A stretch of DNA of 64,000 bases from Eledone cirrhosa (Eukaryota): the NCBI GenBank assembly GCA_964016885.1, contig CAXHJY010000301.1, forward strand, positions 62,001 to 126,000, in the 5' to 3' direction. Position 1 is the first letter of the stretch. Each line of letters opens with the position of its first letter. Position numbers and translations under genes: made by a program. Below, piece after piece: positions 1-64,000 of the stretch. The notes beneath the pieces were generated by a model. It was not told the origin of the DNA, did not search any database, and saw nothing but the letters and a program-made list of their open reading frames with translations.

Positions 1-15
1 ATATATATATGTATG

Positions 16-46
<31 letters not shown>

Positions 47-103
47 ATATATATATATATGTATATATATATGTATGTATATATATATATGTATATATAT
101 ATG

Positions 104-154
<51 letters not shown>

Positions 155-175
155 ATATATATATATATATATATG
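1..175. repeat. (TA)n/(TATG)n compound microsatellite
   Basis: Pure AT dinucleotide run with ATGT interruptions. Confidence 0.95.
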
Positions 176-504
176 TGATTTTGGATGGCCATTGACTCTT
201 AAGAGCTCCTTTGCCCTTTGCCCTTTAGCCTTAGTCAAGGCAGAATTCTAGGAGAAGGAAAACTCTGATATAACACCTGCAACCCTGATGGTATCCAATG
301 ATGTTGACTTGTTCTTCTTTTTGGTAAATAGCATCTTGGTTAAGAGAGTGGGACTGGCTTTGTGCAGTGCCTTTGCTCACTATAAAAGCTTCACGGCACA
401 GGCATTGCTTTATATCTGGAGATCTCTCTGCACTTGTCCTCACATGGGCCCAGCACTATGTGTCAATAATTGTCCTACCATGGGCCTAGCACTATGTGTC
501 AATA

Positions 505-646
505 ATTGTCACAGGTGTAGTGTTTGTACCAGAGGTTTCAAGTCGCTGGCTGGACTAAAAAGTCACACTCGTTCAGCGCTTCGGTAGGGGTTATCCTACA
601 TGGATGTAAAGTAGTGGCCGTACTCGAAAACGAGTTGGCAGCCACC
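505..646 (+). mobile_element. 3' end remnant of a LINE (C-terminal C2H2-like finger plus 3' tail)
   Basis: Encodes [23 protein letters not shown], followed by GGCCGTACTCGAAAACGAGTTGGCAGCC. A similar tail lies on the minus strand at ~58595-58630. Confidence 0.5.
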
Positions 647-1745
<1,099 letters not shown>

Positions 1746-1975
1746 AGGAACCAGTAAGACCCCGACAGCTGAGCTCAAGCCGTTTCGACGGCTAATTCTG
1801 GACATATACATACATATATATATGTATGTATATTCTGCGTCCAGAATTAGCCGTCGAAACGGCTTGAGCTCAGCTGTCGGGGTCTTACTGGTTCTTATTA
1901 CCCACTCTACTACCTCAAGTATTGAGTACTTTGGTGCGTTATGGTCCACCTGGTTCCTTACCACATTTCCTTCGT

Positions 1976-1976
<1 letters not shown>
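1746..1976. repeat. Short foldback element (inverted arms ~1746-1803 and ~1839-1896)
   Basis: GGAACCAGTAAGACCCCGACAGCTGAGCTCAAGCCGTTTCGACGGCTAATTCTGGAC is the reverse complement of 1839-1895. The same family recurs at ~17470-17638 and ~34575-34650. Confidence 0.85.
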
Positions 1977-2062
<86 letters not shown>

Positions 2063-2209
2063 TATTTTCCGTTGTGTTGTAATATAAATATTACACACAG
2101 TAGATTATCAGCTCACGTAGAGTTTGCTCGACGGTTCCAGTTGTAGTTCCAAAAGTAATCCGGAGAAAAATAGAAAGATTTGAATGGATACAGTTTAGTT
2201 GAAAGGAAT

Positions 2210-2326
2210 TTATTGACACGTGTTTCTATAACAGTTACATAACCTAAAACAGCTATCTACAAACTTTTAGTTATGCAGACATTCAATATTTCAATGTTAT
2301 TATTTACTGTCATTTCATCAGAATAA
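2210..2326 (-). ncRNA. Type I hammerhead ribozyme with long stem II
   Basis: Minus strand: TTATT-CTGATGA-a-ATGACAGT...ACTGTTAT-a-GAAA-CACGTG-TC-AATAA. Stems I and II pair and stem III is palindromic. Confidence 0.75.
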
Positions 2327-2374
2327 TATTACTGAGGACCTATTTAGTTTTTATAGAGAATATTATAGAGAATA

Positions 2375-2471
2375 TTGCTCAAGGAAACAACACACCACCC
2401 GGTCTGAGAATTGAACTCACAACATTTCGATTGCAAGGCCAATGCTCTAACCACTAAGCCATGTGCCTCCA
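2375..2471 (-). mobile_element. tRNA-derived SINE, head fragment
   Basis: Minus strand has A box TGGCTTAGTGG and B box GAGTTCAATTC. Matches longer copies at 30463, 58720 and 59682. Confidence 0.8.
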
Positions 2472-2554
2472 TGTATGTATATATATATATATATGTATGT
2501 ATATATATATATATGTATGTATATATATATATATGTATGTATATATATATGGAC

Positions 2555-2585
<31 letters not shown>

Positions 2586-2610
2586 TATGTATGTATATAT
2601 ATATATGTAC

Positions 2611-2641
<31 letters not shown>

Positions 2642-2648
2642 TATGTAC

Positions 2649-2679
<31 letters not shown>

Positions 2680-2704
2680 TATGTATGTATATATATATAT
2701 GTAC

Positions 2705-2735
<31 letters not shown>

Positions 2736-2760
2736 TATGTATGTATATATATATATGTAC

Positions 2761-2791
<31 letters not shown>

Positions 2792-2856
2792 TATGTATAT
2801 ATATATATGTATGTATATATGTATGTATATATATATATATATATGTATGTATATGT

Positions 2857-2888
<32 letters not shown>

Positions 2889-2983
2889 GTATATATATGT
2901 ATATATATATATATATGTATATGTATGTATGTATATATATATATATATGTGTATGTATGTATGTATATATATATATATATATG

Positions 2984-3017
<34 letters not shown>

Positions 3018-3063
3018 TATATGTATGTATATGTATGTATGTATATATATATATATATATATG

Positions 3064-3097
<34 letters not shown>

Positions 3098-3143
3098 TAT
3101 ATGTATGTATATGTATGTATGTATATATATATATATATATATG

Positions 3144-3177
<34 letters not shown>

Positions 3178-3189
3178 TATATATATATG

Positions 3190-3223
<34 letters not shown>

Positions 3224-3309
3224 TATATGTATATGTATGTATATATATGTATATATATATATATGTATATGTATGTATATGTATGTATATATATATATAT
3301 ATATATATG

Positions 3310-3343
<34 letters not shown>

Positions 3344-3525
3344 TATATGTATATGTATGTATATATATGTATATATATATATATATATATGTATGTATAT
3401 ATATATATATGTATATGTATGTATATATATGTATATATATATATATATGTATATGTATGTATATGTATGTATGTATATATATATATATATGTATATGTAT
3501 GTATATATATATATATATATATATG

Positions 3526-3557
<32 letters not shown>

Positions 3558-3687
3558 GATGTATATGTATATGTATGTATATATATGTATATATAGATGT
3601 ATATGTATATGTATGTATATATATGTATATGTATGTATATATATATATATGTATGTATATATATATGTATATATATATATGTATATA

Positions 3688-3741
<54 letters not shown>
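2472..3741. repeat. (TA)n/(TATG)n microsatellite, ~1.3 kb
   Basis: Direct inspection. Confidence 0.95.
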
Positions 3742-3742
<1 letters not shown>

Positions 3743-3743
<1 letters not shown>

Positions 3744-4591
3744 AATGAAAGGTATGGATAGTATTGTAGCAAGAAGCCAACAGTATTCCATAATATATGT
3801 GACTATAGCATCAAAATGGGAAAATAGTTAACGTAAGATGGAAAAATAATTCAAACTCAATTAAAAAAGAATCATGATATAGACCTATCCAACAGAATTT
3901 AGTGAAATCTAGGGAAAAATCAATAGAGCCTTAACTCATGATAAAATAAAGTTTAAAATACTCATCCTTCATTTTGGGACAACTACAAATACTCTGTATA
4001 GTCTTGAAAAAGACTATTTAACGTAAACTTTCAGTGGAGATGGTCACGGTTGGAATACGATCATCAGCTGAGCTCAACACAATAGCCAGATTCTCACTGA
4101 TTAATATGCCAAAAAGGGAATTTAAAAGCAGGCTAGTTTAACATCATGCGTGATTATGAAAATAAAACGCACATGTGGAAAAACAGGGCTGGTGACGTCA
4201 GAATGAGACGAATGTTTGTTTACATGAAACAACAGTCAAAAACATTCCGAAAAAAACTCTACAATAAGGAGTTCAGCCGAAAGCAATATTATCGCGTTTT
4301 TAAAAAAAAAATACCGGGATTAGTCACAAATAATTTAAGCACTCTAGGAAAGAAATCCGAGTATAAATATATAAATGAAAGGTATAGAAAGTATTGTAGC
4401 AAGAAGCCAACAGTATTCCATAATATATAAGTGACTATAGCGTCAAAATGGGAAAAATAGTTAACGTAAGATGTGGGAAAAATAATTCAAACTCAATTCA
4501 AAAAGAATCAGGATATAGACCTATCCAACAGAATTTAGTGAAATCTAGGGAAAAATCAATAGAGCCTTAACTCATGATAAAATAAAGTTTA
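3743..4591 (-). repeat. ~1.3-copy tandem unit (~630 bp period) with a decayed hammerhead-like motif
   Basis: 3743-3955 is directly repeated at 4372-4591. Minus strand TCAG-CTGATGA...CTGA at ~4032-4071 lacks an intact GAAA. Confidence 0.7.
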
Positions 4592-4682
<91 letters not shown>

Positions 4683-4705
4683 ATATATATATATATATAT
4701 GTATG

Positions 4706-4736
<31 letters not shown>

Positions 4737-4832
4737 ATATGTATGTATATATATATATATATGTATGTATATATGTATGTATATATATATGTATATATAT
4801 ATATATATGTATGTATATATATATTTGTATAT

Positions 4833-6878
4833 AGATTACTAAATGAGGAGAATGCATGGGAAGAAGAGACCCTACCCCAAGTAGACCCTATAGAGGGACC
4901 AGCAGTACAAGTCAGCAGCAGCGTAGTAAGTAAGGCAATCAAAGATATGAAGATGGGGAAGGCAACCGGTCCATCGGGTATAGCTGCCGAGATGCTGAAG
5001 GCATCTGGGTCTGTAGGTCACACTATAACCACACGTATCGTTAACCAGGTAATACTAGAAGGTGCCATACCAAAAGATTGGTGCAGTAGCATCATTGTCA
5101 ACTGCTACAAAGGTAAAGGCGATGCACTAGATAGAGGAAACTATAGAGGTATAAAGTTGATGGACCAGGTCATGAAAGTAACAGAAAGAGTTATAGCACA
5201 GCTGATTAGGGACCGGGTGAAAATAGACGAGATGCAATTTGGGTTTGTACCAGGAAGAGGCACCACTGATGCCCTCTTCCTTGTGAGGCAATTACAGGAA
5301 AAGTACCTAGCTAAAAGTAAGCCACTCTACTTGGCATTTGTTGACCTTGAGAAAGCCTTTGACAGAGTTCCACGTGCTGTAATCTGGTGGGCTCTTAGAA
5401 AACTAGGAGTAGATGAATGGCTTGTGAAAGCGGTACAAGCCATGTATAGGGGAGCAGTCAGCAAAGTTAGGATTAGCAATGAGTATAGCGAGGAATTTAG
5501 CGTACAGGTTGGGGTCCACCAGGGCTCTGTTCTTAGCCCTCTCCTGTTCATCATAGTCCTGCAGGCAATAACGGAGGAGTTTAAGACCGGATGCCCATGG
5601 GAACTCCTGTATGCTGATGACCTCGCACTCATAGCTGAATCTGTGGTAGAACTAGAGAATAAATTCCAAACTTGGAAGCAGGGACTAGAAAGAAAGGGTC
5701 TCAAAGTCAACATGACAAAGACTAAGGTCCTTGTAAGTAGACGAGAAAACAGAACCCAGATCCCCTCAGGGAAATGGCCTTGCTCAGTATGTAGGAAAGG
5801 TGTAGGTAGGAACTCCATTCTCTGCCCCAAATGCAAACAATGGGTACACAAGAGATGTAGCGGGATCTCAGGAAGCTTAATTAAGAATGTAGGATTCACA
5901 TGCAGCAGCTGTGCTGAGACAGCAAGCAGCAAACAGCCACAGGAAACAAGTACCACCAATCTCTGGGAGGGCTCTGTAGAAACAGTAGACAGCTTCTGCT
6001 ACCTAGGTGACCGAATTAGCAGCGGAGGTGGGTGTTCAGAAAGTACAATAACTAGGGTAAGAACGGGATGGAAGAAGTTTAGGGAACTACTACCACTGCT
6101 AGCTGCAAAAGGCTTCTCCCTCAGAATGAAAGGCAGACTGTATGATGCGTGTATCCGAACAGCGATGTTGCATGGTAGTGAGACCTAGGCGCTGAAGGTG
6201 GAAGACTTACGTAGATTAGAGAGAAACGGAGCCTGCATGCTCCGATGGATGTGTAACAGTAATATACGTGAATGACAAAGCATAAATGAATTGAGAGAGA
6301 GACTGAGCATAAGAGGAATCAAATGCTGTGTGCAGGAGAGGCAGTTGCGCTGGTATGGACATGTGATGCGTATGAAGGATGACAGCTGCATGAAAAGGTG
6401 CAGAGCACTAGAAGTTGATGGAAACCGCAGAGTGGGGAGACCCAAGATGACCTGGGATGAGGTGATAAAAGCCGACCTTACCCAATTACACCTCTCAAAG
6501 ACAATGACACACGACCGTGACTTCTGGCGTCACACAGTAATACAGAGTACCCGACCTCCCATGGGTACAAGCTGAAGCATATAGACAATATGCCCCCACA
6601 CCCCCCACTGCAAGGTGGTCGTGGAGGTGCCACGGCAAAAAAAGCACCCAGCCCACAGTGTAAAGTGGAAGTGTAGGCGCCACGAAAAAGCACCCAGCAC
6701 TCACTGTAAATGAGGTTGGTGTTAGGAAGGGCATCCAGCTCTAGAAATCAAGCCAGATCAGTTCCTGTATGAGCAAGGCATGGTCAGCCGACCAGACACT
6801 GCCCACAACAGGACAACCCATCTAACCCATGCTACTGTGGAAGAACAGACGTAAAACCGTGATGATGATGATGATGAT
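4833..6878 (+). mobile_element. RTE-clade LINE, 5'-truncated, with stops
   Basis: RT motifs [28 protein letters not shown] and C-terminal [10 protein letters not shown]. Stops at ~6186 and ~6273. (GAT)n tail. Confidence 0.95.
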
Positions 6879-6928
6879 ATATATATATATTTGTTGAAAA
6901 TTGCAAACTTGACTGTCACCACATATCA

Positions 6929-6967
6929 TGAACCTGAAGATTGCGAAAGCATGAAAGTACTTGTTCA
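6929..6967 (+). ncRNA. Minimal type I hammerhead ribozyme
   Basis: TGAAC-CTGAAGA-t-TGC-GAAA-GCA-t-GAAA-GTAC-TT-GTTCA. Stem I is TGAAC/GTTCA, with palindromic GTAC in stem/loop III. Confidence 0.75.
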
Positions 6968-7114
6968 ATTAACACTTAGAGTTTAATATTCTATCATACT
7001 ATTTCATTATAATACCATTATAAATTTTAAAGGATTGTAAATAAAACGAGTAAATCAGACAAAGTTGGAATTCCTCTTCTTAATATAATCTTCTATATAC
7101 AATCATACACACCC

Positions 7115-7163
7115 GTGTATATTTATCTATCTATATATATATATATTTGTATATATGTATGTA

Positions 7164-7208
<45 letters not shown>

Positions 7209-7464
7209 ATATGTATATATATATATGTATATATATGTATGTATGTATATATATATATGTATGTATGTATATATATATATGTATGTATGTATATATATAT
7301 ATGTATATATGTATATATATATATGTATGTATATGTATGTATGTATATATGTATATGTATGTATGTATATGTATGTATGTATATATGTATATATATATAT
7401 ATGTATATATATATATGTATATATATATATGTATATATATATATGTATATATATATATGTATAT

Positions 7465-7498
<34 letters not shown>

Positions 7499-7505
7499 AT
7501 GTATG

Positions 7506-7568
<63 letters not shown>

Positions 7569-7569
7569 G

Positions 7570-7648
<79 letters not shown>

Positions 7649-7649
7649 G

Positions 7650-7694
<45 letters not shown>

Positions 7695-7710
7695 GTATAT
7701 ATATATATAT
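7115..7710. repeat. (TA)n/(TATG)n microsatellite
   Basis: Direct inspection. Confidence 0.95.
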
Positions 7711-7892
7711 AAATGATATAGATATCCCAGTAGGTACGAGGTACCCACGGAAATATATATGTTGTCTATAATAGTGGTTGTTCTATGGTACTAATTTCAG
7801 ATACTAGAACTGTAAATATGAGCGGAACAAGTAAACATTAAACATTCTTTTAAATAAATTAAAGTACGATTTAAATATTTACCTCTTTTAGT

Positions 7893-7973
7893 GCCATGAC
7901 CGTACGGTTTCGCTTATCAAAAGATTGGAAATTCAGAGAATTTCCAATGGAAAGATATAGCTCTTCAGATAGC
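7893..7973 (-). ncRNA. Type I hammerhead ribozyme
   Basis: Minus strand: GCTAT-CTGAAGA-GCT...ATTGGAAATTC-TCT-GAATTTCCAAT...AGC-GAAA-CCGTACGG-TC-ATGGC. Canonical GUC site and palindromic stem III. Confidence 0.88.
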
Positions 7974-8089
7974 TATTCCAAATCTACTAGACATAAATCC
8001 GTATAGATGTAGATATATCACCCTCTGCCCAGTGAATGAATAAAGCCGTTAAAATGACCCACACACTTATTGGACCGTTAGGATATATG

Positions 8090-8130
<41 letters not shown>

Positions 8131-8181
8131 ATATGTATGTATATATATATATATATATATATGTATATGTATATATGTATG

Positions 8182-8227
<46 letters not shown>

Positions 8228-8229
<2 letters not shown>

Positions 8230-10042
8230 GAAGGTGTCATACCAAAAGATTGGTGCAGTAGCATCATTGTCAACTGCTACAAAGGTAAAGGCGATGCACT
8301 AGATAGAGGAAACTATAGAGGTATAAAGCTGATGGACCAGGTCATGAAAGTAACAGAAAGAGTTATAGCACAGTTGATTAGGGACTGGGTGAAACTAGAT
8401 GAGATGCAATTTGGGTTTGTACCAAGAAGAGGCACCACTGATGCCCTCTTCTTTGTCAGGCAGTTACAGGAAAAGTACCTAGCTAAAAGTAAGCCACTCT
8501 ACCTGGCATTTGTCGATCTTGAGAAAGCCTTTGACAGAGTTCCACGTGCTGTAATCTGGTGGGCTCTTAGAAATCTAGGAGTAGATGAATGGCTTGTGAA
8601 AGCGGTACAAGCCATGTATAGGGGAGCAGTCAGCAAAGTTAGGATTAGCAATGAGTATAGCGAGGAATTTAGCGTACAGGTTCGGGTCCACCAGGGCTCT
8701 GTTCTTAGCCCCCTTCCTGTTCATCATAGTCCTGCAGGCAATAACTGAGGAGTTTAAGACCGGATGGCCATGGGAACTCCTGTATGCTGATGACCTCACA
8801 CTTATAGCTGAATCTATGGTAGAACTAGAGAAGAAATTCCAATCTTGGAAGCAGGGACTAGAAAGAAAGGGTCTCAAAGTCAACATGACAAAGACTAAGG
8901 TCCTTGTAAGTAGATGAGAAAACAGAACCCAGATCCCCTCAGGGAAATGGCCTTGCTCAGTATGTAGGAAAGGTGTAGGTAGGAACTCCATTCTCTGCCC
9001 CAAATGCAAACAATGGGTACACAAGAGATGTAGTGGGATCTCAGGAAGCTTAATTAAGAATGTAGGCTTCACATGCAGCAGCTGTGCTGGGACAGCAAGC
9101 AGCAAACAGCCACAGGAAACAAGTACCACCAATCTCTGGGAGGGCTCTGTAGAAACAGTAGACAGCTTCTGCTATCTAGGTGACCGAATTAGCATTGGAG
9201 GTGGGTGTTCAGAAAGTACAATAACTAGGGTAAGAACGGGATGGAAGAAGTTTAGGGAACTACTACCACTGCTAGCTGCAAAAGGCTTCTCCTTCAAAAT
9301 GAAAGGCAAACTGTATGATGTATCCGAACAGCGATGTTGCATGGTAGTGAGACCTGGGCGCTGAAGGTGGAAGACTTATGTAGATTAGAGAGAAACGAAG
9401 CCTGCATGCTCCGATGGATGTGTAATAGTAATAATATACGCGAACGACAAAGCATAAATGAATTGAGAGAGAGACTGAGCATAAGAGGAATCAAATGCTG
9501 TGTGCAGGAGAGGCAGTTGCGTTGGTATGGACATGTGATGCGTATGAAGGATGACAGCTGCATAAAAAGGTGCAGAGCACTAGAAGTCGATGGAAACCGT
9601 GGAGTGGGGAGCCTCAAGATGACCTGTGATGAGTTGATAAAAGCCGACCTTACCCAATTACACCACTCAAAAGCGATGACACACGACCGTGACCTCTGGT
9701 GTCACGCAGTAATACAGAGTACCCGAACTCCCATGGGTACAAGCTGAAGCATATAGACAATATGTCCCCCTCCCCACTGCAAGGTGGTCGTGGAGGTGCC
9801 ACGGCAAAAAAGCACCAAGCCCACACTGTAAAGTGAACGTGTAGGCACCACGAAAAAGCACCTCGAATCACTGTAAATGAGGTTGATGTTAGAAAGGGCA
9901 TCCAGCTGTAGAAATCAAGCCAAATCAGTTCCTGTATGAGCAAGGCATGGTCAGCCGACCAGACACTGACCACAACAGGAAAACCCGTCTAACCCATGCT
10001 AGCGTGGAAGAACGGACGTAAAACGGTGATGATGATGATGAT
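8228..10042 (+). mobile_element. RTE-clade LINE, 5'-truncated, frameshifted
   Basis: Near-identical to 4833-6878. Split RT ORF and (GAT)n tail. Confidence 0.95.
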
Positions 10043-10758
10043 ATATATATATATATATATATACACATACATAACCATACAAATATACACACATATACAT
10101 ACATATCACAAACGCATACATACAAATACAAACACACATATATGTGTGTAAAACTCATTCTTAGATAATTCATATGAACCTTATTTAACTCTAAAATATA
10201 TATATATATATAAATATATATATACATACATATATATACACATACATACATACTCACATACACATATATACCTACACACATATATATACATACACATACG
10301 TATGCATACATACATACATACATACACACACACATATACATATATAACTAAATATATATATATAAACGGAAAAAATGAAACGATAATATCGAACAATATA
10401 TATATGAGAAAGAACATAAATATTATATATATATATAAAAAATAAATATTGTATATATAAAAAAATATTGTATATATAAAAATAAAAATGAAAATAAAAA
10501 GTTGGGAATACGACAAATAATAAATACAAAAATATATATTTAGAAAAGGGTATAAATGCTTATAGCAGATTTAGAGCACTCAACAAGTTCCTGGAGCAAA
10601 AGATCAATGAAAATAATCATTAAATCACTATATGTAATGATGCATATACATACACCCTTATACATATATACATATACACATATATATACATATATATATA
10701 CATACACACACACACACACACAAAAACACAACCACAGAAATACACACACACATACAAT

Positions 10759-10797
<39 letters not shown>

Positions 10798-10953
10798 CTC
10801 ATAGGAAAAAGTCTGACCCCACGGCAGAGCTCAAACCATTATATAAAAAAATACATATACACGCACAAATATACACACGCCCATACACACACATTAAATC
10901 TATATATACATTTTTGTTTTTAAAATCCAACGTCAATAAATACACCAGGATTT

Positions 10954-11014
10954 TTTCATTCTGATGATTGAAAGCAACATTTTTTTGCTTTTAAGAAACC
11001 ACTGGTAAATGAAA
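10954..11014 (+). ncRNA. Type I hammerhead ribozyme in the 5' pseudo-LTR
   Basis: TTTCATT-CTGATGA-TTGAAAGCAA...TTGCTTTTAA-GAAA-CCACTGG-TA-AATGAAA. All three stems pair; GUA site. Confidence 0.9.
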
Positions 11015-11223
11015 TAATTGCCTTATGTTGTTTATTACATAACTATTAAGCTCTGTTACCTACATAGAGGACTCTTTTTTCCTGGACTTTTCCGACGGAA
11101 TTCATTTATACAGCTCCAACTGGGATTGATTGAAGCATATTCTATATTACATATACGATTGGCACTTTCCAGCCCGATTAGTTGAGCACTCTACAGTTTT
11201 CAGGAATTTAACCAACATACACC

Positions 11224-13351
11224 ATGGACCTTTATGAATTGGATTATTCAATCAAAAATATACCTACCCCTTCCAACACAACTTATACCAAAATGCTTAT
11301 AGATAATATCGAACAAGTCGTTAAAAGAATGAGATGGAAGGCAATGGTTTACGATGGACTATTCAGTGCTGATACTAATGATTGTTTTGACATAAAATCC
11401 CGTAAATATCCACCTAGAATTAAAGACATGGCCAACTTCGAATTAGACCTTGTTAATTTAATTAGTGATATCAAATTTCGTAAGTACAATAATAACTTTC
11501 AAACTAAACTGTCTAACGATATTTCTAATTTTAAAAATTCTACAAACACCTTTGTTCTTTCTGATAAAACTAAAAATCTCTTTGAAGTTAATAGTATTTT
11601 GTATAACCAACTTTTAACTAATAGTATTACCAACAAATATCAATTAACTAATAATAATACCTACAATACTATCAATAAAGAAGCTAAAGAACTAGCTAAT
11701 TCTTTAAAAATAGACAACTGGATTGAAAGCCTAGCTAAGCGTAAAGCATATATTACCCTTAAAGACCATAAATTAGACTTTACTAATCGACCTAGTTGTA
11801 GACTGATTAACCCGGCTAAATCCGAAGTTGGCCTTGCAAGTAAAAAAATCTTAAGAAAAATAATTCTCCAAATTAGAACTAAGACTGACCTATCACAGTG
11901 GCTAAATACTTCCTCTGTTATTTCTTGGTTTAATAATATACAAGGTAAAAATAAGTGTAGATTTACCCAATTTGATATTGTTGATTTTTACCCCTCTATT
12001 ACTGTTTCCTTATTAACTAATGCCTTAGAGTTTGCAAGACCCTTCATTAATATTTCTAAATTAGAAGACATTATCTTTCATGCTAGAAAAACTTTACTCT
12101 TTACTAATGATAATATTTGGGTTAAAAAGTCAAACCCTGAAAACTCTTTTGATGTTGCAATGGGTTCATATGACAGTGCGAATGTGTGTGACTTAGTAGG
12201 ATTATTCCTTCTCCACACCCTCAAAGAGAAATTTCCTTCCCATAATATCGGTTTATACCGTGATGACGGATTAGCAGTTTCTCATACCACCAACGGCCAT
12301 AACCTTGATAAATTCCGTAAAGATTTAATCAATACTTTTGCTAATCTTAACCTTAAAATCACTATAGATACGAACCTTACCAATGCTAACTTTCTTGATA
12401 TTAATCTTGATCTACTTACCGCCTCTTTTAAACCTTATCATAAACCTAATGAAAATCTTATGTATATACACATAGAGTCTTGCCGTCCCCCTATAGTTTT
12501 TAAAAATCTTATTCTCAACATTAGCCGTAGGATTTCTACCTTATTTTCGTCTATAGACATTTTTAATAAAGCCGCCCCTTATTATAATAAAGCCCTTAAA
12601 AACAGCGGTTTTACAGAAAAAATTTATTATTTACCTACCCCGCCCCTAAAACTAACCACAATAATAGGAAAAGGAAAATTATTTGGTTTACACCCACCTC
12701 TCTCTAACTGTCAAAACTAATGTAGGAAGGAAATTCCTTGAACTCTTAGATAAACATTTTCCTCCTAATCATAGATATTATAAGATATTTAATAGAAATG
12801 TAGTTAAGATCAGTTACTCTTGTTGCCCATCAATGAAGTCTAAGATCACTAATTCAAATCATACGAGAACAAATCCAGGATGCAGTTGCAGGAAGCCGGA
12901 TGAATGTCCATTACAGGGCAAATGTAACACCAAATCTGTTGTTTATGAGGCTAAAGTGACACCTTTAATCAACAACCAGCCAGCCAGGAGTGAGCGATAT
13001 GTTGTCATGACCCAGGACAGGTTTAAAACCAGGTTTTATGCACATGTCGCTTCTTTTAAGCACTCCGATAAACAAACAACAACGGCCCTCACAAGTAAGG
13101 TGTGGGAATTCAAGGATAAAAACATCCCGTACTCTATCGATTGGTCTATTTTAGACCATTCGAGGGAGTACCAAAGGGGCACAAAGAATTGTTCTTTGTG
13201 TACCACAGAAAAATATAGGATTTTGCTAAACTTGAAAGCCACTTCTGCTTGCCTGAACTCAAAGACCGAGATCTTCAGATGTTGTCCTCATCTGAAATCA
13301 CATCTGATCTGTAACTGGATTGACATTCCTATGATAACTCAACCACCTTGA
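11224..13351 (+). pseudogene. Penelope-like RT + GIY-YIG endonuclease, frameshifted near 12640-12720
   Basis: RT motifs QFDIVDFYPSI, AMGSYDSA, GLYRDDGL and FLDI. Linker RKRKIIWF lies in a third frame. Then CSCRKPDECPLQGKC, VVYEAKV...YVVMT...FKTRFYAH and CSLCTTEK. Confidence 0.9.
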
Positions 13352-13621
13352 ACTCCTTCTCTGCTCTTTACTTCCACTACGGTTTCTTTACCTGCTGAAT
13401 CCACGTTCTGTACTCTTGTATTCTCTTTCTCCCTTATCTCCCCTTATATTTAAACCTTTTCCTATGTCATTTATTTCCCCCTCTTTTTCCCCCCTATTTT
13501 TTTGCCTTGCCCTTCACATACCAAACATTTTTTTATTTTTAGATATTAATTTTTTTGTGTGTTGCGTATATGTATGTATATGTGTATATATGTATATGTA
13601 TGTATATATGTATATGTATGT

Positions 13622-13663
<42 letters not shown>

Positions 13664-13826
13664 GTATGTATATGTGTGTGTATATGTATATGTGTATGTA
13701 TATATATATGTGTGTGTATGTATGTTTATATCTATCTGTATGTATATGTATATGTATATATAATCGTATATATTATATATTTCTGTTGTATTTGTGCGCG
13801 CGTGTGTGTATGTATGTGTGTATACA

Positions 13827-13898
<72 letters not shown>

Positions 13899-14096
13899 TA
13901 TGTATGTATGTATATATATGTATGTATGTATATATGTGTATGTATGTATGTGTGTATATATAGATTTAATGTGTGTGTATGGGCGTGTGTATATTTGTGC
14001 GTGTATATGTATTTTTTTATATAATGGTTTTGTGTGTATATATATAATAGCCTCAGAAATGGCTTGAGCTCTGCCGTGGGGTCAGACTTTTTCCTA

Positions 14097-14130
<34 letters not shown>

Positions 14131-14618
14131 CGTAATTGTATGTGTGTGTGTATTTCTGTGGTTCTGTTTTTGTGTGTGTTTGTATATATATATGTATATA
14201 TGTATAAGGGTGTATGTATATGCATCATTACATATAGTGATTTAATGATTATTTTTATTGATCTTTTGCTCCAGGAACTTGTTGAGTGCTCTAAATCTGC
14301 TATAAGCATTTATACCCTTTTCTAAATATATATTTTTTTATTTATTATTTGTCGTATTCCCAACTTTTTATTTTCATTTTTATTTTTATTTTTATTTTTA
14401 TTTTTATTTTTATTTTTATTTTTATATATACAATATTTTTTTATATATACAATATTTATTTTTTATATATATATAATATTTATGTTCTTTCTAATATATA
14501 TATATATATATTTAGTTATATATGTATATGTGTGTGTGTGTGTATGTATGCATACGTATGTGTATGTATATATGTGTGTGTGTGTATGTATGTATGCATA
14601 CGTATGTGTATATATGTG

Positions 14619-14663
<45 letters not shown>

Positions 14664-15610
14664 TCATTTCATTTTCATCATCATATATATATATATATAT
14701 TTCAGAGTTAAATAAGGTTCATATGAATTATCTAAGAATGAGTTTTACACACATATATATGTGTTTGTATTTGTATGTATGTGTTTGTGATATGTATGTA
14801 TATGTATGTATATATTTGTATGGTTATGTATGTGTATATATATATATATATGTATGTGTGTGTATATATGTATATGTGTGTGTGTATGTAATTGTGTATG
14901 CGTATGTATGTGTTTATGTATTTGTATATGTATATTTATGTGTGAGAGTGTGTGTATGTATTTATTTTTACGTATGCATGTGTATGTGCATTTGTGTGTA
15001 TTGCTTACCACGTGTGTTTGTTCATTTATTTGTTGCCTGTATCGCTGTCAACATTATAATAGTCTTTATATTCATTTTTATTTTTTATTATTATATATTT
15101 TTTCTTATATTTATTTGTGTGTGTGAGTATGTAGAGGTGTGTGTATATATTTCTATTTTTGTGCATGCGTATGTATGCGTGTATATATGTCTGTATGTAT
15201 GTGTATGTATGTACGTGTGTATATACGTATGATTGTGTGTATGTATGTATGTATGTGGTTGTATATGTGAATGTATATGTATGTGCATATATATATATAT
15301 GTGTGTGTGTGGTTGTATATATGTATGGATATGTTGATATTTATGTGTGTATGTATGTATGTGTATATGTATGTGTATGTATATATATACACATATATGT
15401 GTGTGTGTGTGTATATATGTGTGGGTGTATGTATGTGTGTATGTATATATATATATATATATATATGTGTATGTATATAATTGTGTGTGTGCGTGTTTGC
15501 ATGTGTGTTTTTATTTTATTTTTCCTTTCCTTCTTCCTTTTCCAGCCTGACTTTCATATAGATTGCATTTTTGTTTTCAAAACCCAACGTCAATAAATAC
15601 ACCAGGATTT

Positions 15611-15671
15611 TTTCATTCTGATGATTGAAAGCAACATTTTTTTGCTTTTAAGAAACCACTGGTAAATGCAA
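15611..15671 (+). ncRNA. Type I hammerhead ribozyme in the 3' pseudo-LTR
   Basis: Same as 10954-11014 with one stem I mismatch (AATGCAA). Confidence 0.88.
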
Positions 15672-15708
15672 TAATTGCCTTATGTTCTTTATTACATAAC
15701 TATATATG

Positions 15709-15777
<69 letters not shown>

Positions 15778-15784
15778 ATATATG

Positions 15785-15904
<120 letters not shown>

Positions 15905-16199
15905 TATATGTATCTATATATATATGTATATATATATATATATATGTATCTATATATACATGTATATATATATGTATATATGTATATATATAAAGGTTTA
16001 CATATACATAAAGTTATAGATATATATGTTGAAACCGGTCACTTTTAAGCTCTATGAAGAATTAATAAATTAAATAATCAGAGCAATATATATTTGGAAG
16101 AGGAATTGGTATATATTTTATCTAATAATTCTAAGGACATGATTTATGATATATATATGTATATATTTCTATATATGTATATATATATATATGTGTGTG

Positions 16200-16232
<33 letters not shown>

Positions 16233-16305
16233 TTAAAAATGTATATATATATGTAGATATATGTATATATATGTATATATATGTATATATATATGTAGAT
16301 ATATG

Positions 16306-16338
<33 letters not shown>

Positions 16339-16465
16339 GTATATATATATATGTATATATATATATGTATATATATATATGTATATATATGTATTTATAT
16401 ATATATGTATATATATGTATTTATATATATATGTATATATATATATGTATATATATATATATGTG

Positions 16466-16499
<34 letters not shown>

Positions 16500-16643
16500 T
16501 ATTGTTTTTATCGTTTCCGCTGAACCGGTGCGTACAATGACTCACGTTCTATGCAAATTAGTCTACCCACTACTAATTTTCATAGAAAAAGCATATAACG
16601 ATATGTGCTTTTACAATTCTCCAGAGAAGCCGGAAGATGGGTA

Positions 16644-16688
16644 AATATTGCTGATGAGATGTAATAACATCGAAACTAGTCCAATATT
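16644..16688 (+). ncRNA. Minimal type I hammerhead ribozyme, intact
   Basis: AATATTG-CTGATGA-GATGT-AATA-ACATC-GAAA-CTAG-TC-CAATATT. Perfect stems I and II, palindromic CTAG, GUC site. Confidence 0.93.
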
Positions 16689-17112
16689 CCTGTCTGGCCC
16701 TCTGGAGAATAGAGGAAATGTGTTTCCTTGAAAACTCGTATGACTCTAAAACCCGGTCCGCCTGTGTGGTTACATACAGACTAGCTGACACTCACTGTAA
16801 AGTGTCTAGTGAAAAGCTGAGTACATGTACATATGTATACATGTGTGTATTTATATGCATACTAATACTTCCGTATACATATGTAGATGTACACTTTAAC
16901 TTAATTGTTTAAGCGTCAGTCATACAAAAGTGAGTTAGAAGCGAAACGAAATTTAATTTCGTTTCGTTATTTGTTTTTATCGTTTCCGCTGAACCGGTGC
17001 GTACAATGACTCACGTTCTATGCAAATTAGTCTACCCACTACTAATTTTCATAGAAAAAGCATATAACGATATGTGCTTTTACAATTCTCCAGAGAAGCT
17101 GGAAGATGGGTA

Positions 17113-17157
17113 AATATTGCTGATAAGATGTAATAACATCGAAACTAGTCCAATATT
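17113..17157 (+). ncRNA. Hammerhead copy with core mutation (CTGATAA, G8>A)
   Basis: Identical to 16644-16688 except in the catalytic core. Confidence 0.85.
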
Positions 17158-17707
17158 CCTGTCTGGCCCTCTGGAAAATAGAGGAAATGTGTTTCCTTGA
17201 AAACTCGTATGACTCTAAAACCCGGTCCGCCTGTGTGGTTACATACAGACTAGCTGACACTCACTGTAAAGTGTCTAGTGAAAAGCTGAGTACATGTACA
17301 TATGTATACATGTGTGTATTTATATGCATACTAATACTTCCGTATACATATGTAGATGTACACTTTAACTTAATTGTATATATATATATATGCAAGCGTG
17401 GAACACGGACGCTAAACCTGATGATGATGATGATGATGATGATATATATGTATATATATATATATATAATGAAGGAAATGTGGTAAGGAACCAGGTGGAC
17501 CATAACGCACCAAAGTACTCAATACTTAGGGTAGTAGAGTGGGTAATAGGAACGAGTAGGACCCCGACGGCTGAGCTCAAGCCGTTTCGACAGCTAATTC
17601 TCGACTGAATGTCCAGAATTAGCCATCGAAACGGCTTTATATATATATATATCATTTCATTTCATTTTACGTCCGCTTTTTCCCTGCTTGCAAGGGTGGC
17701 ACGGGAA

Positions 17708-17753
<46 letters not shown>

Positions 17754-17756
<3 letters not shown>

Positions 17757-18213
17757 TCATCATCATCATCATCAACGTTTAACGTCCGTGTTCCATGCTT
17801 GCATGGGTTTGGACGGGGGTTTTCCCACTTGAGGCAAGAGTGTTTGTCTTGCTCGCATAGGACTATCTGGCGGGTTTTCTACAGCTGGATGCCCTTCCTA
17901 ACACCAACCACATTTACAGTGTGGGGCTGGGAGGTTTTTACCGTGTTGCCTACACGGCCACATTACAGCGTGGACTGTCTGGCAGGTTTTCTACAGTTGG
18001 ATGCCCTTCCTAACACCAACCACATTTACAGTGTGGGGCTGGGAGGTTTTTACCGTGTTGCCTACACGACCACATTACAGCGTGGACTGTGTCTACATGA
18101 TCTCATTTGTTTCGGCCTGGATGTTGTGGCACCAACATAACTTTACATTGAAGGGGCGGTGTGGATGGGGTGGTGGGTGGTGGGACGGGGGTGTATTTTG
18201 TTAGAGATGCCTA
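17754..18213 (-). mobile_element. RTE LINE 3' UTR fragment
   Basis: Reverse complement of the 3' UTR at ~25900-26372, including its internal ~113-bp duplication. (CAT)n tail. Confidence 0.85.
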
Positions 18214-18326
18214 ATATATATATAAGTATTGAAATTTCCGTTGAAAACAGAAAAGGTCATAGAAGTGAAGAGTGCTCTATGTAAGTACCAGAGCAAAATT
18301 TAATCTATAAAAATCAATACAATATA

Positions 18327-18404
18327 ATTACCTCATTACCAGAGGTTTCCCGAATGAGGCGAATACGAAAGAAACGTCTTCATTCGTTCGTCAGACGAGG
18401 CAAT
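18327..18404 (-). ncRNA. Type I hammerhead ribozyme
   Basis: Minus strand: ATTGCCTCGT-CTGACGA-a-CGAATGA...TCATTCG-g-GAAA-CCTCTGG-TA-ATGAGGTAAT. 10-bp stem I. Confidence 0.85.
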
Positions 18405-19077
18405 ATAAAACATGGGTTAATACTTGGAAAGTCTCATCAAGAAAAGCAAAAAAAATATAGACAAATGAATTAGAATATGAAATATATAAAAATCTTACAA
18501 GAAATATAGTTAGGTGTGTGTATATGTATGTATATACGCTCACAGATGTGCATATATGTGTATGCACATATGTATACGTATAGTGAAAAAGTGTGTGTAA
18601 ATATATAATTTAGGGCAAATGTATCTGTGTATCTGTAATCTACAGACAGAATAGATACATCATAAGAATATGAAGGCGCATAAACACACCTACACACACG
18701 TACACTCATATGCGGAAGTAAAAAGGTAAGGGAGTGTAATAATTAAAGGAAAGTATCAATCTCGATATATTTATAAAAATGGAACAATAATTTAGAAAGA
18801 AAAAATTAAAGAAAAGAAGACAAACAAGGTACACGCATAGACACACACGTATATCTCACAAAAGAAACGCAAAAATATACATACTTATATACACACGCAC
18901 ACTTACATATCCATATGTTTGATACGTACACACACACTCACACACACATACTTACACTCACGCATATTGACCTGTTTGCATGCATACGCATAAAAATGAG
19001 GATGTAAAAAAAGGGGAGAAGAAAAAAGAAACAAAAACATAAAATTTAGATGTAAAAACACGTATATAAAGACACAT

Positions 19078-19112
<35 letters not shown>

Positions 19113-19442
19113 CACGCGCGCGCACATACGTAGGCGCTCATGTACATATATAGAAAGTATACACACATTAAGGCATTCAGCCACATAGATACAGGGTGTA
19201 AAAAAACTTGTGGATAAGTAAGTACAAATATAAAATTATAAAATTGTAAGATTGGCTGCGCAAAAATAAAAAATAAAAATAGAAATAAAAAATATCTGGA
19301 GTGGAAAACGCAAGTGACTAGTATAATCAGTTAGTGAAGGAAATAGGGAAATAAAAAATGGAAAGTGAAGCTATTAGGTAAGTGAATCGGAGAATAAAGG
19401 GGGGGGGGGGGATTATTGGTGGATGTGGAGTAAAAAAAAAAA

Positions 19443-19443
<1 letters not shown>

Positions 19444-19480
<37 letters not shown>

Positions 19481-19554
19481 CATATATGTATATATTTATA
19501 TATATATGTATATATATATATGTATATATATATATACATATATATATATGTATG

Positions 19555-19609
<55 letters not shown>

Positions 19610-19638
19610 GTATATATATATATGTATATATATATATG

Positions 19639-19669
<31 letters not shown>

Positions 19670-20090
19670 GTATATATATATATGTATATGTATATGTATA
19701 TATATATGTATATATATATATGTATATGTATATGTATATATATATATATGTATATATATATATGTATATATATATGTATATATATATGTATATATATATA
19801 TATGTATATGTATATATATATATTTGTATATGTATATGTATATATGTATATGTATATATGTATATATATATATATGTATATGTATATATATATGTATATA
19901 TATATGTGTATATATGTATATATATGTATATGTATATATATATATATGTATATGTATATATGTATATGTATATATGTATATGTATATATGTATATGTATA
20001 TATATATGTGTATATATATATATGTATATATATATATATGTATATATGTATATATGTATATATATATATGTATATGTATATATATATATG

Positions 20091-20145
<55 letters not shown>

Positions 20146-20146
20146 G

Positions 20147-20244
<98 letters not shown>

Positions 20245-20254
20245 TATATATGTA

Positions 20255-20337
<83 letters not shown>

Positions 20338-20595
20338 ATATATATATGTATATATGTATATGTATATATGTATATATATATATATGTATATATGTATATA
20401 TATATATATGTATATGTATATATGTATATATATATATATGTATATATATATATGTATATATATATATATGTATATATACATATATATATATACATATATA
20501 TATATATACATATATACATATACATATATATATATATACATATATACATATATATATATATACATATATACATATACATATATACATATATATAT

Positions 20596-20678
<83 letters not shown>

Positions 20679-20688
20679 TACATATATA

Positions 20689-20786
<98 letters not shown>

Positions 20787-20787
20787 C

Positions 20788-20844
<57 letters not shown>

Positions 20845-20927
20845 CATATATATATATACATATACATATATATATATACATATATACATATATACATATA
20901 TATATATATACATATATATATATACAC

Positions 20928-20959
<32 letters not shown>

Positions 20960-20960
20960 G

Positions 20961-21007
<47 letters not shown>

Positions 21008-21022
21008 GTATATATATATATG

Positions 21023-21119
<97 letters not shown>

Positions 21120-21447
21120 GTATATATATATATGTATATATATATATGTATATATATATATATGTATATATATATATGTATATATATATATATGTATATA
21201 TATATATGTATATATATATATATGTATATATATATATGTATATATATATGTATATATATATATGTGTATATATATATATGTGTATATATGTATATGTATA
21301 TGTATATATGTATATATATATGTATATATGTATATGTATATATATATATATAAATATATATATATGTGTGTATATATATATGTATATATATATATGTGTG
21401 TATATATATATGTATATATATATATGTGTGTATATATATAGTGTGCG

Positions 21448-21478
<31 letters not shown>

Positions 21479-21506
21479 GTATATGTATATATATATGTAT
21501 ATATAT

Positions 21507-21562
<56 letters not shown>

Positions 21563-21623
21563 GTATATGTATATATATATATGTATATGTATATATATAT
21601 GTATATATATATATATGTATATG

Positions 21624-21690
<67 letters not shown>
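19444..21690. repeat. ~2.2 kb TA/TATG microsatellite with an internal inversion
   Basis: Interruptions switch from G to C at ~20475 and back at ~20940. Confidence 0.95.
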
Positions 21691-21692
<2 letters not shown>

Positions 21693-21793
21693 ATATACAT
21701 ATACACAAACTAGACAAAGTCACAGATATATATGTTTTGGCAACCATTCACGATGTGGCTCAATGATGAATTAATAAATTAAATAATCAGCAA

Positions 21794-22285
21794 TATACTA
21801 TAAAGTATATCCATAGAATCATTTGATAATATATATATATACACCATTTCCTCTCCCAATTAGCATAATTAACCACAGAAAAAATCAATTAAACCAGGCT
21901 ATAAGATTAAAAGGCACCTATGAAGAAATAGTAGATAAATAAATGACACCAATTTATTCGCGATCAACCGCTATAGAATATTAACCCAACATTTCAATAG
22001 CACGTGGAAATCGATTAAATATACCGTAAATCATACATAATTAGGTATAAAATTAAAGTTAGAAGAAAAAATGCAAATACACGTACCATGCTATTGAAAT
22101 GTTGGATAAATATTCTATATCGGTTGATTGTGAATAAATTGCTGTCGTTTATCTACTATTTATTTATAGGTGCCTTTTAATCTTATAGCCTGGTTTAATT
22201 GATTTTTTGTGTGGTTGATTATGCTAATTGGGAGAGGAAATGGTGTATATATATTATCAATTGATTTTATGGACATACTTTATAG

Positions 22286-22290
<5 letters not shown>
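21794..22290. repeat. Foldback element with ~200-bp inverted arms
   Basis: ~21794-22002 is the reverse complement of ~22088-22290, e.g. AAACCAGGCTATAAGATTAAAAGGCACCTAT / ATAGGTGCCTTTTAATCTTATAGCCTGGTTT. Confidence 0.88.
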
Positions 22291-22319
<29 letters not shown>

Positions 22320-22933
22320 GAGAAGGCTACGTTGGTATGGTCACGTGATGCGCATGAAAGACGACAGCTGTATAACAAAGTGCAGGGCAATATAGATAGA
22401 CGGTAGCCACGGAGTAGGCAGACCCAGAAAAACCTGGGACGAGCTGATAAATTCCGACCTCACACACTTACACCTCTCCAAGACAATGTCACTGGACCGA
22501 GACCTTTGGCGGTACTCAGTAATAGAGAAGACCCACCTTACCTAAATACAAAGTAAAACCTACTACAGCCAGTAGGCATCTCTAACAAAATACACCCCCG
22601 TCCCACCACCCCACCCCATCCACACCGCCCCTTTCATTGTAAAGTTATGTTGGTGCCACAAAATCCAGGCCGAAACAAATGAGATTGTGTAGGTGTCACG
22701 ACAAAAAAACACACAGTCCACGCTGTAATGTGGCCGTGTAGGCAACACGGTAAAAAGTTCCCTGTTCCACACTGTAAATGTGGTTGGTGTTAGGAAGGGC
22801 ATCCAGCTGTAGAAAACCCGCCAGACAGTCCTATGCGAGCAATGACAACCACTCTTGCCTCAAGTGGGAAAACTCCCGTCCAAACCCATGCAAGCGTGGA
22901 ACATGGACGTTAAACGATGATGATGATGATGAT
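22320..22933 (+). mobile_element. RTE LINE 3' fragment
   Basis: Encodes [11 protein letters not shown] to the end of the ORF, then 3' UTR and (GAT)n tail. Confidence 0.9.
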
Positions 22934-23032
22934 CAACTAGAAATAGATCCGAGCATTGGATCTTTGAGTTTATTCTACGGTGGATATGGCGCATGTCTCT
23001 CAGACATGACAACCCTTAATTTTAATTTTGGA

Positions 23033-23069
<37 letters not shown>

Positions 23070-23108
23070 ATATATATGTTATATGTATATATATGTATAT
23101 ATATGTAT

Positions 23109-26100
23109 ACTTGTCCTCAATAAAACCACGGTGACAGTAATATCTGCGTACGCACCCCAATCCGGACTGCCCCGCGCTATAAAAGACAAATTCTACGAGA
23201 CACTGATGCTCGCTACCTCCCAAATAACCGACAGTGACTATATAGTTATTGCAGGCGACCTAAATGGTCACGTTGGACAACATTGTGACGGCTATGACGG
23301 AATCCATGGAGGCTATGGGTTCGGTACTAGAAATGAGGAAGGCTCCAGAATCCTGGAATTCTGCGACGCAAATAACTTAACTATCTGTAACACTAACTTC
23401 AAAAAACGAGACAATCACTTGATCACCTATAGATCGGGGGAACACACAAGCCAGGTAGATTATATCCTTACCAGAAGACGTGACAGAGTGTCTGTTGTTA
23501 ACACTAAATCCCACCCCCATGAAGAATTCACCTCCCAACATAGACTGATAATTAGCGACCTCATAGTCAGGACGAGACGTACTAGACAGCGGAAGAGGAC
23601 TATCCTCAGGAGAAAAATATGGAAGCTAAAGGACCCCATAGCCAGAAATAAATTTCAAAGCATATTACTTGACGCTTTCGACAGTAAGGAAGAGCAATTA
23701 GAGTCGTATAATATAGAGGAACAGTGGGAATTCCTGAGAGCAAACCTGCTGACGGCGGCAGACGAAGTCTGTGGCTGGAGCAGGCCTGTAGGTAGGAGGA
23801 GAGTAACATGGTGGTGGAACAGTAAGGTGGAGGAGTCAATTAAGGCCAAAAAGCAGGCTTGGAAAGTATGGCGGGATGGGGGAAGTAGAGAAGACTATCA
23901 AGTGGCCAGGAGGGAAGCTAGGAGACAAGTGTACTTCGCAAGAAGGGAAGCAGAGGAAAGAAAGTTCAAGCATGTTCTACAACGTGAGGACCAAAAACGT
24001 GAGGTGTTCAGGATTGCCAGGCAATGTGTCAAGGAAAACCGTGATATTGTCGGGGAGAAGTGTGTACTTAACGATGATGGCATACTTGCCATCACCGACG
24101 CTGATAAGAAGGTAGCTTGGAAGTGTCACTACGAAAGGCTTCTAAATGAGGAGAACAAATGGGAGAAAGACAGTCTCCCCCAGATCGATCCAATAGAGGG
24201 ACCAGCAGTGTTAGTTGAAGGTAGTATAATAAGTAAGGCAATCAAAGATATGAAGACGGGTAAGGCGGCTGGGCCTTCGGAAATAGTTGCTGAGATGCTG
24301 AAGGCATCTGGTTCGGTGGGACACACCATGGTCACCCGGTTAGTTAACCAAGTCGTACAGAATGGGGTTGTTCCGAAGGAATGGCGTAGCAGCATCATCG
24401 TTAACTGCTATAAGGGAAAAGGAGATGCCCTAGATAGGAGTAACTATAGAGGCATTAAATTAATCGACCAGGTCATGAAGGTCACGGAAAAAGTAATAGC
24501 GCAACTAATCAGAGAGAGAATTGATCTAGATGAAATGCAGTTCGGGTTTGTGTCAGGCAAAAGTACCACAGACGCTCTTTTCATTGTACGACAACTACAG
24601 GAGAAGTACCTAGCTAAAAGTAAACCCCTATACTTAGCTTTCGTCGACTTGGAGAAAGCCTTCGACAGAGTCCCCCGTTCCATTATCTGGTGGTCTCTTA
24701 GAAAACTAGGTGTTGACGAATGGCTTGTGAGAGCTATACAAGCCATGTATAAAGAAACAGTCAGTAAGGTTAGAATTAACAACGAATATAGTGAAGAGTT
24801 TAGCGTAAAAGTTGGTGTCCATCAGGGCTCTGTTCTTAGCCCCCTACTATTTATTATTGCCCTTCAGGCTATAACAGAGGAGTTCAAGACCGGCTGCCCA
24901 TGGGAACTCCTATACGCAGATGATCTAACGCTCATAGCTGAATCAATGACCGAACTAGAGAAGAAATTCCAAACGTGGAAGCACGGCCTAGAATCAAAAG
25001 GCCTTAAAATTAACCTGGCTAAGACTAAAGTTCTAGTTTGTAGGAAAGAAAATAAGGCGGCGGTCCCATCGGGGAAATGGCCATGCTCAGTGTGTAGGAA
25101 AGGCGTAGGTAGAAACTCCATTTTATGTCCCAAATGCAAAGTATGGGTGCATAAAAGATGTAGTGGGATCACAGGTAAGCTAACTAAGAACATAGATTTT
25201 ACATGTGGCCGGTGCTCTGGTGCAATAAGTAGCAGCAAGTGCCCACAAAATACTAGCTCCTTCAACTGCGCAGAGGGTTCTATAGAAATAGTGGACAGCT
25301 TCCGTTATCTGGGTGACAAAATCAGCAGTGGGGGAGGGTGCTCTGAAAGTACAGTAGCTAGAGTCAGAACTGGATGGAAAAAGTTCAGAGAGCTTATACC
25401 ACTATTAGCCGCTAGAGGGTTCTCCCTAAAAATGAAAGGCAGGTTATACGATGCCTGCATACGAACAGCAATGCTGCATGGCAGTGAGACCTGGGCATTG
25501 TGTGCAGAGGATATACGCAGACTAGAGAGGAACGAAGCTTGCATGCTCCGCTGGATGTGCAATAGTAATATACGTGAACGGCAAAGCATAAACGAACTAA
25601 GGAAAAAATTAGAAATAAGAGGGATCAGATGTTGTTTACTCGAGAGAAGGCTACGTTGGTACGGTCACGTGATGCGCATGAAAGACGACAGCTGTATAAC
25701 AAAGTGCAGGGCAATAAAGATAGACGGTAGCCACGGAGTAGGCAGACCCAGAAAAACATGGGACGAGCTGATAAATTCCGACCTCACACGCTTACACCTC
25801 TCCAAGACAATGTCACTGGACCGAGACCTTTGGCGGTACTCAGTAATAGAGAAGACCCGCCTTACCTAAATACAAAGTAAAAACCTACTACAGTCAGTAG
25901 GCATCTCTATCAAAACACACCCTCGTCCCACCACCTCCACCCCACCCACACCGGCCCTTTCAATGTAAAGTTATGTTGGTCCCACAACATCCAGGCCGAA
26001 ACAAATGAGATCGTGTAGGTGTCACGACAAAAAACACACAGTCCACGCTGTAAATGTGGCCGTGTAGGCAACACGGTAAAAACCTCCCAGCCCCACACTG

Positions 26101-26372
26101 TAAATGTGGTTGGTGTTAGGAAGGGCATCCAGCTGTAGAAAACCCGCCAGACAGTCCACGCTGTAATGTGGCCGTGTAGGCAACACGGTAAAAACCTCCC
26201 AGCCCCACACTGTAAATGTGGTTGGTGTTAGGAAGGGCATCCAACTGTAGAAAACCCGCCAGACAGTCCTATGCGAGCAAGACAACCACTCTTGCCTCAA
26301 GTGGGAAAACCCCCGTCCAAACCCATGCAAGCGTGGAACACGGACGCTAAACCTGATGATGATGATGATGAT
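23109..26372 (+). mobile_element. RTE-clade LINE, 5'-truncated within the APE endonuclease, ORF otherwise open to 25869
   Basis: APE motifs [21 protein letters not shown] and SQH. RT motifs LEKAFD and YADD. (GAT)n tail. Confidence 0.96.
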
Positions 26373-26398
26373 ATATATATATATGTTATATGTATATA

Positions 26399-26846
26399 TA
26401 TTGTTATGCTTTGGGAAGGTCATGTTGCCAATAAGAAACACACGCACCAGTTGCTTTCACTTCAATTTATTATAAATTAAATTTATAAATTTAGGAATTT
26501 AAAAATTTCCGGTTGGTTGGTTCCACAAGCAGACGATTGTTCATATATTGTCAAAGTTCTTTTGTCACACATTCTGTGACCTCTTCAGTGACTGGGGATT
26601 CTTTTCTTTGTTTTTGTGCCTCTCCTTTGTTCTGTCCTACGCCAACTTGTCACTGAAGAGGTCACAGAATGTGTGACGAAAGAACTTTGGCAATATATGA
26701 ACAATCGTCTGGTTGTGGAACCAACCAACCAACCGGAAATTTATAAATTCCTAAATTTATAAATTTAATTTATAATAAATTGAAGTGAAAGCAACTGGTG
26801 CGTGTATTTCTTATTGGCAGCATGACCCTGCCAAAGCATAACAATA
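26399..26846. repeat. Foldback element with ~195-bp inverted arms, each carrying an HHR
   Basis: 26399-26592 is the reverse complement of 26649-26846, with a ~56-nt spacer. Confidence 0.9.
26647..26693 (+). ncRNA. Minimal type I hammerhead ribozyme
   Basis: TTGTCA-CTGAAGA-g-GTCACA-GAATG-TGTGAC-GAAA-GAAC-TT-TGGCAA. The mirror copy on the minus strand (26548-26592) has AAAA instead of GAAA. Confidence 0.75.
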
Positions 26847-26903
26847 TCGGTTTCAACACATGTTTTCAGATAAATTGCTAAACAAATTCAGAAACGATTT
26901 ATG

Positions 26904-26990
<87 letters not shown>

Positions 26991-26997
26991 GTATATG

Positions 26998-27075
<78 letters not shown>

Positions 27076-27110
27076 TGTATATGTATATATATATGTATAT
27101 ATATATATAT

Positions 27111-30100
27111 AGAATAATTAAAATAAGACTTGTTCTAAATAGAACTACTGTGACGATAATATCTGCGTACGCGCCCCAATCCGGACTGCCTGGCGCTATA
27201 AAAGACACTTTCTATGAGACACTGATGCTCACTACCTCCCAAATAACCGACAGTGACTATATAATTATTGCTGGCGACCTAAATGGTCACGTTGGACAAC
27301 ATTGTGGCGGCTATGATGAAATCCATGGAGGCTATGGGTTTGGTACTAGAAATAAGGAAGGCTCCAGAAGCCTGGAATTCTGTGACGCAAATAACCTAAC
27401 AATCTGTAACACTAACTTCAAAAACCGAGACAATCACTTGCTCACCTACAGATCAGGGGAACATACCAGCCAGGTAGATTATATCCTTACCAGAAGACGT
27501 GACAGAGTGTCTGTTGTAAACACTAAATCCTTCCCCCATGAAGAATGCACCTCCCAACATAGACTGATAATTAGCGACCTCATAGTCAGGACGAGACGTA
27601 CTCGACAGCAGAAGAGGACTATCCTCAGGAGAAAAATATGGAAGCTAAAGGACCCCACAGCCAGAAATAAATTTCAAAGCATATTACTTGATGCTTTCGA
27701 CAGTAAGGAAGAGCATTTAGAGTCGGACAATATAGAGGGACAGTGGGAATTCCTGAAAGCAAACCTGCTGATGGCGGCAGACGAAGTCTGTGGCCGGAGC
27801 AGGCCTATAGGCAGGAGGAGAGTAATGTGGTGGTGGAACAGTAAGGTGGAGGAGTCGATTAAGGCCAAAAAGCAGGCTTGGAAAGTATGGCGGGATGGGG
27901 GAAGTAGAGAAGACTATCAAGTGGCCAGGAGGGAAGCTAGGAGACAAGTGTACTTTGCAAGAAGGGAAGCAGAGGAAAGAAAGTTCAAGCATGTTCTACA
28001 ACGCGAGGACCAAAAACGTGAGGTGTTCAGGATTGCTAGGCAACGTGTCAAGGAAAACCGTGATATTGTTGGGGAGAAGTGTGTACTAAATGATGATGGC
28101 GTACTCGCCATGACTGACGCTGATAAGAAGGTCGCTTGGAAGTGTCACTACGAGAGGCTACTAAATGAGGAGAATAAATGGGAGAAGGATTGTCTCCCCC
28201 AGATCGATCCAATAGAGGGACCAGCAGTGTTAGTTGAAGGTAGTATAATAAGTAAGGCAATCAAAGATATGAAGACGGGTAAGGCGGCTGGGCCTTCGGA
28301 AATAGTTGTTGAGATGCTGAAGGCCTCTGGAACGGTGGGACACACCATGGTCACCCGGATAGTAAACCAAGTCATACAGAATGGGGTTGTTCCGAAGGAC
28401 TGGCGTAGCAGAATCATCATTAACTGTTACAAGGGTAAAGGAGACGCCCTAGATAGGAGTAACTATAGAGGCATTAAATTAATCGACCAGGTCATGAAGG
28501 TCACGGAAAAAGTAATAGTGCAACTAATCAGAGAGAGAATCGATCTAGATGAAATGCAGTTCGGGTTTGTGTCAGGCAAAAGTACCACAGACGCTCTTTT
28601 CATTGTACGACAACTACAGGAGAAGTACCTAGCTAAAAGTAAACCCCTATACTTAGCTTTTGTCGACTTGGAGAAAGCCTTCGACAGAGTCCCCCTTTCC
28701 TTTATCTGGTGGGCTCTTAGAAAAGTAGGTGTTGACGAATGGCTTGTGAGAGCTATACAAGCCATGTATAAAGAAACAGTCAGCAAGGTTAGAATTAACA
28801 ACGAATATAGTGAAGAGTTTAGCGTAAAAGTTGGTGTCCATCAGGGCTCTGTTCTTAGCCCCCTACTATTTATTATTGCTCTTCAGGCTATAACAGAGGA
28901 GTTCAAGACCGGCTGCCCATGGGAACTCCTATACGCAGATGACCTAACGCTCATAGCTGAATCAATGACCGAGCTAGAGAAGAAATTCCAAACATGGAAG
29001 CACGGCCTAGAATCAAAAGGCCTTAAAATTAACCTGGCTAAGACTAAAGTTCTAGTTTGTAGGAAAGAAAATAAGGCGCCGGTCCCTTCCGGGAAATGGC
29101 CATGCCCAGTGTGTAGGAAAGGCGTAGGTAGAAACTCTATTTTATGTCCCAAATGCAAAGTATGGGTGCATAAAAGATGTAGTGGGATCACAGGTAAGCT
29201 AACTAAGAACACAGATCTTACATGTGGCCGGTGCTCTGGTGCAATAAGTAGCAGCAAGTGCCCACAAAATACTAGCTCTTTCAACTGTGCAGAGGGTTCT
29301 ATAGAAATAGTGGACAGCTTCCGTTATCTGGGTGACAAAATCAGCAGTGGGGGAGGGTGCTCTGAAAGTACAGTAGCTAGAGTCAGAACTGGATGGAAAA
29401 AGTTCAGAGAGCTTATACCACTATTAGCCGCTAAAGAGTTCTCCCTAAAAATGAAAGGCAGGTTGTATGATGCCTGCATACGAACAGCAATGTTGCATGG
29501 CAGTGAGACCTGGGCATTGTGTGCAGAGGATATACGCAGACTAGAGAGGAACGAAGCTTGCATGCTCCGCTGGATGTGTAACAGTAATATACGTGAACGG
29601 CAAAGCATAAACGAACTAAGGAAAAAATTAGAGATAAGAGGGATCAGATGTTGTTTACTCGAGAGAAGGCTACGTTGGTATGGACACGTGATGCGCATGA
29701 AAGTCGATAGCTGTATAACAAAGTGCAGGGCAATAAAGATAGACGGTAGCCACGGAATAGGCAGACCTAGAAAAACCTGGGACGAGCTGATAAACTCCGA
29801 CCTCACACACTTACACCTCTCCAAGACAATGTCACTGGACCGAGACCTTTGGCGGTACTCAGTAACAGAGAAGACCCGTCTTGCCAGTAGGCATCTCTAA
29901 CAAAATACACCCCGTCCCGCCACCACCCCCACCCCATCCACACCACCCCGTTCTATGTAAAGTTGTGTTGGTGCCGCGCCATCCAGGCCGAAACAAATGA
30001 GATCGTGTAGGTGTCACGACAAAAAAACACACAGTCCACGCTGTAATGTGGCCGTGTAGGCAACACGGTAAAAACCTCCCAGACCCACACTATAAATGTG

Positions 30101-30256
30101 GTTGGTGTTAGGAAGGGCATCCAACTGTAGAAAACCTGCCAGACAGTCCTATGCGAGCAAGACAATCACTCTTGCCTCAAGTGGGACTACCCCCGTCCAA
30201 ACCCATGCAAGCGTGGAACACGGACGTTAAACGTTGATGATGATGATGATGATGAT
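27111..30256 (+). mobile_element. RTE-clade LINE, 5'-truncated, ORF open to 29900
   Basis: Same family as 23109-26372. APE and RT motifs, (GAT)n tail. Confidence 0.96.
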
Positions 30257-30277
30257 ATATATATATACATATATGTA

Positions 30278-30357
<80 letters not shown>

Positions 30358-30462
30358 CATATACATATATATGTATATATAAATATATATATATATACAT
30401 ATATACATATATGTATATATACATATATGTATATATACATATCATCATCATCATCATCATCA

Positions 30463-30786
30463 TTTTATGTCCGCTTTTCCCTGCTTGCAAGGGTAGGACG
30501 GGAACTGATTCTGGCTTGATTTCTACAGCTGGATGCCCTTCCTAACACCAACCTCATTTACAGTGAGTGCTGGGTGCTTTTTTTCCATGGCGCCTCCACG
30601 ACCACTTTGCAGTGGAATGATATGGACCCCAGTCCCTATCATCTCATTTCTACAGCTGAGTAAACTGGAGCAATGTGAAATAAAGTGTCTTGCTCAAGGA
30701 AACAACACATCACCCGGTCTGAGAATTGAACTCACAACCTTTCGATTGTAAGGCCAATGCTCTAACCACTAAGCCATGTGCCTCCA
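30463..30786 (-). mobile_element. tRNA-derived SINE with RTE-derived 3' tail
   Basis: A/B boxes, central TTCCTTGAGCAAGACAC, and tail GGTGTTAGGAAGGGCATCCAGC...(GAT)n shared with the RTE 3' UTRs. Confidence 0.85.
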
Positions 30787-30967
30787 TATATATACATATA
30801 CGTATATATACATATATGTATATATACATATATGTATATATACATATACGTATATATACATATACGTATATATATATATGGCGAGGTTATATTTAATTTT
30901 ATGGGATTCAACAAGCTTAAAATTTTTTTTATAACTGATATAAAGCACTCAACAAGTTAGATGAGTA

Positions 30968-31185
30968 AATATACAATATATTAATAAATGGAAACTATAT
31001 TTATAAAACTATAATAATTTTATTATATATATTTCAAGGCCGACCAAGGTATTTATTTATAAAACAAATCTGTATTTTATCTGATGAAAGCGCACCATAA
31101 TTTACCTTGGTCGCCCTTGAAAAATATATAATAAAATAATTATGGTCTTATAAATATAGTTTCCATTTATTAATATATTGTATAT
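30968..31185. repeat. Foldback element (arms ~30968-31050 and ~31103-31185) with an HHR at 31073-31138 (+)
   Basis: Arms are reverse complements. TATTTTAT-CTGATGA-AAG...CTT-GAAA-AATATA-TA-ATAAAATA; the opposite arm reads GAAA-TATATA-TA. Confidence 0.75.
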
Positions 31186-31195
31186 ATATATATAT

Positions 31196-31196
<1 letters not shown>

Positions 31197-31239
<43 letters not shown>

Positions 31240-31502
31240 TTTACGTCCGCTTTTCCCTGCTTGCAAGGGTGGGACGGGTCTTATTCAGCACAGCATCTCT
31301 CCACTCGTCACGGTCCCTCGTCATCTCCACCGTGAGCTTCAATGATCTGAGGTCTGTTCTCACCACCTCCGCCCATGTTTTTCGTGGTCTACCTCTACCA
31401 CGTCTTCCTTCAACTGGCATTTCCTGGCACTTCTTCACCCATCGGTCATCCTCCATGCGCATCACATGTCCATACCACCTCAGTCTCCTCTCCTGTACAC
31501 TA
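31197..31502 (-). mobile_element. RTE LINE 3' fragment (third family)
   Basis: Encodes [24 protein letters not shown]...RGRPRKTW and matches 39805-40083. Confidence 0.9.
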
Positions 31503-32370
31503 CATATATATATATACAATATATTACTAAATGGAACATATATATACATATAATACAAGTGGAAGCTTAGTAAAATCGAAGCTTTGGCAAGCAAAGTCGA
31601 CCTACAATAGGAATGAGTTAGCAAAGCACTCAATGATATACGTTTAAATAGCTTGACAAATTGAACATTGCGGTAGGCAAAACCCAACCACACTATACCA
31701 AAGTAACGAAAGAACTAACAGGTTAAAAAGATATATATATATTCAAAATTAATTGTAGGAAAATCAACCAACATTCATATTAAAGCTGTTTATTCATTTA
31801 CCTTGTCTGTTAATAAAGAGAGCTAACTCACAAATCTCTGCGCCATCTTTTGAATATACATGCTCTGCTTATTTCTCATATGCATCCCAAACTCTTTCTA
31901 AGCTCTAACCTATCTTCTCTCTCAACACTTGTTTTACATGAAATAAATATTGAGCTACTTTCAGTGGCTGGCAATTACATCTTATATATCTGTCTATCCT
32001 CTCCTTTTATACTTGATTATATTCTTCCACTTTTGATATATATATATGTGTGTGTGTGTATGTAAAAGGTAAAAAAAATAACAACACAAACGTTACAGTA
32101 TATGGAAGGAATATATGAGTTTAATGCTTGAAATAGCAGGAAGAGTCTTAATGTTTCAGAGGCTAGTCCTTCATACATATATATATATGAGTGCCCAACC
32201 TACACTGTAAAGTGGTTGTGTAGGTGTGTTACAACAAAAAATGACCAGCCCACACTGTAAAGTGGTGAATGTAAGTCTTGGACAGACACAATGATCAGAG
32301 AAAGTAAAAGAGAAAAAGAGAAATAGTATATCTATTTCTCCCCCCCCCCCCCTCCCTCTCTATATATATA

Positions 32371-33126
32371 TCTATATATATAAAACTGAGGTTGTCTGTC
32401 TGTCTGTCTACTAAAACAGTCGGCACACATCTTCTCCTAAAGCGTACCTTCAAATTTCGGTGAAATTGTTACACTTATAGATGAAGATCCGACGGAGACA
32501 TCGGTAAAAAAAATTTTCAAATTGACCCCCGCCAAGTTCAAAAATCGAATTTGTAATGTATTGATTTTTCAGTTCAAATGTATAAATAGAGATGAGAGAC
32601 GAGTTATTTCCCTTTTATGGCGTCATTTGTTTATCTACTTACGTTACGAATAAACTTGCAAAGGTACAAAAATACGCGAACAGTTTTCAGGCAAGCAAAA
32701 TTTTAACCTGCAAAATTCATGAGTTCGAAGTTTCAACATTAAGCTTCCATTTTGCTTCATTTCCATTAAAAAGTCTTTTAAAACAATATTTCAGCGCATC
32801 AGCCACGCCATCACCCGAGGCAACGCTGCGAGTGTGCTGGCTTGCTTAAAAAATCATTAGAGAGGTTGCCCAGTACTCGCGACGCTGCTGTTTTTTGCTC
32901 TGGTGTTGGCACCGTTGTTCATCCCTTCTTTTACATTTTTTTAAATATTGTATCATCCTTTGTAGTGTTACCGAGGCATTTGTAATGTTATTTATGTATA
33001 TATTTAAAACATATTTGTTATGTTATTCTATTGTAAATTTATTTATATATTCTGTTTATATTTTCATTCTCACTACCCTAAAAAATCTATGAAACTACAT
33101 ACATGTTGCAACTCTCTCTCTCTCTC

Positions 33127-33173
<47 letters not shown>

Positions 33174-34490
33174 CACACACACATATCTAAAGAGAGAAAG
33201 GGAGATGTAGAGAGAGAGTGAGATAGGTCGTTATATAGAGAGAGGTACAAGATAATCAGATAGAGAGACAGAGAGAGAGAGAGAGAGAATGGCGACGAAC
33301 GCTGGTTCACACACAAACACACATATATATATAAAGACAGAGAGAGAGAGAGAGATCTGCGCATTCTTTATTGTTCTCCATTCTGTAGAGGAAGTGAGAG
33401 AGAGAGGGGGTATGAATGAGAGAGAGAGAGGGTATGAGAAAAAAGGGAGAGGGGTTGAGAAAGAAAGAAAGTTTAAGCAAAGAATCGCTGCTTTCAACAT
33501 TAACGGGATCTTCTTAAACTAATAAATTCAATCTGTGAACGCAGAAGTAAATATTTCGAGAAACATTGCAACCGAAAGAAAACAGGAAGACGATATTTTG
33601 GTTCGTGAAGACGTTCCCTGGCAATGAATGGAAAAAAAAGCGAGGATAATACGTCGTTATGTGGACCACGAAGAACAATTTCATGCAAAGACAAGACCAA
33701 GTTTATGGTGTAAATGGAGTCGTTAGACTAATATTCTATTTAAAATAACAGAATGATTTCCAGCCCCGGAGTTTAAGAATGATGTAAATAAAATTGTAAA
33801 CGAAAATGACAGAGGTTATTAAAATAGTTGTTTCTACTTTTGGCACAAGGCCAGCAATTATCCAGTACATTACTGGTACTTTATTTTATCGATCCCGTAA
33901 TGATGAAAGGCAAAGTTAACCTCGACGGGATTTTAACTTTGCCTTAAAATAGTAAAAGTAAATAGTGAAGATTTAGGCCAGTACATACCCATGCCCCGAC
34001 GGACATACACATACATAAACATACGCACCCACACACACACACACGTGCATGTGTGTAAACCTTATGCATTTCTATAGTATTTTCACCAAACTTAAGACAT
34101 AGGTTACTTACGTACTCCGGATGGTCATGGACACTTTCATTTTTCCAGATATTGATCATAGGGCTTCCCGGCAGATAACCCCCTTTAACCACTTCCTTGG
34201 AGTCGACTGAAGCACTGCAGTGCAATGCAACAAAACGTCATAACTTCTTGAGTTCGCAACCGATTTTCACAAAACTTGACACAACATGGGCTACGTTTGT
34301 TCTACAAATGAATGTGAACTCTCAGAATTGGCACATTTTGAGTAGGGGACCCCTGGGGGCAGGAACCCCCTTTTGGAAAAAGCCGATGATTTTGTAAAAG
34401 TATAGTTTTCGAAGCAGCACTGAAGTATTGACATAAATGGTATACATAACTGCTATTTAACACCCGAGCAACGCCGGGTACCCCTGCTAG
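32371..34490 (+). mobile_element. Non-autonomous Helitron
   Basis: 5' A|TCTATATATATAAAA...GTCTGTCTGTCTG. 3' hairpin ACCCG-AGCAACGC-CGGGT followed by CTAG|T. Inserted between A and T with no TSD. Confidence 0.75.
33826..33940 (-). mobile_element. SINE fragment (second family) nested in the Helitron
   Basis: Matches 48485-48660 and 61048-61195. Confidence 0.8.
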
Positions 34491-35034
34491 TATATATATA
34501 AAATATAGAAATGGCTACTACTGGACTGTTTCATTCGGAAGAAATTATCATATATATATATATATATATATCAGATAAGGTTGTGGTAAAAACCAGTTAG
34601 ACCATAACCCACCAGAGCACTTGGTACTTGGGGTAGTAGAGTGGGTAATATGAAAACATTCTGAATCTTTTCATTTATATATATATCATCATCATCACCA
34701 TTTAACGCCTATTTTCCATGCTAGCATGGGTTAGATGAGTTATTCTGTTTGAAGCAAGTCGGGTCAGGTGACCGTGTCTTGTTCATAAGAACTGTTTCTG
34801 GTTAGGTTTCTATGGTTGGATGCCCTTCCTAACACCAACCACATTTACAGTGTGTGCTGGCTGCTTTTTGTTGTGACACCTACATGACCACTTTAAAGTG
34901 TGGACTAGGAACTTTTTGTTGTGAACCCTACATAACCACTTTACAGTATAAGGATAGTGTGATCAAATGTGGGTGGATGTTGGGGCATGGGAGGTGTATG
35001 GAAGAGAAGGGTAGTAGTTAAGAAGTACCTACTA

Positions 35035-36088
35035 GATGTATGCCCAAATCAGATGACCTCTATCAATATTAGACATTGGGCTAGTAATAGCGGACTTGAG
35101 AGATTCTATTGTGTTGTGAGGGGGATAATTGACCTCCCTTTCAACTATGCCCCATATGTAATAGTCCAGAGGATTGGTAAGTTAAGAAGCCATATGTCTG
35201 GAAGAATATGGTCATGGAGTTCCATGCTTCTGTCGTTCTGGCCTTATGAGAGAGCGCACAATCTTGTTTTAGGATGAACAGTCTTCCATTGCTTACCTTG
35301 TCTATCCAGGGCTCCACAATTGTCTCTAACACAAAGAGTTGTAGACAGCAGCATTGACTCTTAAGCCCTGAGAAAAAAAATGAGGAGACATGGCAACTCC
35401 CTCATTGCTGACAACACCCAGAATCATCACAGCTGCTTGAAATTTGGTGCATGATTGTTGGAACTTCAATTGGGTCTTTGCATAGCCATCTACCATTCCT
35501 TCAGTTTATTTTTTTATCCCAATCAAAGTTTTTCTTATCAGAAATGAACCAATGCATTCAAAGTTTTTGATGTTTTATCTCATTCAGCAAGCACTTTGCA
35601 TGGACCAAACGATTTTTGTCATATCCAACATAAACTGGCCTCTCCGCATCACATGCGACTTGTATCTGATATCTTATTAGACAACTCTTCTGATGGAACA
35701 TTCTGAAACCTTAAAGTCCTTGGCGATGGCTCTGATTGACTTTCCTGGGGTTTTATTGATTCTTGAACTTCTTTTACAAATTTAGGCGTTCCGATTGTAT
35801 TAGGAACATGTGCATGCGTTTTGTGCTTGACTACTGATGTTGGATACTTGTCAGCAGCTTCCAGATCCTTTCTGACTTTCACAACAAATATCAGACAACT
35901 TTCAAGAAGGAAGCTATCACTGTATCACTATGCTGTGCTTTTAAGGCAACGATTACAGCTAGCCTTTTCATTTGCTTGTTCAATATAATGTATGGCATTA
36001 TTTATCTGAAAATTAAAAAAAATAATTAGTAAATAAGAAATTTAAAGCTCAAGAAAGAGGTGTCCTAAAAAAAACTGATGCACCCTAG
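35035..36088 (-). mobile_element. Decayed Tc1/mariner-superfamily transposon
   Basis: Minus-strand fragments: KVRKDLE, ISDKKNF-like first-Asp region, VMILGVVSNEG, LETIVEPWI...KQDCALSHKA, and a PLDYYIWG-like motif. AGGGTG-like terminus near 36086. Confidence 0.75.
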
Positions 36089-36507
36089 CGAGACATGATC
36101 TCCCGACCAGTCCTGCATCAAATGGAACAAAACCGTCTAACCCATGCTAGCATGGAAGATGGATGTTAAACAATGATGATTATGGTGTGTGTGTGTATTA
36201 TATATATATATGTATGTAACTGTATATATATGTCCACACTATAAAGTGGTTATTTTGGTGCCAAGACAAAAAGCTCCCAGTCCACACTGTAAGGTGGTTA
36301 TGTTGGTGTCACAATAAAAAGCACCCAGCCCACACAGTAAATGTGGTTGGCATTAGGAAGGGTATCCAGTTGTAGAAATCAATCCAGAAACAGTTCTGTA
36401 TGAGCAAGACATGGTTACCTAATCTGACTTGTCCCAAATGAGACAACTCGTCTAACCCATGTTAGTGTGGAAAAGTGGATGGTGATGATGATGGTGATAT
36501 ATGTATA

Positions 36508-36755
36508 CAATTGTCCCCTGGTATTCACGGGGGTAAAATATAATAAGAAAAAAAGGGAGTGTTTTATGCGAAAGGGCGTCCAAATACGGTGTATTGTTAT
36601 TAATAATTTAGTGTTAAAAAATATATATATTGCACAAAAAAAAAACATTAAAAACTCGTGGAAGATATTTACAATTCCGCAAATATGCGGTGGTTTCGAC
36701 GAACAATTATTTATTAATTTCTAAGGAAAATTCCACGAATGCCGGGGGTAGTGTG
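36508..36755. mobile_element. Possible pogo/Tigger-like MITE
   Basis: Imperfect TIRs CCCCTGGTATTCACGG / CCACGAATGCCGGGGG in a TA context. Confidence 0.4.
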
Positions 36756-36834
36756 TGTGAGTTTATATATGTATATATATGTTTATGTATGTATATATGT
36801 ATGTTTTCCAAGAGATGGCAACCTGAATAGACCT

Positions 36835-37000
36835 ACTCTTTCTATCTTTCTATCTTTCTATTTTTTCTTTAATTCCTCATTCTATTTTCTGATGAAGGAC
36901 TAGCATCCGAGACTCTTATCGTACTATATCAAGCATAAGACTAATATATTTCTTCATTGTATTATGTCGTTTGCTTTGTTATTTCTGTTTACCTTTTGCA
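36835..37000 (+). mobile_element. Solo pseudo-LTR of the second Penelope-like family, HHR disrupted
   Basis: Matches 58400-58570, 45905-46100 and 60160-60375. CTGATGAAGGACTAGCATCCGA is followed by a deletion of the GAAACGTT part. Confidence 0.7.
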
Positions 37001-37048
37001 TACATTTATGGATATGTATATATATGAACATGTCTTTATTTTCTACAG

Positions 37049-37237
37049 AACACTGCAAAGAGCCGCTTGACAAATACGTCAACGAAAAATTCACCAATGT
37101 TAAAGTTATCCATGCTAAACAACGTGAAGGCCTTATTCGAACCCGACTCCTTGGAGCCAAAGCTGCCACTGGACAAGTCCTTATATTCCTAGATTCACAT
37201 GTGGAGGCCAATGTGAATTGGCTGGCCCCACTTTTGG
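37049..37237 (+). CDS. GALNT10: Internal exon of a polypeptide N-acetylgalactosaminyltransferase (GALNT10-like)
   Basis: TTTATTTTCTACAG acceptor and G|GTAAGT donor. 189 nt encoding [62 protein letters not shown], with REGLIR and the metal-binding DSH motif. The subfamily call comes from recalled similarity to GALNT10 (EANVNWLPPLL). Confidence 0.9.
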
Positions 37238-37545
37238 GTAAGTCAAGGGTTTTAATCATTGACGGTTTTTGTGTGGATTTTTGTTGAAGGAGTTTTATAT
37301 ATTATGGATAAGAGAACGAAGTTTTACTTGAAAATATTGTTTTTATTCAAATCTACACGTTTGGTGTGCATATCGACACTGGTAGTAGATCTGAAGGTAT
37401 CGATTCATTTACGGCCAAGATCCAATCATCTGTGCAACGTGTCATATTCAATAATGATTAAATTGAAACTTCGTTTTCTCCTATTTAATGTCTGCTGACT
37501 ACAAACAAAACATACACTGATGTCATGTGAAGAAAACTCTTTCAA

Positions 37546-40083
37546 TCGAGGGGTACATGGTGGGCACGGTTACGGCTTAAGAAATGGAGAAGGAGTGAGA
37601 CTTCTTGAATTTTGTGATGCAAGTACACTGACTATTTGCAACACTAACTTCCAGAAACCTGCCAACCACCTATTTGTAGGTACAAATCTGGCAAGCACAT
37701 AAGCCAGATCGACTTCTTACTAGTTAGGCAGTGGGATAGGCAGATAGTGTCTAATACCAAGGCATACCCTGAGGAAGAATGTACCCCACAGCATAGGTTA
37801 GTCGTTAGTGATATCTTAGTAAGCAAGGGATGGAATGAGACATACAGGAAGGTGTGGAGAAGAAAGATCTGGAAGCTAAAAGACCTTTCACTAAAATACA
37901 AATTTAGGAAAGCCCTTCAAGACATGTATGACGAAAAAGAAGACAATTTAGAGACGTATGACAGATAATAACTGGAATTTCTTACGTGACAACTTACTGC
38001 AGGCTACTGATGAAACTTGTGGCTGGAGCAGAGCTCCAACCAGACAGAGAGTGATCTGGTGGTGGAACAGCACAGTAGATAAGGCCATTAGAGAGAAAAG
38101 ACTAGCATGGAAGGCTTGGAAAAAGGGTGGGAGTAGAGAAGGATATACAGCTGTTAAGAGAGAAGCTAGACGTCAGGTGTACTTAACATGCAGGGAGGCT
38201 GAGAGTAGGAGGTTTGCCAATGTTCTGCGATGGGAAGATCAGAGGCATCTGGTGTTCCACATTGCAGGGCAGTGTGTCAATGCAAATCAGGATGTTGTTG
38301 GAGATAAATGTGTCCGGAATGATGCCGGTGTACTTAGTGTCACAAATGATCACGAAAAGGAGGCCTGGAAATGTCATTATGAGAGACTGATGAATGTGGA
38401 GAACGAATGGGAGAGATAGAAATTACCCTTAGTAGATCCGACAGAGGGTCCAGCTATTGAGATTGACGAATATAGGGTCCAAGAGGCGATTAAGGAAATG
38501 AAAAATGGTAAGGCTGCTGGACCATCGGGGATAGTTGCTGAGATGCTGAAGGTATCAGGGGACGTAGGCACTAAACTGGTTGCATGCATCATCAATCAGG
38601 CTATATATGGTGGTGTCATACCCAAAGACTGGTGCAGCAGTATTCTCATAAGTTGCTACAAAGGTAAAGGGGATTCTCTGGAGAGGAACAATTATAGGGG
38701 TATAAAACTGATGGATTAGGTTATGAAAGTGGCAGAAAGGATATTAGCACAACTAATTAGAGAAAGGGTCAAACTAGAGGAGATGCAGTTTGGTTTTGTG
38801 CCTGGGAAGAGTACAACAGATGCCCTCTTCTTGGTGAGACAATTACAAGAGCCACTATAATTAGCCTTTGTTGACCTAGAGAAGGCCTTTGATAGGGTAC
38901 CCGAGGAATAGCTTGCAAACTTTGTACAGAGGTACTGTCAGTAAAGTGAGGGTAGGAATGGAGTTTAGTGAGGAATTCCAGATACAAGTAGGAGTACATC
39001 AAGGTTCGGTCCTCAGCCCGCTCTTGTTCATTATAGTCCTCCAAGCCATAACAGAGGAGTTTAAGACTGGCTGTCCATGGGAACTTCTCTATGCTGACGA
39101 TCTGGTTCTTATAGCAGAATCAGTAGAGGAGCTAGAGAATAAATTCTGGCTATGGAAACAGCAGTTGGAAGCAAGAGGACTGAGAGTGAACCTAGCTAAG
39201 ACAAAAGTGTTGAGTAGAAAAGAGGACAAAACTCTGATTCCATCAGGGAAATGGCCATGTTCGATATGCAGAAAAGGAACTGGCATAAATTCTATAAAAT
39301 GCACACGATGCAGATCCTTGATACTCAAGAGATGTAGTGGGATAGCAGGCAAACTAACAGGTAGGGAGAAATACGTATGCAGTAGATGTACAGGGAAATT
39401 AGACAGTAGAAGTCGCATTGATAGACACATTTTTCAAATGCAGGCGGGTGCTATAGAAGTGGTGGATAGCTTCCGGTACCTAGGAGATCAGATTAGCATG
39501 AGAGGGGGTGTGTGTTCCGAGGCCATAGTATCTAGAATAAGGACGGGCTGGAAGAAGTTTAGGGAGCTGCTTCCTCTGCTGATGAAGAAGGGTTTCTCCT
39601 TGCGTACGAAAGGCCGGTTATATGATGCCTCTGTGAGGAGCGCGATGCTGCATAGTAGTGAGACATGGGCAGCAACTGCAGAGGATATGCGACGGCTGGA
39701 GAGAAATGAGGCAAGCATGCTCCGTTGGATGTGAAATGTCAATATGCGTGAACAACCCAGCATGAATGTGTTGAGAGAGAAACTGTGTCTGAGAGGGATA
39801 GAATGTAGTGTGCGAGAGAGGAGACTGAGGTGGTATGGACATGTGATGCGCATGGAGGATGACTGATGGGTGAAGAAGTGTCAGGTAATGCCAGTTGAAG
39901 GAAGACGTGGTAGAGGTAGACCACGAAAAACATGGGCGGAGGTGGTGAGAACAGACCTCAGATCGCTGAAGCTCACGGTGGAGATGACGAAGGACCGTGA
40001 CAAGTGGAGAGATGCTGTGCTGAATAAGACACGTCCCACCCTTGCAAGCAGGGAAGAGCGGACGTAAAATGATGATGATGATG
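37546..40083 (+). mobile_element. RTE-clade LINE (third family), decayed
   Basis: Fragmented APE and RT ORFs (GVHGGHGYG, QGSVLSP, YADD). (GAT)n tail. Confidence 0.93.
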
Positions 40084-40169
40084 AAGTAATAGCATCTGGT
40101 GTTCTTATTGACGTCACCTACAGTAATCAATTAATAAATATTATTAAATAACTGACATGTATGTATATA

Positions 40170-43100
40170 TCATCATCGTTTAACGTCTATCTTCCACGCT
40201 AGCATGGCTTTAGATGGGAATTGTCCCACTTGAGGCAAGATTGGTCGTCTTGCTTGTATGGGACTGTACGGCTGGATGCCCTTCCTAACACCAACCACGT
40301 TTACAGTGTGGACTGGGAGGTTTTTACCATGTTACCTACGTGGCCACATTACAGCGCGGACTGTGTTTTTTTGTCATGACACCTACGCGACCTCATTTAT
40401 TTAGGACTGGATGTTGTGGTACCAACATAACTTTACATTGAAAGGGGTGGTGTTGATGGGGGGTGGGGGAGTTTGGGTAGTGGGAGGGGGTGTATATTTG
40501 AATATTAGGTTTCGCTTTGTACATAGGCAAGGCGGGTTTTCTGTATTACTGCGTAGCGCCAAAGATCTTGGTCCAATGACATTGTCTTAGAGAGGTGTAA
40601 GTGTGTGAGGTTGGAATTTATCAAATCGTCCCAGGTTTTTCTGGGTCTACCTACTCCGTAGCTTCCATCAATTTTGATCGCCCTGCACTTTTTTATACAG
40701 CTATCGTCTTTCATGCGCATCACGTGACCATACCAATATAGTCTTCTCTCGAGTAAACAGCATCTGATCCCTCTTATACCTAATTTCTCACTTAGTTTAT
40801 TTATGCTTTGCCGTACGCGTATATTACTATTACACATCCAACGGAGCATGCATGCTTCGTTCCTCTCCAGTCTGTGCAGATCCTCTGCACACATGCCCAT
40901 GTCTCACTGCCATGTAACATAGCTGTTCGTATGCAGGCATCATATAGTCTGCCTTTCATTTTTAGAGAGAAACATTTAGCGGCCAATAGTGGTATAAGCT
41001 ATCTGAACTTTTTCCATCCCGTTCTGACTCCGGTTACTGTACTTTCAGAGCACCCTCCACCACTGCTGATTATGTCACCCAGGTAACGGAAGGTGTCCAC
41101 TATTTCTATAGAGCCATCTGGCAATGGAAGCAGCTAGTATCCTGTGGACACTTGCTACTTATTGCACCTGAGCACCGGCCACATATAAAATCTACGTTCT
41201 TAGATAGCTGACCTGTGATGCCCTATTTTCTTTCCTTCCTTCATACTAGAACGTTAGTCTTAGACAAGTTAACTTTAAGGCCTTTTGATTCGAGGCCATG
41301 CTTCCATGTTTGGAATTTCTTCTTTAGTTCAGCCATCGATTCAGCTATGAGTGTTAGATCGTCTGCATAGAGAAGTTCCCATGGGCAGCCGGTCTTGAAC
41401 TCCTCTGTTATAGCCTGAAGGGCAATAATAAATAGGAGGGGGCTAAGGATAGAGCCCTGATGGACACCAACTTTTACGCTAAATTCTTCACTATATTCGT
41501 TGTTAATTCTAACCTTGCTGACTGTTTCTTTATACATGGCTTGCATAGCTCTCACAGGCCATTCATCAATCCTTCGTTTTCTAATGGCCCACCAGATCAT
41601 GGTGCGGGGGACTCTGTGAAAGGCTTTCTCCAAGTCAACAAAAGCTAAGTAGAGGGGTTTCCTTTTAGCTAGATACTTCTCCTGTAGTTGTCGTACAAGG
41701 AAAAGGGCGTCTATGGTTTAATTTAATGCCTCTATAGTTCCTCTATCTAGTGCATCTCCTTTACCTTTGTAGCAGTTAATGATGCTGCTGCTACGCCAGT
41801 CATTTGGTATGACCCTGTTTTGTATGACTTGGTTTACTATCCGTGTGATCTTAGTGTGTCCCACTGTTCCAGATGCTTTCAGCATTTCAGCAACTATCTC
41901 CGAAGGCCCAGCTGCCTTGCCTGTCTTCATATCTTTGATTGCCTTACTTATACTACCTTCAACTTGCACTGCTGGTCCCTCTATTGGATCGATGTGGGGC
42001 AGACTATCTTTGTCCCATTTATTCTCCTCATTTAGTAGCCTCTCGTAGTAACACTTTCAAGCTACCTTCTTATTAGTGATGGCAAGTTCACCATCATCAT
42101 TACGGACACACTTCTCCCCGACAATATCACGGATTTCCTTGACACATTGCCTAGCAATCCTGAACACCTCACGTTTTTGGTCCTCGCATTGTAGAACATG
42201 CTTGAACTTTCTTTCCTCTGCTTCCCTTCTTGCAAAGTACACTTGTCTCCTAGCTTTCCTTCTGACCACTTGATAGTCTTCTCTACTTCCCCCATCCCAC
42301 CATACTTTCCAAGCCTGCTTTTTGGCCTTGATTGACTCCTCCACCTTACTGTTCCACCACCAAGTTACTCTCCTCCTGCCTATAGGTCTGTTCCAGCCAC
42401 AGATTTCATCTGTCGCCTTCAGCAGGTTAACTTTCCAGAATTCCCACTGTTCCTCTATATTGTATGACTCTAATTGCTCTTCCTTACTGTCAAAAGCATC
42501 AAGTAATATGTTTTTAAATTTATTACTGGCTGTGGGGTCCTTTAACTTCCATATCCTTCTCCTTAGGGTAGTCCTCTTCTGTTGTCAAGTACGTCTCATC
42601 CTGACTATGAAGTCGCTAACTATGAGTCTATGTTGGGAGGTGCATTCTTCATGGGGGAGGGATTTAGTGTTTACAACTGACACTCTTCTGGTAAGGATAT
42701 AATCTACCTGGCTGGTGTGTTCCCCTGATCTAAAGGTGATCAAGTGATTGTCTCGTTTTTTGAAGTTTGTGTTACAAATAGTTAGGTTATTTGCATCACA
42801 GAATTTCAGGATTCTGGACCCTTCCTCATTTCTAGTACCAAACCCATAGCCTCCATGGATTCCATCATAACTGTCACAATGTTGTCCAACATGGCCATTT
42901 AGGTCGCCAGCAATAATTATCTAGTCACTGTCGGTTATTTGGGAGGTAGTGAGCATTAGCGACTCATAGAATCTGTCTTTTATAACGCCAGGCAGTCCGG
43001 ATTGGGGTGCATACGCAGATATTATTGTCACAGTAGTTCTATTTAGAACAAGTCTTATTTTAATTATTCTGTTGTTCACTCTATTTACGACAATTACCTT

Positions 43101-43450
43101 ATCTACCCATTTTTCTGCTAGCATGATTCCTACTCCACCCAGCCCATTGTCATTTCCCACCCAGAAAAGTTTATAGCATCTTTTTTTACCCACTATGCAA
43201 TCTAGCAGACCCACCCCTCCACCTGGTCTCTTGAATACAGCAAACATCAACTTCCTTACGTTCAAGCAGCTCTACAACCTCATTAGAGCGACCTTTTAAG
43301 GTGCCTACATTCATGGTACCAACTCTGAAGTTTTGGATTGCGTTTGGTGGGTGGGAAGGATGAGGCGCAGGGGGTGGGTGGGTGAGGGAGATGGGGTTAT
43401 GTTAGCCATCTGCGGCCGAAATAAAGAGGAGGAGTCCTTGCATTCTCGTG
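40170..43450 (-). mobile_element. RTE-clade LINE, near full length, decayed
   Basis: Multiple frameshifted fragments homologous to 52058-55575, including the 5' end. Confidence 0.92.
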
Positions 43451-43798
43451 AATTTATCTTTATCTTTGGGTGAATTTATCTTTATCTTTATCTTTGGCAT
43501 TGTCATTGAGTGTCCAGATTTTTCAGACTCTCCAGAATTCCATAGTCCATCTAGCATATCGAAAAGCAACCATATATATATATATATATATATATACATG
43601 CACATATATGTACATGCTAAACATAGAAGCTTGTGGAAATAGAAGCACACAAAGACATATACACACAGACAAATAACCATTCAGGAATTATTTGAGGAAG
43701 CGTAAATATTTTAAATGTTATCTTAATTATTTAAGTGTTTGCAATATTTACACCCCCAAAAGTTATCTCCCTTGAATCCCAAAAGCAAACCTTCTCTC

Positions 43799-45159
43799 AG
43801 TTGGTGTTCATCAAGGCTCTGTCCTTAGCCCCCTCCTATTTATTATTGCCCTTCAGGCTATAACAGAGGAGTTTAAGACCGGCTGCCAATGGGAACTTCT
43901 ATACGCAGATGATCTAACTCTCATAGCTGAATCTATGGCTGAACTAGAGAAGAAATTCCAAACATGGAAGCATGGCCTAGAATCAAAAGGCCTTAAAGTC
44001 AAGTTGTCTAAGACTAAAGTTCTAGTATGTAGAAAGGAAAATAGGGCACAGGGGCTCTCTGGGAAATGGCCATGCTCAGTGTGAAGGAAGGGAGTAGGTA
44101 GAAATTCCATTTTATGTCCCAAATGCAAACTATGGGTACATAAAAGATGTAGTGGGATCACAGGTAAGCCATCTAAGAACGTAGATTTTATATGTGGCCG
44201 ATGCTCAGGTGAGATAAGTAGCAAGTGCCCACAGGATACTAGCTCCTTCTATTGCCCAGATGGTTCTATAGAAATAGTGGACACTTTCCGTTACCTGGGT
44301 GACAAAATCAACAGTAGCCAGAGTCAGAACGCGATAGAAAAACTTCAGTGAGCTTATACTGCTGTTGACCACAAAAAGTTTCTTTCTGAAGATGAAAGGC
44401 AGATTGTATGATGCCTGTACACGAACAGCAATGTTACAATGAGACCTGGACATTGTGTGCAGAGGACCTGCGCAGACTGGAAAGGAACAAAGCATGCATG
44501 CTCCGTTGGATGTGTAATAGTAATATACGCGAACAGCAAAACATAAATGAACTGAGTGAGAAATTCGGAATAAGAGGGATCAGATGCTGTTTACTTGAGA
44601 GAAGACTACGTTGGTATGGTCACGTGATGCGCATGAAAGATGACAGCTGTATAAAAAAGTGCAGGGTGATCACAATTAATGGAAGTTACGGAGTAAGTAG
44701 ACCCAGAAAAACCTTGGACGATTTGATAAATTCTGACCTTACACACTTACACCTCTCTAAGACAATGTCATTGGACCAAGATCTTTGGTGCCGCGCAGTA
44801 ATACAGAAGATCCGCCTTGCCTATGTACAAACAGAAGCCTACAGTCAGTAGGCACCTCTTTACAAAATATACACCCCAACCCACTACCCATACTCCACCC
44901 TCCCACTCCACCAACACCACCCTGTCTCTGTAAAGTTATGTTGGTACCACAACATCCAGTCCCAATTAATGAAGTTGTGTAGGTATCATGACAAAAACAC
45001 CTCCCAGTCCACACTGTGAATGTGGTTGGTGTTAGGAAGGACATCCAACCGTAGAAAACCTGCTATACAAGCGAGACACGGTCACCCGACCAATCTTGCC
45101 TCAAGTGGGACAATTCCCGTCCAAGCCATGCTAGCGTGGAAGATTAAATGATGATGATA
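43799..45159 (+). mobile_element. RTE LINE, 5'-truncated, decayed
   Basis: [10 protein letters not shown] and YADD region through the 3' UTR and (GAT)n tail. Confidence 0.9.
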
Positions 45160-45326
45160 TATATAGTAATAATAATAAATGTGAAGACTAAAATCCAAAG
45201 AGGGCTCGATAAGGATAAATATATATCAAATATATAAGAATCCTAGAGCAAATATTTATTTGCTTAAAAATTTAGTTTTATTGCTTAAACTTTAATCTGT
45301 TATTTTAATAAATGTGTATATCTATA

Positions 45327-45373
<47 letters not shown>

Positions 45374-45484
45374 CATTTATGTTAGTTAGGTTGTTTATCA
45401 ATGAGTAGAACTAGTGGTTCTGGTTGATGGTAAACGGTGTTAAATTGATAGCAGACGGTCCCCGAATATATTTGTGTGCGTGTG

Positions 45485-45512
<28 letters not shown>

Positions 45513-45517
<5 letters not shown>

Positions 45518-45895
45518 GGATTGGTGCTCTGCAATAGCGATGTATGCATAGTATATTTGGCAATATACCGTATGTTTAATTAAAACCATTTTGAAGACCT
45601 TACGCTATCATTTTAAAATAGTGACTATGTCACTTACTTCTTTTCGGTGAAAGAAGGCAGAGAAGCTAACAGTCTGTTTCATGCTGTTTGGCAATCCTCA
45701 GAGCTATGTAGTGCCCTCTTCCGCCAAAAATTATAGAAGCTGGATTCTTATAGAATTCCAGTAATAATCAGGAGCTAATTATACAGAGCGATTGCCAGTC
45801 CAGCAAAAATTAAGTATTAGGATTGGTGCTCTGAAATAGTGATGTACACGTGAATGTATGTATAGTATATTTGGCAATATACCGTATGTTTAATT
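45513..45895 (-). repeat. ~1.2-copy tandem unit (~300 bp period) with an HHR at 45664-45705
   Basis: TATTAGGATTGGTGCTCTG...ATACCGTATGTTTAATT occurs at ~45513 and ~45815. Minus strand: AGCT-CTGAGGA-t-TGC-CAAACA-GCA-t-GAAA-CAGACTG-TT-AGCT. Confidence 0.8.
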
Positions 45896-45904
45896 ATATA
45901 TATG

Positions 45905-46240
45905 TAAAAGGTAAACAGAAATAACAACAGAATCGGTACAGTATATGGAAGGTATATATTAGGTTAACGCTTGATATAGCAGGAAGAGGACGCTAGTTCT
46001 TCATCAGAAGAAAGAATGAGAAATAAAATAGATTAAGGGGACGGGTGGAATGGAATTGGAAAACATGTCTTTAGATAAAAATAATAGGTCCATTCATGTT
46101 GACATCTCTTGCAAAACTGCTGGTGCTGGTGTTTCCTGAATGATTTGTTTTTTAGAAAAGTGGATGATGGCATGCGTCTACCTGAAATGGAAAAAAAACT
46201 GTTTTGTAAAAAGAGCTATACTTGAGCACATGTGTAAGCA

Positions 46241-46271
<31 letters not shown>

Positions 46272-47575
46272 ATAGGTCCGTACGAAGCTAAGAAGAGATA
46301 TGTGTGTATATGTGAGTAAAAGAGTGTGTGTGTGCATGTAAGTATGAAGTTATAAGCAAAGAGAAAGCGATAGGAATCTAGGAGTGTGATAATGGACAGG
46401 GTATTAGAGAAATTGGGGAGGTGAGTTGAGTCCAAGAGGGGAATAGGACCCAAGACGGTGAATCAGACTTTGTTCAGTTAGGTGCGCGAGGCCTGTGATC
46501 CATGATTAAAAGGACACCCAGGACAAACATGTAGGGAAGAATGACCAGGAGAACAGAAATGACGGGCAACAGGAGTATCCAAACCGAGTGGTATGTCCCT
46601 CAAATGTTTGGCAAAACAGTCTGCCATACGGCGTCCCCTTTGTCCGATATATAAAGACCTACAAAGGGAACACCGGAGGGCATAGGCAATGTGGGTGGAT
46701 GTGCAGGTGAAGGAATGGCGGATATGGAAAGACCCGTTAGGGCCTGTAAGAGTGGTGAGAGTGGAAATAAAGGGACAAGTGTTGCAGCGGGAACGGGAAC
46801 AAGGATGAGAGCCGGGTGGAGTCGTGGGAGAGGACGAAAAGGAACAGCAAACCAGGAGGTCGCAGAGGTTGCGGGCGCGCTTAAAAGTAGTAATGGGTAG
46901 GTTTGGAAAAAAGTGAGAAGTGACGGGGTCAGAAGAGAGGATACGGAAGGAACGGAGGACATGTTGCCAGAGTGGTAGGGTGATGGGGTGGTAGGTGAGA
47001 GGGAAAGGAACACAGGTGTTGGGAGGGTGGGGGGTGAGGTGAAAGGGCTGTGGTGCGGTCTGTTTCACGGGCGCGGGTGAGAGCAGCTTGGATCAGGGTG
47101 GGGGGATATCCATGCTGGATGAAGCAGTAAGCCATGCAAAGGGAATGGGTTTCGAAATTGTCGTCTTGGCTACAGAGTCGATGGAGACGAAGGAATTGGG
47201 AATAGGGTATGGAGTGTTTGGTGTGGGTTGGATGGGAGGAGGTGAAGTCGAGGTAAGATTTGGAGTCTGTTGGTTTAAAATAGATGGAAGTAGAGAGGGT
47301 GTGGTGAGAGTGATTAATAGATAGAGAGATATCTAGAAAAGCAACAGAAGAATCGGAGACGGAGGCGGTGAAATTGAGAGCAGGATAGAAAGATTGGGCA
47401 AAAGAAAGAAAACAGTCAAGTTGTTCTTGTGATAGAGAGGTCGCACTGATACAGTCGTCGATATAACGACCGTATAGCTAAGGAGTCGGTCCAGCGTACT
47501 GGGAGAAGATCTGGGCTTCGATGTAGTCAACAAACAAGTTGGTATAGTTTGGACCCATTCTGGTTGCCATCGTGT
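45905..47575 (-). mobile_element. Decayed Penelope-like element (Neptune-like), 5'-truncated, with 3' pseudo-LTR
   Basis: Minus strand RT motifs MGPNYTNLFVDYIE and YIDDCI. Cys-rich linker PCSRSRCNTC. GIY-YIG region YALRCSLCRSLYIGQ...FAKHLRDI. Confidence 0.85.
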
Positions 47576-47819
47576 TGAAGTATACAGACATAATTTTAAG
47601 GTTCTCCTAATATTTTTTGTAACCAAGTGTTTACCCACAAACTCTTCAGTATGTATTTTTAACTGCAAACTTTCAATTTCTGCACAAATTATTATTATTA
47701 TATATACTTGTTCTTTAATATCATCAAACAACCAAATAACCAAAAGCTCATACACATAATAGAAAGTATAACACAAAACAAGCCCCCTGAAACAATCAAA
47801 ACCAGCCATTACTCTAGCC

Positions 47820-49520
47820 TCAACATTTCTACTCTATATCTACAAAGTGTCAGCTCTTCCATCAATACACAAAAATGGAAGGTCCAATTCATTGAGGATT
47901 CCTTGCTAGTGTCCTGAAGGTGTGTCAACACCAACTTGAATCTCCTCTAACTAATCAGTGGAGGAACTCACTGGACGCTGGCTATATACCTGAAAACTTT
48001 CTGCCTAGTTTGTTGTTCTAGTTTTCAAAAAGGGAAACAAGTCTTTGCAGTGAATTATTTTCCGATCTCACTTACCTTTCATATCATTAAGGTATTTGAG
48101 AGGGTAGTGCGATCACAAATCATTCACTTTTTTTAAAGAAACAATCTGCTGAACTCCAACCAACATGAGTTCCATGATGGAAGGGACTGCCTAATGCAGC
48201 TCATACATCACTTTGATGACACTTTAAGAGCTTTGGGAGAGGGCTCCAACACTAATGTCATATACCTTGATTTCAGCAAGGTCTTTGACAGGGTTGATCA
48301 CAACATCCTTTTGAAAAAACAATCCAACATTGGTGTCCCTGGAAACTTACTACAATGGATCAAGTGTTTCCTAACAGACAGAGCCCAACCTGTTGTAGTC
48401 GAAGGAGGACAATCAAGCCCAGCCAAAGTCAGTAGTGGTGTTCCACAAGGCACTGTGTTGGGCTCACTTCTCTTCATTATTTATTGGCAGTATCGGTAGA
48501 GGGTTGGACGCCATCCTTTGACGCATAGAGTTACGGCCCTTGCCATTCTGAGTTCAAATCCCGCCGAGGTTAACTTTGCCTTTCATCCTTACGGGGTCGA
48601 TAAAATAAAGTACCAGTAATGTACTGGGTAATTGCTGGCCTTGTGCCAAAAGTAGAAACAATTATTTATATCAATGACATCAAGCTCAGCAACATAAGAA
48701 TCTTTACAGATGATTCCAAGCTCCAGAAGTCATCAATGGCGTGGGAGATCGGACATGCCTTCAGTCAGATCTACAATGGGCAGAAAAAACAATATGCTAC
48801 TGAACAAGGATAACTTTGAGCTAATCCACTTTGGAAAAGAGGATGCACTGAAACTCCCATATTACCTTCTCTTGGGTGAAACCCTCATGGCATCCAACAA
48901 TATAAGAGACCTGGAAGTAATTTTTGATAACAACATAAACTGGGCTATTCATATAGATAGCAAAGATGACATGGCTTGCAAGATGTGTTCCTGGATTCTC
49001 AGAACTTTCCATCCTTCTCTTCTCTACTCTTGCCTGGACCCACCTTGAATACTGTTGTATACTATGGTCTTCTCACATGAAGCAAAGTATTATGATAATT
49101 GAAGTATCTCAAAGGTCAATTAAAAAAAGATAACATGACAGGCCTTGGCTATTGAGGTTGACTAGAGAAGCTCAAACTCTACTTTCTCTAACACCACCAT
49201 GAGCGCTACATTATCTGCATGATGTGGAAAATATTCCATCAACATTGCCCAAAGGATGTTAACATCACCTTTAAAGTACACCCAAGGCTTGGGCTCCGTA
49301 TTATCCGCCTACAACAAAAATCAAATTCACACCTCATAACAATATTATGGCACAATTATTTCCTGCTCTCTTTAACATTACACCAAAACACATAAAACAG
49401 AAACAGATACCATAAAATTCAAGAAGTCTTTGGACAAATTCCTTCCAGAAATTCCGAATAAACTCCCTACACCTGTATATGTCTCCATAAACTATGATTC
49501 TCTACTTGAGTGGACCATCG
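47820..49520 (+). mobile_element. Decayed CR1/Jockey-group LINE RT
   Basis: IYLDFSKVFDRVDH, SGVPQGTVLG, IRIFTDDSKL and IRDLEV. Interrupted by a SINE. Confidence 0.85.
48485..48660 (+). mobile_element. tRNA-derived SINE (second family) with apparent 9-bp TSD
   Basis: B-box-like GAGTTCAAATCC. Flanked by ATTATTTAT at 48476-48484 and 48661-48669. Removing it restores LFIIYINDI of the host LINE. Confidence 0.85.
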
Positions 49521-50499
49521 TGTCCAATTATGATTTATGTGCATATGTATAATATATTATTACAAAAAGGATAAGATACACTAAATATTGACTTAGAGTT
49601 ATACCAATGGGAATTAAAAGGGATTTTATCACTTCAGAAGTGAAGTTGAAGTTGTGAAAAAAATTAGTTTTAAAATATCACAAAAGAATGTTTAATAATT
49701 ACGGAAGCATATAACAGTAATTAAATATAGCAATAATTCAATATATATGTCCAGTGACTTAAGAATTTTACAATGGGTATAATTTAAGAATTTACAATGG
49801 GTATAATTTATCTGGGTCAAATGTAAAAGAAAAAGTAAAATATTCTATGTGGATAGGAAAGGATTATTTCATTTTTGGAATTGAGAAGGATGATTTTTGA
49901 AGTAATTATTTTTAATACTTCGGTCAGACAAAGATTGTATTTAGTTCTACCCCTTACATAAGGTTTTGAAGAGTTAATAATATCCTGCTTTTTAAACACC
50001 AGATTAATTTAACTAAGTTAATAGAGTTTTTTAATTTTTCATTCTTAAAAGAATGAAAATACATATAAAAATGGGTCTTAACCCTTTAGCATTCACATTA
50101 CTCTATATTTACTAATTTATTTTCACAGTAAAGGCTTTATCTTAAATAATTATCGCACATAATATTGAATTTGTGAGATTTTGATGTTATTTATTTTGAG
50201 AACAATGTTAGTAATTTGAGGTCTGTTTAATTTATTATTGTAGTCAGATATAACATTATGTATATTACACAACCAAAGAGTGTTATCAGCATTATTAATC
50301 TGTTATTCTTAGTATTATATTCATTATTATATAAATTTGAGCGACTTCCATCCATCACACAATGTGTGTGTGTGTGTTTGTATGATTGTATGTATATGTA
50401 AAAGGAAGGAAGGGGATGTTGAAAAAACTATAGCAAAACAGTAGCTGGTGTTCCATTTACTATACTGTGTGGGAGTGTATGTGCATGTTTGTGTGAATA

Positions 50500-50890
50500 A
50501 TAGTAATAATGAAATTATTGTGTACAGTGCTCAGGTGCACTACAACTCATCAAAGGTGCATGTATAGTACATAGAATAATGTACAAATATCAGGAAAATG
50601 AACAGTGTATGAGTCATGATATACACGTATTAGGTGTAGTGTTGGCGAATTTCAGGAAGCATGGAGGTTTTAAAGGATGCAGTGTCTCGACAGCTAACAA
50701 CTGATGCAGGCAGTTTGTTCCCTGCTTCAGCAACTCTGAGCGTGAAAAAATGTTTCTGAAAGTCATGGGAACTGTGCTGTTTTTTGACTTTGTAGGCATG
50801 TCTACATGTGTTAGACACATGGAGATCAAAAAGGTGCTCAGGGTTGTTGTTGGCAAGATGGTTAATAATTTTGTGGGTGTTTACCAAGTC
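50500..50890 (-). mobile_element. CR1-like LINE 3' fragment
   Basis: HKIIN...KHFFTLRVAEAGNKLPASVV resembles the FFxxRVxxxWNxLP C-terminus of CR1-group ORF2. Confidence 0.75.
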
Positions 50891-51126
50891 TGTGAGTGTA
50901 TTTTTGTAAGCATGTCTGTGTTTGTGTGTTTATATTTATATACTCATACATGTAACAGTGTGTTGAAACAATTCTAGCTATTTAAATTATAGAAGGGTTG
51001 GTTTGTGTATTAAAATTTACAAGAATTGTTTGTTCAACTTTGTTTATAAATTTTCTTATGGTTATTGAATGCCAAAATCTGCTAGGTTTGGTGTGGTTGA
51101 GAATTTTCTTGCCAATATATACTCTT

Positions 51127-51159
<33 letters not shown>

Positions 51160-51380
51160 ATATATATATATATAAATATATATATATATGCATATATATA
51201 TATTTTTTTAATAAAAATATATAGTATATACTTCCATATACACCTCTATTATGCCTGTACTGCAGCCAATTATAAACACCCAAGTTTGCACTATATGCAA
51301 ATGAGCATCCCCTGCAAATATTCATCTTACAAAATTTGTAGAGACCCTAGTCTATTTCCATGTTAATACCAGTTGAGTGG

Positions 51381-51429
51381 ATGTCACTGATGAAAGATTA
51401 ATGAATCTTGAAACAGCACTGCCTGGTAT
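51381..51429 (+). ncRNA. Type I hammerhead ribozyme with mutated cleavage triplet
   Basis: ATGTCA-CTGATGA-AAGATT-AATG-AATCTT-GAAA-CAGCACTG-CC-TGGTAT. U16.1 appears as C. Stem I extends with AGTTGA/TCAACT. Confidence 0.78.
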
Positions 51430-51612
51430 TTTCAACTAATACCGACATATTGGTGACATGTTCTCAGAGAAAAAGAGAGAAATATTTTTCCTTGATAATG
51501 AAACTGCCATATGTTTATTGTATAGTATTTGCTTTCAGATACAACAATATTATATTTAATATTGTTTTAGTGCTACTGTCATTTAATACACATACACACA
51601 CACAGACAGATA

Positions 51613-51663
<51 letters not shown>

Positions 51664-52005
51664 TGTGCTTTTGCATCTCTGTTTTGTTTATTGTTGAAAT
51701 ATATACATAAATAAAGAGAGAATGTGAGAGAGAGGGACACACCCAATATATAGTAATGAGCAAGTGTTTATTTGTGTTTTAAAAATACAACTAAACTATT
51801 TTATATACACACACCCAAAATTGTCATAATTATACACACACTCACATGTACATATATATAGCAAAATTTGCACACACACACATCAGCATCATCATCGTCA
51901 TTGTTTAACATCCACTTTCTACGCTAGTATGGGTTGGACATGTCCCATTTGAGACAAGGTACGTCAGGTGACCATGTCTTGCTCATATGGAATAGACATA
52001 CATGT

Positions 52006-52057
<52 letters not shown>

Positions 52058-52061
<4 letters not shown>

Positions 52062-55000
52062 TCATCATCATCATCATCAACGTTTAACGTCCGTGTTCCA
52101 CGCTTGCATGGGTTTGGACGGGGGTAGTCCCACTTGAAGCAAGAGTGATTGTCTTGCTCGCATAGGACTGTCTGGCAGGTTTTCTACAGTTGGATGCCCT
52201 TCCTAACACCAACCACATTTACAGTGTGGGTCTGGGAGGTTTTTAGCGTGTTGCCTACACGGCCACATTACAGCGTGGACTGTGTGTTTTTTTGTCGTGA
52301 CACCTACACGATCTCATTTGTTTCGGCCTGGATGGCGCAGCACCAACATAACTTTACATAGAACGGGGTGGTGTGGATGGGGTGGTGGTGGTGGGACGGG
52401 GTGTATTTTGTTAGAGATGCTACTGGCAAGGCGGGTCTTCTCTGTTACTGAGTACCGCCAAAGGTCTCGGTCCAGTGACATTGTCTTGGAGAGGTGTAAG
52501 TGTGTGAGGTCGGAGTTTATCAGCTCGTCCCAGGTTTTTCTAGGTCTGCCTATTCCGTGGCTACCGTCTATCTTTATTGCCCTGCACTTTGTTATACAGC
52601 TATCGACTTTCATGCGCATCACGTGTCCATACCAACGTAGCCTTCTCTCGAGTAAACAACATCTGATCCCTCTTATTTCTAATTTTTTCCTTAGTTCGTT
52701 TATGCTTTGCCGTTCACGTATATTACTGTTACACATCCAGCGGAGCATGCAAGCTTCGTTCCTCTCTAGTCTGCGTATATCCTCTGCACACAATGCCCAG
52801 GTCTCACTGCCATGCAACATTACTGTTCGTATGCAGGCATCGTACAACCTGCCTTTCATTTTTAGGGAGAACCCTTTAGCAGCTAATAGTGGTATAAGCT
52901 CTCTGAACTTTTTCCAACCAGTTCTGACTCTAGCTACTGTACTTTCAGAGCACCCTCCCCCACTGCTGATTTTATCGCCCAGGTAACGGAAGCTGTCCAC
53001 TATTTCTATAGAACCCTCTGCGCAATTGAAAGAGCTAGTATTCTGTGGGCACTTGCTGCTACTTATTGCACCAGAACACCGGCCACATGTAAAATCTATG
53101 TTCTTAGTTAGCTTACCTGTGATCCCACTACATCTTTTATGCACCCATACTTTGCATTTAGGAAATAAAATGGAGTTTCTACCTACGCCTTTCCTACACA
53201 CCGAGCACGACCATTTCCCAGAAGGGACCGCCGCCTTGTTTTCTTTCCTACAAACTAGAACTTTAGTCTTAGCCAGGTTAATTTTAAGTCCTTTTGACTC
53301 TAGGCCATGCTTCCATGTTTGGAATTTCTTCTCTAGCTCGGCCATTGATTCCGCTATGAGTGTCAGGTCGTCTGCGTATAGGAGTTCCCATGGGCAGCCG
53401 GTCTTGAACTCCTCTGTTATAGCCTGAAGGGCAATAATAAATAGTAGGGGGCTGAGAACAGAGCCCTGATGGACGCCAACTTTTACGCTAAACTCTTCAC
53501 TATATTCGTTGTTAATTCTAACCTTGCTGACTGTTTCTTTATACATGGCTTGTATAGCCCTCACAAGCCATTCGTCAACGCCTAGTTTTCTAAGAGCCCA
53601 CCAGATAATGGAGTGGGGGACTCTGTCGAAGGCTTTCTCCAAGTCGACAAAAGCTAAGTAGAGGGGTTTACCTTTAGCTAGGTACTTCTCCTGTAGTTGT
53701 CGTACTATGAAAAGAGCGTCTGTGGTACTTTTGCCTGACACAAACCCGAACTGCATTTCATCTAGGTCAATTCTCTCTCTGATTAGTTGCGCTATTACTT
53801 TTTCCGTGACCTTCATGACCTGGTCGATTAATTTAATGCCTCTATAGTTACTCCTATCTAGGGCGTCTCCTTTACCCTTATAACAGTTAACGATGATGCT
53901 GCTATGCCAGTCCTTCGGAACAACCCCATTCTGTACGACTTGGTTAACTATGCGGGTGACCATGGTGTGTCCCACCGTGCCAGATGCCTTCAGCATCTCA
54001 GCAACTATTTCCGAAGGCCCAGCCGCCTTACCCGTCTTCATATCCTTGATTGCCTTACTTATTATACTCCCCTCGACTAACACTGCTGGTCCCTCTATTG
54101 GGTCGATATGGGGGAGACTGTCTTTCTCCCATTTATTCTCCTCATTTAGTAGCCTTTCATAGTGACACTTCCAAGCTACCTTCTTATCAGCGTCGGTGAT
54201 GGCAAGTGTGCCATCATCGTTTAGTACACACTTCTCCCCGACAATATCACGGTTTTCCTTGACGCATTGCCTAGCAATCCTGAACACCTCACGTTTTTGG
54301 TCCTCGCGTTGTAGAACATGCTTGAACTTTCTTTCCTCTGCTTCCCTTCTTGCTAAGTACACTTGTCTCCTAGCTTCCCTCCTGGCCACTTGATAGTCTT
54401 CTCCACTTCCCCCATCCAGCCATACTTTCCAAGCCTGCTTTTTGGCCTTAATTGACCCCTCCACTTTACTGTTCCACCACCATGTTACTCTCCTCCTGCC
54501 TACAGGCCTGCTCCAGCCACAGACTTCGTCTGTCGCCATCAGCAGGTTTGCTTTCAGAAATTCCCACTGTCCCTCTGTATTGTCCGACTGTAAATGTTCT
54601 TCCTTACTGTCGAAAGCATCAAGTAATATGCTTTGAAATTTATTTCTGGCTGTGGGGTCCTTTAGCTTCCATATTTTTCTCCTGAGGATAGTCCTCTTCT
54701 GCTGTCGAGTACGTCTCGTCCTGACTATGAGGTCGTTAATTATCAGTCTATGTTGGGAGGTGCATTCTTCATGGGGGAGGGATTTAGTGTTTACGACAGA
54801 CACTCTGTCACGTCTTCTGGTAAGGATATAATCTACCTGGCTTGTGTGTTCCCCGGATCTATAGGTGATCAGGTGATTGTCACGTTTTTTGAAGTTAGTG
54901 TTACAGATAGTTAGGTTATTTGCATCACAGAATTCCAGGATTCTGGAGCCTTCCTCATTTTTAGTACCAAACCCATAGCCTCCATGGATTTCGTCGTAGC

Positions 55001-55575
55001 CGTCACAATGTTGTCCAACGTGACCATTTAGGTCGCCTGCAATAATTATATAGTCACTGTCGGATATTTGGGAGGTAGTTAGCATCAGTGTCTCATAGAA
55101 TCTGTCTTTTATAGTGCCGGGCAGTCCGGATTGGGGTGCGTACGCAGATATTACTGTCACCGTAGTTCTATTGAGGACAAGTCATATTTTAATTATTCTG
55201 ACGTTCACTCTATTTACGTCTATTATCTTATCTGCCCACTTTTCTGCTACAATGATTCCTACTCCACCCAGCCCATCGTCGTTTCTCACCCAGAAAAGCT
55301 TATAACATCGTTTTTTACCCTCGATGAATCTAGCAGACCCACCCCTCCACCTGGTCTCTTGAATACAACATACATCGACCTCCTTACGTTCAAGCATTTC
55401 TACAACCTCGTTAGCGCGACCCTTTAGGGTGCCTACATTTATGGTACCAACTCTGAAGTTTTGGATTGCGTTTGGAGGGTGGGGGCGGTGGGGGGCGGGG
55501 GGAGATGGGGTTTTGTTAGCCATCCGCGGACGAAACAAAGAGGAGTGCTCGCATTCTCATCCACGAGGTGAATTT
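52058..55575 (-). mobile_element. RTE-clade LINE, apparently full length, with a single in-frame stop
   Basis: ORFs 55538-55182 and 55160-52314 are in the same frame, separated by TGA at 55184-55182 (AGA in sister copies). Complete APE (GTINV, CIQET) and RT. Confidence 0.95.
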
Positions 55576-55609
55576 GACTTTATGTGTGTGTGTGTACATA
55601 TGTATTCTT

Positions 55610-55870
55610 TTGATCCCAGAAGTATCATCGTGCATAGAGCTGACCAGGTCCACCAGTGCCCTCCATTGCTGGCAGTCCTGAGCCAACCCCTCTGCATTTT
55701 CCAAGGTGACATGGAGCCTCAGGAGATCTTCCTTAATCATATCTAACCATCTGGTGCAGATCCTGGCGCAGGTCCTCTTCCAGCCTGTAGCTGCTGTGTC
55801 AAATGAGAGGATTCTGCTATTTAAGCTGTTGATCCTCTTTGCCCTGGTCTTTGTGAGGGCCACATTTCTG
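55610..55870 (-). mobile_element. 3' fragment of another RTE-like LINE
   Basis: GWKR...TRWLDMIKEDL...LAQDCQQWRALV resembles the RTE C-terminus. Confidence 0.65.
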
Positions 55871-56607
55871 ATCTATAGAGGAGCAATGTATTGTAGATAT
55901 GGAGCTTTATATATTTATGTATGTATATACATATTTGTATGTATGTACATATTTACATATGTATACATACACATGGACCCTGACTGCAGAAGACCTAACT
56001 TGTCTAAAAAGAAATGAAGTCAGTATACTCCAATGTATGTGTAATGGCAGTGTACATGAATGATGTAACATAAGTGAACTGAGATAAAAACACGATATAA
56101 GAGTAATTGGTGGAAACCAAATCTACCAGCCTAGAAACTGACATGAGTCATCCAATTATTTCCCCCACCCCCCTCATTCAACTATCACCCCTTACCAGCT
56201 ATCCTCACTAGTACTCCACCCCTACACCCTCCCTCACTTCTATAGTAGCTATTGTCAGCATCACTGTACATCATCAGCCCTATTCTATCTAGGGTTATTT
56301 CCACCCCTCCTAATGACTAGACTCTGTCTCTGGAAGTCACAACTCACCCATCCTCTCACTTAACTCTAGACCCCTGTCCCCCTAAACTCCTGACACAGCT
56401 GGTGATAGGAAGGGCATCCAGCCATGGAAAACTTTCCAAACAAAGGGTCAGGTAGACACTTCAACTGTGTTGTAGACATGAGAATTTCTCTTGTGTTGGT
56501 ACCATGATAAAATACACTCACTAGAACGCAGGATCGTATGTCAAGCACCCAGTCCACATGGAGGTCAGAGACTTTGCGCTTGTGTAATGACCATTTATAT
56601 ATGTGTA

Positions 56608-57410
56608 TGACCGAATTAGCAGCGGTGATGGGTGTTCTGAAAGTACAGCAGCCAGAATGTGATGGAGGAAGTTCAGGGAGCTACTACCACTGCTGGCTAC
56701 AAAAGGCTTCTCCCTCAGAATGAAAGGCAAACTGTATGATGTGTGCATACGAACAGCTATGTTGCATGGTAAGAAATGAAGCTTGCATGCTCTGATGGAT
56801 GTGTAATAGTAATATACGAGAACGGCAAAACATAAATGAACTGAGATAGAAACTAGGCATAAGAGGAATCAAATGCTGTGTGCAGGAGAGGCGGTTGCAT
56901 TGCTATGGACATGTGATGCATATGAAGGATGACAGCTGCATGAAAAAGTACAGAGCGCTGAAAGTTGATGGAAGCCTTGGAGTAGGAAGACCCAGGAAGA
57001 CTTGGGATGAGGTGATAAAAGCTGACCTTGCCCGATTGCATCTCTCAAAGGCGATGACACAGGACTGAGATCTCTGGTGTTACGCAGTAATACAGAAGAC
57101 CCGACTTCCAAAAGGTACAAGCCGAAGTTGAAGCATATAGACAGTATGCCCCCACCCCTCCCCCACTGTAAAGTGGTCGTGTAGGCATCACGACAAAAAG
57201 CTCCTAGTCCACACTGTTAAGTGGTTGTGTAGGCGTCACGACAAAAAACACCCAGTAGTCACTGTTAATAAGATTAATGTTAGGAAGGGCATCCAGCTAT
57301 AGAAACCTAGCAAGAATCAGTCCTGCATGCGCAAGACATGGTCACCTGACCTAGCATTGCCCACAACAGGTCAACCCGTCTAACCTATGCTAGCATAAAA
57401 ATGTACGTAA
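56608..57410 (+). mobile_element. RTE LINE 3' fragment, decayed
   Basis: Homologous to 6010-6878. Confidence 0.85.
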
Positions 57411-57943
57411 ATATCCAGCCCACACTGTAAAATGTACGTGTAGGTATAACAACAAAAAGCACCCAACCCACACTGTAAAGTGGTCGTGTAAAAGTCACAG
57501 CAAAAAGCACTCAACACACACTGTAAATGTGATTGGTGCTAGGAAGGGCATCCAGCCTTAGAAAACCACCCAGAAACAGTCCTATATGAGCGATACACTG
57601 TCACCCAATCTAACTTGCCTCTAAATGGGACAAACCTGTCTAACCCATGCTAGCATAGAAGATGGACGTTAAACGATGAGGATGTTGATGATATATATAT
57701 CATCATCATCATCATTTTACATCCACTCTTCCTTGCTTGGAAGAGTGGGACAGGACCTCTTCAGCACAGCATCACGGTCCTTTGTCATGTTCTCTGTGAG
57801 CTTCAGCGATCTGAGGTCAGCTCTCACCACCTCCGCCCATGTTATTCATAGTCTTCCTCTACTACGTCTTCCTTCCACTGTGATTTCTTGGCAGATTTCT
57901 GGAATTTTCAAATTCGTTTATATATATATATATATATATAAAA

Positions 57944-58135
57944 TAATAATAATACAAGGACGATTTGTTAAGCCTTCATTATGTTTGTTGATTGGTGATG
58001 TGCGTTTCACTATTGATCAGCTCAAGGTTCGATCTGTATCGATACAGATCGAACCTTGAGCTGATCAATAGTTAAACACGCATCTCCAATCAATAAATGT
58101 AATGAGGGCTTAACAAATCGTCCTTGTATTATTAT
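57944..58135. repeat. Spacer-less ~190-bp palindrome
   Basis: Centre GGTTCGATCTGTATC|GATACAGATCGAACC. Arms extend to ATAATACAAGGACGATTTGTTAAGCC / GGCTTAACAAATCGTCCTTGTATTAT. Confidence 0.92.
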
Positions 58136-58399
58136 ATTACACTCTTTCTAGCTCTACACCTCGCCACTGATGTGAACCTAAACATCGAATGTTCACCTGG
58201 GTGAACCCACAGTAACTTCACGTTACACTCCCTGGATATATATATACATACACGCACACATATATGTAAACAAATTTGAGAGGTTCACGTAACCCTTCAA
58301 TCTGGATATCTTTTTGGATCTTGAATTATTTTCTTTGTTTCTTGGTTTACTTAAATACTCCACAACTCACTAAACTTCTACTCCAATATCCTCATCTTA

Positions 58400-58570
58400 C
58401 TTCCACCTTCTCCATCGCACCAGTCTCTTCTTTAATTTCTCATTCTTTCTTCTGATGAAGGACTAGCATTCAAAACATTAAGACCCTCTTCCTGCTATTT
58501 CAAGTGTTAAACTAATATATTCTTTCCATATACTGTACTGTTTGTTTTGTTATTTTTGTTTACCTTTTAC
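58400..58570 (+). mobile_element. Solo pseudo-LTR (second Penelope-like family) with decayed minimal HHR at 58448-58483
   Basis: TCTT-CTGATGA-AGGACTAGCATTC-AAAA-CA-TT-AAGA. Matches 45905-46100. Confidence 0.75.
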
Positions 58571-58651
58571 ACACACACACATACACACACTTGATGACTG
58601 CCCCCTCGTTATCGAGTATGGCCATTGCACGAAAATAAATAAATAAATAAA

Positions 58652-58706
<55 letters not shown>

Positions 58707-58719
58707 TCATCATCATCAT

Positions 58720-59091
58720 TTTATGTCTGCTTTTCCCTGCTTGCAAGGGTGGGACAGGAACTGATTCTGGCTTGATTTCTACAGCTGGATGCCCTTCCTA
58801 ACACCAACCTCATTTACAGTGAGTGCTGGGTGCTTTTTTTCCGTGGCGCCTACACGTCCACTTTATAGTTTGGGCTGGGTGTTTTTTTGCCGTTGTACCT
58901 CCACAACCACTTTGCAGTGGAATGATAGGGACCCCAGTCCCTATCTTCTCATTTCTACAGCTGAGTAAACTGGAGCAATGTGAAATAAAGAGTCTTGCTC
59001 AAGGAAACAACACATCACCCGGTCTGAGAAGTGAACTCACAACCTTTTAATTGCAAGGACAATGTTCTTACCACTAAGCCATGTGCCTCCA
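58720..59091 (-). mobile_element. tRNA-derived SINE with RTE tail
   Basis: Matches 30463-30786. Confidence 0.85.
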
Positions 59092-59355
59092 TTGTATGTA
59101 TATACATACATACATACTTTTCTTTTACAACCTTGCCACCAGGAAGGTGGCCGGTTAAAAAAATATACTCGAAATTAAGAGAAAGAGATAACATACATAC
59201 ATACATACATACACATGCACACATATATAAACACACATATATTAACAATTAACAGTACTGTAATTGAATGTGGTTTTTTAGCCCAGCCAATGATCACACA
59301 CACACATACATACATAATAATAATAATAATAAAACCAAGGATTAGGGAGAATTAA

Positions 59356-59571
59356 ATATTTTATTTGTTTTACATACGTTTCACCAACTTTAAATATTAA
59401 CAATAGACAGGGATAAATTTATCTAGTATGATACAAATATATGGGAAATTTAATCCATTGACGAGTAATGTTTCACAAGCATGAAAAGGAATGTAAATAT
59501 CAAAAAAGGCAAAATGTCCCGATACATATTAAACAAATATTACTGTTGGATCATCAGAAATAATAAAATAT
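59356..59571 (-). ncRNA. Type I hammerhead ribozyme with ~170-nt stem II domain
   Basis: Minus strand: ATATTTTATT-A-TTT-CTGATGA-t-CCAAC...GTTGG-t-GAAA-CGTATG-TA-AAA-CA-AATAAAATAT. Confidence 0.7.
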
Positions 59572-59681
59572 ATAAAACTACATAGTAAGGGAAATGGATG
59601 CTAAGCATGCACACACACACACACATGCATTCACACAGATGCGCACACACACATACACATACATCATCATCATCATCATTT

Positions 59682-60009
59682 CATTTTACGTCCGCTTTTT
59701 TCCCTGCTTGCAAGAGTGGGGCAGGAACTTATTCTGGCTTGATTTCTAAAGATGGATGCCCTTCCTAACACCAACCTCATTTACAGTGAGTGCTGTGTGC
59801 TTTTTTGCCGTGGCACCTCCACGACCACTTTACAGTGGAATGATATGGACCCCAGTCCCTATCATCTCATTTCTACAGCTGAGTAAACTGGAGCAATGTG
59901 AAATAAAGTGTCTTGCTCAAGGAAACAACACATCACCCGGTCTGAGAATTGAACTCACAACCTTTCGATTGCAAGGCCAATGCTCTAACCACTAAGCCAT
60001 GTGCCTCCA
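59682..60009 (-). mobile_element. tRNA-derived SINE with RTE tail
   Basis: Matches 30463-30786. Confidence 0.85.
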
Positions 60010-60159
60010 CATACATGTTTTAGTATTAGTGTCATATTAATAAATTAGAAGCAACCATTACAGCTTGGAATGTTAAATCATAGGGCCACTAAGGTTTGTA
60101 TTGATGTAGATAATATTTTTAGGTTATTAGGAGAGCGAGGTTAAAGCTATGACATATAT

Positions 60160-60375
60160 ATGTAAAAAGGAAACAGAAATAACAACACAATCGGTACAGA
60201 ATATGGAAGGTATATATTAGGTTAACGCTTGAAATAGCAAGAAGGGGGTCTTAACGTTTTGGACGCTAGCCCTTCATCAGAAGAAAGAATGAGGAATAAG
60301 ATAGATTGAGGGGACGGGTGGGTTGGAATTGGAAAAAATGTCTTTAGATAAAAATAACAGGTCCATTCATGTTGA
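60160..60375 (-). mobile_element. Solo pseudo-LTR (second Penelope-like family), HHR at 60249-60284 with G12>A
   Basis: Minus strand TCTT-CTGATGA-AGGGCTAGCGTCC-AAAA-CG-TT-AAGA. Confidence 0.78.
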
Positions 60376-60740
60376 TATATATATACATACAGAGAGAGAG
60401 GGAATTAAAACAACAGAAAAAGATAGAAACATATACTCGATAAGAAAGATTTACTTTTGATAATAAGTAAATACTGTAAGGATGAAAGACAAAGTTAACC
60501 TCAACGGGATTTGAACTCAGATTATAAAGAGCCATAACTCTGTGCTACAAAGCATTGCGTCTGACGCTCTACTGATACTGCCAATCAACTGAATACCAAT
60601 TCTCTAGAGGTCAGCGAGTAAGATAGTATCGGTTATACGTGATTTGTTTGAAGTTTTGTTTGTAGTTCTATCGTGATTGTCGTAATTATCATTAGAATGC
60701 TACAGTTGGTGTCGTAGAAACTGACAGTTGTTATGGTTAT

Positions 60741-60969
60741 TTAACCCTTTAACAATTACATTACTCTATATATACTATTGTATTTTCACGGTTAAGGCTT
60801 TACCTTGCATAATTATCTCACATAATATCGAATCTATGTGATTTTGATGTTATTTATTTTGAGAACAATACCTTAACATCAGTATGAGCATCCAGTTATG
60901 GCCTGTTTGAATAGAAAGAAGTTAGAAAATTCTGGCCGGATACATCCGGTTTAAATGCTAAAGGGTTAA
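60741..60969. mobile_element. piggyBac-like MITE
   Basis: TTAA|CCCTTTA...TAAAGGG|TTAA. A partial second copy starts at 50078. Confidence 0.75.
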
Positions 60970-61047
60970 AATCCATTTGAACTTGTGTATGAGGCTTTTT
61001 TTTCTTTTCCTTTTTTGACTGTAAATCGGTTTGATAGCATACGTTAA

Positions 61048-61195
61048 TAATTGTTTCTACTTTAGGCACAAGGCCAGCAATTACCCAGTGCATTACTGAT
61101 ACTTTATTTTATCGACCCCGTAAGGATGAAAGGCAAAGTTAACCTCGGCGGGATTTGAACTCAGACTGTAAAGGGACATAACTATGCTAGAAAGC
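61048..61195 (-). mobile_element. SINE (second family)
   Basis: Reverse complement of 48485-48660. Another partial copy lies at ~60475-60585. Confidence 0.8.
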
Positions 61196-61928
61196 ATGGC
61201 AATGTCGTGTAGTTTGTAATGTCGAGGAAGCTTAGCTTGTAAAGTAGATGTAGCGACTCTGTATTGGTTGACTTCTTTATGTCATCTGATTAGTTTTTTG
61301 TTTCTTTTTTAATGAAGAGGTGTATGAAGTTACGTGAAGAAATGAAACTACTTAGATTAAAGCATTTAGGTAGGTGTATGTTCCTTTTAGTGTTAGAAAT
61401 GATGTATTTTAGGCATCAGTTAAAGAAGTTGATCTGGTAACAGATTTTTGATTGTTTTTTTCTTATATGGTTCAAGGAACACGTGACAACGAGAGCATCT
61501 TTGTTAAAATACATCTTGACAGATGTCGCAACCAAGACATGGAAGTCACCAGAGAGGTGACTAAAGAATATAGGAAATTTAATAAAACGAGAGTATAGTT
61601 GACATGTCAATGAATAAACGAAAGAATGAAGCAAAGTTAGTAGTTACCGTTTTGATTGCCAGGCAAACGCAGGCTGGCAGAAGACGCCTGGCGAAGGAAG
61701 GGCTAATGAGAGAGTGAGAACTTAAAGTTGTTAGTTTTATAGGGTTCTGACCGGAAGTTACAGAAAGGGTTCTACTTCCCGTCTAGATGTTGTTAATCTA
61801 TTGGGGTTGTGAGTCACAAAGAATATAGGAAATTTAATAAAACCAGAGATAAAAGATATCAGCTTTTTACTACATATCTCACAATGCTTCATATTAACTA
61901 CACTACTCTATTCTCATATATGTATATA

Positions 61929-63019
61929 CAGATAGAAAAATGCGTACAGCAAAAAAAAGTAATATTGTTGGAATATAAACCTTTAAAAATACAGGACAAG
62001 AAACTAAAATAAAACTTTAAAAGAATATGACAAGAAACTAAGATAAAACTTTAAAAGAATAGGACAAGAAATTAAAATAAAACTTTAAAGAATTGGACAA
62101 GAAATAACAAATTTTACAATAATATTAGTGGCAAAATTTGTATTGGTAAAAAATCGAGTTCCACATTCATAGGCTCTGGGTTCCACATTCAGAGGTCGTC
62201 GTCAGACCGGGGGGATCATTTGATCCTGGTTTGAACACCAATTGGGCCATAACCATACCCCTATTTCATCATTCGGTGACACGCCTCATGTCTCATGCGT
62301 AATGTGAATGGACCCATGGGCCCATGAGCACAGATCTTGAGCAGCAGTGGATGGTCTTGTCGTCCCGCTCATCCTTGATCTTGACCAACCCGTCCATCTT
62401 CTCCTTGCATCTTGTCCTTGAGTTCAAGTCCGGCAGTCCAGATGAATGCGTGCCACAGCTTTCTGGTACAGGAAGGGGGAGCAGGAGGACTGGAGGGATG
62501 ACGGGACAGAGGGAGGGAGGACCGGTGGTTGAGGGAGGTGCCGTAGTCGGTGGTCAGAGTCGACATCTTGTCCCGGTCGTCTTCTCCATCTTCGTCTGGT
62601 GTTGCGTGACCAGAAGTGCATTCTTGGAGGAGACCTGCAGCTGCATCGGCCAATTCTTCTTGCAATGGTCATTCTGACGGAGCAGAACTGCTCAGCCAAC
62701 CAACCCCAACCAGAACCAACCGCTCAGGGGCAATGCACAATGAGAGCATGACAATTATTATGCACTAATCAAGAAGATTCTGGGGCATAGCACAGGAAAC
62801 GAATAAAAAAATTTTGCCACTAATATTATTGTAAAATTTTTTATTTCTTGTCCAATTCTTTAAAGTTTTATCTTAGTTTCTTGTCCTATTCTTTTAAAGT
62901 TTTATCTTAGTTTCTTGTCCTATTCTTTTAAAGTTTTATTTTAGTTTCTTGTCCTGTATTTTTAAAGGTTTATATTCCAACAATATTACTTTTTTTTGCT
63001 GTACGCATTTTTCTATCTG
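61929..63019. mobile_element. Long-TIR (foldback-like) element with ~34-bp subrepeats and a GC-rich interior
   Basis: 61929-62139 is the reverse complement of 62809-63019. Each arm has about three copies of GGACAAGAAACTAAGATAAAACTTTAAAAGAATA. Confidence 0.85.
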
Positions 63020-63855
63020 GTCTACTATTTTTTAAGGCAATGCAAGCAACAACTATCTTATAATTAAATGATCATAGTGAATTACTGACAAGTGATTGAG
63101 ATTTTATAATTGCAATCTAGTTGAGGCAACTGGCTTAATGACAAAGCTACGTCATTTCTGGATTACCTCCCCTAGCGTCACGCTTACTACTCACTCACTT
63201 GAACACATGATTTATCAGCAAACTTTGATTATAAACTTTTTCCCACTGGACCAAATTTCTAGATTTTTAAGCCAAAAGATGCGTAATGATCTACTGTTCA
63301 TGCTCATATAAGTTTTATCTCAGTTAAATAAAGTGGAGCCGCGCTGTACTGTCGTAAACAGACGATTGCCAACGAAAACACGACCACAACAATATTACTA
63401 AACGGACTACCGTCCGTTTAGGATATACATTTATGTATTCATTATATATATATAAGGAGAGCAGTCACTCTAAATAAAAACTGATACAAAGTATAGAGGA
63501 CCCTTCTGTCTAGTCAGACATCTTTAGTGCTAGTGGCATAAACAATGTACCTAGTCCACGCTGTAATGTGATTGGTGATAGGAAGGACATCCAGCCAGTT
63601 AAAACCTTGCTAAAACTACAAAGTACTACTCACATATGCATACACACATATACATAAGAAAGAAGAAGATGAGACTGTATACATGTTACATTTGTAAAAA
63701 TGTATATTAAGGAAGGGAGGCAATTTAGAGATATAATAGGTTTATTCTTTAGATTAAACAATTTTTTTTTGTCATAAATATATATCAGTGAAGACTCATC
63801 CATTGTTAGCTGTAAAAATGAATGTTAAATGATGATGAGGATATATGTGTGTGTA

Positions 63856-63895
<40 letters not shown>

Positions 63896-64000
63896 TACAC
63901 ATATATATATATATATAAAAATTGATGAGCAGAACAAACAAACATTAAACAATCCTTTAAATAAATTAAAAAATGATTTAAATATCTACCTGTTCATAAT

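Follow-up and report, generated by a model that had tools for sequence, protein, structure and literature searches.

The stretch of Eledone cirrhosa DNA analysed here, 64 kb long and hereafter called the window, carries on its forward strand one internal coding exon of GALNT10 (37049..37237), which spans about amino acids 192-256 of 604, is bounded by AG and GT splice signals, and matches an Octopus GALNT10 protein at 98% identity. As the sole GALNT10 exon in the window, it implies introns exceeding 37 kb on its upstream side and 26 kb on its downstream side, with at least four hammerhead motifs in sense orientation. If the gene is intact and colinear, the tandem element that is the subject of this analysis (16502..17377) probably lies in sense orientation within the intron of more than 37 kb, and read-through of that intron would be the most likely source of its transcripts.

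About 0.8 kb upstream of the tandem element is a Penelope-like element (PLE) of the Hydra clade (10909..15703, forward strand), whose RT-endonuclease coding region (11212-13351) is split over two frames and which has 138-nt, hammerhead-bearing direct repeats (10909-11046 and 15566-15703; 97% identical). Helix I of this PLE's hammerhead is 6 bp, with the hammerhead of the 3' repeat having a weaker one, and a truncated, inverted copy of 13953-14855 is present upstream at 10043-10910. Neither this element nor the probably intronic setting had been remarked on in the first-pass annotation. A Pfam search of the two Hydra-type frames returned no family; the identification comes from homologues and from the RWK, DKT and CxCX5C motifs, which correspond to the motifs published for the Hydra clade (PMC8557442). 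With this Hydra-clade Penelope, the genome offers a plausible kind of enzyme for mobilising the tandem element. Coding fragments of additional Penelope-like RT and endonuclease lie on the minus strand (46478-47573 and 49844-50079), and 16008-16046, between two TA tracts, retains the 3' half of a hammerhead of a third type, comprising GAAA, a 6-nt palindromic helix III and the cleavage site, in which a 5-bp helix I still pairs and the core is unrecognisable; this is probably a decayed Penelope-type ribozyme. Also present are three near-complete LINE copies (23026-25869, 26874-29900 and 52314-55181), which we take to be of the RTE type; their open frames span ~950 aa and include a PHD finger downstream of the RT, and their 94-96% identity indicates that they were recently active. 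Long self-complementary stretches or inverted repeats lie at 21793-22290, 26398-26847, 30966-31188, 57946-58135 and 61929-62139/62809-63019, the last of which has 34-bp internal tandem units and resembles a foldback or MITE element.

The tandem element itself is non-coding (36.9% GC) and consists of 1.87 head-to-tail units of 469 bp on the forward strand: a first full period (16502..16970), whose final 62 nt (16909-16970) are single-copy, and a second, partial period of 407 nt (16971..17377). The first-pass annotation had described nearly two near-identical 469-bp units with no credible ORF and with TA tracts at both sides, all of which is borne out, except that the right end, given there as 17378, falls at 17377. 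At the period of 469, segments 16502-16908 and 16971-17377 differ by three mismatches in 407 nt (99.3% identity), namely C at 16631 versus T at 17100, G at 16656 versus A at 17125, and G at 16707 versus A at 17176. All three are transitions, and at each of them it is copy 2 that has the allele weakening a pair or the ribozyme core. Even when the unit is read as a circle, its longest stop-to-stop frames are 84 aa (plus strand) and 72 aa (minus strand), and there is no ORF remnant inside the unit or between the copies.

Both ends of the insertion directly abut (TA)n sequence, with no duplicated flanking sequence: on the left is a (TA)n-type tract (16150..16501), the probable insertion target, and on the right a (TA)n tract (17378..17391). 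When a target-site duplication is present in metazoan non-LTR retrozymes it is longer than 4 bp; here, with (TA)n on both flanks, such a duplication is indistinguishable from the microsatellite. Inspection of the junction sequences by eye revealed no LTR ends and no TG...CA, PBS or PPT, and for want of the latter three we dropped an LTR or TRIM reading of the 469-bp element; neither an A nor a B box was found in the unit, as judged against a general consensus. A hairpin noted earlier at about 16942-16966 is real and has 13 pairs (16940..16968, forward strand). It is present once, has the highest per-base stability among the 10 stem-loops in the unit, and its 3' foot is 3 nt from the position equivalent to the insertion's left end (16971).

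Each unit contains one type I hammerhead, with a helix I of 6-7 bp that continues into an extended arm and a helix II of 4-5 bp. In hammerhead 1 (16617..16709, forward strand, arm included), the proximal helix I is formed by 16645-16650 and 16682-16687, with a possible seventh pair (16644/16688) and a 3-nt bulge (16642-16644); the core is intact from C3 to A9 (16651-16657) and is followed by helix II (16658-16671), GAAA (16672-16675), and a helix III of 1 bp plus a palindromic tetraloop (16675-16680), placing predicted cleavage site 1 after 16681. Hammerhead 2 (17086..17178, forward strand), with predicted cleavage site 2 after 17150, has the core change G8>A at 17125, as the first-pass annotation had noticed, and a broken arm pair at 17176. 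A strict hammerhead descriptor matched the window twice (at 16651 and 10961) and matched none of 200 block-shuffled windows; the hammerhead in the 469-bp unit is far beyond chance expectation. The earlier description of 16644-16688 as a textbook hammerhead holds for its canonical anatomy but needs a caveat: a search of the window against Rfam gave no match at the gathering score, and the best hammerhead family, HH9, matches the two copies at 31.8 and 28.9 bits (E 7.8e-6 and 6.7e-5), short of its cut-off of 52. A relaxed core scan of the unit found two cores on the plus strand and none on the minus strand, and a viroid-like or satellite circular RNA with hammerheads in both polarities was discarded because the minus strand lacks a core. 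Other ribozyme classes in the unit were checked by Rfam alone; its miRNA matches were far under threshold, arose from a low-complexity TA/TG-rich hairpin, and were rejected.

The unit is also predicted to fold far better than its surroundings. Its circular fold (69% of positions predicted to be paired) has a z-score of -8.4 for the sense strand and -6.4 for the antisense strand, versus values between -2.3 and +1.3 for all 19 control windows of 469 nt. The predicted unit-length RNA from site to site (16682..17150, forward strand, 469 nt), which would carry the mutant core and have its ends paired by helix I, has a minimum free energy of -157.6 kcal/mol (z = -9.84), and none of 100 shuffles was as good. 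By region, the ribozyme arm has z = -5.7, 16502-16609 has z = -3.5 and 16895-17080 has z = -6.8, with 16716-16815 folding no better than chance (z = -1.4); the further extension of stem I that had been proposed pairs as written (z = -4.8). Three metagenomic ORF-less tandem units have fold z-scores of -1.0, -3.9 and -2.5. Folding on this scale suggests that selection has acted on the RNA of the entire unit.

To place this ribozyme among others, metagenome and viral contigs were searched with a relaxed pattern that consists of the hammerhead core and the identical palindromic helix III. The pattern occurred in 68 metagenome and 2 viral stretches, which resolve into 66 loci and 34 clusters; a helix filter was passed by 31 of the 76 relaxed matches, and the remainder includes chance matches and short-helix PLE forms. 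The exact 26-nt core pattern had no match in the metagenome contigs and none in the viral contigs, and among the 66 loci there was no relative of the unit beyond a single 31-nt core match. The proximal helix I is 3-5 bp in all ten RT-linked clusters, versus 6 bp (4 in one member) with a 3-nt bulge in all four clusters of ORF-less tandems with periods of 491-1021 bp, which probably represent three independent families and one of which shares the UAA bulge of the window's ribozyme. Two tandem clusters with no detected RT are exceptions (3 and 5 bp, at periods of 1902 and 161), as is the window's own PLE ribozyme with its 6 bp, and the remaining 18 clusters show no RT match and no long repeat. 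The geometry of the window's ribozyme is that of the ORF-less tandem type, helix I length alone not being diagnostic. In their own right, seven of the metagenomic loci look like retrozymes, being tandems of ORF-less units (491-1021 bp) that carry canonical type I hammerheads, and four others are tandem or end-overlapping RT elements of ~3 kb with one hammerhead per unit.

Copies of the unit occur at one locus in the 64-kb window. Among the 23 runs listed for it by a sequencing-run index, 17, from 13 studies, contain words of the element, and no RNA run is listed among these. With the top study left out as a possible source, eight listed runs (five studies, five organism labels) contain 0.21-0.66 of the sampled words, which would correspond, as a word-based estimate, to roughly 95-99% identity; eight run entries with small shares were excluded from use. 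Such word sharing fits a family common to related species, and it also fits an orthologous locus in close species.

The closest known systems are the metazoan non-LTR retrozymes, with which the element shares a non-coding repeat unit a few hundred bp long, arranged head to tail and with GC below 50%, a type I hammerhead per unit, a predicted circle that is highly self-paired, the lack of LTR, PBS and PPT, and the presence of PLEs in the same genome (PMC7229834). Helix III belongs to the type seen in axolotl HHR_Amex1 (1 bp plus a palindromic tetraloop), which works as a dimer, and this weak, amphibian-type helix is atypical among the invertebrate examples tested in that paper; the unit, at 469 nt, is longer than the 170-400 nt reported there for invertebrate circles. 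The element further differs in that its second core is mutated and in that it is known from sequence alone. Like the retrozymes described as Penelope derivatives by Li, Clavereau & Pollet (bioRxiv 10.64898/2026.07.22.740005), it has a dimer layout, co-occurs with PLEs, and has a unit within the range of 51-972 bp; intronic copies are common in Xenopus (42-44%) in that study, and the element here is probably intronic. The link to PLE pseudo-LTRs (pLTRs) drawn by the same authors has no counterpart here in homology to the one intact pLTR in the window. An 'active' retrozyme in their sense has two consecutive complete hammerheads, whereas here the second is incomplete, with G8>A at 17125.

With the hammerheads of Penelope pLTRs, those of the Hydra clade included (PMC4209133, PMC8557442, PMC11167929), the unit shares type I topology, a palindromic helix III, a partial-tandem layout and insertion into AT-rich or (TA)n DNA. 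Penelope pLTRs, however, flank an RT/GIY-YIG ORF, whereas the unit has no ORF, and the nearest PLE ORF, which stops at 13351, is accompanied by unrelated repeats of its own. The minimal pLTR geometry also differs (helix I of 4-5 bp and helix II of 7-8 bp; PMC4209133), the unit's architecture matching instead both the published canonical form, which has a helix I of 6 bp, a helix II of 4 bp and a helix III of 1-2 bp with a palindromic loop (PMC4209133), and axolotl HHR_Amex1 (PMC7229834). The insertion can equally be drawn as two 407-bp direct repeats with hammerheads around a spacer, in the manner of plant LTR retrozymes (PMC4918200), but the plant hammerheads are of type III rather than type I, the spacer here is only 62 bp, and the TG...CA ends, PBS, PPT and 4-bp target-site duplication of the plant elements are absent. 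In the literature searched, no title or abstract offered a cephalopod hammerhead or retrozyme: the main text of PMC7229834 mentions neither octopus nor cephalopod (its supplement, which covers more invertebrates, may hold one), the invertebrates among the 35 genomes of Li, Clavereau & Pollet are three insects and one anthozoan only, and the main text of the O. vulgaris repeat annotation (PMC13282606) mentions neither ribozyme nor retrozyme.

In the family's working form, pairing between the palindromic loops would complete the weak helix III and both sites would be cut, after which the released unit would be ligated by a host RtcB-type ligase. The double hammerhead would be a nested fold, in which helix I joins the 5' strand of copy 1 to the 3' strand of copy 2, a 6-bp helix arises between the palindromic loops, and the inner strands are paired as well. 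The energy model puts this conformer at -284.8 kcal/mol, 9.8 kcal/mol better than two active monomers (-275.0 kcal/mol), and 5 kcal/mol above the unconstrained fold, tertiary contacts lying outside the model. The pair probability of the swapped helix I is 0.001 versus 0.97 for each copy's own helix, and on these energies and probabilities cleavage may have been poor even before G8>A arose. For comparison, the axolotl monomer of the HHR_Amex1 type was cleaved 6% in an hour and its dimer much better (PMC7229834), and one of nine genomic Xenopus dimers was cleaved in vitro (bioRxiv 10.64898/2026.07.22.740005).

In the double hammerhead, core 1 would cut site 2 (after 17150), and core 2, in which C3 faces A8, would face site 1 (after 16681). 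Since the mutant core serves site 1, that site is expected to fail or to be cut weakly. We found no literature on G8A itself; the claim that it is inactive draws on the abolition of cleavage by single changes at C3 or G8 (G8C and C3G; PMC11167929), on the natural covariation that keeps the C3-G8 pair as U3-A8 (PMC4209133), and on the catalytic role of G8 (PMC6155905). On this model, most cutting at the locus should occur after 17150, a unit should be freed only inefficiently, and whatever unit is freed would have a dead core; cleavage at site 1 would rely on slow monomer cutting or on a second molecule. One mechanistic proposal of the first-pass annotation consequently fares poorly at this copy: cleavage from hammerhead to hammerhead, freeing a unit that circularises, requires both cuts and has a mutant core at one of them. 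The cut that it suggested mapping, after 16681, is, under the inferred topology, the one predicted to be weak. We give about even odds to production of 469-nt circles by the family, and regard detectable production by this particular locus as doubtful. A17125 adjoins a long helical arm, within an RNA that is probably transcribed in sense as part of the GALNT10 intron, and A-to-I editing is very widespread in octopuses; conversion of A17125 to inosine could conceivably restore the pair with C3, turn on cleavage at site 1 and free the 469-nt circle. The position of this adenosine is what speaks for such gating by editing, which we consider extremely improbable, simple decay accounting for all three differences between the copies.

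We consider the dimer to be a retroposed copy from a metazoan non-LTR, non-autonomous retrozyme family of an octopus, to which we assign a probability of roughly two-thirds (about 0.68). The anatomy, the fold and the comparison with published features all support the retrozyme candidacy first proposed for it, and the element fits metazoan non-LTR retrozymes on every feature that can be tested in its sequence except copy number and target-site duplication. An RNA with more than one unit, either a circle or an uncut tandem transcript, would have served as the template for a Penelope-type RT/endonuclease, which would have copied it at a nick in the TA tract, starting from 17377, passing through one full unit, and halting in the second round close to the 3' foot of the 13-pair hairpin, with the copies afterwards diverging at three sites. 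That stalling at the hairpin foot caused the left end is a post hoc and weak suggestion. The ends of the insertion are 180 nt before site 1 and 227 nt after site 2; because neither falls at a cleavage site, the template was not a cut linear monomer. It had been proposed to be a circle of ~469 nt, which fits, but a circle is not required, since an uncut linear multimer would equally give 1.87 units. The PLE RT initiates internally in vitro and uses unprocessed RNA, with no need for ribozyme cleavage (PMC11167929), so an insertion of more than unit length needs no circular template; PLEs, moreover, target AT-rich DNA and (TA)n (PMC11167929, PMC8557442). The divergence of 3/407 nt between the copies translates to about 1 Myr (0.2-3) under a borrowed rate (JC 0.09 = 25 Myr; PMC13282606).

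The unit might instead be the pLTR of an ORF-bearing Penelope family located elsewhere in the genome, in which case the locus would be a truncated partial tandem that arose with no circular stage. PLEs do form partial tandems, prefer AT-rich DNA, initiate internally and insert in vitro without hammerhead cleavage (PMC11167929); among 57 Xenopus retrozyme families, 24 are similar to known repeats, which are almost always PLE termini (bioRxiv 10.64898/2026.07.22.740005); and the identical core and helix III motif lies beside RT genes in 10 of the 34 clusters. That the unit and the region between its copies hold no ORF remnant, that helix geometry groups it with the ORF-less tandems, and that most of it folds strongly make such an origin unlikely. 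Nor does the unit resemble the repeats or the unique flanks of the neighbouring PLE: eight of ten strand and region tests were within the shuffled range, and the other two concern one region (14040-14360), whose similarity was dismissed as a low-complexity match. Because the repeats of that Penelope element are unrelated to the unit, the dimer is not its terminal repeat.

Two further explanations were considered. A local DNA-level duplication of a monomer-length hammerhead element would yield a dimer with no RNA intermediate, and this would be in keeping with the single known locus, the microsatellite-rich setting, the other short tandem duplications in the window (periods of 112 bp and 48 bp), and the 99.3% identity of the copies. 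Against this, both ends abut the TA tract cleanly and the flank is not duplicated, and we judge the explanation improbable; the parent monomer, too, would be a mobile unit that bears a hammerhead and folds strongly, so the explanation bears mainly on how the locus arose and less on what kind of element it holds. That either the duplication or G8>A is an artefact of assembly or consensus between long TA tracts is less credible still. The analysis is based on assembly sequence, and the flanks do comprise hundreds of bases of low-complexity DNA, but the RTE copies in the window retain open frames of ~950 aa, suggesting good base accuracy, and with two adjacent haplotypes one would expect to see the flank repeated along with the unit.

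The retrozyme class, its circles and its link to Penelope have already been published, and the locus is an addition to them, not a discovery. This copy, with its mutated second ribozyme, would be a poor source of RNA circles, and a family that is live as a circular-RNA retroelement, common to several octopus species and moved by a Hydra-clade Penelope, is for now a tentative picture that we think has less than even odds of being correct. The locus is relevant to the question whether the template for retrozyme copying is a circle or an uncut multimer, and its natural G8>A copy is a ready test of the double-hammerhead model, under which site 2 (after 17150) should be cut and site 1 (after 16681) only little. 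If the retrozyme reading is true, the known range of non-LTR retrozymes would come to include cephalopods, here with a long and unusually well-folded unit and a dimer-dependent hammerhead of the amphibian type.
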